A stretch of DNA of 64,000 nucleotides from an uncultured Clostridia bacterium. GTDB taxonomy: Bacteria > Bacillota > Clostridia > TANB77 > CAG-508. Within the stretch, counting starts at the first letter, position 1, and the number at the start of each line of letters is the position of its first letter. The notes beneath the pieces were generated by a model. That model ran no database searches, had not been told where the DNA came from, and saw only the letters and a program-made list of their open reading frames with translations. This document shows positions 1 to 64,000 of this stretch, one piece after another. The stretch is from positions 109,542 through 173,541 of the forward strand of contig CAKPRG010000003.1 in the NCBI GenBank assembly GCA_934182465.1. The letters run 5' to 3'. The translations under genes were made by a program, and so were the position numbers.

Positions 1-822
1 TCCAATTTCTTTTCTAGCTTCTTCTATTGTAAATCCTTTTCCTATCATTTCTCCTGCTCTTCTATTTCTGCTATGTACACTTCCACAAGTTACTATTAAA
101 TCTCCAAGTCCTGTTAAACCATAAAAAGTTTTTTCTTCTGCACCCATTGCAGTTCCTAATCTAGTAATTTCTACTAATCCTCTAGTTGCTAATGCTGCAA
201 ATGTATTATCTCCTAAATTTAGACCTACTGCGATTCCAGCACAAAATGCTATAATATTTTTTAAAGCTCCACCAATTTCTACGCCTTTTACATCTTTAGA
301 ACTATATATACGAATAATATTGCTTTTAAATATTTCTCTTATTTTTAATATTACATCTTCATGTTCTGAAGCTATAACTAATGCTGTTGGTACATTTATA
401 GAAACTTCTTCTGCATGGCTTGGACCTGATAAAACACCACATTTTGCATTTGGTATTTCTTGTTTTATTACTTCATCTAAAGTTAATTCTGTTACTGGTT
501 CAAATCCTTTTGAACACATAATAATTGGTTGATTTTCTTTTACATATTGTTTATATTGTTGTATTGTATTTCTAACAAATTTTGAAGGTGTAACATGTAA
601 TATAATTTCTGCATCATCTATTACTTCTTTAAAATCTGATGTTGCATAAATATTTTCTGGTAAAGTTATGTTTGGTAAAAATTTACATTTTTTTTCATTA
701 TTTATTAAATTTATTTCTTCTTCTGAAAAAGACCATACATTTACTTTATTTCCTTGACTTGCTAAATATACACTTAATGCAATTCCCCAACTTCCACTTC
801 CTATAACTGCGATTTTTCTCAT
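1..822 (-). CDS. gpsA: glycerol-3-phosphate dehydrogenase [NAD(P)+] (N-terminal ~274 aa; 3' end beyond window start)
   Basis: Reverse translation from ATG at 822 gives MRKIAVIGSGSWGIALS... NAD-binding GxGxxG, GpsA-like throughout; classic der-plsY-gpsA cluster. Confidence 0.9.
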   Translation of the reverse strand, partial: MRKIAVIGSGSWGIALSVYLASQGNKVNVWSFSEEEINLINNEKKCKFLPNITLPENIYATSDFKEVIDDAEIILHVTPSKFVRNTIQQYKQYVKENQPIIMCSKGFEPVTELTLDEVIKQEIPNAKCGVLSGPSHAEEVSINVPTALVIASEHEDVILKIREIFKSNIIRIYSSKDVKGVEIGGALKNIIAFCAGIAVGLNLGDNTFAALATRGLVEITRLGTAMGAEEKTFYGLTGLGDLIVTCGSVHSRNRRAGEMIGKGFTIEEARKEIG

Positions 823-826
823 TTGT

Positions 827-1462
827 TTATTCTCCTTTTTCTTTATTAAAATTCAACTTATTTTCTGTTCCTGTAAGAATTCTTTTTACATTTGCTCTAT
901 GATTATATACTACAAATGCTGCTAGTAAAATTCCAAATATTATATAGTTTCCTTCTACTAAATAATTTTCTGTTATAAATATTGTTAATACAGGAAAAAG
1001 TATTGCTGCTGAAATTGATCCTAATGATACCATCCTTGTTAAAATCATAAGTACTAATGCAAATACTAAGCAAATCAATCCTATTTGCCAATTTAAAAGA
1101 AGTACTATGCCTAAACTTGTTGCTACACCTTTTCCACCTTTAAATTTGAAAAATATTGGAAATGTGTGTCCTATAACTACACATAATGCAGCTACTTGAA
1201 CTAATATAGCTCTATCTACATTGTCTACAAATTTTCCAACTATATAAGCTATTAAAACAGCTACAACTCCTTTTAACACATCACACAATAAAGTTATTAC
1301 TGCAGCTTTTTTTCCAACTGTTCTTAATACATTTGTTGAACCTGCATTTTTACTTCCTTTTTCTCTTACATCAAATCCTGCCATTTTTTTGCTTATTATA
1401 ACTGAAAAACTGATACTTCCTATTAAATAAGCTATAATTCCAATTACTATATATGTTACCAT
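827..1462 (-). CDS. plsY: glycerol-3-phosphate acyltransferase PlsY (acyl-phosphate dependent)
   Basis: 211 aa polytopic membrane protein, PlsY-like sequence, synteny with gpsA and der. Confidence 0.88.
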   Translation of the reverse strand: MVTYIVIGIIAYLIGSISFSVIISKKMAGFDVREKGSKNAGSTNVLRTVGKKAAVITLLCDVLKGVVAVLIAYIVGKFVDNVDRAILVQVAALCVVIGHTFPIFFKFKGGKGVATSLGIVLLLNWQIGLICLVFALVLMILTRMVSLGSISAAILFPVLTIFITENYLVEGNYIIFGILLAAFVVYNHRANVKRILTGTENKLNFNKEKGE

Positions 1463-1498
1463 ATTTTCCTCCTTTTTCTTTTGAAAAGTTTATATTTG

Positions 1499-2821
1499 TT
1501 ATTTTTCGCCTTTTTCTCTAACGATTAATCTTACTGGTGTTCCTTCTAATCCAAAGTTATTTCTAAAACAATTTATTAAATATCTTTGATATGAAAAATG
1601 GAATAAATCTTTGTTGTTTACAAATATTACAAATGTTGGTGGTCTTGTTGTTGCTTGTGTTCCATATAATATTTTTAGTCTTTTTCCTTTATCAGTTGGT
1701 GGTTGTACAACTGCAATTGCTTCATTTATTACTTCGTTTATTACTGATGTAGAAACTCTTAATGAATTTTGTTTATTTACTTCGTTTATCATTCCAAATA
1801 GTTTATTTACTCTTTGTCCTGTTTCTGCTGATATGAAAATCATTGGAGCATAAGTTGCATAACTAATTTTATTATAAACATCTTTTTTATATGCTTCTAA
1901 TGTTCCATTTTCTTTTTCTACTGCATCCCATTTATTTATTACAATAATAATTCCTTTTCCTGCTTCATGTGCTTCTCCTAAAATTTTTGCGTCTTGGTCT
2001 GTTACACCTTCTGTCGCATCAATTAGTACTAAGCATACATCAGCTCTTTCTATTGCAAGTAATGTTCTCATTACACTAAATTTTTCAATAGATTCATTTA
2101 CTTTGCTCTTTTTTCTAATTCCTGCTGTATCTATAAATACATATTTTCCAAATTCATTCTCAAATCTAGAATCTATTGCATCTCTAGTAGTTCCAGCAAT
2201 GTTACTTACTATACTTCTTTGTTCTCCTAAAATCTTGTTTAATAAAGAAGATTTACCAACATTAGGTTTTCCAATAATTGCAACTTTTATTTCTTCTTCA
2301 ATATTTTCATCATCTCTTTTGGGTGGTAATTTATCGTAAATTTCATCTAATAAATCACCTATTCCTATAGCATTTGCTGCTGAAATTGGATGTGGTTCTC
2401 CTAATCCTAAATTGTAAAATTCATATATCTCTGCAGGTGGTTCTCCGTAGCTGTCTGCTTTATTGCAAACTAAAATTACTGGTTTTTTAGCTCTTTTTAA
2501 CATAATTGCAATTTCTGAATCTGCAGCTGTAACACCTTGTCTAACATCTGTAATAAACAAAATAACATTTGCAACTTCTATAGCAATATTAGCTTGTTCT
2601 CTCATTTGAGATATTATTATATCTTCTGATTCTGGTTCTATTCCACCTGTATCTATTAAAGTAAACTCTCTATCTTTCCAACTTGTATCTGCATACACTC
2701 TATCTCTAGTTACACCTGGTGTATCTTCAACAATTGATATTCTTTGACCTACTACATAATTAAAAAATCTAGATTTTCCTACATTAGGTTTTCCAACTAT
2801 GGCTACAATTGGTTTTGACAT
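1499..2821 (-). CDS. der: ribosome biogenesis GTPase Der (EngA), tandem GTPase domains + KH-like C-term
   Basis: Two G-domains each with GKPNVGKS P-loop and DTAG/NKxD motifs. Confidence 0.92.
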   Translation of the reverse strand: MSKPIVAIVGKPNVGKSRFFNYVVGQRISIVEDTPGVTRDRVYADTSWKDREFTLIDTGGIEPESEDIIISQMREQANIAIEVANVILFITDVRQGVTAADSEIAIMLKRAKKPVILVCNKADSYGEPPAEIYEFYNLGLGEPHPISAANAIGIGDLLDEIYDKLPPKRDDENIEEEIKVAIIGKPNVGKSSLLNKILGEQRSIVSNIAGTTRDAIDSRFENEFGKYVFIDTAGIRKKSKVNESIEKFSVMRTLLAIERADVCLVLIDATEGVTDQDAKILGEAHEAGKGIIIVINKWDAVEKENGTLEAYKKDVYNKISYATYAPMIFISAETGQRVNKLFGMINEVNKQNSLRVSTSVINEVINEAIAVVQPPTDKGKRLKILYGTQATTRPPTFVIFVNNKDLFHFSYQRYLINCFRNNFGLEGTPVRLIVREKGEK

Positions 2822-2935
2822 TTATTTCTCCTTTTCTTTATATTATTATTTAATTGATAATCATATTTTTAAGTTTATTTTTATTTTATATTAAAATACT
2901 TATATATTATATACTATTTTTACTTTTTTTTCAAT

Positions 2936-4588
2936 CTATTTGCTATTTTCTTCTTTATTTACTCCAACTGCATAAATTACAAATGCAATTAAACTTATAA
3001 TAGAAATAATATTCGCAATTTGCTCTAAATTTGATTTTTGATATGTTACCTCTATTTTAGCATCATCATTTGCACCCAAAACAAACCCTAAAAATCCATT
3101 TTCTGTTTCTATACTCTCTAAAGTTATTCCATCTTCTTTTACTACATACCCAGGATAATATATATATGGCAATTCGAATTTTGTTTGCTCTTCAAATGTT
3201 TTTACTTTTGCAGAATACTCACTGCCATTTTTATTTTCATTTTCTATTAAAGCTTTTCCTTCCAATACGCACATTTCTTGTGTTCTTGTTGCTATATAAA
3301 ATTTATTATAATAGGCTTTAGTTGGCAAATATTCTGCTTTATTTATTCCTGCAGAAATTTCATCTACTTTTCCTGAAATATTTCCTAATTCCATATTTTC
3401 TATATCTGTTAAATTTTCTGTATTTTGAATATGTCCACTTAAACAAATTATATATGCCATTGATACTACTAATAATATTAAACTATCTTTTAATTTTAAG
3501 TTTCCAACAATTGCTCCCATATTTATAGCACATACTATTGTTAGGAAAAAGTTTGCCAAAGTTAGAATTCTCCATGGAAATTGCAATTTTACAAAAATTC
3601 TTGCAAAAATATTTATAGAAAAAATACTAGTTGCGCAAATAAATCCTAATATACAAAATATTAAATAAGTAATATAATCTTTTTTATATTCATTTTTTAG
3701 TTTTACAAAGGCCATTGGTGTTAAAGCAAACATCGCTATTAAAAGTGGCCCAACTTCAAATACATAATTTTCTTTTTGTGCTGTTACAAATAACTTTCTA
3801 ATTGATATTGTCTGTCTTGAAAACCCTTGTATTTCTTCATTTGTAACATTATTTATTTTATAATCTTCTCCAATTGTTGCTTCAAAATATGGCAACCATA
3901 TACAAGCTGTTAATATTAAAATAAAAGCAAAACTCAAAATCACTTTTGACAATATTTTATTATTTTTAATTTCTTTAATATTTACAAGCAAATAAATTAT
4001 TGATATTCCAAATACTATCCAGCTCAAACTTCTATCACACATAAACATTAGAGCTAAACTTATTGGAAATAAATAATGTTTTCTTTCATTGTTTTTTAAA
4101 CTATATAAGCCTAAAAAAGTAATTGGTAAAATTGCCAATGCTAAATGTTCTGAAAATGCATTTCTAACATATATTTCTGTTAAATGATATGGTAACATCA
4201 TATATATTCCAGCTGCAAGAATTCCAATATTACGATTTTCGGAAATTTCTTTTACTAAACAATACATTGTTATTCCAGATATAAACAGAGTTATTACTTC
4301 AAGTAATTTAAAACTTGTTATAGGATTTTTAAATACTAAATTAGTTATAGCTAATAAAATATCTGGAAATCTATTATTAAAAATACTATTTATGTATCCA
4401 AAATTATTTGCAAAACTTGGAATAATATTACTAAAAACACCAATTTTGCTTAGTTCGTAAGACTTTGATATATAATTTATTCCTTCACCTATATAACAAT
4501 TAAATGTATTTGAAACTATCGGTAATGACAATAATATTGTTATTACTATTAATATAACAATATATAATATTTTTTTCTCTTTTTTCAC
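2936..4588 (-). CDS. polytopic integral membrane protein, possibly glycosyltransferase-like (family unassigned)
   Basis: 550 aa, many predicted TM helices, large C-terminal extracytoplasmic domain. Confidence 0.4.
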   Translation of the reverse strand: MKKEKKILYIVILIVITILLSLPIVSNTFNCYIGEGINYISKSYELSKIGVFSNIIPSFANNFGYINSIFNNRFPDILLAITNLVFKNPITSFKLLEVITLFISGITMYCLVKEISENRNIGILAAGIYMMLPYHLTEIYVRNAFSEHLALAILPITFLGLYSLKNNERKHYLFPISLALMFMCDRSLSWIVFGISIIYLLVNIKEIKNNKILSKVILSFAFILILTACIWLPYFEATIGEDYKINNVTNEEIQGFSRQTISIRKLFVTAQKENYVFEVGPLLIAMFALTPMAFVKLKNEYKKDYITYLIFCILGFICATSIFSINIFARIFVKLQFPWRILTLANFFLTIVCAINMGAIVGNLKLKDSLILLVVSMAYIICLSGHIQNTENLTDIENMELGNISGKVDEISAGINKAEYLPTKAYYNKFYIATRTQEMCVLEGKALIENENKNGSEYSAKVKTFEEQTKFELPYIYYPGYVVKEDGITLESIETENGFLGFVLGANDDAKIEVTYQKSNLEQIANIISIISLIAFVIYAVGVNKEENSK

Positions 4589-4613
4589 TTTTTTATTCCT
4601 TTATTTATTTGAT

Positions 4614-5105
4614 TTAGTATTGAGTTTGTCCATTTAAAAATTCATCATTTTTTATCCATTCTTCAACATCAAATATTTTATATGTTTCTTTTGTTTCTCT
4701 AACTATTACTTGACTTATGCCTGAATTGATTATTAATTTTCTACACATTAAACAAGGTGCAGCACCTTCTTCATATTCGTTATTTTCTCTAACTCCAACT
4801 AAATATAATGTTGCCCCCATCATTTCTTCTCTTGACGCACATATTATCGCATTTTGTTCTGCATGTACAGATCTACAAGCATCATATCCACCATGTCTAG
4901 TATCTGGCATCAATTTCTTTTTTGTACAATATCCTAAATCTGAACAATTAATTCTTCCTCTTGGAGCACCACTATATCCTGTTGCAATTATTTGATCATG
5001 ATTTACTATTATACTTCCATATTTTTTTCTTAAACAGGTTGATCTTTCTGACACTGTTTCAGCTATATCTAAATAATAGTTTGTTTTATCTATTCTTTTT
5101 TCCAT
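4614..5105 (-). CDS. comEB: dCMP deaminase (ComEB-like cytidine/deoxycytidylate deaminase)
   Basis: Zinc deaminase motifs HAEQNA and PCLMCRKLI. Confidence 0.85.
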   Translation of the reverse strand: MEKRIDKTNYYLDIAETVSERSTCLRKKYGSIIVNHDQIIATGYSGAPRGRINCSDLGYCTKKKLMPDTRHGGYDACRSVHAEQNAIICASREEMMGATLYLVGVRENNEYEEGAAPCLMCRKLIINSGISQVIVRETKETYKIFDVEEWIKNDEFLNGQTQY

Positions 5106-5248
5106 TTTATGCCCCTTTTATATTATAAATTTATATATTTTATAATATAATTTTAGTTCTAAATTGTCAATGAAATTTAAAATAAATTATAGCAAAGTTT
5201 GGCATAAGCATTTGTTTAATAAAAATTGCACATTACTTTCTATTAAAG

Positions 5249-5296
5249 AAAAAAAACGAACTAATAAGTTCTAAATACATAAAACCTATTAGTTCG
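5249..5296 (-). terminator. rho-independent terminator downstream of rpmF (10-bp stem CGAACTAATA/TATTAGTTCG then T8 on minus strand)
   Basis: Perfect inverted repeat 5257-5266/5287-5296 plus A8 run 5249-5256 on + strand. Confidence 0.6.
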
Positions 5297-5345
5297 CATA
5301 AAGCCATATATAAGTAACCTTTCAGTTACATTTTAATCTTAGTCA

Positions 5346-5528
5346 TTACTTGCTTTTTTTTGCAATTACTTCTTTTCCATCATAATATCCACAATTTGAG
5401 CAAACTGTATGTGGTAATACAGCTTCGTGGCAATGAGGACAAGTTGCTAAATTTTTTGCTTCGATTTTCCATGTTGATCTTTTTAAACCTGTTCTAGCTT
5501 TTGACCATCTTCTTTTTGGTTGTGCCAT
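5346..5528 (-). CDS. rpmF: 50S ribosomal protein L32
   Basis: MAQPKRRWSKARTGLKR... with C-x2-C...C-x2-C zinc ribbon; strong RBS. Confidence 0.92.
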   Translation of the reverse strand: MAQPKRRWSKARTGLKRSTWKIEAKNLATCPHCHEAVLPHTVCSNCGYYDGKEVIAKKSK

Positions 5529-5695
5529 TTTAAATCCCTCCTTTAGCTATTTATAAAGTATATATCAAAATATAATTTTACCTTAAAGTTACTTAAATAG
5601 TATACAATCAAATTTCTATTTTGTCAATACTTTAGAAAAAATATTCCTAATTTGCATTTACTTTACAGAATATATTTAATTTTTTATTTGATGAT

Positions 5696-6397
5696 TTAAT
5701 CTTTTTTACAATTTTCTATAAAATTTAATATTAATTTTTTCATATTTTCATCATATAAAGACATATCTTCTGGGTGCCATTGTACTCCTATTGCAAATTT
5801 TTTATCTTCAAATTCTAATCCCTCTATTAAACCATCTTCTGAAATAGCATTTATTTTTGCATTATTTACTTTTGTTACTGCATATTTATGTCTGCTATTT
5901 ACATCTATTTCTTCTTTTTCTATTATTTCATATAATTTGCTATCTTTTTCAATTTTAACTTTATGGACATATTTTGCTGGTATTTGATTATGATTAATTT
6001 CTTTTTCTATAAATTGTAATATATTGCCTCTTTCTTCACCACAATCGATACTTGCTAGTAATTGCATTCCCATACAAGTTCCTAATACTGGTATATTATT
6101 TTCTAGTACATATTTTGCACAAAAAATATCATAATCATATATTCTATTTCCACCTGGCAAAATAATTCCATCACATAATTTTATTTGTTGTATTAGATCT
6201 TGTTTTTCTTCTTCTGTAAGTTTTCTTGCTTCTCTTGGTCTTGTTTCTTCAAAACATATATCTTGTGTAGGCATAATTAATATAGGAATTCCTCCACAAT
6301 TAGAAACAGCCCTTCTATATCCATCTAAAGCACACATACAAGTTCTATCTGTGTATGTTGTATGTGATTTTGCTATAATTCCAATAACTGGTCTCAT
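5696..6397 (-). CDS. class I glutamine amidotransferase-like / peptidase C26 gamma-glutamyl hydrolase (PuuD-like)
   Basis: Catalytic GTCMGMQ and VQWHPE motifs. True ATG at 6397 with AGGAGG RBS placed 1 nt after the stop of the upstream gene; the longer track ORF uses a TTG inside that gene. Confidence 0.75.
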   Translation of the reverse strand: MRPVIGIIAKSHTTYTDRTCMCALDGYRRAVSNCGGIPILIMPTQDICFEETRPREARKLTEEEKQDLIQQIKLCDGIILPGGNRIYDYDIFCAKYVLENNIPVLGTCMGMQLLASIDCGEERGNILQFIEKEINHNQIPAKYVHKVKIEKDSKLYEIIEKEEIDVNSRHKYAVTKVNNAKINAISEDGLIEGLEFEDKKFAIGVQWHPEDMSLYDENMKKLILNFIENCKKD

Positions 6398-6407
6398 ACT
6401 TCCTCCT

Positions 6408-8492
6408 TTATTTATCTGGATCACCCCATAAATCAAGTGTTTTTTGCATATCTTCTTTTGTTCTTGGTTCTAGTAATTCCTTAGTAGCTACTCTGACTCC
6501 GTTTAATTTTTCTGAAAACATTCTTACTGCATCATTTCCTCTATTGGGTGAATATCGTAAACTTCCATTTTTCATTTTATTTGTCGCAATTTGCTGTTGC
6601 AAACCACCATTTTCTGCTCTTAGCCTTTCTATTTCTGATACTCGTTTCGTTCCATTTCCAGCTACTGCTAGCAAATTTCTTCCAGGTTCAGCATTTATTT
6701 TTGCTTGTGCTAATTTTAATATATGTTCTTTTGAAAAACTTTTTAATTGACCATTTTGTCCTTTACTACCAAAAATATTAGTTATATTATTATACAAATT
6801 AAGCATTTCCGGTGTAAAATTTCCATCAAATTCTGTAATTGCACAAGCATATAAATCTGCTAATATATCTTTTACACTATATCGTTCTTTTTCTTCTGGT
6901 ATTTCTGTCATAATTGCTTCTGCTTTTAAATCAATATTTTTAAGTTTTTCATCTTTTAGTTCGTCTTTACCTAGCAATTTCCCAAAGAATCCTACTTTTT
7001 CTGTTTGTATTGTTTCTCGTTCTGAATTTAGTTTACCAAGTTTTGCGTTTTTAATTACTTGATTTGCTTTTAAATACAAGCTTCTTTTTAGTTCATATTC
7101 CATTTGATTTGCATGAATTTGAGCAAAATCAGGATTTCCTTGTAATATTTGACTTGCATAAGATATACCATCTAAATATGGAGAATATTTTTCAGTTTTT
7201 TCATCAATTTCTTCTTGTGACATATCTTCTTGCACAGTAACACCTTGTAAATTTTTTTCTATATCAGTAATATTAAAAGTTATATCTTCAATTATATTAT
7301 CTAATAAATTTACTCTTGTTTGAGGTTGAAAATTTATTCCTAAAGAACGTGCTATTTGTTGCATATTTCTTTCATTATATAGCATTTGATTATATGTATC
7401 ATTAATTTTATATGTAATTCTATTAGACTCAACAGGTTCATTGTTTAATTTTTTTCCTAATTCTGTTATTGAGCTTTTTCTTCTTTCTTCAATTTCAGCT
7501 TTTTCCCTTGCTATTCTTTCCTCTTCTAATCTCTTTTGTTCTGTCTCTTTTCTAGCTATTGCTTCTTGCTTTGCTCGTTCTTCTGCCTCTTTTTTTGCTT
7601 GTTCTACCATTTTTGTTGCTTCAGAAATTTCTTTTATTTTTTGAGCACATCTTCCTTGTAAATATTTTTGTAATCTTTCAGTATAACTTGATGTTTTACT
7701 TTTAAATTCATCAACTAATCTTTTATCTTCTTCAATTTTTTCTTTCAAAAATTCTATATCATCATCATCCAAAGTTCTAGACAAAGAAGCCTCATGACTT
7801 TCAAGTCTTCCTATTTGCTTTTCATATTCTTTTATATCAGCTAAATTTTGTTCAAATCCATCATATACATCATCTTCTAAATCTTTCATTTCTTCATCCG
7901 AAACATTACGAACTCCAGGATTATAAACTGTAAAATAGCAATAATTAAAATCTCCTCTTGTACTAAATTCTTCTCTTTTAGCAACTTTAACAAATGGTGC
8001 TAAAATTACTTCTTTTTCATCTCTTCTATTAGGATCTCTATAATCATCTACATTTAAAAATGGTACACCACTAGCAACTTCCATCTTAAGTAAAGTTCCC
8101 GTTTTTCCATATTCACAGAAAGATTTTGCAACTGTTTCATCTTTGCTTATTGATATAAATTGCTTTGCTGTTCCAAGTAAAGCCTTTGCTCTTTCTAAAC
8201 TTGTTCCTCTATACAAATTTCTACTCTCTGTGTATCCAATACTGTCTTTTAAGCTCTTCTTTTGAGATGTTTTATACATAGCAGAATATAAATTAACAAA
8301 ATCTTCTATATCTTCTCTTAAATACTTTTCTCCGCCAGACCAATCGCAAATATGTGATACTTCTCTATATGCTTCTGGTGTAAAATCTGCTAGCATATTT
8401 ATTCTAGGATGTTTATAATTCAAATAATTATCAATTGAGTTTCTTTCTTCACTAGTTACATTTAATATTTGTTTTGCTTCACTTAACTCCAT
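6408..8492 (-). CDS. cytoplasmic multidomain protein with N-terminal ADP-ribosyltransferase (R-S-ExE, ADPrib_exo_Tox-like) domain, central coiled coil, unknown C-terminal domain
   Basis: NLYRG (Arg), FISIS (STS-like) and DEKEVILAPF (ExE) motifs with canonical spacing; no signal peptide; KE-rich coiled coil around residues 290-350. Confidence 0.6.
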   Translation of the reverse strand: MELSEAKQILNVTSEERNSIDNYLNYKHPRINMLADFTPEAYREVSHICDWSGGEKYLREDIEDFVNLYSAMYKTSQKKSLKDSIGYTESRNLYRGTSLERAKALLGTAKQFISISKDETVAKSFCEYGKTGTLLKMEVASGVPFLNVDDYRDPNRRDEKEVILAPFVKVAKREEFSTRGDFNYCYFTVYNPGVRNVSDEEMKDLEDDVYDGFEQNLADIKEYEKQIGRLESHEASLSRTLDDDDIEFLKEKIEEDKRLVDEFKSKTSSYTERLQKYLQGRCAQKIKEISEATKMVEQAKKEAEERAKQEAIARKETEQKRLEEERIAREKAEIEERRKSSITELGKKLNNEPVESNRITYKINDTYNQMLYNERNMQQIARSLGINFQPQTRVNLLDNIIEDITFNITDIEKNLQGVTVQEDMSQEEIDEKTEKYSPYLDGISYASQILQGNPDFAQIHANQMEYELKRSLYLKANQVIKNAKLGKLNSERETIQTEKVGFFGKLLGKDELKDEKLKNIDLKAEAIMTEIPEEKERYSVKDILADLYACAITEFDGNFTPEMLNLYNNITNIFGSKGQNGQLKSFSKEHILKLAQAKINAEPGRNLLAVAGNGTKRVSEIERLRAENGGLQQQIATNKMKNGSLRYSPNRGNDAVRMFSEKLNGVRVATKELLEPRTKEDMQKTLDLWGDPDK

Positions 8493-8700
8493 ATTTTTTC
8501 TCCTTTAATTGTATTTATTTTATAAATATAATAGAAAAAAGTCAATATGCAAAGTTGGACATAAGCATTTATATAATAGAAAGTACAAAGTACTTTCATA
8601 TTATATTAAAAAGATGACAATTCCTTTTAGAATTGCCACCCTACAAAATATTAATATTTAATTAATATATAAATAATTCAATTAATATTATTAATTATTA

Positions 8701-21246: not shown

Positions 21247-21432
21247 TTTGCCTCCATTTATAGTTGTTTTTCTCTTTTAAATTTATAACTTATTATACTT
21301 TATTTTTTTTAATCTTTCAATCATTTTACACTATTTTTTATAATGATTTATTAATATACAAGTTGCATTTGACTTTTTTTTTATTTATGTGTATTATTAT
21401 ATCATATTGAAATTAATGTCTTGGAGGAAATT

Positions 21433-21852
21433 ATGTCTAAATATTTAAAAATTTTATTTTTAACATCAATTTTTATTTGTTTTGCATTCTGTACTTGTTT
21501 TGCAACAGAATTAGCACCAAACAACACTGATACTTTTACAGAACCAATGCAACAATCAGAAATAAATAATTCTATTAATGAAAATAATATTGATGAACTT
21601 TCGACTTCAAACGAAAATGTTGCAACAGATTCAAATACTGCTTCACAATCAAGTGCAGATTCAGTTACTAATACAAATTCATCTACAAGTTCAAATACAA
21701 AAGGAAGTTCAAAAGTAACTGCAGTAAATACTTTATCTGGTTTACCAGAAGCAAATTTAGGATTAAATAATATTTTAAGTATTCTTTTAATAGCTATCGG
21801 ATTTTTATTAATTTTATTTGCAATAGCAATTTTAATTAGATTAAAAAAATAA
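21433..21852 (+). CDS. secreted S/T-rich protein with C-terminal sorting-signal-like LPEAN-G + hydrophobic segment + basic tail
   Basis: Signal peptide; GGAGG RBS before ATG 21433; C-terminal GLPEANLG...LIRLKK. Confidence 0.5.
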   Translation: MSKYLKILFLTSIFICFAFCTCFATELAPNNTDTFTEPMQQSEINNSINENNIDELSTSNENVATDSNTASQSSADSVTNTNSSTSSNTKGSSKVTAVNTLSGLPEANLGLNNILSILLIAIGFLLILFAIAILIRLKK

Positions 21853-22008
21853 TATATAAAAAACACTTAGTAAAATTTCCAAAAACTTTACTAAGTGTTT
21901 TTTTATACCAGTTTACTAAAAATTCAATAAATTTTATATTCTAACAAAAAATTTACTCAAAATTTTCTTTTGCAAATTTGCACTTTATTTTTCATTTAAT
22001 TTATTTTC

Positions 22009-22443
22009 TTAGTCTCTAGTATTATTTTGTGCAACATAGTACCAAATTGCTGCTACTATAATTATTGCAGCTACAGCAAAAATAACCCACATCCAAGTCG
22101 TTGTAGTCATACCACCTGTTAAGTTTCGTGTATCTGTTGATGTTCTTGTTACATTATAATTACTATTACTGTTATCTCTTCCTGTTATAGCACCTGCAAC
22201 ATCACTTGCACCATTTTCCATTTTTCTTCCTGCGTCTTTAACACCATTAATCATTTTTTGTTCTGCATTCATAGTGTCATTTACTATTTTCTTTGCATTA
22301 TCACCAGTTTTATCCAATGATTTTGTTATTTCGTTTCCCAAATTTACATTATTTGAATTACTATCTTCATTTGCAAAACAAATGCCAAAACATACAGAAA
22401 GAATGACTGCAACAATTGTAGATATTACAAATTTTCTTGTCAT
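22009..22443 (-). CDS. hypothetical secreted/membrane-anchored protein
   Basis: N-terminal signal peptide, C-terminal TM helix. Confidence 0.4.
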   Translation of the reverse strand: MTRKFVISTIVAVILSVCFGICFANEDSNSNNVNLGNEITKSLDKTGDNAKKIVNDTMNAEQKMINGVKDAGRKMENGASDVAGAITGRDNSNSNYNVTRTSTDTRNLTGGMTTTTWMWVIFAVAAIIIVAAIWYYVAQNNTRD

Positions 22444-22646
22444 ACTTTCCTCCTATTTGTAAATACTAAATATGAAAAAATTTTTTCATATTTTTAGTAT
22501 TAATCTTATTTAAAAAAATATGCTAACAAAATTATCCGAAAATATGTATATATCTTTTTTTATAACATAAATTTTAATATATAAAAAATTAATTCTATTT
22601 AAAAACATAGAAAGGAGGAACTAGCAATTTGCTAGCATACTTATAA

Positions 22647-23858
22647 ATGAAAAAATTTTTTCTTGGATTCTTACTAATTATTTTTATAACTCAAAGTATT
22701 TCTTCTTATGCTACTTATTTAACAATTCCAACTTGGAATGATAATTCTGGCACCACTGAAGTTAATGCCGAAACGGCAGATAACTTTTTAAATATAGAAG
22801 CTGAAAGTGCAATTTTGATTGAACAAAATTCTGGTAAAGTTCTTTATGAAAAAAATGCAAATGAACAACTTCGTCCAGCTAGTGTTACAAAAATCATGAG
22901 TATTTTACTTATTATGGAAGCTTTAGATAGTGGAAAAATTTCACTGGATACAAAAGTTTCTTGTTCTGAAAAAGCATCATCTATGGGTGGTTCTCAAATT
23001 TGGCTTGATCAAACAGAATCTTTAACAGTTGATGAAATGCTAAAAGCTATTTGTGTTGTTTCAGCAAATGATTGTGTTGTTGCAATGGCCGAATTTTTGG
23101 CAGGTTCTGAAGAAGCTTTTGTTGAGCAAATGAATAACAGAGCAAAAGAATTAGGAATGAATAACACAGTATTTAAAAATTGCCATGGTATCGACGAGGA
23201 TGGTCATATTACAACTAGTTATGATATTGCTTTAATGAGTAGAGAACTATTAAAAAATCACCCTTCTATTACGAATTATACTACTATATGGATGGATAGT
23301 CTTAGAAATGGTAAATCTCAACTTGTAAATACTAATAAATTAATTCGTACTTATGAAGGAGCTACTGGCTTGAAAACTGGTTCTACTTCCCTTGCTTTAT
23401 ACAATCTTTCTGCTAGTGCTACTAGAAATGGTCTATCTTTAATTGCTGTTGTAATGAAAGCACCTAGTACAAAAATTCGTTTTTCTTCTGCTAAAACTTT
23501 ACTAGATTATGGATTTAATACTTATAATTATGAAAAAATTGCTACTAAAGGAACTGTATTACAATCTGTTGATGTTTCAAAAGGTATAACAAAACAAATA
23601 AATCTTGTGTTTGAAAATGACAGTGGTGCACTTGTAAAAAAAGGTTCTACTTCAAATTTAGAACAAACTGTAAGTATTAATGAAAATATTTCAGCACCAA
23701 TTCATCAAGGTGATGTACTTGGAAAAGTTACATTTTCTATTAATGGTGAAAATCTTGGAGAAGTAAATTTAGTTTCAGATTCTGATGTTGAAAAAATAAA
23801 TTTTGGAAATTTATTTAAATCAATATCTTATAAATGGTTTACTATACTTAGAAATTAA
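22647..23858 (+). CDS. dacF: D-alanyl-D-alanine carboxypeptidase (PBP5/DacF-like serine peptidase S11)
   Basis: SVTK (SxxK), SAND (SxN) and KTGST (KTG) motifs; signal peptide. Confidence 0.85.
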   Translation: MKKFFLGFLLIIFITQSISSYATYLTIPTWNDNSGTTEVNAETADNFLNIEAESAILIEQNSGKVLYEKNANEQLRPASVTKIMSILLIMEALDSGKISLDTKVSCSEKASSMGGSQIWLDQTESLTVDEMLKAICVVSANDCVVAMAEFLAGSEEAFVEQMNNRAKELGMNNTVFKNCHGIDEDGHITTSYDIALMSRELLKNHPSITNYTTIWMDSLRNGKSQLVNTNKLIRTYEGATGLKTGSTSLALYNLSASATRNGLSLIAVVMKAPSTKIRFSSAKTLLDYGFNTYNYEKIATKGTVLQSVDVSKGITKQINLVFENDSGALVKKGSTSNLEQTVSINENISAPIHQGDVLGKVTFSINGENLGEVNLVSDSDVEKINFGNLFKSISYKWFTILRN

Positions 23859-23961
23859 AATAAATATATATATGTATAATAGAAAAATACTATACACTTC
23901 CTATTATAGAAGGGCTTACGCCAACTTTGCATACAAGTTTCTTTCAAAAACTTGATGCGAC

Positions 23962-24025
23962 GAACAAAAGTGGACATTTGCATAAAATTTTATCTTTTGA
24001 AATTATCATAATGTCCACTTTTGTT
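23962..24025. repeat. 16-bp perfect inverted repeat GAACAAAAGTGGACAT ... ATGTCCACTTTTGTTC with 32-nt spacer between convergent genes
   Basis: Direct reading; the AAGTGGACAT core recurs at 44028, 58679 and (rc) 58733. Confidence 0.7.
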
Positions 24026-24034
24026 CTATAATAA

Positions 24035-25162
24035 CTAATATGTTAATTCATAAGTAAAATTGCCATTTATGTAATATCCTGTTTCATCTACTGAAAATAA
24101 CATAAATGGTTTTATATATATTGTATCTCCTGTTTTTGGAACCAAACTATTTATTGCGTCTAATGTAATATTTATTGCTTGTGAAATCATTATTATTCCT
24201 GAATTATTATAATTATATGAAACTAATGTATTAAAATTTTCTTTTGTTCTATCAAATATTGTTGTATATCCAACATCATCTCCTGTTGATGTACAGCCAA
24301 AATCTGCTGATTTTGCCTTTTCTTCATTCAATGTAAACACCAGCCCTATTTTATCTAATCTAGAACCTTTTATATCATAATTTTCATATTTTTTTGTATC
24401 TAAAGAATATACTTGTTCAGTAATATCTTTTGCGTAATGCATTCCTTCTAGTACACCAACAATTGAATTATCAACTTTTTCTAAATTAAGACTAACTCTA
24501 TTCTCTGGTTCTACAGAAATTTCACTATTATATACAGCTGTATAAATTCTATCTACAGAAGCACTTTCATATAATACTTTTTCTGTACTAATAATATCTC
24601 CTACTTCATTCATCCAATATGAAAATCTACCATGAATATCATCATCATAAGCTTCAAATTTGTATTTCCAAACTTTATAATTTGCATCTTCTTGTGCTTC
24701 TACAAACTTACCATCATTTATTTGTATAGTTACTAGATTGTTATTTACACTATTGTCTTGTGTCCAAATAGTTTTTATTTCTTTTTTATCATAGTAGTCT
24801 GTTAATAACACTTGTCCTTTTTTTATTCCATTATATGTTATAATTCCGTTTCCTAATAATTTTAAACCTTCAACTTTTTCATTAATAATATTATTTTCTT
24901 CATCTATTATTCCAACTTGTTCTAAATAATTTAAAGTATCTTCGGTTGTAACTTCTTTTTGAAGAGAAGATTTTAAATTAGCTTTTTCTTTTTGTATTTG
25001 TAAAGCTACTTTAGATACTTCATTTAACACAGTTTCATTCATTTTTTCATCACTTTGATTAAATACTGTTTTGGCAATAACAGCAACTACAACAATAGCA
25101 ATTAAAATAATTGCAACTACTATTAGAGAAACACCTTTTTCTTCTGTAAATTTCAATTTCAT
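24035..25162 (-). CDS. hypothetical membrane-anchored protein (N-terminal pseudopilin-like hydrophobic segment)
   Basis: MKLKFTEEKGVSLIVVAIILIAIVVVAVIA then soluble domain. Confidence 0.4.
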   Translation of the reverse strand: MKLKFTEEKGVSLIVVAIILIAIVVVAVIAKTVFNQSDEKMNETVLNEVSKVALQIQKEKANLKSSLQKEVTTEDTLNYLEQVGIIDEENNIINEKVEGLKLLGNGIITYNGIKKGQVLLTDYYDKKEIKTIWTQDNSVNNNLVTIQINDGKFVEAQEDANYKVWKYKFEAYDDDIHGRFSYWMNEVGDIISTEKVLYESASVDRIYTAVYNSEISVEPENRVSLNLEKVDNSIVGVLEGMHYAKDITEQVYSLDTKKYENYDIKGSRLDKIGLVFTLNEEKAKSADFGCTSTGDDVGYTTIFDRTKENFNTLVSYNYNNSGIIMISQAINITLDAINSLVPKTGDTIYIKPFMLFSVDETGYYINGNFTYELTY

Positions 25163-25468
25163 AACTATCTCCATTCGATTTATATTTTTATTTTAGTCAT
25201 ATTCATTTTACTATATCTTTTTTGCTATAACAATATTTTTTATAAATTTATCTATAGACATATCAAATATTAATAGAAAAATAAAATTATTTTTCTATTT
25301 ACAAATTCTAGCAAAGAATATTAAAAGAATATTATATAAATTGTAATATTAGATAAAACTTTTTATACAAAGAAAAAAACAAATTACTAAATAGATTACT
25401 CTATCTAATAATTTGTTTTTAATAATTAGCTAATTAATTTTTTATTTAAATTGATATTGTTATAAAAA

Positions 25469-25669
25469 TTAAGCAATACCATATTTTTTCTTAAATTTAT
25501 CAGCTCTACCACCTGTAGTGTTTTGTTTTAAGCTTCCTGTCCAGAAAGGATGACATTTTGAACAAACATCAACTTTGATTTCTGGTTTTGTTGAATTTGT
25601 TTCAATTACGTTTCCACATGCACAAATAATTTTAGAAGCTGTGTAATTTGGATGTATTCCTTCTCTCAT
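25469..25669 (-). CDS. rpmE: 50S ribosomal protein L31
   Basis: MREGIHPNY... C-x-x-C...C-x-x-H zinc ribbon. Confidence 0.92.
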
Positions 25670-25783
25670 TTATTTCACCTCTTTCTCTTGTTTATCTAAA
25701 CAATCTTAATTATTTTAACATAAAAGTTTTTACTTTGCAAGCTTTTTTTAGCTTTTGCATAAGTAACTTTTATTTTACTTTCT

Positions 25784-26125
25784 TTAATATACTACTACAT
25801 AATTTGGAGTATTTTTAGATGATTGAACTTCTGCTTGGTTCATTTGATTATCGCCACTATTTTGATTTTCTTCTGTTTGACTTTGCTGAGTATCTGTTTT
25901 TTGTTGTACTTGTGTTTGAATAGTATCTTTTATTCCTTCTATAAATTCACTTTGCTTTTTCTCTTTATCTTTATTTTTAAATATAGAAGATAAGCTTTCT
26001 CCTCCAACTATGCTTTGCAATTCTACTTTTAAAGATGTTTTATTTACGATTTTGTATGTTATATTAAACAAACATGCAATAATACATATTATTAATAAAA
26101 CTTTTTTCCATATTTTAGCTAGCAT
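25784..26125 (-). CDS. hypothetical membrane-anchored Q/E-rich protein
   Basis: N-terminal TM helix; low-complexity tail. Confidence 0.35.
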   Translation of the reverse strand: MLAKIWKKVLLIICIIACLFNITYKIVNKTSLKVELQSIVGGESLSSIFKNKDKEKKQSEFIEGIKDTIQTQVQQKTDTQQSQTEENQNSGDNQMNQAEVQSSKNTPNYVVVY

Positions 26126-26332
26126 AAAAAAACTCCTTTCTAGAATTGTAATACATTTTTATTATACTATATTTTTATTAAAAGTCAATATTTTTCTGCT
26201 TTTCCTAAGCAAATTTTGGGCATTTTTTTGAAACTTTTTTCATTTTTTTTCAAAATTCTCTTGTTTTTTAAAACTTTTTGTGTTAAACTAATTCATAGTC
26301 AGTTCAATAAATTTAATTGGAGGTGCAAAACA

Positions 26333-26533
26333 ATGGCAAAATGTGCAATTTGTGATAAGAAAACAAGTTTTGGTAATCAATTAAGTATTACTCGTTCACA
26401 TATTAGCAAAAGAACATCAAGACCAGTAAAACCTAACTTAAGAAGTGTTAAAGCTATTATCAATGGTGAACCTAAAAAGATAACAGTTTGTGCTAAATGT
26501 TTACGTTCAGGAAAAGTTACAAGAGCTAACTAA
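26333..26533 (+). CDS. rpmB: 50S ribosomal protein L28
   Basis: MAKCAICDKK...; GGAGG RBS; terminator hairpins 26545-26610. Confidence 0.92.
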   Translation: MAKCAICDKKTSFGNQLSITRSHISKRTSRPVKPNLRSVKAIINGEPKKITVCAKCLRSGKVTRAN

Positions 26534-26641
26534 TAGTAAACTCAAAACGATCGTTTTTTTATTAATAAAGTAAAAAGAAGATACTTTTAAAAGTGTCTTC
26601 TTTTTATTTTGATTTTCTTCCTTTTATTTTTGACATAACCC

Positions 26642-26719
26642 CTATGTAGATTTTATTCCAAATATTAATTTTACTAAACCTCTTAATGGTTTTGGAACTT
26701 TTTTCACAACAATTTGCAT
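26642..26719 (-). CDS. spoVM: stage V sporulation protein M (25 aa amphipathic peptide)
   Basis: MQIVVKKVPKPLRGLVKLIFGIKST aligns with B. subtilis SpoVM MKFYTIKLPKFLGGIVRAMLGSFRKD; GGAGGAAGG RBS; divergent from rpmB as in Bacillus; absent from ORF track. Confidence 0.65.
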   Translation of the reverse strand: MQIVVKKVPKPLRGLVKLIFGIKST

Positions 26720-27194
26720 ATTCCTTCCTCCTTCTCTAATCTCCTAATAAAAATTTTATACCACAAACTATAAAGGCAATTCCCATAATTACAAGCCATG
26801 CCTCTAATGGAAGGAATAATAATAGCAAAATACCAATACCAAACCCTATCAAACAACCTGATATAATTTTTCTAAATTTACAAAAAAACACTTTTCATTC
26901 CTCCCTTTGATATATTTTATGCTTCAATATTTTATTATGTGAACTTTTGAATTTATTTGAATTTAATTCTTTTTTATGATATATTAAAGAGGAATTATTA
27001 TTAAACTATAATCAATATAATTTATATAGAAATTCATTAAACAAATTGAAACAAAAATGCTAATTCGCAATGTTATTGCCTATATAAATATTATAATAAA
27101 TTTCAAAGAAAGGAGATTTCGTATAAAACAAAAGTGGAAGTATAAAACACTTCCCTATTATATAAAAACAATTTGCATTATACGAAGAAATCTT

Positions 27195-27644
27195 ATGGAA
27201 AAAATTATTGCTAAAAATCCAACTGCATATCACAATTATTCAATTGAATCAACTTTAGAAGCTGGTATTGTTTTAACTGGAACAGAAATTAAATCTATCA
27301 GAAATGGCAAAGTAAATATAAAAGATACATATATAAATATTAAAAATAATGAAGTATTTGTATATGGAATGCACATAAGTCCTTATGAATTTGGAAATAT
27401 TTTCAATAAAGATCCTTTACGCACTAGAAAACTTTTACTTAACCGTAGGGAAATTGATAAGCTTACTGGTATGGTTAAACAAAAAGGTGTATCTTTAGTT
27501 CCTATTTCTTTATATTGGAGTGGAAATAAAGTTAAAGTTCAGATTGGTATAGGAAAAGGAAAAAAATTGTACGATAAACGTGAAGATATTGCAAAAAAAG
27601 ATGCTCAAAGAAAAATTGAAAGAGCCATGAAAAATTCTTATTAA
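27195..27644 (+). CDS. smpB: SsrA-binding protein SmpB
   Basis: MEKIIAKN...[13 protein letters not shown]... ; terminator hairpin 27649-27694. Confidence 0.92.
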
Positions 27645-27834
27645 AAAAAAGACATTTATAACTGTATTTTACAATTATAAATGTCTTTATTTATATAATA
27701 GGAAAGTGCTCTGCACTTCCTATTATATAAAAAGGTCTATTAATTTTTCAGTTTAAAATTAAATTTCATCTTACTTTAAAATCTAAAATTATTAAAATTT
27801 TGTTTATACTATAACTAATCTAAAAATCAATATC

Positions 27835-28764
27835 TTATGCCTTATTTGCAGAGCAGAAAACATCATTGATTTTGTGAGCAACTGTTGCTTTTATTTCATC
27901 TCTTGCTGCTCCTAAATATTTTCTAGGATCAAATACAGATGGTTCTTCATTAAATACTCTTCTTACTTGTGCTGTCATTGCTAATCTTAAATCTGTATCA
28001 ACATTAATTTTTGATACACCGTTTTCTCCTGCTTGTTTTAACATTTCATCTGGGCAACCTTTTGCTCCTGGAATATTTCCACCATTATTATTGCACATTT
28101 CAACTAAGCTTGGTATAACACTTGATGCTCCATGTAATACGATTGGTGTATTTGGTAATTTTTCTTTTACTTTTTGTAAAATATCAAATCTTAATCTTGC
28201 TTCTCCTTTAAATTTGTAAGCACCATGGCTTGTTCCTATAGCTATTGCTAAAGAATCACAACCTGTTCTTTGAACAAATTCATAAGCTTGCTCTGGATCT
28301 GTATAACGAGCATCATCTTCTGCTACATTAACTTCATCTTCTACACCTGCTAATTTTCCAAGTTCAGCTTCTACAACAACTCCTTTGCTGTGTGCATATT
28401 CTACAACTTGTTTTGTTAAAGCTACATTTTCTTCAAAATCATATTTTGAACCATCTATCATAACTGATGTGAATCCTGCATCTATACATTTTTTGCAAGT
28501 TTCAAAATCTGGACCGTGATCTAAGTGTAATGCAATTGGAATTGTTGTTGTTTCAACTGCAGCTTCTACCATTTTTACTAAGTATTCCATTCTAGCATAT
28601 TTAATAGCACTTGATGAAACTTGTAAAATTACTGGTGATTTTGCCTCCTCTGCTGCATCTGTAATAGCTTGTATAAACTCCATATTGTTTATATTAAAAG
28701 CACCTATTGCATAATGCTCTTTCATTGATCTTTCAAACATTTCTTTTGTTGTTACTAATGGCAT
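27835..28764 (-). CDS. fba: fructose-bisphosphate aldolase class II
   Basis: MPLVTTKEMF..., LHLDHG and SHGAYK zinc-aldolase motifs. Confidence 0.9.
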   Translation of the reverse strand: MPLVTTKEMFERSMKEHYAIGAFNINNMEFIQAITDAAEEAKSPVILQVSSSAIKYARMEYLVKMVEAAVETTTIPIALHLDHGPDFETCKKCIDAGFTSVMIDGSKYDFEENVALTKQVVEYAHSKGVVVEAELGKLAGVEDEVNVAEDDARYTDPEQAYEFVQRTGCDSLAIAIGTSHGAYKFKGEARLRFDILQKVKEKLPNTPIVLHGASSVIPSLVEMCNNNGGNIPGAKGCPDEMLKQAGENGVSKINVDTDLRLAMTAQVRRVFNEEPSVFDPRKYLGAARDEIKATVAHKINDVFCSANKA

Positions 28765-29048
28765 AATAAATTCCTCCTCATTTACTTTATAACAATTTTT
28801 CACACAATCATTTTATTTCTTTTAGACCTTAAAGTCAAGTATTAAAATTTAAACTTTATACATTTGTACAATATTGTAAAATTTCTCTTGAAATCTATGT
28901 AAATTAGAAAAAGATATATATTGCAAAATTTCTAAAATTTTTCTAGACACATTCGTCATTTATTAAACTTATATATTTAAAGAATTTAGTAATATAAAGC
29001 AATATATATCTTTTTTAGCTAAATTATTATCTTAAATAGTCTATTACG

Positions 29049-29210
29049 CTATACCTTTGTTTTGTAACTTCCACATTTTGATTCGTCTGGTCTGCCTGTT
29101 GAACAATCCTTACAAGCTTGTACATCTATTTGTTGTAATTCACAAAGATTTTGCCCTTCATTATTATATCTACAGCTACATACTGTACAATTAATTTTTT
29201 GATTTCCCAT
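29049..29210 (-). CDS. DUF1540-like small Cys-rich protein (53 aa)
   Basis: MGNQKINCTVCSCRYNNEGQNLCELQQIDVQACKDCSTGRPDESKCGSYKTKV; repeated C-x-V-x-x-C-x-YN pattern; not in ORF track. Confidence 0.5.
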   Translation of the reverse strand: MGNQKINCTVCSCRYNNEGQNLCELQQIDVQACKDCSTGRPDESKCGSYKTKV

Positions 29211-29277
29211 TTTAAAAACCATCCTTTCTAAAAAAGATGTAAGCTTTAAAACTTACATCTTTATTATTTACATTTTT

Positions 29278-30927
29278 TTAATTATAATACTCTTTATAAA
29301 AATTATCTCCAACAAAATTATATTCTATACTTTTTACATTTTCCAAAAATTCTGTATATCTTGTGGCATAACTTTTATTTTTTTCATTTGAAATTTTATA
29401 GAAATTACCATAAATTTGTTCAATATTTTCCATTATTGTTTCGCCATTTGAATTGATTAATGATAATTTCATTTTAGCATAATTAAATTTATTAAATTCC
29501 ACTCCATCTGAAGTATTTCCAACAATATATAATCCATAATTTACTAAATAAGGATCTATATAATCATACTCATTTTCAAATATTTTTTGGAAATCTTTAC
29601 CAATTATTTTATATTTATTATTTTCACCTTTTACGATATATCTATCTGTTAAAACATATATTTCTTTATATATATCTGATAATATATTTCCTTTTGAATC
29701 TATAAAATAAATTGTATGATCATTATAATTTCTAATTAATATTTTATCATCAAAAAAGTCTAATATTTGTGCTTTTCCAGACATTGTAACTTTTTTCCCA
29801 TATCCAGTAAACCAACCTTGTTCACGCTTATTCAAATCATAAAAAGGTATTGTTCCATTACTAAATATATAAGCAAAATTTTCATCATAAGATATTGCAT
29901 TACAATCAAGTGTTATTCTTACATTTAAATTATCTTTTTTAGCAAGTTCATATTTATCACTTAATCCCATGTTAGATTTTGTTACTATTAAATCGTATTC
30001 TACATTATAATCATATCTATAAGTGTAATCTTTTTCTGAATCTTCTGCATAAACTGGGACTTTTGAGATATTATTTGTTATCTTATTTATTTCGTATTGC
30101 ATTGTTCCTTCTTGTTTAAATGTATTATTGTACAAATCTTGCAATTCTTGTATTTTTGCATTATAATTTTCATCTGCTGATTCAGATCTATATGTTAAAA
30201 CTTTTCTTCCATTTTTTAGTATTACAATTGATTGTCCATCTTTACAAACTAATGCAATTTCAAATTTTTTATCATATACATTTATTTGTATAAAAGGACT
30301 TGCATAATCATATTCAAATCCTATAACTTCTTGCCCAGATGTTGTTATATAACCATATTTTCCATCTTTTTTTATATTTATATATGGCTCATTATACGGA
30401 GCTTCATTTAATTCTGTAACATATTTAAAATAATCACTTTTATAAGCTTGTTCATCCTCATTTTCTTTGTCTTTAATATATGTTCCTATTTGACTATAAA
30501 ACACACTACATACCATTGATATTGCCATAGCAGTTGCTAATAAAATAGCTATTGATATAGCAAACATACTATTTACTTCTACTAAATTTTCCCTTATTGT
30601 TTTCGATATGATAAAAATTCCAGAAACTATTGGTAAAATCGCAATTAATGGTTCTTTTATAAAAATAAAACTCAGCATAAAGAGTGAAAAAATATAATCA
30701 TTTCTGACTTCTCCATCTTTTCTATGTATAAAATACTCTATTAAATTAAATAATATCAAAACTCCCATAACAGCATAAATTGCAATTAATATATATGTTC
30801 GTACTTGATTTTCTTGTACTGTTATTAATGTTATATCTTGTGGCACAATAAAAGTAAAAACACCTATTACTATACCTAACAAGATATTTAAAAGTCCTAT
30901 ACTTATATTAACAACTTTTCCTCTCAT
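29278..30927 (-). CDS. hypothetical polytopic membrane protein with large extracytoplasmic domain
   Basis: Four or five N-terminal TM helices, ~380 aa soluble region. Confidence 0.4.
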   Translation of the reverse strand: MRGKVVNISIGLLNILLGIVIGVFTFIVPQDITLITVQENQVRTYILIAIYAVMGVLILFNLIEYFIHRKDGEVRNDYIFSLFMLSFIFIKEPLIAILPIVSGIFIISKTIRENLVEVNSMFAISIAILLATAMAISMVCSVFYSQIGTYIKDKENEDEQAYKSDYFKYVTELNEAPYNEPYINIKKDGKYGYITTSGQEVIGFEYDYASPFIQINVYDKKFEIALVCKDGQSIVILKNGRKVLTYRSESADENYNAKIQELQDLYNNTFKQEGTMQYEINKITNNISKVPVYAEDSEKDYTYRYDYNVEYDLIVTKSNMGLSDKYELAKKDNLNVRITLDCNAISYDENFAYIFSNGTIPFYDLNKREQGWFTGYGKKVTMSGKAQILDFFDDKILIRNYNDHTIYFIDSKGNILSDIYKEIYVLTDRYIVKGENNKYKIIGKDFQKIFENEYDYIDPYLVNYGLYIVGNTSDGVEFNKFNYAKMKLSLINSNGETIMENIEQIYGNFYKISNEKNKSYATRYTEFLENVKSIEYNFVGDNFYKEYYN

Positions 30928-31544
30928 ATTTCACCCTTATATAAATTATTTTTCTCTATATAATCTTTTATTTCTTTTGGAACTAAATCATTATAATCTT
31001 CATTTTGCTTAATTTTATTTCTAACAAGACTAGAACTTATATTTTTCATAGCATCATCAGAAATAATTTGATATTTTTCATTTTTTCTATCATAAGAATT
31101 TTCGTTGTACTTTTTATTATAGAAAAGCTTATTTCCAACTTCATCTCTATCTAAAATAATATAATTATAATCATTTTTTAACTTTTCACTTGATTTCCAT
31201 TCTGAAATCTTGTGAAAATTATCTGATCCCATTATAAAGTAATTATCTGAATTATTAAATTTTTTATTAATAATTTCAAATGTATCAATTGCTGTAGTAG
31301 GTTTATTGGAATCTATTACTATTTTTGAAACATCAATTTTTGCTTCTTTTTCTAAAGCTAATTTAAGCATTTCGTATCTGTATTTTGCAGGTATTAATTC
31401 TGGTTTTAAATAAAAATCTCCCATTGGAACAAAATATACTTTATCTAATTCACATTTTTCAATTGTTTCTTTTATTAAATTAATATGTGCAATTGTAACA
31501 GGATTAAAACATCCTCCAAAAAAACCTATTTTCTTTTTATTCAC
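30924..31544 (-). CDS. nadD: nicotinate-nucleotide adenylyltransferase
   Basis: GGCFNPVTIAHINL (H/TxGH nucleotidyltransferase motif); 4-nt overlap with downstream gene. Confidence 0.85.
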   Translation of the reverse strand: MNKKKIGFFGGCFNPVTIAHINLIKETIEKCELDKVYFVPMGDFYLKPELIPAKYRYEMLKLALEKEAKIDVSKIVIDSNKPTTAIDTFEIINKKFNNSDNYFIMGSDNFHKISEWKSSEKLKNDYNYIILDRDEVGNKLFYNKKYNENSYDRKNEKYQIISDDAMKNISSSLVRNKIKQNEDYNDLVPKEIKDYIEKNNLYKGEI

Positions 31545-32223
31545 TTATATTCAATTCCTTTTTTACTACTTTATATATTTCTTCATGTATCTCATCTATT
31601 GTTTTTAATTTTTTATTTTCATCTACGCATTTAATTTCATTCCAGTCATATTTTCCAACTAAACTACATGCAGCATTATAGCTTTCTTCTAAATATTTTG
31701 GATTTCTTTCATGAATGTCTTTTTCTTGTGTATGTGAAAATTTATTTTCTCTATCTTTCATTAATTTTAAAGAAATTCCTATTGGCATATTTAGAAAAAA
31801 TACTTGGCTTGGTTTTGGTAGTCCATATAAATTGAATTCTAAATCAAATAACCAATTTAAAAATTTTTCTCTTTCTTTTTCGTCTGTTATTTTTCCAGCT
31901 TGATGTACCATATTTGCAGTTGTATATCTATCTGCTAATATAATTCCACCATTTTCATAATATTCTTGATATCCTTTTTTAAATGTAGCATATCTATCTA
32001 CTGCATAAAAAGTTGAAGCCACATACGGACTTACTGAATTTGGATCTTCACCAAATTCACCAGATAAATACATTTTTACTAAACTTGAAGAAGGACTATC
32101 ATAATTTGGAAATGATACTGTTTTATAATCTATTCCTTCTTTTGTTAATCTTTCTTGTAATTTTTTAAATTGTGTTTGTTTTCCACTACCATCTGTTCCA
32201 TCTATTACAAATAATTTTCCCAT
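31537..32223 (-). CDS. deoxynucleoside / thymidylate kinase-family P-loop kinase
   Basis: FVIDGTDGSGKQTQ P-loop and DRY motif. Confidence 0.7.
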   Translation of the reverse strand: MGKLFVIDGTDGSGKQTQFKKLQERLTKEGIDYKTVSFPNYDSPSSSLVKMYLSGEFGEDPNSVSPYVASTFYAVDRYATFKKGYQEYYENGGIILADRYTTANMVHQAGKITDEKEREKFLNWLFDLEFNLYGLPKPSQVFFLNMPIGISLKLMKDRENKFSHTQEKDIHERNPKYLEESYNAACSLVGKYDWNEIKCVDENKKLKTIDEIHEEIYKVVKKELNISE

Positions 32224-32289
32224 TTTATTAAAACTAATTAGCCAATAAATGGCTAATTAGATCCTCCTCATATATAATTATTTCTTTTT

Positions 32290-33888
32290 TTATTTCTTTT
32301 CGATTCTTGTAAATAAAGGTTCTATATTTTCTAATTGCAATCCTTTTTTAGCTTCTATATAATCCCAACTAGCTTTTTCTATTTGTAAATATTTACGAAT
32401 TTTTTCACAAGCAACTGGCATTATTGGTTCGAATAAATTTGATAAATTTGCTATAATTGTAGAACATGTGTATATAATATTGTTGAATTTATTTATATCT
32501 TCTTTTTTAGCAATCCATGGTTCACTTGAATCGTAGTATTTATTAGCTTCTTCAACAAGTCCCATTATTTTTTTAACTGCTTCTCTAAATTCTAGATTTT
32601 CTATATCTTCTCCAACTAATTTATAAGTATTTTCAATTTTTTCTTTCATTTCTGGATTCATTTCACCATTTGGAATTTCTGTTAATCCTTTAAATCTTAA
32701 AGTACGATTTACTAAATTTCCAAATTTATTTAAAATTTCTCCATTATGAGTATTTTCAAAATCTTCTATTGTAAAGTTTGTATCTTTCTTTTCTGGTCCA
32801 TTTGATATTAAATGATATCTTAATGAATCTGAATCATATATGTCTAAAGCTTCTAGAGCTGTCATTCCTATACCTTTACTCTTTGAGAATTTTTGGTCAT
32901 TAAAGTTTAAGTATTCTGCTGAAACAATAGTATCTACTAAATGATAATTTTCTTCTTGACCTAGTAGTAAAGCATTTAAAATTATACTATGGAACATAAT
33001 ATTGTCTTTTCCATGACACATATAAATTTTGTTGTTATGTCCTTCTTTCCAGAAATCTTCCCAATTCATATTTCTGTCTTCGCAAACTTTCATTGTGTCT
33101 GTTAAATATCCAAGAACTGCATCAATCCATACATACATTCTTTTATCTTCATATCCATCAACTGGAATTTCTACACCCCAATTTAAGTCTCTTGTTACTG
33201 CTCTATCAACTAAACCTTGTTTTAAATATTTATAAGTTTCATTTCTAGCATTAATTCTCCAAGAAGAATTTACTTCTTTTGTATGTTCTTCTATTTGTTT
33301 TTGGAATTTTGATAAAGCCAAATATAAAACTTTATTATCTCTTTCTGAAATTTTAGAACCACATTCTATACAAGTTCCTGCTTTTAATTCATCAGCAGTA
33401 GGAACATGTAAGCAATTATCACATTGGTCACCTTTTGTTTCTTGTCCACATTCTGGGCAAGTAAGTAATATTTCTCTATCTGCTAAAAATTTATTACAAT
33501 GTTCACAAAAAGCTTGTTTTTCTATTTTTTCATATATATATCCATTATCATAAAGCTTTCTAAAAAGTTCTTTTACTTTTTCTTTATGATATTCATTATC
33601 TGTTTTTGTGTATAAATCATAAGAAAAGTTTAATTTTTCAAACATTGTTTTAAATTCTTCGTGATATCTTCCGGCAATATCTCTTGGATTTACTTTTTCT
33701 CTTTTAGCTCTTTCTGTAATAGGTGTACCATGACAGTCTGAACCTGATACATAAAGTACATTATTTCCTTTTAAACGAAAATATCTCGCTAATACATCTC
33801 CTGATATTAATCCTGCAATATGTCCTAAATGAAGTGAACTATTTGCATAAGGCCATGCTCCACCAATAATTATATTTTTTTTATTCAT
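32290..33888 (-). CDS. metG: methionine--tRNA ligase (short form)
   Basis: HLGH (HIGH-like) and KFSKS (KMSKS) motifs, zinc knuckles C-x2-C. Confidence 0.92.
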   Translation of the reverse strand: MNKKNIIIGGAWPYANSSLHLGHIAGLISGDVLARYFRLKGNNVLYVSGSDCHGTPITERAKREKVNPRDIAGRYHEEFKTMFEKLNFSYDLYTKTDNEYHKEKVKELFRKLYDNGYIYEKIEKQAFCEHCNKFLADREILLTCPECGQETKGDQCDNCLHVPTADELKAGTCIECGSKISERDNKVLYLALSKFQKQIEEHTKEVNSSWRINARNETYKYLKQGLVDRAVTRDLNWGVEIPVDGYEDKRMYVWIDAVLGYLTDTMKVCEDRNMNWEDFWKEGHNNKIYMCHGKDNIMFHSIILNALLLGQEENYHLVDTIVSAEYLNFNDQKFSKSKGIGMTALEALDIYDSDSLRYHLISNGPEKKDTNFTIEDFENTHNGEILNKFGNLVNRTLRFKGLTEIPNGEMNPEMKEKIENTYKLVGEDIENLEFREAVKKIMGLVEEANKYYDSSEPWIAKKEDINKFNNIIYTCSTIIANLSNLFEPIMPVACEKIRKYLQIEKASWDYIEAKKGLQLENIEPLFTRIEKK

Positions 33889-33963
33889 TAAAATTTCATT
33901 CCTTTCTTGCTTCCTAAAAACCACATATAATAATTATTATTTTCATACTATATGTCTTTTAGG

Positions 33964-34296
33964 TTATACTTTATCCCAAAACCAAGATAAACTATCGTCA
34001 TAACTTTTTTTGTTTTTCTTTTTTGCAACAATATCATCTACCCATAAGAAAGCAATAAAACTTACTAACAATAAAATAAATCCTACAGCTAAATAATTGT
34101 ATTGATTTGTAATAAGTTCAGTTTGTTCACTTGATAATTTATCTAAGTGCATTGAATGATAAATTAAAAAGCATAAGTTTCCTATTGTAGCTATTCCTGG
34201 TATAACGGGTTGTTCTAGTTTTCTCCCTAAAATAATCATTAGTACTGTAATAGCAGTTGCACTTAATATGCCTGCAAAAACTGGTAAAGTTTCCAT
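33964..34296 (-). CDS. hypothetical small membrane protein
   Basis: Three predicted TM helices. Confidence 0.35.
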   Translation of the reverse strand: METLPVFAGILSATAITVLMIILGRKLEQPVIPGIATIGNLCFLIYHSMHLDKLSSEQTELITNQYNYLAVGFILLLVSFIAFLWVDDIVAKKKNKKSYDDSLSWFWDKV

Positions 34297-34352
34297 AATT
34301 TTTCTCCTTTGTATTTTTATAAATTAAAAATATTTATTATATATTGTATATT

Positions 34353-35666
34353 TTAATGAGTTCTTCCTTCACTATGGTTTGATCCATAATGTTCTATAGT
34401 ATCTCCATATCCATCATCTTTTTCTTCTTGTTGTTCTTCTTCCTTATCTTCTGTTTTATCTTTTTCTTCTTCTTGCATTTTATTTTGAATTGGATCTAAA
34501 ACAACTCCTGTTTCTTTTTCCAAATAATCCATTGCTGAATCAGCATTTTCATATGCATTTTCAATTTCTTCTGGTGTACTTGCATGTTGTATATTAACTT
34601 CCAACATATCTTTTATTGTTTCAACTTTTTCTTGTACAGTTAGTTTTTCTAAATCAGACATTCTAGAATTAATTGGTTCTTCATCTAGATTTACTTTAAC
34701 TATTTCTCCATCTTCAAATGAGTATGTTACAACAAGTTCTTGGTCTTTATCAGCCTCTGCATTTTCTACTGTTGCACCAAATTTACTATCTGAATCCATT
34801 CTTCTAGAAAGCTCATCATCATATCTTCCTGTTTTGTCTACTCTACTATCTTGAACTAAAACATTTTTGTTTTTTTCTATGCCATCTTTTAATTGTAAAA
34901 CTATAACCTCTCCACCAGTTTCACTAAGGTTTTCACCTTCAATTGAATTTGTTAAAGATTTTGGGTTTCTAACAAACATTACATTTTTTAGCATAGATTT
35001 TTTTATTCCAGCTTTTTCACAAGCTTCATCAATTTTTCCTTTGTATTCTTCTGGAATTTGCTCTTCTGATTCTTCTTTTTCTTCTTTTATTTCTCCATCT
35101 TCTACTTCTAATTCTTTATCTTTAAAGTCACTATTTTTCTTTTTTACTTCTTCTAATGCTTCTTTTGGATTATCTGCAACTATTTTTTCTCCTTTTGCAT
35201 TTTTTTCTGCAAGATCATCTAAGCTTTTAACATCTAGTATTTTATTTACTTCCTCTGGCGAAATTGCTTTTGATAAAACATCTTTATTAGCTTTTAATTT
35301 TTGATTTAATTTTTCAGCCAACTTAAATGACTCTGGTGCTTCTTTTCCATCTATTGTTAAAGCCATAACAGCTAAATCTCTACCCGTAGAATCAATTATA
35401 AGATTCATCTTAAAAGCACTTCCATCAGGTCTTGTAACATCTATAGGAACTACATAAGTTCTTTTATTTTGTTTGCTGTCTATAACATCTTGTGATACTG
35501 GATGTTCTAATCTATGATTAGATAAATAATCTGATAATGTTGATATATTTTGCGTATCCATAATTCCACCTGTTTTTCTTAAATTATCAGATTTATCCCA
35601 AGTTATCGCTGCTACAAAAGCTTGCTCTATAGGACTTAGTATTGTATTTTCTCTTCCTTTTGCCAT
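34353..35666 (-). CDS. hypothetical acidic protein (E/K/D-rich C-terminal half)
   Basis: ORF only, good codon usage. Confidence 0.35.
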   Translation of the reverse strand: MAKGRENTILSPIEQAFVAAITWDKSDNLRKTGGIMDTQNISTLSDYLSNHRLEHPVSQDVIDSKQNKRTYVVPIDVTRPDGSAFKMNLIIDSTGRDLAVMALTIDGKEAPESFKLAEKLNQKLKANKDVLSKAISPEEVNKILDVKSLDDLAEKNAKGEKIVADNPKEALEEVKKKNSDFKDKELEVEDGEIKEEKEESEEQIPEEYKGKIDEACEKAGIKKSMLKNVMFVRNPKSLTNSIEGENLSETGGEVIVLQLKDGIEKNKNVLVQDSRVDKTGRYDDELSRRMDSDSKFGATVENAEADKDQELVVTYSFEDGEIVKVNLDEEPINSRMSDLEKLTVQEKVETIKDMLEVNIQHASTPEEIENAYENADSAMDYLEKETGVVLDPIQNKMQEEEKDKTEDKEEEQQEEKDDGYGDTIEHYGSNHSEGRTH

Positions 35667-35681
35667 AAAAACCTCCCAAAA

Positions 35682-37043
35682 TTAATTTAATTTTTTCTCT
35701 ATTAAATCTGCTAATTCCTTTGCTCTTTTTGTTATATATTCTTGATTTTCTCCTTCTATCATAACACGAACTTTAGGTTCTGTTCCTGAAGGTCTAATTA
35801 GTACTCTTCCATTTCCTGCAAATTCTTTTTCTAGTTTTTCAATATTTTCTTTTATTTCTTTATCTTTTTCATAATCCCTTTTTTTATTCTCTAATACTTT
35901 TGCATTTATTAAAACTTGAGGATAAATATTTATAATTTTTTTTGCTTCTGAAGCTTTTTTATTTTGACTTAAAATTGATTTTATTAACATTAGAGATGTT
36001 AATATTCCATCTCCAGTAGGATTATAATCTAATAAAATTATATGTCCTGATTGTTCTCCACCTAAGTTATAATTATTTTTTAGCATTTCTTCTAAAACAT
36101 ATCTGTCTCCTACTTTAGTTTGTATAAAATTAATATTTTGTGTTTCAGCAAATTTCTTCAATCCCAAATTGCTCATTACTGTTGCTACTAAAGTATTGTT
36201 TTTTAATTTATTTTCTGATTTTAGATAGTTAGCAATGATAGACATAATAATATCCCCATCTATAATCTCTCCATTTTCATCTACTGCTAAACATCTATCA
36301 CCATCTCCATCATATGCAATTCCTAATGATAACTTTTCTTCTTTTACTAGATTTGATATTGCTTCTATATGTGTAGAACCACATTTTTCATTTATATTAA
36401 TTCCATCTGGTTTATTGTTTATAATTTTATATTTGATACCTAATTTTTTATAAACTTTCTCAGCTAGTTCAAAAGTTGCACCATTTGCTGTATCTATTCC
36501 AACGCAAAAATCTTTTGGCAAATTATCAAATTCGTTTTTAAACAAATTTGTAATAAATTCTATATATTCTTCTATGTACTCTGTTGCGTTTTCTGACACA
36601 CCAATTTTATCTGATACAGCTACCATTTCAGACAATTGATCTGAATCTAATATTGACTCAATTTCTTCTTCTATTTCATCTGGAATTTTCATTCCTTTAT
36701 TACTAAAATATTTTACACCATTAAATTCATAAGTATTGTGTGATGCTGATATAACAACACTAGCATCTGCGCCTGTTTTTTTAGTTAAATATGCAACAAC
36801 TGGTGTTGGTATTACACCTAACAATTTCACATTTGCACCATAACTTAAAAAACCTGCTGTCATAGCACTTTCTATTAATGTTCCAGATATTCTAGTATCT
36901 CTTCCAATTAAAATTGTTGGTACATGATTAGAATGTTTTGCAAGTACATGTGCACCTGCTTTTGCAACACGAAATACTAAATCTGGTGTAAGTTCTGTAT
37001 TAGCTATTCTTCTAATACCATCTGTTCCGAAGTATTTTCTCAT
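35682..37043 (-). CDS. glmM: phosphoglucosamine mutase
   Basis: MRKYFGTDGIRR... active-site SASHN, GDGDR. Confidence 0.92.
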   Translation of the reverse strand: MRKYFGTDGIRRIANTELTPDLVFRVAKAGAHVLAKHSNHVPTILIGRDTRISGTLIESAMTAGFLSYGANVKLLGVIPTPVVAYLTKKTGADASVVISASHNTYEFNGVKYFSNKGMKIPDEIEEEIESILDSDQLSEMVAVSDKIGVSENATEYIEEYIEFITNLFKNEFDNLPKDFCVGIDTANGATFELAEKVYKKLGIKYKIINNKPDGININEKCGSTHIEAISNLVKEEKLSLGIAYDGDGDRCLAVDENGEIIDGDIIMSIIANYLKSENKLKNNTLVATVMSNLGLKKFAETQNINFIQTKVGDRYVLEEMLKNNYNLGGEQSGHIILLDYNPTGDGILTSLMLIKSILSQNKKASEAKKIINIYPQVLINAKVLENKKRDYEKDKEIKENIEKLEKEFAGNGRVLIRPSGTEPKVRVMIEGENQEYITKRAKELADLIEKKLN

Positions 37044-37176
37044 TGTAATCCTCCTACCGCTATTATTAGCCTTTATTATTATATCTATATATTACTTAAA
37101 ATTCAATATTTTGTGATAAATTTCTAACGAATTATATAAAATAGCTCGAACTTAATTCCGAGCTATTACAATAAAT

Positions 37177-39285
37177 TTAATATAATTTTGTATTTTTAGT
37201 TTTTGGATATAGATTTTCTTCTATGTACTCATCCGTCATTTTAGATTCTTCACGTTCTTTATTTTTTTCTTCTTCTTTTTGTAATTTTATTTTTTCTAGT
37301 TCTAATTCTCTTAGTTTCTTTTGTTCTTCTTTTTCTTCTCTTAACTTTTTAAATTCTATTTCTTTTAGTCTTTTTTGTTCTTCTTTTTCTTCTCTTAACT
37401 TTTCTAATTCTATTTCTTTTAGCCTTTTTTGTTCTTCTTTTTCTTTTCTTATTTTCTCTAACTCAATTTCTCGTTTTTCTTTCTCTTTTTGCATTTCTTC
37501 TATTCTTATTTTTTCAAGCTTTTCGTGTTCAATTCGCTTTTCTTCTTGAATTTTATTTCTTATTTCTAATTTTTCAGCTTTTTGTATTGCTCTTTCTTCC
37601 AAAATTTTTGAGTATTTTTCTTTTAAGTTTTTATATATTTTATTAATTTTTATATCTTTTTTTTGTTCAGTTATATTTGATTTATTTATTTGCTCTTTTT
37701 GAAGTATTTCACATTCTTTTTCTTGTATCTCTGCTAAGTTTCTAGCTTCTGGCAATCTAGCTATTTCTTTTTTTTTTAGAATATTTTGTACAAATATTCT
37801 AACTTTTTTTAAATTTATATTGATTTTATTTACTACTTTTTGAAAAAAATTTTTAATAGAATCTATTTTACTTGTTTTCTTTTCTTCATTGTAATAATAA
37901 TATTTTGAATTTCGCTTCGAAGATTTTATAGGTACACAATTTATACAAGTTCCTAGTATTTTTCCACCAACTGATTCTATTCCGTTTTTTACTTTTTTCA
38001 AATCATCTTTTTTAGTTTTATTGTATAAAGTAACTATAATTGTACTTCCTAACATTCTTGCTAATATTAGAGAATCTGTTATTGGAACTATTGGTGCTCC
38101 ATCAAAAATAATAATATCATAACATTTTTTTAATTCTTCAATCATTTTTTCTAATTTTGGAGATGATAATAATTCTGATGGATTAGGTGGTACTGTTCCT
38201 GATGTAATTACATTTAAGTTTGGAACTTCTGTTTCTTTTATAAATTTTCCTAAATCTTCGTTTAATTCTACTCCGTTTTCATCTAAATTTGATATGTAAT
38301 TTGAAAGACCTCTATTACTTGGTAAATTAAAAACTTTTGCTTGTCTTCCTTTGCGCATATCTGCATCAACTAAAATAACTTTTTTTCCAACTTGTGCAAA
38401 TGTTATTGCTAAATTTGCAGAAACATAACTTTTTCCTTCTGATTGAAAGCAACTTGTTATTAAAAATGTTTTTGCATCTTTTGAATTTGTATTTGAAAAT
38501 TGTACATTAGTTCGTAATGTTCTAAATGTTTCAGATATAATTGATTTTGGATCAGAATATGCAATTATTTCACTTGAAATTTTATTTTTTTGTTTTTTCT
38601 CTAATGGAATATTTATTAAATTTTTTACTCCTATATTTTCTTCTAATTGTTCTTCACTTTTTACAGTATTATCTAACAAATAATATAATAATATTAATCC
38701 ACTTGACAAAACAAAACCTATCAAAGCAGATATTCCTAAATCTTTTTTATGATTTATATTGTATGGAGTTCCACTTGGAATAGCTTGGTCGACAATATAT
38801 ACATTATTTATATTATAGATATCTTTTATTTGCTCTGAAAATACTTTTGCTATTTCGTTTGCTATTTTGCAAGCTAGTTCTGGATTAGTATTTCTTACTC
38901 TTATTTGTATAAGTTGTGTTTGTTCTACTCTACTAACTATTGTTGACCCAATTATAGCTCCTTCACTTAAATTTAAGTTTAGATTTGCTATAACTTTTTG
39001 CACTAATGTTCTACTAGTTATTAATTTACTATATGTAGAAACTAAACTTGAGTTTATTGTTATTTCTGATTGTGCTATTTGATAATCATCTCTAATTTCT
39101 GTTGAATCACTAGAAAAATTACTGATTTTCCCTAACATTAAAGTTGTTGTTGATTCATATTTTGGAACAACATGGTAATAACTATAATAATAACCTATTG
39201 CTATACTTATTAATGTTACTATTGCAACAAACCATTTTTTCTTCCAATATACTAGTAATAATTCTTTTAGATCTATTTCTTCCAT
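37177..39285 (-). CDS. fused Wzz-like polysaccharide co-polymerase / BY-family tyrosine autokinase with long KE-rich repeat C-terminal tail
   Basis: N-terminal TM + Wzz domain, second TM, Walker A SEGKS, VDADMRK, IIFDGAP; C-terminal 18-aa tandem repeats; terminal Tyr residues. Confidence 0.75.
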   Translation of the reverse strand: MEEIDLKELLLVYWKKKWFVAIVTLISIAIGYYYSYYHVVPKYESTTTLMLGKISNFSSDSTEIRDDYQIAQSEITINSSLVSTYSKLITSRTLVQKVIANLNLNLSEGAIIGSTIVSRVEQTQLIQIRVRNTNPELACKIANEIAKVFSEQIKDIYNINNVYIVDQAIPSGTPYNINHKKDLGISALIGFVLSSGLILLYYLLDNTVKSEEQLEENIGVKNLINIPLEKKQKNKISSEIIAYSDPKSIISETFRTLRTNVQFSNTNSKDAKTFLITSCFQSEGKSYVSANLAITFAQVGKKVILVDADMRKGRQAKVFNLPSNRGLSNYISNLDENGVELNEDLGKFIKETEVPNLNVITSGTVPPNPSELLSSPKLEKMIEELKKCYDIIIFDGAPIVPITDSLILARMLGSTIIVTLYNKTKKDDLKKVKNGIESVGGKILGTCINCVPIKSSKRNSKYYYYNEEKKTSKIDSIKNFFQKVVNKININLKKVRIFVQNILKKKEIARLPEARNLAEIQEKECEILQKEQINKSNITEQKKDIKINKIYKNLKEKYSKILEERAIQKAEKLEIRNKIQEEKRIEHEKLEKIRIEEMQKEKEKREIELEKIRKEKEEQKRLKEIELEKLREEKEEQKRLKEIEFKKLREEKEEQKKLRELELEKIKLQKEEEKNKEREESKMTDEYIEENLYPKTKNTKLY
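37293..37472 (-). repeat. in-frame 54-bp tandem repeats (at least 3 copies) encoding LREEKEEQKRLKEIELEK units in the BY-kinase tail
   Basis: TCTCTTAACT recurs at 37347 and 37401 (period 54). Confidence 0.7.
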
Positions 39286-39649
39286 ATATGTTCTCCTTTA
39301 ATATAATGATTAGCATCATATGGGATATTTACCATATTTTATTTGCTATTATTATTTTTGTCGAATAATAATATATTTATTTCCAATAATTATATTATCA
39401 TATATTTTTTCTCAAACATAAAAAGACGCAAATATATAGTAATTATATTTACATCTTTTGTACATAACATTTATTTGCGCTTATTATATCAGCCTTTTTT
39501 TATAAATTCAAGTAAATTCGACACATATTTCAAAAAATTTGATAAATTCTCGTACAAGTTTTTGCCAAAAAGAAAAAGTAGTAATTCCTCCTGACTTGAA
39601 TTACTACTTTTCTTGTAACATTTATTGAATTTGATTACTAGCTAATTAA

Positions 39650-40072
39650 TTAAACATTATAATCAGATACTTTTTTGTAAGCATATAATGCTGATCCAAC
39701 GAAAGCTACTGCTAAAACAACTGCACCTAATATATTTCCATTTCCTGCATATGGTAATTTAGATGTGTTAGCTGTATTTTTAGCTGTATTTACAGTTGAA
39801 TTTGTATTTGTATTGTTGTAACTACTAACTGCTGCATTTATTGAAGTTGAATTTGTATTTACTTTATTATTAGTAGTTGCATTAGTTGTTGTTGCATTTA
39901 TACTAATAGAACCTGCATTTGTATTTGTTGCATTTGTAGTACTTGGTGTAACTGTTACTGAATTTGCTGTAATTTGAGTTGCATCACTCATTACATTTCC
40001 AAATAATATAGCTACAACTGCTACAATTAATAAACTTATTAATAATTTTTGTTTTTTCATTTTTAACATCAC
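39650..40072 (-). CDS. secreted T/N-rich surface protein with C-terminal LPYAG-N-G + hydrophobic segment + KK tail
   Basis: Signal peptide; low-complexity T/N region; sorting-signal-like C-terminus. Confidence 0.5.
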   Translation of the reverse strand: MMLKMKKQKLLISLLIVAVVAILFGNVMSDATQITANSVTVTPSTTNATNTNAGSISINATTTNATTNNKVNTNSTSINAAVSSYNNTNTNSTVNTAKNTANTSKLPYAGNGNILGAVVLAVAFVGSALYAYKKVSDYNV

Positions 40073-40226
40073 CCTAATCTCCTATACTTATTATTTAATT
40101 TTTCTCTTTTTTTATACATCTACTAATATTATAGCACAAACTTTTTTCATTTCAAGTTTTTTCTACATATTTTTTATTACAAATGTGTAACACTTGCCAT
40201 TTTTTTGCATTTTTCTTTAAAATTCT

Positions 40227-41324
40227 CTATACATTAAATCTAAATAGTACTATATCTCCATCTTGCATTACATATTCTTTTCCTTCTGAACGAACTAAAC
40301 CTTTTTCCTTAGCTTGTACCATTGAATTATTTGCTTTTTCAGTTAAATCTTCAAAAGAAATAACTTCTGCTTTTATAAATCCTCTTTCTATATCTGAATG
40401 AATTTTACCAGCAGCTTGAGGAGCTTTTGTTCCTTTTTTTATTGTCCAAGCTCTAACTTCTGGTTCACCTGCTGTTAAGAAACTCATTAATCCAAGTAAA
40501 CTATAGCTTGCTTTTATTAATTTGTCTAATCCTGATTCTTGTAATCCAAGTGCATCTAGCATTTCTTTTTTATCTGCATCTTCTAAAGTACTTAACTCTT
40601 CTTCTATTTTTACACAAAGAGGAATTACTTCTGCATTTTCTTCTTTTGCATATTCTTTTACTTTTTGGACATTTTCATTAGAATCTGGATTTGCTAAGTC
40701 TTCTTCTGAAACATTTGCTACATACATAATTGGTTTTAATGTTAGTAAAAAGCTTTCTTTAAGAATTTCTTTTTCTTCGTCTGTATAATCTAAAGTTCTT
40801 GCTGATTTTCCATTTTCCAAAGCTTGTTTTACTTTTTCTAAAGTATCTATCTCAAATTGATATTTTTTATCACCTTTTACCAATTTTTTAGCTCTTTCTA
40901 ATCTTTTTTCTACAGTTTCTAAATCTGCAAATATTAATTCCAAATTAATTGTATCTATATCTCTAAGTGGTGAGATTGATCCATCAACATGAACAATATT
41001 TGAATCTTCAAAGCAACGAACTACTTCTAATATACTGTCAACTTCTCTTATGTGTGATAAAAATTTATTTCCCAATCCTTCACCTTTACTAGCTCCTTTT
41101 ACTAAACCAGCTATATCAACAAATTCTACTACTGCTTTTGTTACTTTTTCTGGATTGTAAATTTCTGCTAATTTATCTATTCTTTCATCTGGAACTGCTA
41201 CAACACCAACATTTGGCTCTATTGTACAAAAAGGATAATTTGCACATTCTGCTCCTGCTTTAGTAATACTATTAAATAATGTACTTTTTCCAACATTTGG
41301 AAGTCCAACTATTCCTATTTTCAT
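40227..41324 (-). CDS. ychF: ribosome-binding ATPase YchF
   Basis: MKIGIVGLPNVGKSTLFN...; TGS domain at C-terminus. Confidence 0.92.
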   Translation of the reverse strand: MKIGIVGLPNVGKSTLFNSITKAGAECANYPFCTIEPNVGVVAVPDERIDKLAEIYNPEKVTKAVVEFVDIAGLVKGASKGEGLGNKFLSHIREVDSILEVVRCFEDSNIVHVDGSISPLRDIDTINLELIFADLETVEKRLERAKKLVKGDKKYQFEIDTLEKVKQALENGKSARTLDYTDEEKEILKESFLLTLKPIMYVANVSEEDLANPDSNENVQKVKEYAKEENAEVIPLCVKIEEELSTLEDADKKEMLDALGLQESGLDKLIKASYSLLGLMSFLTAGEPEVRAWTIKKGTKAPQAAGKIHSDIERGFIKAEVISFEDLTEKANNSMVQAKEKGLVRSEGKEYVMQDGDIVLFRFNV

Positions 41325-41358
41325 TTTATTTTACCTTTCTTATATTCTATTTATGCAT

Positions 41359-41434
<76 letters not shown>

Positions 41435-41441
41435 AGAGGGC

Positions 41442-42086
41442 CTATTCATCATCATCTGAAATACATTTTATTGCTTTTTTTCTGATTCTTTGTATTGCAT
41501 TATCTACTGCTTTTACCTGTGCATCTAATTTTATTGCAATATTCACATAAGACTCTCCTTGAACATAAAAATCTAGTACTTTTTTTTCAAAGGTACTTAA
41601 ATTTTTATCTATCCTGCTTTCAACAGCTTCAAAATATTCTTTTTTTGTGATTGTTTCTAGTGGATCTTCTACTAATTTTGTATCTAATATTTCCATTATT
41701 GATGTTTCGTCATTTTCATCATATGCTGACGTATTTAATGAAAATGATGAATTTAATGGTATATGTTTTTGTCTGTTTGATGTTTTAATTGCTGTTATTA
41801 ACTGTCTTTCTATGCACAAATTAGCAAAAGTTTTGAATGAATTTTGTTTTTCAACATCAAAAGATTTGATAGCCTTGTACAAACCTATCATTCCTTCTTG
41901 TACCATATCCTCTTTTTCAGCACCAATTATAAAAAATTTATTTGCTTTCATGCTAACTATATCATTGTATTTTCCAATTAAAAAATCAAGTGCATTCTTA
42001 TCTCCTGAATGTACTAATTTTATCAATTCTTCATCTGGTACATCTTCATATTCACTTTTAAAAGAGTAATATTCTTTATTAGCCAT
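41442..42086 (-). CDS. sigH: RNA polymerase sigma factor SigH (sigma-70 family, sporulation initiation)
   Basis: KYNDIVSMKANKFFIIGAEKEDMVQEGMIGLYKAIKSFD matches SigH region 2; C-terminal HTH. Confidence 0.8.
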   Translation of the reverse strand: MANKEYYSFKSEYEDVPDEELIKLVHSGDKNALDFLIGKYNDIVSMKANKFFIIGAEKEDMVQEGMIGLYKAIKSFDVEKQNSFKTFANLCIERQLITAIKTSNRQKHIPLNSSFSLNTSAYDENDETSIMEILDTKLVEDPLETITKKEYFEAVESRIDKNLSTFEKKVLDFYVQGESYVNIAIKLDAQVKAVDNAIQRIRKKAIKCISDDDE

Positions 42087-42248
42087 TAAAATATGTTCCT
42101 CCTAGAGCTGTATATAGTCATATTATATGTAGAAAATTCAGTAATGTCAATACTTTTCACTAATAAAACACAGAACAAATAATAGATTTTTTATCATAAA
42201 AAAAGAACCACTTAAAAGTGATTCTTTTTTAACTGTATTTAGCAATTT

Positions 42249-43793
42249 TTATTTTGCATAATCTATTACTCTAGATTCTCTTATTACATTTACTTTTATT
42301 TGTCCTGGATATTCCATTTCATTTTCTACTCTTTTTGCAACTTCTCTAGCCATTACTACCATTTCGCTATCGCTTACTTTATCTGGTTTTACGATTAAAC
42401 GAACTTCACGTCCAGCTTGTATTGCAAATGATTTTTCAACACCATCAAAAGAGTTTGCAATTTCTTCAAGTTTTTCAAGTCTTTTAATATATGACTCTAA
42501 TGTTTCTCTTCTTGCTCCAGGTCTTGAAGCAGAAATTGCATCTGCAGCTTGTACTAATACAGCTTCTATTGTAAGAGGTTCTACATCTCCATGGTGTGCT
42601 TCAACTGCATTTATTACTAATTCGTTTTCTTTATATTTTTTCAATATATCAACACCAATTTCAACATGTGTTCCTTCCATATCATGGTCTAAAGCTTTTC
42701 CTATATCATGTAATAAACCTGCTCTTCTAGCAATTTTTGAATTAATTCCTAATTCATCTGCCATTATTCTAGCCAAGTTTGAAACTTCAATTGAGTGGTT
42801 TAATACATTTTGACCATAACTAGTTCTATATTTTAGTTTTCCTATAAGCTTGATTAAATCTGGATGTAAATTGTTTACACCTGTTTCTAAAACAGCTCTT
42901 TCTCCTTCTTCTTTGATAATTGATTCAACTTCTTCTTTTGATTTTTCAACCATTTCTTCTATTTTAGCTGGATGAATTCTTCCATCATCAATCAATTTTT
43001 CCAAAGTTAATCTTGCAACTTCTCTTCTAAGAGGATCAAAACCTGAAATGATAACAGCTTCTGGTGTATCATCAATTATAAGATCAATACCTGTTAATGT
43101 TTCTAGAGTTTTTATATTTCTACCTTCTCTACCAATAATTCTTCCTTTCATTTCATCATTTGGAAGTGAAACTACTGATACAGTTGTTTCTGATGTATGA
43201 TCTGCAGCACATTTTTGAATTGCAAATCCTACGATTTCTCTAGCATTTTTTAAGGCATCTTCTTTTGCTTTAGCTTCTGCTTCTCTAATAATTGCAGCTT
43301 TTTCTGAAGTTACTTCTTTTTCTAAGTCGTTTAGTAATTTTTGTTTTGCTTGTTCTTCTGTAAGTCCAGAAATTCTTTCTAGTTCTTGTTTTTCTTTTTC
43401 TACTAAACCTTCTAATTCTTGTTTTTTCTCTTCATTTTCTGCAAATTTTCTTTCTAAGTCTTTTTCTTTTCCGTCATAAATCATTGCTCTTTTTTCAAGA
43501 TTTTCTTCTTTTTGAATTAATCGTTTTTCTTGAACTTGAACGTCGCCTCTTCTTTCTTTTATCTCTTGATCTAATTCATTTCTTATTTGTAAAATTTCTT
43601 CCTTGGCTTTAATTAATTCTTCTTTTTTCATGTTTTCTGCTTCTATTTTTACATTTTCTAATAGTCTTCTTGCTTCGCTTTCAGCACTTTGAATTTTAGA
43701 CTCTGCAATTCTTTTTCTGATATATACTCCAACCGGAATAAAAATTACAGCTGAGATTAAGAAAGTGGCAACAATAATTAAAACTATTTGCAT
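42249..43793 (-). CDS. rny: ribonuclease Y
   Basis: N-terminal TM, coiled coil, KH domain (GREGRNIK), HD domain (HSIEV...LLHDIGK). Confidence 0.92.
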
Positions 43794-44157
43794 AATTATT
43801 TACCTCTTTCTATTAAATTTTCAATGTACAAATAAATTATCTATAAACTAATTTTCATTTTATATAATTTATATTGTATAGTAGTATTCCTACTCTGTTT
43901 TTATTTTATATGTATTACGGTAAACTGTCAAGTTTTTTTACTATTTTTCATACTTTATTTTCAATTTTTCTAGCATTTTATTATAAGTTTTTTAATTTTT
44001 ATTAATATCATAATTATTAAATGACCAAAAGTGGACATTAGATAATTGTAGAAGACAAAATTTAAAAGAAGAACTTCTTTTGTGAAATTCTTCTTTTATT
44101 ATTTTAAATATATTTTTATTTTTTATATTTAATTATTAACTTTATTTATATTTAAGA

Positions 44158-45039
44158 CTAAGCTCTAGGATGTGCTTTATGATAAATTTCTTTTAAATTT
44201 TCATTTTGAAATTGCATATATACTTGTGTTGAAGAAATATCTGAATGCCCTAGCATTGTTTGTATTGCTTTTAGGTCTGCTCCATTTTGTAAAAGATGTG
44301 TTGCAAATGAATGTCTTAAAACATGTGGTGTTATATCTTTAGTAATGTGAGCTTGTTCTTTATAGAATTTTACAATTTTCCAAAATCCTTGTCTTGTTAA
44401 TCTTTTTCCATTTACATTTACAAATAAAGCTTTATTTGATTCATCTTTTATTAGGATTGGTCTTGCTTTTTCAATGTATTCTTTTAATGCTTTCATTGAT
44501 AAAGATCCTAATGGTATATCTCTTTTCTTAAATCCTGTATGACAATATACATAGTTTTCGTCTAAATTAATATCATCTATATCTAATGAAATTATTTCTG
44601 TTACTCTCATTCCAGTAGCATAAGCAAATTCAAGCATTGCTTTATCTCTGATACCTTTTAAGTCAACATTTTTTGGTTGTTCTAATAATAATTCAACTTC
44701 TTTTGATGTCAAAATATTTGGTGCTTTTTTTTCTACTTTTGGTGATTGTACTCCAACTGTAGGATCTTTTCTAATTTTCTTTGTTCTTAACAAAAATTGA
44801 TAAAATGCTCTAATTGTTGCTAAAGCTCTTGAAATTGTTGATGTTTTTTTATTCATGCTTTTTAAATATTCAAAATATTCATTTATGTCATCAGCATTAA
44901 TTCTTAAGTAATTTTTCTTGTGTTGCTCTATGTATGTTTGATATTGTAAAATATCTCTTTTGTAAGATTGCAATGTATTAGAAGATACCTTCTTATCATT
45001 TTCAAGAAATTCTAAAAAAAGTTTTATTTGTTTATCCAT
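44158..45039 (-). CDS. xerD: tyrosine recombinase XerD-like
   Basis: HVLRHSFATHLLQNGADLKAIQTMLGHSDISSTQVY catalytic box. Confidence 0.8.
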   Translation of the reverse strand: MDKQIKLFLEFLENDKKVSSNTLQSYKRDILQYQTYIEQHKKNYLRINADDINEYFEYLKSMNKKTSTISRALATIRAFYQFLLRTKKIRKDPTVGVQSPKVEKKAPNILTSKEVELLLEQPKNVDLKGIRDKAMLEFAYATGMRVTEIISLDIDDINLDENYVYCHTGFKKRDIPLGSLSMKALKEYIEKARPILIKDESNKALFVNVNGKRLTRQGFWKIVKFYKEQAHITKDITPHVLRHSFATHLLQNGADLKAIQTMLGHSDISSTQVYMQFQNENLKEIYHKAHPRA

Positions 45040-45153
45040 GCTATTTCTCCAATCATACTTTTATTTATTTTTTGCATATTATGGCTATGCAATACCTATA
45101 ATTTACATAAGACATATATGTTATATCAAAAGAAACTTAAAAAGTAAAGTCTT

Positions 45154-45771
45154 TTACAAAAAATCTTTCAAAAAAATTAAAAAATTTGTAGATATATACA
45201 CTTCTATAAAGCTTGCAATTACTGATAGTACTAATGATATTAACATAATTAATGAATGTCTAAATAATTCCACTTTTAAGTTTACGATATTTCTTTTTAT
45301 ATTTACATATAATTGTATGCCACTATTTGCTATTAAAAAAATTGCCATAAATAATATAATATTTTGTAAAATCATTGTTGACAATACAAAAATTATTCCT
45401 GTTTTTATTCCTGAACTTGCAAATATTGCAGCTACTGTATATCCTAATGAAAATCCTTTATATAAACAAGCTAAATAGATAAAAAAACTCCCTATTATTG
45501 TACAGCCTAAAAACCAAATTAATATTATAAATATGCAATTATTTTTTAAACTTTCTAATAGTAAAAGAGCTTTATTTATACCTTCTGCATTTTTTATATT
45601 TGAAATTAAAGTTTGTATATAAGAATTTATACTTGTAAGTTCTGATTCGCTTCCTTTTTGTATATAAATCACGCCTAATATAAATCCAATTGCAATGAAA
45701 ATTGCTATTAATGTATATTCTTTTTTATATTTGCTTAAGTGAGAAATAAATAATTTTCTACTTTTTTTCAT
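45154..45771 (-). CDS. spoIIM: stage II sporulation protein M-like membrane protein
   Basis: 205 aa, 5 TM, SpoIIM-like size and topology; next to xerD. Confidence 0.55.
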   Translation of the reverse strand: MKKSRKLFISHLSKYKKEYTLIAIFIAIGFILGVIYIQKGSESELTSINSYIQTLISNIKNAEGINKALLLLESLKNNCIFIILIWFLGCTIIGSFFIYLACLYKGFSLGYTVAAIFASSGIKTGIIFVLSTMILQNIILFMAIFLIANSGIQLYVNIKRNIVNLKVELFRHSLIMLISLVLSVIASFIEVYISTNFLIFLKDFL

Positions 45772-45852
45772 TTTATAAGAGCCTTTCTTAATTTTCTTTA
45801 ACTAAGTTTATTCTCTTATTTTTGAAAAAAGAACATAAAAAAATTATTTATT

Positions 45853-47040
45853 TTATTCTACTTTTCCGTAAACTCCACCGCCACCTTCTACAATATGCAT
45901 TTTTCCTTCTCTTGCATTTATAATGTTTTTTGCAATTTTTTCTCCAACAACTGCTTCTATATCATCATCTGATAATTTGTGTAATATTGTCATTTCTGTA
46001 CCAAATTGATTTAATAATTTATCTATTGTTTTTCCACCTACTCCTGGTATGAATGTAAGTGGTATTTGATAAACATAAGGTGGTCTATTGGCCGGACTTT
46101 TAGTTGTCGGTTTATCTTTTATAATTTCGATTCTGTCAAAAACACCCATTGTTATATTTTTGCTATCACATGTATCACATTTTGTAACTGGTGCTTCACC
46201 TTCAATTCTTTTTCCACAAACTTCACAATATGTTCTATGATATTTTCCAAGTTTTGGATCTAATCCATAATTGCATACTATTTTTCTGTTATCTTCGTTT
46301 TTTAAGGCTTTTAATAATTCTTTATAGCTTATATCTTCAACTTCTATAACATTATATTCTCTAGCAATTTTAGGCAAAGAGTGAGCATCTGAATTTGTTA
46401 AAAATGTTTTTTCTTCTAATTCGCTTATTTCATCTGCTAAATATGTATCTGAACTTAATCCTAATTCTATTGCTGGTATATGTGAATATTTTTCTTTAAA
46501 TATTCTTTTTAAGCTTTTTGTACAATTTCCATAAAAACTTTTATGTGGTGTAAAAGCATGTGCTGGCACTAAAATTCCATTATTAGCTTCTACAATATCT
46601 ATTAATTCGTATGCAGATATATCTGCTCTTTGAGAACTTAAAGTCATATTTTTTATATGTTTACTCATTTCTTGTGAAAATGCTTTTATGTCTTTTAGAG
46701 TTGGGAAATAACATAAATTATGTGCACTTCCTGTTTTTCCATCTTCATTTTTTTCTGATGTTTCTATTTCACTACCTAATATAATACAAACTTTATCTTG
46801 GTAAATAATTCCACCATCTTCTATTTCGTATGCTTCACCTGTTTTTAAGAAGTTTTCAATGTCTTCAATAACATAAGGTGATGCACAATCTATAATTCCT
46901 ACTATATTTATTCCTTTTCTTTCTACACATTCTTTAGCTATATTAGCAAAATTTAAGCTTCTTGCAGCTGTAATTTTTATTGGTTTACCATTTTCGCTTC
47001 TTCCTATATGAACATGTAAATCTGCAAATACTTTATACAT
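45853..47040 (-). CDS. PHP-domain protein, endonuclease Q-like (PHP + zinc finger + HhH)
   Basis: ADLHVHIG PHP motif, CEVCGKR...CDTCDS zinc finger, GVGGKTIDKL HhH; start at MYKVFADLHVH. Confidence 0.5.
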   Translation of the reverse strand: MYKVFADLHVHIGRSENGKPIKITAARSLNFANIAKECVERKGINIVGIIDCASPYVIEDIENFLKTGEAYEIEDGGIIYQDKVCIILGSEIETSEKNEDGKTGSAHNLCYFPTLKDIKAFSQEMSKHIKNMTLSSQRADISAYELIDIVEANNGILVPAHAFTPHKSFYGNCTKSLKRIFKEKYSHIPAIELGLSSDTYLADEISELEEKTFLTNSDAHSLPKIAREYNVIEVEDISYKELLKALKNEDNRKIVCNYGLDPKLGKYHRTYCEVCGKRIEGEAPVTKCDTCDSKNITMGVFDRIEIIKDKPTTKSPANRPPYVYQIPLTFIPGVGGKTIDKLLNQFGTEMTILHKLSDDDIEAVVGEKIAKNIINAREGKMHIVEGGGGVYGKVE

Positions 47041-47211
47041 TTCTATATTCCTTTCTATGTTTCTAAAACTATTTGTATTATATTTCTTTTTCCGACAAAA
47101 TTCAATCACTTTTTTATTTTTCATTATGATATTTGGTTCATATATATAATTCGTTAAAAAGTTTATATGCAATTCATTTCAATGAAATAAATATTTTTGG
47201 CATAAAAAAAA

Positions 47212-47565
47212 GAAGCAAATCTGTAAGCCGGGTTCTGTCGTGAATAGTCATTTATCTAGGATATATATTGCTATATATCTCAAGCCACTCAAATCGAGAA
47301 AATGGCGAGCAGCCTTAACTTTCTCTACAAGGTGTTGCTCCAGATAGGGTTTACACAGCCAATGTATCACTACACTGCTGGTGGGCTTTTACTCCACCTT
47401 TTCACCTGAACCTAAAAAGGTTGTTATTTTCTGTTGCACTTTCCCTAAGGTCACCCTCGCTTGACGTTATCAAGTATCTTTGCTCTATGGAGCCCGGACT
47501 TTCCTCTCGTGGTACCTTTCGGTATTCACCAGCGACTATTTAATTTACTTCTTTGTATATTTTAC
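47212..47565 (-). ncRNA. rnpB: RNase P RNA, bacterial type A
   Basis: rc contains universal P4 GAGGAAAGTCCGGGCTCCATAG and 3' ACAGAACCCGGCTTACAG; GC-rich island in AT-rich DNA; P1 pairing AGAAGTAAAT/ATTTGCTTCT. Confidence 0.85.
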
Positions 47566-47570
47566 TCTGA

Positions 47571-48506
47571 TTAAAATTCTTTGTCAAGTTTTAATTTTGC
47601 AACAAAAAATCCTTCATATAAATCTGTTGGTTTAACACATAAAACTCCATCAATACTAGTTGGCAATTTTGGTAAATCATTAAACTTTTCATCATTTATT
47701 GGCTCAATTTCAATAATTCCTAAATTCAAAAATTTCTTAATTATTTCTTCATTTTCTTCTTGCAAAATTGAACAAGTCGAATATACTAATTCACCATTTT
47801 TTCTCAATATTTTTAATGCTTTTTTTAGTAAAATTTCTTGTGTTTTTGATGAACGATTTATTAATTCTTCTGTAAAATATTTTTTGTAGTTATCGTTTAA
47901 TAAGGTAATTGTCCCACTTCCACTACATGGTGCATCTAATAAAATTTTATCAAAAGAAAAGAAATCACTTAAATTTCTAGAATCTTCTTTCATTAAATTT
48001 ACACCTTTTGCACCTTGTTTTTGGATATTGTATTCTAGTCTTTCATATCTTATTTTATTTTTTTCGCATGCTGTTATTAAAGCTTTGTTATTAGATATCA
48101 TTGCTATTTCTGTTGTTTTTCCTCCTGGTGCAGCCGTCATATCTAATATATTTTCTTTTTCCTTTGGTTCTAGAATTATCGGTGGTAACATTGAAGATAT
48201 ACTTTGTAAATATATTTTTCCTTCTGTATAAATATCTAATTTTTTTATTGTATCTTCTTGATTTTCTTCTAATATAATTGCATTTTCATATATATTGCTT
48301 ATTTGATACTCAATTTTTTCTTGTTTTAATATTTCTTCTATCTCTTGGACAGATGTTTTTATTGTGTTTACACGAAATGTAGTTTTTCTTTTTTTATTAA
48401 ATCCATCAATAATTTCATTTGTTAATTCTTCATTATATTGTTTTACTAATTTTTCTTTAAAAAAATTTGGTATGTGATTACATTCATTTGCTGATGTGTC
48501 GGACAT
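47571..48506 (-). CDS. 16S rRNA m5C methyltransferase, RsmB/RsmF (NOL1/NOP2/Sun) family
   Basis: DMTAAPGGKT SAM motif, DAPCSGSG and catalytic TCS motifs. Confidence 0.75.
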   Translation of the reverse strand: MSDTSANECNHIPNFFKEKLVKQYNEELTNEIIDGFNKKRKTTFRVNTIKTSVQEIEEILKQEKIEYQISNIYENAIILEENQEDTIKKLDIYTEGKIYLQSISSMLPPIILEPKEKENILDMTAAPGGKTTEIAMISNNKALITACEKNKIRYERLEYNIQKQGAKGVNLMKEDSRNLSDFFSFDKILLDAPCSGSGTITLLNDNYKKYFTEELINRSSKTQEILLKKALKILRKNGELVYSTCSILQEENEEIIKKFLNLGIIEIEPINDEKFNDLPKLPTSIDGVLCVKPTDLYEGFFVAKLKLDKEF

Positions 48507-48522
48507 CGTAAATTGTTCCTTT

Positions 48523-50352
48523 CTACAAATTTTTACCTTTTAGTCTTTCCAATTCTTCTTGTGTATATTTTATTGTTGTTGGTCTTCCGTGTGGACATGT
48601 ATATGGATTTGGTAATGAAAATAGTTCTTGTAATAAAGTATCAATTTCTTTAAAAGTTAATACCATACCAGCTTTTACAGCAGCCTTACATGCAACTGTT
48701 GCAATAAATTTATTTTCTATTTCTTGTTTTGATGTTCTTGCATAAGAAGTCAATTCTTTTAAAGTATCTTGAAATATTGTAGCACTATCCAAACTATATG
48801 CAATGTTTGGAACTCCACTAATTTTTATTGTATCATTTCCAAAATCCTCTATTTGAAATCCTACTTTTTTAAATACTTCTATATTATCTTTTACAAGTTC
48901 TACTTCTGACCTTTTAAGTGGTAAAATAGTTGGAATAATTAACATTTGAGTTTCTGGATCTTTTCCACTATTATAACTATCTTTTACTTGCTCATACAAA
49001 ACTCTTTCATGAGCAGCATGTTGATCGACAAAATATAATTCTCCTGATATATCAATCATTATAAAAGTTTTGAATACCACTCCAATATATTTATATTCTA
49101 ATTTTTTATTTTCTTTTGCAAGTTCTTTTTTTATTTCTGCAGACGCTTCAGCACTAATATTTTTAGCATTTTGTATTCTTTTTAATAATGGATTTTCAAA
49201 ATTCATATTGTTTTTTAAATCTACTGAATTTGATTTGATTTTATCTTTTTCACTAGAATTGTCAACTTGTATACTAAAGCTTTCTGGCAAATAACTTTCT
49301 TGTTTTTTTACATAATCTTCTCTAATACTTTCAGAATTTCTGGTTTCATTTCTTCCCAAAAATTCCTCTTTAAGTAAAGCATCTTTAACTCCTTGATAAA
49401 CTAATTTGAATACATCATCTTCATTTTGGAATTTAATTTCTTTTTTAGTTGGATGTATGTTCATATCTACTAATTGAGTAGGAATTTTTGCATTTAAAAT
49501 AACAAATGGAAATTTTCCTATTTTTAAAGCACCTTTAAAAGCCTGTTCTGCTCCACTCGCCAAAATATCGTTTTCAATTGAACGATTATTTACGAAAAAT
49601 ATTTCATTCTTTCTATATGGCATCTCTACTCTTGAACTTCCAACAACACCTTTTATATTTAAATTTTGATATGTATAGTCTACATCAATTAAATTATTAG
49701 CTACATCTTTTCCAAAAATTTCATATACTGCATCTTGCATTTTGGAATTGCCACTTGTTTTTAATACTGTTTTTCCAGAATTTATTAATTTAAAAGAAAC
49801 ATCTAAATTTGATAAAGCTTGTCTTATTAATACTTTTTTTATTTTTTGTAATTCTGAATTATCATTTTTCAAAAATTTATATCTAACTGGTACATTAAAA
49901 AATAAATCTTTTACTACTATATTTGTACCTTTACTACATTCTTTTTCTTCGATTTTTCCTGTTTCATTTCCTTTTACTCTATATGTATAGCCTGTTGTAG
50001 CATTTTCTTTTTTGCTTGTCAAAGTAACATCTGCAACAGATGAAATACTTGCTAAAGCTTCACCTCTAAAACCCATTGTTAGCACTTTGCTCAAGTCTTC
50101 ACTACTACGTAATTTACTAGTTGCATGTCTTTCAAAAGCAATATCTATATCATCATAATCAATTCCTTTACCATTATCAGTTACTCTTATATAAGTTTTT
50201 CCACCATTTTTAACTTCTATTTCTATTCTAGTAGCATTAGCATCTATTGAATTTTCTACTAGTTCTTTTACAACAGAAGATGGACCTTCAATAACTTCAC
50301 CAGCAGCAATTTGGTTTATTGTTAAATCATCTAATAATTTTATTGTTTTCAT
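48523..50352 (-). CDS. mutL: DNA mismatch repair protein MutL
   Basis: IAAGEVIEGPSSVVKELVENSIDA GHKL ATPase; C-terminal dimerisation domain. Confidence 0.95.
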   Translation of the reverse strand: MKTIKLLDDLTINQIAAGEVIEGPSSVVKELVENSIDANATRIEIEVKNGGKTYIRVTDNGKGIDYDDIDIAFERHATSKLRSSEDLSKVLTMGFRGEALASISSVADVTLTSKKENATTGYTYRVKGNETGKIEEKECSKGTNIVVKDLFFNVPVRYKFLKNDNSELQKIKKVLIRQALSNLDVSFKLINSGKTVLKTSGNSKMQDAVYEIFGKDVANNLIDVDYTYQNLNIKGVVGSSRVEMPYRKNEIFFVNNRSIENDILASGAEQAFKGALKIGKFPFVILNAKIPTQLVDMNIHPTKKEIKFQNEDDVFKLVYQGVKDALLKEEFLGRNETRNSESIREDYVKKQESYLPESFSIQVDNSSEKDKIKSNSVDLKNNMNFENPLLKRIQNAKNISAEASAEIKKELAKENKKLEYKYIGVVFKTFIMIDISGELYFVDQHAAHERVLYEQVKDSYNSGKDPETQMLIIPTILPLKRSEVELVKDNIEVFKKVGFQIEDFGNDTIKISGVPNIAYSLDSATIFQDTLKELTSYARTSKQEIENKFIATVACKAAVKAGMVLTFKEIDTLLQELFSLPNPYTCPHGRPTTIKYTQEELERLKGKNL

Positions 50353-50370
50353 AAAATACCTTTTTCCTTT

Positions 50371-50622
50371 TTATAATTCAAATATATTTGCTTTCAGTAT
50401 CAATTTTGATATTTTACTTTTTTCTTTTAAAGGTACTTCCCATCTGCTACCAGTAATTGATCTTCCCTTTTTGTATTCAGCAGATGGTTCTCCTAATATT
50501 TTTTGTAATTCTTTTTGTAAATCAACTTTATTTGTATAAATAGATAATATTTTTTCTCCATATAACACATTTACAGTTGTTTCTGTTTCACATAAATTAG
50601 CTTGTTTATAAATTTTACTCAT
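50371..50622 (-). CDS. hypothetical protein (83 aa)
   Basis: ORF only. Confidence 0.3.
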   Translation of the reverse strand: MSKIYKQANLCETETTVNVLYGEKILSIYTNKVDLQKELQKILGEPSAEYKKGRSITGSRWEVPLKEKSKISKLILKANIFEL

Positions 50623-50689
50623 TTCTACATCCTTTGATTAATTTTGAATCATTTTATCACAATTTTTTAGATTTTTCTACATTTTTTAA

Positions 50690-52240
50690 TTAATCAATTG
50701 TTTGCCAAATATCTATATCTCCAGATTTTAATATATTTCCATTTTTGTCTAAAAGTATATGATCTGACTCGAAATATGGTTCATCTGTATCTGTTTGGAA
50801 ATACATCATATTAGTTTCATAACTTCCTGAAAATAAATTATTTCTAAGATTTTTTAGAGATTGTGGTAATACTTTATTTTCAAAACTAGTTTTAGTTGTA
50901 GTTAAATAGTACTTATTACCATATACTCTATAATTACCATCATTTTCATTGTTAAGTCCATCACATTCATAAAAAGAATTTAATGCATAAAAATGATTTG
51001 AATCATCTTTAGCTTTTTGCTTAAATTCTACTACTGATTTATTTATATAATCTTTAATTTTTTCATCAACTTTTTCATTACTATCTTTTGTAGAATTAAC
51101 TAATGATACATCAATATAATAATTTTCTTCATGTTCTAAAACTTTATATGTTACAAATAATTCTGTTACTAAGTTATTAAATGGTCCAACTTTTTCATAT
51201 TTTCCATCATATAGGTTTGTCTTTACATTAAATCTATCATAAATAATTACATTATCTGCTATATCTTGGAATGTTATTTCTGCATTAGTTATAAAATCTT
51301 CATCAGCTATATATAAAGTAGAAGGACATACAAAAAAGTTTATATCTTTTCCTCTTTGAAAATCACTTACTATTTTATAAATATCTTCTTCTATATTGCT
51401 ACTATCTTCACTTTGGACGCAATCTCCTGTTCCTTCATTAAAATCAACATAAGATTGAGCAATGCTATTGTATAATTTTTCTAATAAAATATTGCTTATT
51501 TTAGATTTTGGACCTAGTACATCTTCTATTTTTAATTTTTCGCCATTTACAAGATTATAATTTATTCCTTTTGTATAATATTTATAATTACTGCCTTTAT
51601 TTTCTATTGTTAAAATATATTCAATAGAAATTATATTAGCAAAATTTCCTTCTACTACTGCAGAAGTCTCAATGCTTAAAGCTTCTGGATTTTTTTCCAA
51701 TATATTTTGTACAAATTCATTAATATCGTCTTTAATTTTTTGATTTATCTCTTCTTGTAATTTTTTATCTTTTAATCCATCTATTTCTACATATTCTAAT
51801 TCTTTTCCATCTAAATTTGAATTTTTTTCTGTTTTTTTCTCACATTTTAGTGGATTTGTATAATATGTTCCATCTAAATCTACTGTTGAATATTTTGTAT
51901 CTTCTTCTTTGGCAATTTCTTTTACTTTTTCAACGATATTATCTTTTGGTGTATTATTGTTTTTTTCATTATTTTGCATAACAAAATAATATACAGTTCC
52001 AACAACAATTGCAATTACAATTATTACAAAAAGAACTCTACCAAATACAATTTGCTTAAGTGTTTTAGGCTTTTTTTCTTTTTTATTTTTAGAATTTACA
52101 CTTTTTGTATTTTCTATATCTTCATCTTGATTAATTGCTTTATTTGAAACTTCTGTTGAACTAATTATTTCATTTTCATTTCTAACTTTTTTTATTTCAT
52201 CTTGATTGTTTATTTTATTTTCTTTATTTTCATTTTCCAT
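50690..52240 (-). CDS. hypothetical single-pass membrane protein with large extracytoplasmic domain
   Basis: Acidic N-terminal, one TM, ~400 aa external. Confidence 0.4.
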   Translation of the reverse strand: MENENKENKINNQDEIKKVRNENEIISSTEVSNKAINQDEDIENTKSVNSKNKKEKKPKTLKQIVFGRVLFVIIVIAIVVGTVYYFVMQNNEKNNNTPKDNIVEKVKEIAKEEDTKYSTVDLDGTYYTNPLKCEKKTEKNSNLDGKELEYVEIDGLKDKKLQEEINQKIKDDINEFVQNILEKNPEALSIETSAVVEGNFANIISIEYILTIENKGSNYKYYTKGINYNLVNGEKLKIEDVLGPKSKISNILLEKLYNSIAQSYVDFNEGTGDCVQSEDSSNIEEDIYKIVSDFQRGKDINFFVCPSTLYIADEDFITNAEITFQDIADNVIIYDRFNVKTNLYDGKYEKVGPFNNLVTELFVTYKVLEHEENYYIDVSLVNSTKDSNEKVDEKIKDYINKSVVEFKQKAKDDSNHFYALNSFYECDGLNNENDGNYRVYGNKYYLTTTKTSFENKVLPQSLKNLRNNLFSGSYETNMMYFQTDTDEPYFESDHILLDKNGNILKSGDIDIWQTID

Positions 52241-52302
52241 ATAAATAACCCCGTTCTTCAAGCTCTACAAATACTTAAATTTTTTATATAATTTCTTTTA
52301 AA

Positions 52303-53241
52303 TTATTTGCATGGAACATATCCTGCTTCTTCAGCAACTTTTTGTCCTCTTGTTGAAAGCATATTTTCTTTTAAACTTTCTGCTTCACTACTAATATCAT
52401 TTTTTCTATTTACTATATAATAAGCTGTTAAAATTGGATATTCACCATTTTTGATTGTATCATTATTTGGCTCAACTCCATCTACTTTTAATAGTTTGAT
52501 TTCATCACTTAAATACATTGTATTTGCATAATAATAATATGAATATCCTATTGCAGATTCTTTATTATCATAATTTGATACAGCATCTATAATGTCTGAC
52601 ATTGTCATTGCAATATCTTCTTTTGGAGCTTCTTTAATTTTTTTATCTTTCATAACTAAATCAAGCATTCCTGTTTGACTTCCAGAATTTTTTGGTCTTT
52701 GATAAGCAATAATTTCTTCATCATTACCACCAACTTCTTTCCAATTAGTTATTTCTCCTGAATATATTTTTTGTATTTGTTCAACTGTTAAGCTATTTAC
52801 TGGATTATTTTTGTTTAAGAAAAATACAAATCCTTCATTTACTACTTTTGTAACTTCTAATTCAACATTTGATTTTTCAGCTAATTTTTCTTCATCTTCA
52901 GATGGTGAAGTTACTAATATTAAATCTAATTCTTTATTTATTAATTTTTCATAAGCTTTATGTGTTTTTGAATGTTCTACATTTACTTCATCTATTTTCT
53001 TTCCTTTAAAGTTTGCTTCAAATACTTCTGCAAGTGGTGCTGTTGCTGTTGATCCATCTACTTTTGGATAATTTTCATCTGTATATAGTGGTTCTGTACT
53101 AATTTTTTCTTCAACTTGTTCTGGTTCATTTTGATTTTTTAAGTCATTAGTAAAATATTTGTATGCAACATATCCAAGTGCAACAATAACTAAGCAAATT
53201 ACAATTGTAATTATATTTGCTATAACTTTTTTCTTCTTCAT
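52303..53241 (-). CDS. membrane-anchored periplasmic-binding-protein-like (PstS/PBP-like) lipoprotein
   Basis: N-terminal TM/signal, DGSTATAPLAE motif resembling PstS family. Confidence 0.45.
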   Translation of the reverse strand: MKKKKVIANIITIVICLVIVALGYVAYKYFTNDLKNQNEPEQVEEKISTEPLYTDENYPKVDGSTATAPLAEVFEANFKGKKIDEVNVEHSKTHKAYEKLINKELDLILVTSPSEDEEKLAEKSNVELEVTKVVNEGFVFFLNKNNPVNSLTVEQIQKIYSGEITNWKEVGGNDEEIIAYQRPKNSGSQTGMLDLVMKDKKIKEAPKEDIAMTMSDIIDAVSNYDNKESAIGYSYYYYANTMYLSDEIKLLKVDGVEPNNDTIKNGEYPILTAYYIVNRKNDISSEAESLKENMLSTRGQKVAEEAGYVPCK

Positions 53242-53558
53242 ATCTTTTTCCATAGTAAAATCCTTTCTTGCTTGTTATTCAAGCTAAATTAGTTATAAAT
53301 GTTTCATTTGCTAACTAATTTTAAAATAATATTTTGGTTTAAAATATAATATCATTAAATAAAATTTATTACAAGAAAAAAGCACCTCAAAAGTTAGATT
53401 TTTGCTCTAACATTGAGGTACAATTCATACTAATTTTTTATATTCTTAAATTTTATAAAAATCACTAAGTATTAAATACAAAATTCACTTTAAAAGTTTC
53501 AATTTGAGAGTTCCAATTTAAAAGTTTCAACCAGAAATAAAATATATCATTTTTATTA

Positions 53559-56345
53559 TTAGAATCCATTTTTATCTATCCACTTTAATTTATTTATTAT
53601 AGACCAATCAGTTATATTGTTATTATTGTCTAAATAAACTTTTTGAAGTGAGCCTCCATTTGCTTTATTCAAGTTTTTTATAATATCCAAATTTCTATAG
53701 TTTGCTACATTACCGTTTTCATCTTTTTCTTGGTAATTATCATACAAAACATTATTCTCTAAATTCAATTCTTCTAAATTTTTCAAATTTGATAATTGTT
53801 TTATAGATGTTATTTTATTTTCTTGTAAATATAATTTTTTCAAGCTTGTTAATTTTTCAATACCATCTAAGCTTTTTATCGATTGTCCTCTTAAATACAA
53901 TTCTTGGAGATTTGGTAAATTTGCTGTGTATAAACCTGTTACATCTAAATTGTTTGAATTAATATTATTGCTCCAATAATTCAAACTTAATACTAGTAAA
54001 TTTGGTAAATTTATATTTTGAGGTATTGATAATACCCCATACTTACCAAATTCATCATCATAAAAATATTTTAAACTCTGATTACCTGAAAGTTGTCGAA
54101 ATAAATTATTATATCCATCTGGATTTAGTCCAGAAGCATTTATTGTAATTTTTTCTAAATTTGATAAACTAGATAAATCTGGATAAACTGTAAATCCATT
54201 TGAACTTTGATAATAAAAGTCAATTGTCTTTACTGATATTGGTAATTTTACAGTATATAAACCTGGCTTATTCATCCTTACAGATGTAAGTTTTGTACAA
54301 TTAGTTAAATCTAAAGTGTAATTTTGATTATTAGCATTATATGCATCTTGATATGCATAGCTTAAACTAGTAATCTCTGTACAATTTTCTAATTGCTTTA
54401 ACAATTTTTCTTTTCCTCCTAAAGAAATTCCACAATTTGACCAAATATTATATAAAGTTGTACTACCACTACATCTACTTATTGTTGGTTGTATTTTCGT
54501 AATATCAATATTTTCATTGTTTATTACTAATTGTCTCATTGTTGTAATATTATTTAATAAAGTTAAATCTGTAATATTTGTATTTCTTAAATCAATTTCA
54601 ATCAGCTTTTTAAAATCTTTTGCAAAATCAATTATTGATAAACCTGAAACATTATATAAACTCAAATATTTTAATTCTGTTAGTTCTTTTAAAGTGTCAT
54701 TTACAATTGTATTAACTGTAGAATCGCTTAATTTATTATTACTTGAATCCACTAAATTCAAATTATTTAATTTTAAATTATTTATTTTTTTATAATTTTT
54801 AATTAACTTAAAATTTTCTTCAGATAATGTTTGATTACTTAAATCTAAAACAGATGTACTTTCATTTAATAAAAGTAAAGTATATTTACTTGGAATAGAG
54901 CAATTTGAACCACAATTATTTATTATATTTACAATAGAATATAAACTATCTGCATTCATATTTTCACACCCAGTCAAATATAGGCTTCTTATTCCAGTAT
55001 ATTGACTTAAATAAGAAACATATTTTAAATTACTATTATTTTTCAAATTAATATAGTACAAATTATTATTGTTTTTTAAATATGCTAATGCATTTTCTTC
55101 ATTTTTTTCTGTTTCATTATCTCCAAGTTTATTTCCATTTACAAACAAATATCTTAGATTTGTCATATCTTGCAAACCATTCAGAGTAGTAATTTCATTA
55201 CATTCCCCTCTTAATAAATATAAATTTTTAAAATCTTTTAATGCTTCAAAACTTGCTATTTTATTATTATTTATTAATAAATATTGTATTGATTCTTTTG
55301 TATTTTTAGATAAATTCTTCAAGCATGAAATATCATCTAAATTTGATTTCACACCACTTGATTGTTCACTTGTAAAAATATTTTGCCAAATTGGATTATA
55401 TCCAAAAATACCAAAATAATATAAATTTGATAAGTCAGTTTCTCCAATTCCTTTAGTGCTATCACATAATGTTGCTAATTGTTCATTTGCGTTAATATTG
55501 TTGCTACTTAATAGTAAATATAAAGTTTTCAACTTACCGACTTTTTTCAAAGCTGAATAATCATTAATTTTACAATTTTGAAAATATATGTAATCTAAAT
55601 TTATAGCATCTTGTAATCCTTCTAAATCTTCTTTTTGTATATTTACAAAATTAATTTCTTTTAATGATCCTAAATTCGATATCTTAGTTAGATCAATATT
55701 TGAATCAGATATTGTTATAGATGTTACAGTTCGAATATCATTTAAAGTTATATCATCTTCTTTTCCTAAAACTTTTAACCAATCTGCATCTTTATCTTTT
55801 GAAAAAACAACTTTGCTTAATTCTGTTGTTTTAGCAGTATCTGTTGCTCCTATTCTATTTTCATTATTTTTTGAACAATAATATATTTTTAAATCACTAG
55901 TTACACCATAAATATCTTCAAATTCTGCATATATTCCTTTTCCTGTTAAACTATTCTCTCCACCTTTCAATTGTTTAGCAATTTCTTCTGGAAGTGCTGA
56001 TTTCTCAATAAAATAATATTCTTTGTATGAACTTGTATCTAAGAAAAAATATGAACTGTTTTTTGCTCTTTGAAAATATTTTTTCGTATTTGATTCATTT
56101 ATTAATCCATCTAATTTATTATCATATTTTTCTACTTCATCATAATATTTCACATATTCTGTTTGTAAAAATTCTTCTAATACAGCAACACTTTGCATAT
56201 ATGTTGCATTTTGTGCTTGTGTTATTATTCCATTATCTCCTATTGTTGCATTTAAACTTACACCTGCTAAAATCAGCATTACTATAATGGAAATTACTAG
56301 TGCTATTAATGTTATACCATTTTGAAATAATTTTCTTTCGTTCAT
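53559..56345 (-). CDS. large leucine-rich-repeat (LRR, internalin-like) protein with N-terminal pilin-like hydrophobic anchor
   Basis: 928 aa; multiple LxxLxLxxN 22-aa repeats; N-terminal NGITLIALVISIIVMLILAG. Confidence 0.6.
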   Translation of the reverse strand: MNERKLFQNGITLIALVISIIVMLILAGVSLNATIGDNGIITQAQNATYMQSVAVLEEFLQTEYVKYYDEVEKYDNKLDGLINESNTKKYFQRAKNSSYFFLDTSSYKEYYFIEKSALPEEIAKQLKGGENSLTGKGIYAEFEDIYGVTSDLKIYYCSKNNENRIGATDTAKTTELSKVVFSKDKDADWLKVLGKEDDITLNDIRTVTSITISDSNIDLTKISNLGSLKEINFVNIQKEDLEGLQDAINLDYIYFQNCKINDYSALKKVGKLKTLYLLLSSNNINANEQLATLCDSTKGIGETDLSNLYYFGIFGYNPIWQNIFTSEQSSGVKSNLDDISCLKNLSKNTKESIQYLLINNNKIASFEALKDFKNLYLLRGECNEITTLNGLQDMTNLRYLFVNGNKLGDNETEKNEENALAYLKNNNNLYYINLKNNSNLKYVSYLSQYTGIRSLYLTGCENMNADSLYSIVNIINNCGSNCSIPSKYTLLLLNESTSVLDLSNQTLSEENFKLIKNYKKINNLKLNNLNLVDSSNNKLSDSTVNTIVNDTLKELTELKYLSLYNVSGLSIIDFAKDFKKLIEIDLRNTNITDLTLLNNITTMRQLVINNENIDITKIQPTISRCSGSTTLYNIWSNCGISLGGKEKLLKQLENCTEITSLSYAYQDAYNANNQNYTLDLTNCTKLTSVRMNKPGLYTVKLPISVKTIDFYYQSSNGFTVYPDLSSLSNLEKITINASGLNPDGYNNLFRQLSGNQSLKYFYDDEFGKYGVLSIPQNINLPNLLVLSLNYWSNNINSNNLDVTGLYTANLPNLQELYLRGQSIKSLDGIEKLTSLKKLYLQENKITSIKQLSNLKNLEELNLENNVLYDNYQEKDENGNVANYRNLDIIKNLNKANGGSLQKVYLDNNNNITDWSIINKLKWIDKNGF

Positions 56346-56829
56346 CCGTGTTTTTCCTCCTATGTTTTTTATAATTATTTAGGAGAAATATCTTCACACT
56401 TAATATTTCTCCTTTTAAATCCATAAAAAACAAATAGTCTAATGACTTTTGCTTTCCTATTTGAAAGAAAACCATTTCAAAACTTTCCTTTATTCTATTT
56501 TTATGGATTTTCTTTAAGTTCAATGCTTAAAGAAAATAAAAAAAGACATGAATCAGTATATTTTTATATACTTTCATATCTTTTTTTATTAATTATTTTT
56601 TACATAAAAAAACTTTTATAATCTAAAGTGTTGACTTGAAATTTAGTAAATGGTAGAATTTTATTAAATGAAAACAATCTTTAAGCATTGAAATTAAAGA
56701 TTGTTTTATTTTTATATTGATTTCTGTATACCATTTAGTAACGCTTTTATATAATATAAAGTTTAAATAGCTTTCAAAATTGTAAAAAAAGATGTAAAAT
56801 ACATTTCTATATTTTACATCTTTCTCATT

Positions 56830-57162
56830 TTATTTAGATTCCCAACGAAACATTTTTATATCTTTATATTTATCTAATATTTTCATATATTTTTGATATT
56901 CTTCTTCCCATAATGCATCTGGAACTTTATCAAATGCCGAAAATATTTTATCTGCCTCTTGCAAAAATATAATTTGTTGTTGAGGTGATAGTTTATCGTA
57001 TTTTATACTAAAAGCATATAATTTATCTAATGTTTCATTTGCTTTTATAAATGACCAAAAATCGGTTACATTCATACCTGCCATTTTTATTTGAGCTACA
57101 GCTAACACTGTTAAAAATAGTATTACTGTTAATAGTATAAAAATTACTGCTAAAAATTCCAT
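56830..57162 (-). CDS. hypothetical membrane-anchored protein
   Basis: N-terminal TM; ORF with downstream hairpin 56672-56712. Confidence 0.35.
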   Translation of the reverse strand: MEFLAVIFILLTVILFLTVLAVAQIKMAGMNVTDFWSFIKANETLDKLYAFSIKYDKLSPQQQIIFLQEADKIFSAFDKVPDALWEEEYQKYMKILDKYKDIKMFRWESK

Positions 57163-57346
57163 ATTACACCAGCCTTCTTTTGTTCTTTGAAGATTATAAC
57201 ATATTACTTTTTTTAAATCAATATTTATTTAATATACATCTATTAAATTTTTTATCTACAATTTTGTTTTTATTATTCATACACAGTAACCAAATTAATT
57301 TTTCTTTCATATTATTTACTATAACTAATAAAGGAGGTTATTTTTA

Positions 57347-57730
57347 ATGAGAAGATGCTGTAACAATAGAAATAGCAACACAAATAATAGTAACTATTAT
57401 AATCCTAGAACAGGTTGTGGTTGCAATTTATATAATATAAATAATATTACTCCCAGAAATTCTAACTATTCTTGTAGCTCAGAACTTGACGAATGCGAAT
57501 GTGGCTTCTCTAACTCAAGTAGCGAGATGTTTACGCAAAACCCAATGTACGGTCACGCGTATGTGCCTAATCAAAAAATGGGAAACGTTTTTAACCAAAA
57601 TTGCGGATTAGCAAATGGAACTATTTTTCCAGAACTTGTTAGTCCTTATGCTCCAAATGATTCTGTAATTGAAGCAGAATATTTAGAATCAAATGTAATA
57701 GAAAGTGGGTGTGAAAATAATGGCATGTAA
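57347..57730 (+). CDS. cotJA: spore coat-associated protein CotJA with N-rich N-terminal extension
   Basis: AYVPNQKMGNVFNQNCGLANGTIFPELVSPY matches CotJA core; AAAGGAGG RBS. Confidence 0.6.
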   Translation: MRRCCNNRNSNTNNSNYYNPRTGCGCNLYNINNITPRNSNYSCSSELDECECGFSNSSSEMFTQNPMYGHAYVPNQKMGNVFNQNCGLANGTIFPELVSPYAPNDSVIEAEYLESNVIESGCENNGM

Positions 57731-57986
57731 TTGTAGTTGTAACAATTCTAATCAACAACAAATGCTTATGCAAATTCGTGAATTAAAATTTTCTGTTAAT
57801 GATTTAGCTCTTTATTTAGACACTCACCCTTGTGATAAAAGAGCTATAAGACTTCATAATGAATATAGTAATCAGCTTAGAAATTTAACAGACGAATATC
57901 AAAGAAAATTTGGGCCATTAACAATTGAATGTCCTTGCAATAAATGGCGTTGGATAGATTTACCTTGGCCTTGGGAAAGGAGTTAA
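57720..57986 (+). CDS. cotJB: spore coat protein CotJB
   Basis: LYLDTHPCDKRAIRLHNEY...KFGPLT...PWPWE conserved CotJB motifs. Confidence 0.75.
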   Translation: MACNCSCNNSNQQQMLMQIRELKFSVNDLALYLDTHPCDKRAIRLHNEYSNQLRNLTDEYQRKFGPLTIECPCNKWRWIDLPWPWERS

Positions 57987-57989
57987 ATT

Positions 57990-58664
57990 ATGTGGACTTA
58001 TAATAAACATTTACAATACCCTATAAATATTCGTACACCAAATCCAAAGCTTGCTCAAATTATTATTTCTCAATATGGTGGTCCTGATGGCGAGCTTGGT
58101 GCTTCTTTAAGATATCTTTCTCAAAGATTTGGTATGCCAGATCAAAAATCTAAAGCTGTTTTAAACGATATTGGCACTGAAGAACTTGGGCATTTAGAAA
58201 TGGTAGGAACTTTAGTGCATCAATTAACTAAAGGTTGTAGTCCTCAACAAATGCAAGAATTAGGTTTAGGGGCATATTATACAGATCATGGATTTGGTGT
58301 ATATCCACAAGCAGCTGCTGGATTTCCTTGGAATGCTGCAAGTATTGCTGTAAAAGGTGATCCTGTTGCTGATTTAACAGAGGATTTAGCAGCAGAACAA
58401 AAAGCTAGAGCAACTTATGAAAAATTAATTGATCTTTGTAAAGATGATCCAGATGTACTTGATGTTCTTAGATTTTTAAGAGAAAGAGAAGTCGTTCATT
58501 TTCAAAGATTTGGTGAAGCTTTAAATAATGTTCAAGATAAACTTGCTGAAAAGCGTTGGTATACTGGCATGGGAAATAATGCAATAAATGGTATAAATAC
58601 TTTAAATAATTTTAACAATAATAATGATAATAATAATTCTTGTGGTTCTTGTAACAATTTTTAG
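57990..58664 (+). CDS. cotJC: spore coat protein CotJC (manganese catalase/ferritin-like family)
   Basis: MWTYNKHLQYPINIRTPNPKLAQ...YGGPDGELGASLRYLSQRF...GTEELGHLEM...LRFLREREVVHFQRF. Confidence 0.9.
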   Translation: MWTYNKHLQYPINIRTPNPKLAQIIISQYGGPDGELGASLRYLSQRFGMPDQKSKAVLNDIGTEELGHLEMVGTLVHQLTKGCSPQQMQELGLGAYYTDHGFGVYPQAAAGFPWNAASIAVKGDPVADLTEDLAAEQKARATYEKLIDLCKDDPDVLDVLRFLREREVVHFQRFGEALNNVQDKLAEKRWYTGMGNNAINGINTLNNFNNNNDNNNSCGSCNNF

Positions 58665-58778
58665 AATATTTGAAAAATAAGTGGACATATACGTTTGCAA
58701 ATGTATTTTATTAAATTATACTTTTGCAAATAATGTCCACTTTTATTTTATAAATTGAAAATTTTATTAATTTTTGTT

Positions 58779-59291
58779 TTATAAATTTATAAAATTGTAT
58801 TCAATACACTTTTCCTCTAATAATTTAAAATTGCAACATCTAGCTTTTATATTCTCTGGCAATTTTTCATTGTTGTATAATTGATACAATTTAAACGATT
58901 TATTTTTTACTTGCTTATAGTTTGCATTTAACCATTCTAGCTGTTCTCTTAATAATTTTTGATATTTTAATTCCGCAATAGTTAAAGTTTCTTTATTTAA
59001 ATCTACTAAAGAGTAATTTTTAGGAGTTACTGGTATCATATTATTAAAATTCACAGCTCCTAATTCGCCATCTTTGATTTTGAAAAAATCTACTGTATTT
59101 TTCATATTTCTGTGTTTAATTTTAGGACTTGATAATGGAGCAAAATATTCACAAGAATCTATTTTAAATAATATTCCTATAAACGGTCTCAATTCTTTTT
59201 CATTTTTATTATAAGATACCTTATTATCAAATTCTCTTAAATAATCACAATACTTTGAATCAACTCTAACAATTTTTAAATTTATAATCAT
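58779..59291 (-). CDS. toxN: type III toxin-antitoxin toxin, ToxN/AbiQ-family endoribonuclease
   Basis: KYCDYLREFDNKV...PFIGILFKI...YFAPLSSPK matches ToxN/AbiQ N-terminal signature; preceded by tandem repeats and terminator. Confidence 0.85.
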   Translation of the reverse strand: MIINLKIVRVDSKYCDYLREFDNKVSYNKNEKELRPFIGILFKIDSCEYFAPLSSPKIKHRNMKNTVDFFKIKDGELGAVNFNNMIPVTPKNYSLVDLNKETLTIAELKYQKLLREQLEWLNANYKQVKNKSFKLYQLYNNEKLPENIKARCCNFKLLEEKCIEYNFINL

Positions 59292-59352
59292 TATAAATTA
59301 CCTCCTTAGCATTTTTATTATATATTATAGTAAAAAATATAGCAATATAAAA

Positions 59353-59376
59353 GGATTAGAGTTTTACCTCTAATCC
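59353..59376 (-). terminator. terminator hairpin between antitoxin repeats and toxN (GGATTAGAG-loop-CTCTAATCC), T-runs on both sides
   Basis: 9-bp perfect stem; TTTTAT after it on minus strand, C3T6 after it on plus strand. Confidence 0.7.
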
Positions 59377-59388
59377 CCCTTTTTTAAG

Positions 59389-59493
59389 TTCCAATTTATG
59401 GCTGGAAACACCGCTTTTTCAAATTCCAATTTATGGCTGGATTCACCGCTTTTTTAAGTTCCAATTTATGGCTGGATTCACCAACTTTTTTTA
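59389..59493 (-). ncRNA. toxI: ToxI/antiQ-like antitoxin RNA: three tandem 35-nt repeats
   Basis: TTCCAATTTATGGCTGG(A/T)(A/T)(A/T)CACCGCTTTTTT(C/A)A(A/G) begins at 59389, 59424, 59459 (period 35); immediately upstream of terminator and toxN. Confidence 0.7.
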
Positions 59494-59679
59494 TTAAAGC
59501 AATAATATTATATGCAAGATTTACAAATTTATTGCTTACTGTAATTAATAATATAACATATTTTTTATTAATAATCAATATTTTTTGCATATTTTATTAA
59601 AAGTTCCTGCAATAAAACTTGTACAATGTTTTGCTTTAATGCATCAATTGCTCTTAATATTCCAATTTATTTCTTTCCA

Positions 59680-60378
59680 TTATTGTTCTTCTTTTAATAC
59701 ATCTATATCAACAGCATATTTTGACAAATCTTGACTATTAATATACACAGGAAATTGTTTTATATTTTTTTCTTCTATAATTCTTTCTGGATTTTTCCAA
59801 ATATTTTTACTTTTAAATTTATATTTTTCACCATTTAAAGGACTATTCCATTCACAAATAATATTATAAGGATTTCTTCCATTTACCATATATGTAGTAT
59901 TCAAATCAGTTCTAACATAGTCTGCATATATCAAATCTCCATTTTCTTTTAAAAATTTTTCATCTTGTACTTTTTTTATATTTACAAATATTCCTACAAC
60001 TCCACCTAAGAAAAAAATCATTCCAAATCCAGGAAATAACAAAAATAATTTATCTAATGATTTCATTCCTATCTTATTTGGATTATCTTTATCATAATAT
60101 ATTTTTATTTCTTTCCCTTCATAAAAATCAAAAGAATATCCATTTAACTTTGATCTATATTTTTTTCCTGCAACTGTATATGAAACATATACATCATGTT
60201 CTACATCATCATTATTATTATCTGTATGTGTTACTATTTCTTCAATAGTGCCAGTTGTTTCTATTTTATTTTCATAATTAAATATATTTCCACACAAAGC
60301 AATTCCAATTAAACAAAATATTGCTCCAACAATAACAAATATAACCCATAATAAAATATCTAATTTATTTTCTTTCAT
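59680..60378 (-). CDS. DUF3592-like two-TM membrane protein
   Basis: Two TM helices flanking a beta-rich domain. Confidence 0.4.
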   Translation of the reverse strand: MKENKLDILLWVIFVIVGAIFCLIGIALCGNIFNYENKIETTGTIEEIVTHTDNNNDDVEHDVYVSYTVAGKKYRSKLNGYSFDFYEGKEIKIYYDKDNPNKIGMKSLDKLFLLFPGFGMIFFLGGVVGIFVNIKKVQDEKFLKENGDLIYADYVRTDLNTTYMVNGRNPYNIICEWNSPLNGEKYKFKSKNIWKNPERIIEEKNIKQFPVYINSQDLSKYAVDIDVLKEEQ

Positions 60379-60687
60379 TTTTAGTATCCCCAATCTATTT
60401 TATTTTTTATACAACTTCTATACTATTATTGAATTTTTACTTCATCAAAATTATACCTTTGATTGTTGAATCCAATAATTTTACAAATTCTACTGCATCT
60501 TGTTTTATGCCTACTACTATCTATTTTTATACTGCTATGAAATAATACTTCTATATCTTCTAACATACATTTCCTCCTTAAATTTTATATATTAGCATTA
60601 TATCATAAAATTTTTTCAATGTGCAATAAATCAAAAAGTAATCCCCTCACAAAAAGTGAAGGGATTTTTTTCTTGTTCTTATAACGT

Positions 60688-61890
60688 TTAATTTGCAATT
60701 TTTTGAGTAATCATTGGTGTATCTTCTGTTATTCTTTCAAAAGTATATCCATTTTCTTTTCCAAAATGAATTATGTCTTTTAATGCATCTAGTGTTTTTT
60801 TGTTTCCAGCAAAATCATGCATTAATACCATATTTATTCGTCCTTTTTTAAACCCTTTTGTTACATTAGAATATACAGCTTCTGAAGTCTTTACATCTCC
60901 AGAATCTCCTGAAGAGACATTCCAATCATAATATTTATATCCTTTTTCTAACATTGCTTCAGCAAGTTTTGTCATTATTCCAGGATTAAATCTGCTAACT
61001 GTATTTGAACTACCACCTGGAAATCTCATAATTTTAGTATCTACACCAGTTGTTTCTTTAATTTTTTGATTTAAATTTGTAAAATTACTTACACCATCTT
61101 CTAAAGATTTATATATTTCTTTATATTTATGTGATGTTCCATGTAATGCTATTGTATGGCCTTCTGCTATTTCTCTTTTTATCAATTCTTCTCTTTTTGA
61201 ACCTACTGTATAATCCAATACAAAAAAAGTTGCCTTTACATTTTCTTCTTTCAAAATATCCAAAATATGTGGAGTTATATCTGTACTTGGGCCGTCATCA
61301 AATGTTAAATAAATAACATTTTGATTTTGTGGTTCTTCATTTTCTATAATAATTCTTTCTTCAGAAACAGAATTTCCTGAAGAATCTTTTGCTGTATATA
61401 TTAATTTGTATTTATGTTCTGCTATATTTTCTTTTGTAATTTGAACATTTGCAGTAATATCTCCATCATAATTATCTGTTGCTTCATATCCAGGTTCTTC
61501 ATATTTTTGATTAACTGATAGATTTGTAATTTTATTACCTTTTAAATTAATTGTTGGTGCTACATCATCTATTACATATACATTTCTAGTTGCATATTCT
61601 TTTCCTTTAATTAAATAATGTACTTTACAATTTCCTACTTTATTTGTATCTACATCACTTTTTATTTCTAAATCATTTGAAATATCTTTATTATTCTTTA
61701 AAGCTATTGCACCACTTTCCTCATAATTATTACCAACTTCAATTTTCAAATTTGTATCTCCATTTAATTGTATAATTGGTTCTTGTATTGCATAATATAT
61801 TGCAAGTGAACTTCCAACAACAATTCCTAAAATTAAAATTGCTAATATTATATATAGCATTACTTTGCCATTAAAATTTTGTACTTTCAT
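60688..61890 (-). CDS. membrane-anchored polysaccharide (peptidoglycan) deacetylase, NodB/CE4 family
   Basis: LTFDDGP, HGTSH, N-terminal TM, Ig-like domains. Confidence 0.78.
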   Translation of the reverse strand: MKVQNFNGKVMLYIILAILILGIVVGSSLAIYYAIQEPIIQLNGDTNLKIEVGNNYEESGAIALKNNKDISNDLEIKSDVDTNKVGNCKVHYLIKGKEYATRNVYVIDDVAPTINLKGNKITNLSVNQKYEEPGYEATDNYDGDITANVQITKENIAEHKYKLIYTAKDSSGNSVSEERIIIENEEPQNQNVIYLTFDDGPSTDITPHILDILKEENVKATFFVLDYTVGSKREELIKREIAEGHTIALHGTSHKYKEIYKSLEDGVSNFTNLNQKIKETTGVDTKIMRFPGGSSNTVSRFNPGIMTKLAEAMLEKGYKYYDWNVSSGDSGDVKTSEAVYSNVTKGFKKGRINMVLMHDFAGNKKTLDALKDIIHFGKENGYTFERITEDTPMITQKIAN

Positions 61891-62107
61891 TTTTAACTCC
61901 CTACTTTATTACTTTAATTAGTATGTTTAATTTTTATAACATTATTCTGTTTGTATATTATACACCTTATATAAATTAAAAGAAACACATTTAATAAATT
62001 CTTAATAAATATTTTATTTAAATTTGCTATATATTTTTTTTGACATGCCGCGTAAGTTTCTATAATTCATTCTTTTAAATCATATATTCTAAAGATAAAT
62101 TATATAT

Positions 62108-62836
62108 TTATTCTTTTATTTCAAACTCTGGAAATCCCATATACCCTGGTGCAATAGCATATTTATCAAAAATTATAACAACATTACCATTTTCATTTAT
62201 ATAAAAGTTTTCATTTTCCGAAACACCATTAAAATAATTATCTTCACCTTTTCCTTGCATATCATTTTTATAAAAATATTTTATATTTTTATTTTCACTT
62301 TCTTGTTTTTGGATTTCATTATAAATTTGCTTATCAACTATTTCTTTCCAATTTTTTCCTAGCATATCTTTTAAATTTATTTTTTCACCATTTTCTATAT
62401 TGTAATTGAATGTATGAATTTCTGTAAAACTAGAATTTACTCCCTCTTCTTTTTTTAAAACAAAAGATAATTTTTTATTATCATTATATTTTATTTCATA
62501 ATCTATTCTAATATTATTTTTACAAAAAATTTTTCCCTGATTGTTATTCATTATTTCTAATTTTTCTTGTAAATTTTCTGATGTAGATTGTTCAGACAAA
62601 TTTGAAATTTCATTTACTATTAATTCTGCTATTTTTTCTTGTATTTCTTCAGAACGAACTTCTTCTGATATTGGTATTTTTGCCTCTTGGCTTGTTTGTG
62701 CAGTAATCTTATTCTTATTTTTAAACAAATTTGTTATTATGGAATTTTTTATATTAGTTTTGCTTAATACATAAAAATTTAGCGAAACTATAATAATTGT
62801 AAAAATAAGAATTAATACTAAAAATTTCTTTTTCAT
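62108..62836 (-). CDS. DUF4163/DUF3298 (RsiV-like) domain protein
   Basis: C-terminal KYAIAPGYMGFPEFEI resembles DUF3298 core; N-terminal TM. Confidence 0.45.
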   Translation of the reverse strand: MKKKFLVLILIFTIIIVSLNFYVLSKTNIKNSIITNLFKNKNKITAQTSQEAKIPISEEVRSEEIQEKIAELIVNEISNLSEQSTSENLQEKLEIMNNNQGKIFCKNNIRIDYEIKYNDNKKLSFVLKKEEGVNSSFTEIHTFNYNIENGEKINLKDMLGKNWKEIVDKQIYNEIQKQESENKNIKYFYKNDMQGKGEDNYFNGVSENENFYINENGNVVIIFDKYAIAPGYMGFPEFEIKE

Positions 62837-62993
62837 ATTTTTAATTCCTTTTCTCTTTTTATTATAGTTTCGCCAACATTTTTTACATATATACATATAT
62901 ATGTAAATTTTTTTAAATTTTTCATAACAAAATATATTTTTATTTAATTATATCTACTAATATTTTATATTAATTAAACATTATTTTGATATC

Positions 62994-64000: not shown

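Follow-up and report, generated by a model that had tools for sequence, protein, structure and literature searches.

Introduction

To our knowledge, the R-S-E ADP-ribosyltransferases (ARTs) studied so far are nearly all enzymes of phages or toxins that are either secreted or accompanied by an eraser or immunity protein, and we know of no R-S-E ART that is a signal synthase. Phage T4 Alt reportedly modifies host proteins on infection, and DraT is said to modify nitrogenase reversibly. Single-chain AB toxins with N-terminal enzymes exist, and Xanthomonas T4SS effectors carry a conserved C-terminal XVIPCD domain. In Listeria Lmo0066 ART-ARH (PDB 8za7) and Serratia Tre1-Tri1 (PDB 6drh), the toxins are C-terminal or attached to secretion carriers and an ARH immunity gene lies alongside. 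CmdT is proof that ARTs can serve in phage defence (PMC11618068), and ATP is deaminated in defence by Cad1 and RADAR (PMC11645235, PMC9994260).

Here we analyse an ART gene in a 64,000-nucleotide stretch of contig CAKPRG010000003.1 from an uncultured Clostridia bacterium (hereafter the window, with positions counted from its first nucleotide). Unlike Lmo0066 and Tre1, its product has the ART at the N-terminus, shows no secretion determinant and has no linked ARH or macrodomain in 13 contexts. It belongs to a large unnamed group of predicted cytoplasmic ARTs that share a fixed three-part architecture and occur in gut Clostridia that are abundant yet uncultured.

Results

The gene and its predicted cytoplasmic product

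The open reading frame at 6408..8492 is a real gene. It is complete from ATG to stop (stop codon 6408-6410) and encodes 694 aa according to the ORF list and the translation, and many gut metagenome contigs hold copies 98-100% identical to its protein. The gene lies on the minus strand; the initial annotation gave no strand. No second copy is present within the window. The protein comprises an ART domain (aa 1-200, 7893..8492), a helical linker (aa 201-345, 7458..7892) and an all-helical, family-specific C-terminal domain (aa 346-694, 6411..7457), all on the minus strand. Searched against Pfam, NCBIfam, PHROGs, PADLOC and PDB sequences, the 694-aa protein gave only low-complexity noise. No signal peptide or transmembrane segment was found by hydropathy: the Kyte-Doolittle 19-residue mean peaks at 0.6 and residues 1-30 average -1.1. 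The low hydropathy supports a cytoplasmic location and agrees with the earlier view that the protein is not a secreted exotoxin.

The N-terminal ART domain

Residues 1 to about 200 are well supported, by conserved motifs and by a structural model, as a mono-ADP-ribosyltransferase domain that bears R-S-ExE and is of the C3/VIP2/iota type (PF03496). The motifs are NLYRG (aa 92-96), FISIS (aa 112-116) and DEKEVILAPF (aa 158-167), and the catalytic codons on the minus strand are R95 (8208-8210), S114 (8151-8153), S116 (8145-8147), E159 (8016-8018) and E161 (8010-8012). S114 precedes E159 by 45 aa, as initially annotated, but the 19 aa from R95 to S114 are fewer than the ~23 given in that annotation and the 37-54 aa of CTX, MTX, ModA and Scabin (PMC8120803), so that the proposed C3/iota/VIP2-like spacing is only loosely true. 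The predicted structure confidently shows the ART fold of R-S-E / PF03496 enzymes: L-Y-R95-G lies on strand beta1 (93-98) and S114-I-S116 on beta2 (113-116). E159-K-E161 is the catalytic E-x-E, which is expected to follow the ARTT loop and to open strand beta5, and a further modelled strand begins at E161. Because the motifs are placed on the expected modelled strands and are kept across the family, they are not a chance occurrence. The nearest structural relatives of the domain are toxins, namely the Lmo0066 ART-ARH effector, Tre1, VIP2, an iota-like toxin and C3.

The complete R-S-E-E set is found in 103 of 115 diverse family representatives, together with a Y..H..IN helix motif. Individually, R is kept in 110 representatives, the two glutamates of E-x-E in 110 and 109, and within S-x-S/T the first S in 106, the middle T in 93 and the third S/T in 105; the window protein has Ile at the middle position (SIS rather than STS). 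R, S-x-S/T and E-x-E are likewise kept in 18-19 of 19 aligned sequences, and E or R is missing from a few of the distant relatives. The window protein itself has no Pfam match at E ≤ 0.1, PF03496 included, so the proposed HMM search succeeded only with its relatives: the homologue P0007 (36% identical and alignable over the full length) scores 28.2 against the PF03496 gathering cutoff of 23.4, and three of seven N-terminal domains match this family (best E 6e-8). Since the window protein falls below the Pfam threshold, its PF03496 membership rests on transitive and structural evidence. The initial annotation of an N-terminal R-S-ExE ART domain is borne out by profile similarity in P0007, by the fold of the model and by family-wide conservation of the motifs. 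The enzyme is probably active, as its predicted NAD-binding and catalytic residues are all conserved, and the ExE motif suggests arginine as the ADP-ribosylated residue.

The charged linker and the helical C-terminal domain

Two features on the minus strand stand out within the linker, a conserved junction motif, LQKYLQGRCAQKIKEI (aa 274-289, nt 7626-7673), in which L278, G280 and C282 are conserved, and an ER/K-type charged helix (aa 284-340, nt 7473-7643). K, E, R and Q make up 48% of the linker overall and 65% of the core at aa 284-340, which contains no Pro or Gly, and the linker length differs between homologues. Database matches of this region were weak, low-complexity and of ZorA/TolA type; a ZorA coiled-coil match (E 0.004) was all that the PADLOC defence models returned for the ART protein. 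The stretch had been annotated as a KE-rich coiled coil; a charged helical segment is indeed present, but its resemblance is to a single alpha-helix spacer of ER/K type, set within the longer helical linker, more than to a classical coiled coil.

The remaining ~350 aa gave neither a sequence-profile match nor a specific fold match, consistent with their first description as an unrecognised domain. The model of this part is confident and all-helical. The domain is highly charged and not membrane-active, and many family members end in a T-x-[DE]-L-W tail.

The leader and the neighbouring genes in the window

Sequence reading and consensus scans of the ART leader (8500..8642, minus strand) revealed a terminator-like hairpin 3' of the upstream gene (8611-8642), a perfect palindrome, GAAAGTAC-TTT-GTACTTTC (8579-8597), a promoter-like TTGACT-17-TAAAAT (8517-8545) and the RBS AAAGGAG (8500-8506). 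All of these are consensus matches only and do not attest to a function. No riboswitch or other RNA family was detected in the leader. An operator shared by the ART gene and the dCMP deaminase gene, which lies near it in the window, was considered and rejected: a 49-nt repeat is present, but the palindrome does not occur beyond the ART leader in this group of strains.

Downstream, a class-I glutamine amidotransferase/peptidase C26 (GATase) gene of 233 aa (5696..6397, minus strand; Pfam PF07722, 4e-33) starts 10 nt past the ART stop, with no terminator-like site between, and judging from this arrangement it is probably co-transcribed with ART and the only likely such partner. Its product is PuuD/Lin1909-like in a PDB sequence search. 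The GATase is 98% identical to that of the window in L005 and 79% in L010, is replaced in L009 and is missing in most relatives. It was rejected as an immunity protein, since it varies independently of ART and other contexts lack it.

Upstream of ART lies an adenosine deaminase (ADA)-like gene of 828 aa (8701..11187, minus strand; Pfam A_deaminase, 1.5e-19). The protein has a deaminase core with conserved HxH and HAGE motifs, which matches PADLOC CARF_ADA at 1.5e-15, followed by a conserved C-terminal region of ~190 aa; PADLOC gave no RdrA or RdrB model match around the gene. For the C-terminal region, assignment to SLOG, LOG or CARF was unsupported by Pfam and PDB searches, and weak Rossmann-type hints came from SIR2 (6e-4 in L035) and CARF_Card1 (0.04). 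In L035 an ADA-like gene (59% identical) again lies beside ART, at a different chromosomal site. A tyrosine recombinase/integrase of 310 aa (11467..12399, minus strand; Pfam Phage_integrase 3e-28, PHROG 1 integrase 2e-56) marks the groEL-proximal end of the insert. It is kept at the locus in sister species (77-78% identical), and no tRNA attachment site for it was found within 20 kb.

Gene contexts and size of the family

The first description of the locus assumed an operon, possibly with functional partners, an idea that did not hold for the family. In the window, ART has its own promoter-like site, a hairpin stands toward the ADA-like gene and the GATase does not co-vary; family-wide, the neighbours differ across 13 independent contexts and only the ADA-like gene recurs, at two sites. 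The 13 contexts sampled contained neither an ARH or macrodomain gene nor any other conserved immunity gene next to ART. Roughly one context in two is a tight housekeeping operon and not a defence island, with gaps of 1-17 nt between ART and its operon neighbours. The arrangements include nadD-ART-nadE (three genomes), ART-guaA, czcD-ART-NUDIX and ART-pta, and in one context type genes for a NUDIX protein and a YgjV membrane protein follow ART. Tyrosine integrases adjoin ART in three lineages (the window, L017 and L030), and a full-length PDC-S04 Fic defence candidate (5e-66) is among the ART neighbours.

Exhaustive HMMER searching yielded at least 354 clusters at 50% identity (E ≤ 1e-3), of which 274 were counted at E ≤ 1e-10 and 146 at E ≤ 1e-30. 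This method was used in place of a word-indexed protein search, which under-counts the family (10, 2 and 5 matches). A metagenome scan found four loci. By tblastn, no ART homologue was detected in 50,697 phage genomes (INPHARED) or 72,556 plasmids, and IMG/VR held no relative of the family. These searches show a large, unnamed family whose sampled members all come from AT-rich gut Clostridia.

Replacement of alleles and exchange of heads

Pairwise identities within the family are star-like, at 30-38%. The ART genes differ to this degree even where the flanks are close: between the window and L009/L010, ART is 36% identical as against 94-98% for GroEL and 90% for ADA, and the same is seen for L009 versus L010 (ART 36%, flanks 78-95%), L011 versus L018 (33%, 55-79%) and L029 versus L018 (34%, 77-84%). 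ART evolves at 3-10 times the rate of its neighbours, with a dN/dS of 0.2-0.26 versus 0.02-0.1 for the flanks. This dN/dS is too low for drift to 36% identity at the observed dS, which supports allele replacement. Taken together, the alignments show that ART alleles of ~35% identity have repeatedly been exchanged by recombination within conserved flanks. No positive selection was found across the whole ART gene (dN/dS ~0.2), and divergence is even over all three protein regions, without a focus on a sensor.

One exchange was limited to the head. Compared with the near-identical strain L005, the leader and the ART head (aa 1 to ~280) are replaced in a tract at 7650..8800, where the DNA identity is 64-84% as against 94-100% over nearly all of the remaining 8.5 kb. 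The dS is 0.65 for the N-domain, 0.12 for the C-domain and 0.06 for ADA, and protein identity leaps to ~100% from aa ~281. The comparison shows a swap restricted to the ART head and its promoter, with sharp borders, at the conserved junction motif. A few rare relatives (P0142, P0156, P0160 and P0143) retain the linker and C-domain and carry different heads, and P0142/P0184 sits in an integrative mobilisable element that also encodes AbiEii, a serine recombinase and a fragment of a relaxase. A ParB/Srx-like identity of the P0142 head was unsupported in Pfam, PADLOC and PDB sequence searches. Shufflon-type silent cassettes were also rejected as the source of the exchange, as the window has no second ART copy and the adjacent integrases of the three lineages are unrelated (26-29% identical).

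The gene is also interrupted in some genomes. A poly-A tract at the linker/C-domain boundary (A7 in the window, 7449..7455, minus strand, codon 346) is A6 in L005 and A8 in L021 and L022, and the A8 variant divides the gene into ORFs of 351 and 325 aa, a split form that was found in independent assemblies. Disrupted copies occur in L010, L021/22, L033 and L034. Such recurrent frameshifted copies show, at the level of the genomes compared, that the ART gene is non-essential. Because the A8 frameshift leaves a tolerated product of ART plus linker, the C-domain cannot be all that restrains a lethal toxin.

Discussion

It is quite possible, and it is the reading that we tentatively favour, that the ART protein works on its own as a conflict effector, with phage or other mobile DNA as its probable opponent. 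In such an effector, the helical C-domain would serve to bind a partner or a trigger, to oligomerise, or both, the rigid ER/K spacer would set the reach of the ART head, and the head would consume NAD+ to mono-ADP-ribosylate a protein target, with arginine as the suggested acceptor. It would in general act independently of neighbouring genes, and in this clade it is linked to the ADA-like deaminase, which may be a second effector that travels with it. We can only infer a conflict or defence role for the family, from allele replacement, modular heads, mobile-element links, conflict-type neighbours and dispensability; the housekeeping operons, the lack of gene-wide positive selection, the tolerated A8 product and the failure of ART to match PADLOC models speak against it. 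A more specific and more doubtful proposal is that the linker and C-domain form a conserved chassis with exchangeable enzymatic heads at the N-terminus, mostly ART and occasionally other domains, and that this intracellular polymorphic effector, of a kind not recognised before, serves gut Clostridia as a single-protein immunity sensor-effector, cooperating in this clade with the ADA-like protein as a new, co-travelling nucleotide deaminase. The heads would be shuffled by recombination at the junction motif and switched off by poly-A slippage.

The housekeeping contexts suit instead an endogenous regulatory ART that reversibly modifies a host protein, tuning NAD/nucleotide metabolism or another core process, with the helical domain localising it. 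The 1-17 nt gaps in operons that are in several cases NAD- or nucleotide-linked (nadD-ART-nadE, NUDIX, guaA), the GATase, ADA-like and dCMP deaminase genes near ART in the window, and the conserved architecture under purifying selection are all consistent with this. We nevertheless consider it rather unlikely, because sister-species alleles are only 33-37% identical between housekeeping flanks of 78-98%, a head-only swap separates near-identical strains, frameshifts recur, no ARH or macrodomain eraser is linked, and the heads of some relatives, located on a mobile element, are not ARTs. The swapped heads could also be polymorphic warheads of a toxin exported against competing bacteria or host cells, with the linker and C-domain as delivery or secretion module in the manner of the XVIPCD domain or of single-chain AB toxins, as the structural kinship with Lmo0066, Tre1, VIP2, iota-like toxin and C3, the conserved junction motif, the alternative-head relatives and the shared T-x-[DE]-L-W tail might suggest. 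Export is improbable, given that neither a signal peptide, a transmembrane segment nor an LXG/WXG-type domain is found in the protein, that no secretion genes are nearby, that no immunity gene co-varies (the GATase is unchanged on head swap and neighbours are unrelated across lineages), and that the C-domain is highly charged and not membrane-active.

The mobile-element links admit a further explanation, namely a weapon or counter-defence factor made by or moved with integrative/mobilisable elements and modifying recipient or host proteins, as T4 Alt does. The non-ART-head relative within such an element, the integrases beside ART in three lineages and the Alt-like combination of ~690 aa with an R-S-E ART (PMC8120803) point in this direction, but this origin is quite improbable in view of the lack of homologues in the 50,697 phage genomes, 72,556 plasmids and IMG/VR and of the chromosomal operons without mobility genes in which most ART-bearing members lie. 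Even less probable is a two-gene system, in line with the signal idea of the initial annotation, in which ART makes an NAD-derived product or mark that the ADA-like protein senses or uses, deaminating adenine nucleotides like Cad1 and RADAR, which act on ATP in defence (PMC11645235, PMC9994260). At two chromosomal sites unrelated to each other, an ADA-like gene sits next to ART (ADA 59% identical), and the ADA-like protein has intact catalytic motifs and a C-terminal domain with weak Rossmann-type hints. Most family members, however, have no ADA neighbour, the two genes are set apart by a terminator-like hairpin and a promoter-like site of ART's own, and ADA remains 90-99% identical where the ART allele has been swapped; in addition, R-S-E ARTs are not known to us as signal synthases, and assignment of the ADA C-domain failed in Pfam and PDB. 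Finally, a catalytically dead ART-like scaffold is scarcely credible: the SIS in place of STS, the scores below Pfam thresholds and the loss of E or R in a few distant relatives would fit, but R, S, E and E are intact in the window and in 90% of representatives at ~25-35% identity, and S-x-S/T is conserved at its first and third positions.

Returning to the favoured conflict effector, the behaviour of the family in populations, in which ancient alleles are replaced, heads alone are swapped or are substituted on a mobile element, and frameshifts recur, is as expected under frequency-dependent conflict, and allele swapping is unusually frequent, as it is for genes in conflict with viruses or mobile DNA. 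If the protein acts in defence or conflict, it would represent a new ART-based mechanism with a new helical recognition module, and would open a way to study how phages and hosts interact in a part of the microbiome that is hard to reach. If it is a regulator of NAD/nucleotide metabolism, Firmicutes would gain a rare example of ADP-ribosylation used for endogenous signalling.

Compared with the C3/VIP2/iota ARTs (PF03496, ADPrib_exo_Tox), the window ART has no signal peptide and no B/translocation component, and it has a single N-terminal ART domain with a short 19-aa R-to-S distance in a 694-aa cytoplasmic protein; an export signal, a duplicated ART and a PA-like neighbour, as in the secreted and binary toxins C2, iota and VIP2, are all absent from the window. 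Phage T4 Alt (682 aa) resembles it in size, in its R-S-E ART and in having further regions outside the catalytic part, and a target among the proteins inside bacterial cells may be counted as shared. The two have no detectable sequence similarity, however, and the window gene is chromosomal and not virion-associated, so neither the homology nor the phage context of the Alt/ModA/ModB group is found. RADAR RdrB and Cad1 are, like the neighbouring ADA-like protein, large members of the adenosine-deaminase family with extra domains, and the ADA-like gene adjoins an integrase; the window locus lacks the RdrA ATPase, an RdrB match, a recognisable CARF and a nearby CRISPR. CmdTAC requires an antitoxin and a SecB-like chaperone, both absent beside the window ART, and neither CmdTAC nor CapRel-SJ46 nor DSR2 is related to it in sequence or fold. 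In CapRel the hypervariable part is the sensor, whereas all regions of the window ART family diverge equally. By analogy only, CapRel-SJ46 and DSR2, single-protein defence systems that fuse effector and sensor, resemble the window ART in joining a toxin-type enzymatic head to a helical C-terminal region, and the analogy extends to self-containment without a separate immunity gene, to fast evolution and to the modular exchange of heads.

The ART head, its linker and the family

The gene is a single ATG-to-stop open reading frame of 694 aa on the minus strand (window 6408-8492; ORF listing and translation). Its product contains all three motifs for which the initial annotation proposed an N-terminal R-S-ExE ADP-ribosyltransferase (ART) domain: NLYRG (aa 92-96), FISIS (aa 112-116) and DEKEVILAPF (aa 158-167). 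The C3/iota-like spacing proposed with them is only approximate, because R95 and S114 are 19 aa apart (S114 to E159, 45 aa) and the R-to-S distance in tabulated R-S-E enzymes is 37-54 aa (PMC8120803). Searches of Pfam, NCBIfam, PHROGs, PADLOC and PDB sequences gave no meaningful match for the protein itself; its homologue P0007, alignable end to end at 36% identity, scored 28.2 bits against PF03496 over aa 11-174 (gathering cutoff 23.4), and 3/7 N-domains matched this profile (best E 6e-8). In sequences down to ~25% identity the catalytic residues were kept (R in 18/19, S-x-S/T and E-x-E each in 19/19), and R-S-E-E was complete in 103 of the 115 representatives of 50%-identity clusters, which also conserve an N-terminal Y23..H28..I-N32 helix motif, Y69, P144 and P166-F167. 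In an AlphaFold2 model of aa 1-215, built from an alignment of seven sequences (pLDDT 80.3, pTM 0.75), R95, S114-S116 and E161 fall on the strands expected for them. Taken together, the homologue scores, residue conservation and model support well the predicted ART fold with an intact catalytic set, and the head is presumably active as an enzyme.

The charged stretch previously described as a KE-rich coiled coil is present (aa 284-340; 65% K/E/R/Q, with Pro and Gly absent), but by composition it resembles an ER/K single alpha-helix more closely than a heptad coiled coil. This stretch is part of a longer helical linker (aa ~200-345) with the conserved motif L-Q-G-x-C-x-Q-K-x-K-E-I (L278, G280, C282), and many family members end in T-x-[DE]-L-W. 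As annotated, no signal peptide is present: hydropathy detected neither a hydrophobic N-terminus nor a TM-grade segment in the 694-aa protein (maximum KD19 0.6), which is predicted from its sequence to be cytoplasmic.

A word-indexed protein search alone pointed to a tiny family; an exhaustive HMMER search over 1.84 billion representatives recovered 354 clusters with a cutoff of E <= 1e-3; tightening it to <= 1e-10 left 274, and to <= 1e-30, 146. Most members are 620-700 aa long and align over their whole length, and the predicted three-part ART/linker/C-domain architecture is shared by hundreds of clusters. No member carries a name in public sources. The 12 matches among GTDB species representatives were in every case uncultured Clostridia or Clostridium MAGs recovered from the gut of humans and mice; the G+C content of the window is 25.8%.

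In several relatives (P0142, P0156, P0143, P0160) the similarity is limited to the linker and C-domain, the N-termini being unrelated, and P0080 bears an additional N-terminal extension of 360 aa; none of these variant heads had a match in Pfam, PADLOC or PDB sequences. The 696-aa relative P0142/P0184 (L023:1091-3181; L024-L026:10001-12091), with a different head of ~310 aa, lies within an integrative mobilisable element inserted in a GH94 gene and carrying AbiEii, relaxase and transposase fragments, TnpV or NikA-like genes and a large serine recombinase, showing that heads are occasionally substituted on a mobile element. Flanking ORFs of 119 and 291 aa gave weak PADLOC matches (orphan methyltransferase, mad6).

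Local gene order

The minus strand carries, in order, groES-groEL, a tyrosine integrase (11467-12399), an adenosine-deaminase-like (ADA-like) gene (8701-11187), ART and a glutamine amidotransferase/peptidase C26 gene (GATase, 5696-6397), then rpmF, dCMP deaminase, a PTPS-related membrane protein, der and plsY. Downstream of the ADA-like gene is a terminator-like hairpin (8611-8642), and ART has its own promoter-like site (8517-8545) and RBS upstream. GATase starts 10 nt past the stop codon of ART and no terminator separates the two, suggesting that the transcription unit is likely ART-GATase rather than ADA-ART-GATase. Neither a tRNA gene nor a clear att repeat bounds the integrase-ADA-ART insert.

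Several other features were observed here. The stretch between groEL and the integrase contains a short direct repeat, AGAGGTTGTGGTTG... (12675-12796), and a hairpin resembling a strong terminator (12810-12844). Upstream of both ART and the dCMP deaminase gene stands a direct repeat of 49 nt (82% identical; 8549-8597 and 5192-5240); its ART copy holds a perfect palindrome, GAAAGTAC-TTT-GTACTTTC, confined to ART leaders of this group of strains. The PTPS-related membrane protein (550 aa, 2936-4588, minus strand), beside der, has also diverged to an unusual degree between sister species, with 56-58% identity as compared with 86-93% for the adjoining dCMP deaminase, der and plsY.

In the 828-aa ADA-like protein the HxH and HAGE motifs are intact, and an unassigned C-terminal region of ~190 aa ('IIAGGSFNxKGRE ... 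AFDGNSP') shows strong conservation; only weak hints of SIR2 (6e-4) and CARF_Card1 (0.04) were found there, and no CARF domain was recognisable. The protein is not RdrB. Its gene adjoins ART twice, at chromosomal locations unrelated to each other: groEL/rpmF in the window and rimP-nusA in L035 (805-3294; 59% identical).

Allele replacement and disrupted copies

At the same locus in two sister species (L009, L010), GroEL is 94-98%, Der 92-93%, ADA-like 90% and integrase 77-78% identical to the window, and ART only 36%, as it likewise is between L009 and L010. The pattern recurs independently at the spoVB-nadD-ART-nadE locus, where ART is 33% identical in flanks of 55-79% (L011 vs L018) and 34% in flanks of 77-84% (L029 vs L018). 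Family-wide identities are star-like (30-38%). The dN/dS of closer ART allele pairs is 0.2-0.26 in all three regions (flanking genes, 0.02-0.1), which at the flank dS of 0.4-0.8 between window and L009 cannot yield 36% identity, so that by these rates the divergent alleles must have come in by recombination.

Such import is seen directly in comparison with the near-identical strain L005, whose DNA is 94-100% identical to the window over nearly all of 8.5 kb and 64-84% identical between ~8800 and ~7650, that is, over the leader and ART aa 1 to ~280. The dS is 0.65 for the N-domain, 0.12 for the C-domain and 0.06 for ADA-like, and at the conserved linker motif protein identity rises to ~100% (from aa ~281). 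The tract (~7650-8800) is sharp-edged, comprising head and leader only; downstream it stops at the conserved LQKYLQGRCAQKIKEI motif. In L009 an unrelated 228-aa ORF (L009:12043-12729), with a hydrophobic segment in its N-terminal part and without a match in Pfam or PADLOC, stands in place of GATase, and the replaced tract there therefore covers both genes. ART is an accessory, fast-evolving gene that has undergone allele replacement and one head-only swap.

Disrupted copies are recurrent: that of L010 is split (595 + 82 aa), those of L033 and L034 are frameshifted, and in L021 and L022 the A7 tract at codon 346, precisely where the linker meets the C-domain, has grown to A8, a change seen in independent assemblies. 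ART can therefore be dispensed with, and an ART+linker product lacking the C-domain is tolerated. The tract is A7 in the window (7449-7455, minus strand) and A6 in a sister strain, and A8 (L021:~11040, L022) leaves ORFs of 351 and 325 aa; slipped-strand on/off or domain-uncoupling switching could occur there.

Genomic contexts

Among 13 independent neighbourhoods, no constant partner gene (ARH, macrodomain or any other) was found. Conflict- or mobility-flavoured contexts were integrase-ADA-ART (window clade), ADA-ART upstream of rimP-nusA (L035), integrase-ART (L017), dinB-ART-integrase (L030), the P0142/P0184 element and ART-Fic, in which the Fic gene directly downstream (L037:8103-8708, L038:7285-7890) is a full-length match to PADLOC candidate PDC-S04 (E 5e-66). 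Housekeeping contexts were spoVB-nadD-ART-nadE (L011, L018, L029), ART-guaA (L016, L020, L033), czcD-ART-NUDIX-ygjV (L027/28), ART-pta (L015), the SecA region (L012-14) and AIM24 (L008, L019).

An AAA+ ATPase gene lies upstream in the ART-Fic context. The tight linkage with the NAD biosynthesis genes (nadD-like/nadE) and with NUDIX hydrolase/YgjV genes in some lineages may stem from a functional connection with NAD or ADP-ribose metabolism, or simply from conserved insertion sites. In L035, both sides of ART (3295-3461 and 5463-5560) carry copies of a GC-rich palindrome of ~27 nt, GGAAAAGGGGACGGTTCTCTTTTCC, and variants of it, which resemble REP-like or terminator elements.

Possible function and comparison with known systems

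The population features of the gene appear to be those of conflict-driven, frequency-dependent selection. Together with the lack of an immunity or secretion determinant, they make a self-contained intracellular conflict effector of defence type the most economical model, which we hold tentatively, at a little under even chances. In this model, recognition of a partner or trigger and/or oligomerisation would be the task of the helical C-domain, and mono-ADP-ribosylation of a protein that of the head; the ExE motif suggests arginine as the modified residue. Tolerance of the A8 truncation argues that the C-domain serves targeting or activation rather than being the lone brake on a lethal toxin.

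An endogenous regulator linked to NAD or nucleotide metabolism is favoured by the operon contexts, but allele replacement is difficult to reconcile with it and we consider it unlikely. For a protein predicted to be cytoplasmic, a role as an exported toxin with the C-terminal part as delivery module seems quite unlikely. An offensive factor of a mobile element, as the P0142/P0184 setting might suggest, is improbable; no relatives were found in phage genomes, IMG/VR or plasmids. Coupling of ART to the ADA-like protein in a two-gene system, with the two adjoining in only part of the neighbourhoods, is decidedly improbable, and a catalytically dead enzyme with this residue set is hardly credible.

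As a whole, the protein differs from secreted or binary toxins in having neither an export signal nor a B component, from ART-immunity pairs in its N-terminal ART head and the absence of ARH, and from CmdTAC, whose partner genes are absent and whose models gave no match; it has no homology to phage Alt-like enzymes. By fold and motifs, the head belongs with the R-S-E/PF03496 enzymes. The enzymatic domain is already known, and the architecture, family and evolutionary behaviour are, as far as shown, new to the literature and profile libraries searched.

Follow-up and report, generated by a model that had tools for sequence, protein, structure and literature searches.

A probably complete toxIN-family type III toxin-antitoxin locus as an optional chromosomal insert in an uncultured gut Clostridium-like bacterium

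Does the minus-strand stretch from 59606 to 58670 of the window (i.e. the whole 64-kb piece of DNA that was analysed) hold a complete type III toxin-antitoxin locus, and if so, how is it expressed and what role could it play in an uncultured Clostridium-like bacterium of the human gut, whose chromosome carries it as an optional insert of about 0.8 kb? The first-pass annotation had proposed a ToxI-terminator-ToxN architecture, and all three elements were indeed recovered on the minus strand in the order stated, so that the layout reads conserved promoter elements, toxI repeat array, terminator hairpin and ToxN gene. Judged by its sequence, the stretch is in our view very probably a complete and apparently working locus of the toxIN family. 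In type III modules, which are known from bacterial suicide or phage defence, an antitoxin RNA made of small repeats restrains a protein toxin that cuts RNA.

The gene at 58779..59291 (minus strand), which has a Shine-Dalgarno sequence AAGGAGG (59301..59307, minus strand) 9 nt before its ATG that is kept in the relatives, encodes a protein of 170 aa. Its assignment to the ToxN/AbiQ-family endoribonuclease toxins, initially made from the letters of the sequence, agrees with the profile searches: Pfam PF13958 (ToxN_toxin) matches over profile positions 1-159 of 159 with an E-value of 2.1e-48 (165 bits, versus a cut-off of 25), the PADLOC AbiQ model matches at 5e-38, and the toxin matches ToxN/AbiQ models only. 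The best match among the solved structures is ToxN_Bt, i.e. the toxin of ToxIN from Bacillus thuringiensis pAW63 (4ATO, E-value 8e-27, 37% identity), and further matches are ToxN_Pa of the archetypal ToxIN from Pectobacterium atrosepticum pECA1039 (2XD0 at 5e-21, 36% identity; complexes 2XDB/2XDD), E. coli ToxN (7D8O, 3e-19) and AbiQ (4GLK, 2e-9). The protein is thus nearer to the B. thuringiensis toxin than to AbiQ, to which it is a distant relative (29% identity). The active-site residues of ToxN_Pa are Y29, K33, T52, S53 and K55 (PMC5086642); T52, S53, K55 and K33 align with S54, S55, K57 and R35 of the window protein, S55 is invariant in an alignment of 10 sequences and the active-site motif APL(S/T)SPK is conserved, while Y29 is found opposite E33 or a gap and so has no clear counterpart, ToxN_Bt being likewise unaligned at this position.

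The toxN gene is under purifying selection (dN/dS of 0.08-0.19 versus nine relatives), and the identical protein is recorded in 77 sample blocks. These observations bear directly on the suspicion that the locus is a decaying relic, with an inactive or unexpressed toxin and inert repeats. Such decay does occur within the family, as six relict loci have lost part of toxN by internal deletion and retained the array (L033, L068, L069, L073, L076 and the second copy in L022), and the scar allele found in the species itself testifies to loss as well. Nevertheless, we hold a relic to be very improbable, given that the open reading frame in the window is full length, covers the whole Pfam profile, keeps the active-site motif and shows the above constraint, and that the repeats differ by at most 3% from those of the related locus L001 despite a synonymous dS of 0.63 for toxN.

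The repeats were delineated by Tandem Repeats Finder at 59379-59491 (period 35, 3.2 copies, 89% matches, score 168). In register, the toxI array runs from 59492 to 59380 on the minus strand and consists of three full units of 37, 35 and 35 nt, i.e. AAAAAAAGUUGGUGAAUCCAGCCAUAAAUUGGAACUU (59456..59492), AAAAAAGCGGUGAAUCCAGCCAUAAAUUGGAAUUU (59421..59455) and GAAAAAGCGGUGUUUCCAGCCAUAAAUUGGAACUU (59386..59420), followed by a fourth A-run (59380..59385) that, as read from the sequence, would be the 3' cleavage site freeing unit 3; the earlier delimitation at 59389-59493 was correct within a few bases (units in register: 59492-59386). The three units score 43.4, 49.3 and 44.8 bits, respectively, against a covariance model trained on the units of the relatives with the window's own units included. 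Over the whole window, there are three copies of a 26-nt unit core and no further ones (0.00 are expected from shuffles), and extra or orphan units were not found outside the array. Runs of five to seven adenines (A5-A7) bound every unit, with the fourth run preceding the hairpin. Since these runs fit the published cleavage sites, A/AAAA for ToxN_Bt and A/AAA for AbiQ (PMC5086642), the array would by analogy be cut there.

Across the relatives, each unit is able to fold into two short helices that interleave, one pairing GGU with GCC and the other UCCA with UGGA, as in a ToxI-like pseudoknot. Among 73 distinct units, 80% of the cells are paired, compared to at most 46% when the partners are slid, and the covariation score is 0.26 versus 0.127 in shuffles, none of 500 of which reaches 0.26. 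Exchanges are compensatory at the pair 10-22 (GC 59, AU 12) and at the pair 16-35 (UA 38, GC 13, CG 9, with UG 12), all of these counts being approximate because the MAFFT alignment of the units is out of register in some rows. The unit 3 variant with UU, which is also the third unit in most close relatives, lengthens helix B to 5 bp. A lone unit has no stable nested fold (-2.9 kcal/mol, z 0.25), as expected of a pseudoknot that is stabilised by protein, but this lends the pseudoknot no support. Each toxI repeat RNA is predicted from the covariation to fold as a pseudoknot.

The same data speak to the question whether the repeats could be something other than an antitoxin, namely the coding sequence of a small protein or a cis-regulatory leader for toxN. 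A 64-aa open reading frame (59396-59590) does cover the array, and in pECA1039, too, the annotation places a similar frame across the ToxI repeats. The unit lengths of 37, 35 and 35 nt are, however, not multiples of three, and as the units of the relatives vary between 34 and 37 nt any reading frame would shift; moreover, unit variation tracks base-pairing and not codons, a hairpin terminator separates the repeats from toxN, and the units are homologous to the toxIN repeats of Lactococcus lactis pCV56A (Blower et al. 2012) and similar to antiQ. We regard this explanation as even more improbable than decay, and continue to read the repeats as the antitoxin.

How far the homology of the RNA extends depends on the comparison. 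A comparison of the repeats with Rfam, which had been suggested as a check, returned no family at E <= 10, and in a permissive scan of 58500-60000 no match fell on the repeats and the matches obtained were at chance level (caiA, E 3.8; a hairpin-ribozyme fragment, E 0.21). A covariance model built from gut-genome units only, and restricted to helix A as pseudoknots cannot be modelled, recovers L. lactis pCV56A toxI units (E 1e-4 to 1e-2) as well as those of F. polymorphum (E 2e-3 to 3e-2), and is not significant on antiQ (E 2.7, 9.5 bits), ToxI_Bt (E 0.18) and ToxI_Pa. As a consequence, the link at the RNA level to these three experimentally studied antitoxins rests on topology and pairwise similarity. 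The likeness to antiQ that the first-pass annotation had noted holds in this sense: antiQ of L. lactis pSRQ900 (for which NC_004959 was used, located by tblastn) has 2.9 copies of 35 nt, like the array in the window in period and copy number, and agrees with the window unit at 26 of 35 positions, where the best of 500 shuffles reaches 25. The antiQ core AUCCAAGCCAUAGUUGGAAU is nearly identical to the window's AUCCAGCCAUAAAUUGGAAU, whereas the 5' halves differ (AAAAUUGGAGU against AAAAAAGCGGUG). The AbiQ/antiQ pair is located on a small mobilisable plasmid and has no internal promoter. ToxI_Bt shares 22 of 35 positions and the same order of the two interleaved helices, and its A/AAAA site is matched by the A-runs in the window.

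Between the array and toxN lies an intrinsic-terminator hairpin that is followed by the tail UUUUAUAUU (together 59344..59376, minus strand), with a G+C-containing 9-bp stem (59376-59368 / 59361-59353) and the 6-nt loop GUAAAA. Both the coordinates 59353-59376 and the stem given in the first-pass annotation were reproduced exactly. Counting G-U there are 13 pairs, and the predicted free energy is -16.9 kcal/mol (z = -5.0). The hairpin is conserved among the relatives, the more distant of which show compensating changes. It is followed by a short U-tract on the toxN strand (UUUU, then AUAUU) and by T6 on the opposite one.

Upstream of the array, a consensus scan identified a promoter-like element P1 (59550..59578, minus strand) composed of TTGATT (59578-59573), a spacer of 17 nt and an extended -10, TG-n-TATATT (59558-59550). 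The -35 TTGA(T/C) and the extended -10 hold their places even in relatives whose ToxN is 66-73% identical, with TTGACA (L031, L035) or TTGATA (L032) as -35 in some. A second -10-like hexamer, TATAAT (59507..59512, minus strand) within TTGCATATAAT, is located 14 nt 5' of the first A-run and has a poor -35; the sequence GCATATAAT is nearly invariant among 15 aligned relatives, and the geometry equals that of the TTGACA-17-TATAAT promoter just 5' of toxI in L. lactis pCV56A.

A further sigma-70-type element is found at 59345-59317, i.e. between terminator and toxN, where a locus transcribed as a bicistronic unit from a single promoter would have only elements upstream of the array, which are here present and conserved. 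It consists of TTGCTA (59345-59340), a 17-nt spacer and TATAAT (59322-59317), matches the consensus with a score of 10/12 and ends 25 nt before the toxN ATG. About 30 relatives have its TTG and TATAAT at this position but with diverged spacers, and several relatives have a better version: a perfect TTGACA-17/18-TATAAT (L031, L032), a score of 11/12 (L035) or TTGTCA-17-TATAAT (L060). In a stretch of 56 nt, scores of at least 10, 11 or 12 are expected from the background with probabilities of 0.029, 0.0047 and 0.0004, respectively. These conserved elements raise the possibility, which we put at slightly below even, that toxN in this gut clade of toxIN loci, the window's included, has its own sigma-A-type promoter 3' of the terminator and that toxin and antitoxin form separate or partly coupled units. 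An own toxN promoter would imply that toxin and antitoxin may come partly from separate transcripts. If this is true, two promoters, rather than leakage through the terminator, would set the antitoxin-to-toxin ratio and the trigger for release. In an incomplete search of the literature we found no description of an internal toxN promoter, only of the single operon promoter; the known picture of type III systems stays as it is unless the internal promoter proves functional, and the locus invites the question whether a promoter of its own can serve a type III toxin.

The sequence criteria that are used in the literature to define a toxIN-family type III locus appear, as far as they can be computed, to apply throughout: a ToxN-family toxin, same-strand tandem repeats just upstream of it, a hairpin terminator in between and a promoter upstream. 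The published ranges for the family are a repeat of 31-62 nt in 1.9-5.6 copies and a toxin of around 168 aa, and 57 out of 67 published loci are chromosomal (PMC3401426); all values of the window locus lie within these ranges. The B. thuringiensis pAW63 locus has the same layout, i.e. promoter, about three repeats (34 nt, 2.9-3.1 copies), hairpin and toxN. Unlike the window locus it is plasmid-borne, with a gap of around 30 nt between terminator and toxN that holds no promoter-like element, and its toxin has a longer C-terminal tail. The pECA1039 system follows the same operon logic with the same toxin family, but has 5.6 repeats of 36 nt, an AA/AU cleavage site and unit sequences that in our tests can not be aligned to those of the window. 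CptIN and TenpIN, the other two type III families, follow the same general plan as the window locus, with repeats, a terminator and an endoribonuclease toxin, and represent different toxin families with longer repeats (40-57 nt) at around two copies (PMC3401426).

The closest annotated systems are the toxIN loci of L. lactis pCV56A, Fusobacterium and Clostridium botulinum p1 / phage D-1873, which have been listed on bioinformatic grounds (Blower et al. 2012, PMC3401426) and for which we found no experimental tests. The toxins of C. botulinum (46-48% identity), F. polymorphum (45%) and pCV56A (40-43%) are the nearest annotated ones, and the nearest antitoxin units are those of pCV56A (29/35 positions, the first 16 nt being identical) and F. 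polymorphum (28/35). In contrast to the window locus, these loci reside on plasmids or a plasmid prophage, have a short distance from terminator to start codon and lack an internal promoter.

A homolog search yielded 2,581 sequences at E <= 1e-3, the best 120 of which are 76-89% identical to the window ToxN. Of 71 related loci in genomes from gut metagenomes, about 65 have a repeat of 34-37 nt in around 3.2 copies at the same place, and toxN without an array was not seen among those related loci that have enough upstream sequence. The toxIN family thereby gains a well-documented lineage of uncultured Clostridia and Bacilli from human and animal guts, and the approximately 65 natural antitoxin variants provide ready covariation data for the ToxI pseudoknot and for the specificity between toxin and RNA. 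Copies of the cassette that are 80-91% identical occur in more than 20 contexts, flanked by unrelated housekeeping genes, and five loci have a tyrosine integrase gene directly next to the cassette. Synteny of the cassette across genomes was considered and dismissed, the flanks being unrelated except in a group with a common integrase gene. This raises the question how a cassette of 0.8 kb, extending from promoter to stop codon, spreads without visible mobility genes. The viral contig collection held no relative of the window ToxN, and the phage collection gave distant matches only (33-48% identity; C. botulinum phages, a C. difficile plasmid-phage and Fusobacterium phage phiFN37).

Within the species the cassette is accessory: most sampled strains lack it, and carry instead a 54-nt scar made up of the repeat tail and the hairpin. 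That the toxIN-less allele might be an untouched empty site, from which the ends of the insertion could be read, was considered and rejected, as it still holds 54 nt of the cassette's middle part and is thus a deletion scar. Its absence from most sampled strains implies that any benefit of the cassette is conditional; the polymorphism is compatible with an accessory defence gene and is no proof of one. It also raises the question how the cassette can be lost safely, for which two alleles occur naturally in the species, one with the full cassette and one with the scar that keeps only the terminator; if cultured, strains with either allele would be near-isogenic material for tests of phage defence and fitness.

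By analogy with ToxIN_Pa, ToxIN_Bt and AbiQ, ToxN would cut the precursor RNA within the A-runs between the units, each freed pseudoknot would bridge two ToxN molecules and block their active sites, and three units and three toxins would probably close as a triangular complex. If the antitoxin RNA turns over faster than the ToxN protein, a stop of host transcription, for instance upon phage infection, would leave free ToxN to cleave A-rich RNAs, which are very abundant in this genome of 25% G+C, and the cell would be arrested or killed and the infection thereby aborted. Toxicity and phage defence are in this way proposed for the window locus from its characterized relatives. The same module may, however, serve mainly selfish maintenance or addiction (post-segregational killing, which would stabilise the DNA that carries the module) or a stress-induced growth arrest and not phage defence, which we consider unlikely but well short of negligible. 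The cassette does behave as a solitary mobile gene, given the above contexts and adjoining integrases, and is without relative in the viral contig collection; furthermore, the host is a spore former with cotJABC adjoining the cassette, and for ToxIN_Bt a role in plasmid retention during sporulation has been published (PMC4615649). Against this, the cassette has housekeeping chromosomal surroundings in the window with nothing obvious to stabilise, its clean loss in most sampled strains argues against a strong addiction, and ToxIN_Pa and AbiQ abort phage infection (PMC5086642), maintenance and defence being roles that do not exclude each other.

The locus had been described as a second defence locus in this window, which was not substantiated by a PADLOC search of the 20 largest other open reading frames at 1-44 kb, as only weak partial matches and no convincing system were obtained. 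The neighbouring DUF3592 gene, suggested as possible cargo, adjoins cotJC in strains of the same species without toxIN and is missing from the cassette flanks in other genomes; it is a resident chromosomal gene. As a partner of toxIN it was rejected for the same reasons and for want of a PADLOC match. Finally, 3' of toxN an inverted repeat forms a long hairpin with a U-rich tail (58668..58755, minus strand; -23.4 kcal/mol, z -5.6), which is probably a bidirectional terminator common to toxN and the convergent cotJC; this stretch is missing from the toxIN-less allele.

The minus-strand cassette at ~59606-58670 is in all likelihood a functional ToxIN-type type III toxin-antitoxin module, for which the parts list, the toxin family, RNA conservation and covariation, and selection on toxN were established computationally. 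The order of repeats, terminator and ToxN gene, which the first-pass annotation had read as toxIN/abiQ-like, was confirmed, and that interpretation is supported. The toxI array indeed consists of tandem direct repeats, with units at 59492-59456 (37 nt, AAAAAAAGTTGGTGAATCCAGCCATAAATTGGAACTT), 59455-59421 (35 nt, AAAAAAGCGGTGAATCCAGCCATAAATTGGAATTT) and 59420-59386 (35 nt, GAAAAAGCGGTGTTTCCAGCCATAAATTGGAACTT) and a fourth A-run after unit 3 (59385-59380), all on the minus strand; Tandem Repeats Finder (TRF) reports a period of 35, 3.2 copies, 89% matches and a score of 168. The 26-nt core of the unit occurs three times in the whole 64 kb, each time in the array, and not once in 100 shuffles. Directly 3' of the array lies the terminator hairpin, at exactly the coordinates first assigned to it (59376-59353, minus strand; GGATTAGAG-GTAAAA-CTCTAATCC, tail TTTTATATT), with 13 pairs once G-U pairs are counted (-16.9 kcal/mol, z -5.0). 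As no unit has a length divisible by three, a 64-aa ORF that crosses the array (59396-59590, minus strand) is almost certainly spurious; a comparable ORF over the ToxI repeats is annotated as a hypothetical protein in the RefSeq record of pECA1039 (L128 254-475).

The toxN gene (59291-58779, minus strand, 170 aa) is preceded by a spacer of 52 nt that includes a strong Shine-Dalgarno sequence, AAGGAGG (59307-59301), and the unit ends on the same strand in a long hairpin with a U-rich tail (58755-58668; -23.4 kcal/mol, z -5.6) that faces the convergent cotJC gene. Profile searches place the product firmly in the proposed ToxN/AbiQ family (Pfam ToxN_toxin, PF13958, E 2.1e-48 over the entire profile; PADLOC AbiQ model, 5e-38). 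Its best match among solved structures is ToxN of B. thuringiensis (4ATO, 8e-27), followed by the ToxN proteins of P. atrosepticum (2XD0, 5e-21) and E. coli (7D8O, 3e-19) and by AbiQ (4GLK, 2e-9). An alignment with the plasmid-derived sequences of characterised ToxN/AbiQ proteins gives positional equivalents for four of the five active-site residues on record (PMC5086642): S54, S55 and K57 (motif APLSSPK) correspond to T52, S53 and K55 of P. atrosepticum ToxN (ToxN_Pa), and R35 to K33. For Tyr29 of ToxN_Pa the alignment offers no clear counterpart, neither here nor in the B. thuringiensis protein (ToxN_Bt). Judged by its sequence, toxN is intact and under selection; dN/dS is 0.08-0.19 against nine relatives, and the identical protein is recorded in 77 metagenome sample blocks.

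Scanning one genome per species gave 80 related loci, almost all of them in gut metagenome-assembled genomes that are labelled Clostridia (ToxN identity 80-91%) or Bacilli/'Tenericutes' (57-65%). In ~65 of the 71 loci with enough upstream sequence, TRF found a 34-37-nt repeat of ~3.0-3.3 copies at the same position, and the variation among the units preserves two short helices with interleaved strands. Helix A pairs GGU(G) with (C)ACC, GCC, GCUC or GCUU, and helix B occurs as UCCA/UGGA, CCCA/UGGG, GCCA/UGGC and UUCC/GGAA. Among 73 distinct units, 80% of the cells are standard-paired, as against 31-46% with slid partners, and the covariation score of 0.26 (0.127 +/- 0.010 in shuffles) was reached in none of 500 shuffles. 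Compensatory exchanges are seen at pairs 10-22 (GC 59, AU 12), 16-35 (UA 38, GC 13, CG 9, UG 12) and 12-20 (UG 46, CG 12, UA 9), counts that are conservative because a few rows of the MAFFT unit alignment have slipped out of register. Thermodynamic folding gave no stable nested fold for a single unit, as is to be expected since the solved ToxI RNAs are protein-stabilised, triplex-cored pseudoknots (PMC5086642).

Among the antitoxin arrays of known loci, toxI of the L. lactis plasmid pCV56A has 29 of 35 positions in common with the window unit (the first 16 nt being identical), followed by F. polymorphum (28/35), antiQ of pSRQ900 (26/35), C. botulinum p1 (25/35) and ToxI_Bt (22/35), so that the earlier noted likeness to antiQ holds. 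A covariance model trained on gut-genome units only detects all pCV56A and F. polymorphum units (E 1e-4 to 3e-2) and gave no significant hit to antiQ, ToxI_Bt or ToxI_Pa; the Rfam search of the repeats that had been proposed as a check returned no match. By both toxin and RNA the closest relatives are the group of pCV56A, Fusobacterium and C. botulinum loci, and the predicted toxin is nearer to ToxN_Bt than to AbiQ, even though the RNA resembles antiQ.

An alignment of 15 relatives reveals two conserved promoter-like elements upstream of the array. The first is a sigma-70-type promoter with an extended -10 (59578-59550, minus strand; TTGATT-17-TGtTATATT), of which the -35 reads TTGACA or TTGATA in diverged relatives. 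The second is a -10 (59512-59507, minus strand) within the nearly invariant TTGCATATAAT, 14 nt before the array, an arrangement shared with the pCV56A promoter. Between this -10 and the first A-run most relatives have a small covarying 5' hairpin (GCTAGAAATAGC, GCACATAAGTGC or ACTACTATTTATAGTAGT), most of which is missing from the window owing to a deletion of 6-7 nt. An inverted repeat, AAGCAATAA...TTATTGCTT (59497-59537), spans the second -10 (-8.9 kcal/mol, z only -1.6).

A further sigma-70-type promoter-like element, TTGCTA-17-TATAAT (59345-59317, minus strand), lies in the gap between terminator and toxN and ends 25 nt before the ATG. Its TTG and TATAAT are kept at the same position across the clade, in ~30 relatives; the diverged loci L031 and L032 carry a perfect TTGACA-17/18-TATAAT and L035 matches at 11/12, their spacers having diverged despite the kept hexamers. 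For a random 56-nt stretch with the AT-rich composition of these loci the chance of a score of at least 10 is 0.029, of at least 11 0.0047 and of 12 0.0004. No such element occurs in the Bt, pCV56A, pSRQ900, pECA1039, C. botulinum and F. polymorphum loci, whose terminator and start codon are only ~20-30 nt apart. In the type III papers and reviews consulted, one promoter serves the whole operon and read-through at the terminator sets the ratio (PMC5086642, PMC8860590, PMC12283969); the novelty of the window locus is possibly regulatory, i.e. a conserved internal promoter as predicted here.

By analogy with ToxIN_Pa, ToxIN_Bt and AbiQ, ToxN would cut the precursor within the A-runs (published cleavage sites: A/AAAA for Bt and A/AAA for AbiQ; PMC5086642; PMC3401426), and each 35-37-nt pseudoknot would bind two ToxN monomers head-to-tail, blocking their active sites. 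In our own reading, the nearly constant number of three units per array (~60 loci) would result in one closed 3:3 complex per precursor. The antitoxin RNA would be less stable than the protein, and an arrest of host transcription, e.g. on phage infection, would free ToxN to cut A-rich RNA and abort the infection. That phage defence is the main role of the module in this host has roughly even chances. The first-pass annotation had counted it as a second defence locus, and a scan of 20 large ORFs (1-44 kb) yielded no clear second system; the only notable match, covering part of the profile, was that of an 828-aa protein (8701-11187, minus strand) to the PADLOC CARF-adenosine-deaminase model (E 1.5e-15).

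The cassette lies in the ordinary chromosome (~25% G+C) of a spore former. The genes around it include those for an XerD-like recombinase, SpoIIM, RsmB/F, MutL, a PstS-like protein and an LRR protein, and cotJA-B-C; next come toxIN and then the genes for a DUF3592 membrane protein, a polysaccharide deacetylase, DUF3298 and a Clp ATPase. At the DNA level the cassette resembles the other loci (80-89% identity) only over ~59606-58794, i.e. from the promoter to ~15 nt before the toxN stop codon, and the flanks elsewhere are unrelated housekeeping genes (e.g. S41 peptidase, nucleoside phosphorylase, flavodoxin, MiaA, aminotransferase, GNAT, NUDIX). In five loci (L010, L013, L014, L015, L016) a tyrosine-integrase gene runs right up to the cassette's 5' edge (ORF ends ~3686-3689, e.g. 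L013 2691-3686; Phage_integrase E 4e-36), which points to an integrative element that carries the cassette at one edge; such an element could be the vehicle of its spread. In L020 a tyrosine recombinase gene lies downstream of toxIN.

Within the species the cassette is polymorphic: the exact CotJB protein occurs in 399 sample blocks versus the 77 for ToxN, toxN is absent from 8 of the 10 architectures listed, and most sampled strains are without toxIN. Between DUF3592 and cotJC the toxIN-less allele keeps 54 nt (window 59397-59344), namely the last 12 nt of unit 3, the A-run, the hairpin and TTTTATATT (L085 2025-2078, L102 192-245, L117-L126 around 3445-3513). Two blocks of the window are missing from that allele, 59668-59398 with the direct repeat AAATTGGAA at its flanks and 59343-58670 with ATATT at its flanks. 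The cassette to which these 54 nt are internal occurs complete in dozens of other contexts, so that the short allele is most readily explained as the scar of two deletions; among the sampled strains no intermediate with only one of them was seen. On the plus strand T6, the complement of the A-run, follows the retained hairpin, which therefore probably now terminates cotJC. An accessory 0.8-kb cassette that leaves its terminator behind on loss is an evolutionary curiosity.

In other loci (L033, L068, L069, L073 of Clostridium sp. CAG:793, L076, and the second of two copies in L022) promoter, toxI array and terminator are retained and toxN is destroyed by internal deletions; loss of toxN with toxI kept is the safe order for a toxin-antitoxin pair. 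In L022 an intact cassette lies 2.2 kb downstream of the relic (1514-1829). An insertion of ~215 nt separates array and toxN in L034. In one strain (L120 2771-5267) an inserted element truncates cotJC to 136 aa. It starts with two genes for large serine recombinases and recalls the intervening elements by which sporulation genes are interrupted in other spore formers. The region beyond cotJA is strain-variable as well (window 53559-57162 versus L110, L112 and L115 1-2185), encoding a 928-aa LRR protein and a 110-aa ORF in the window and Glug/DUF6273 proteins in other strains, some of which carry a bAvd gene and a MutS_I fragment there, a hint of a diversity-generating retroelement.
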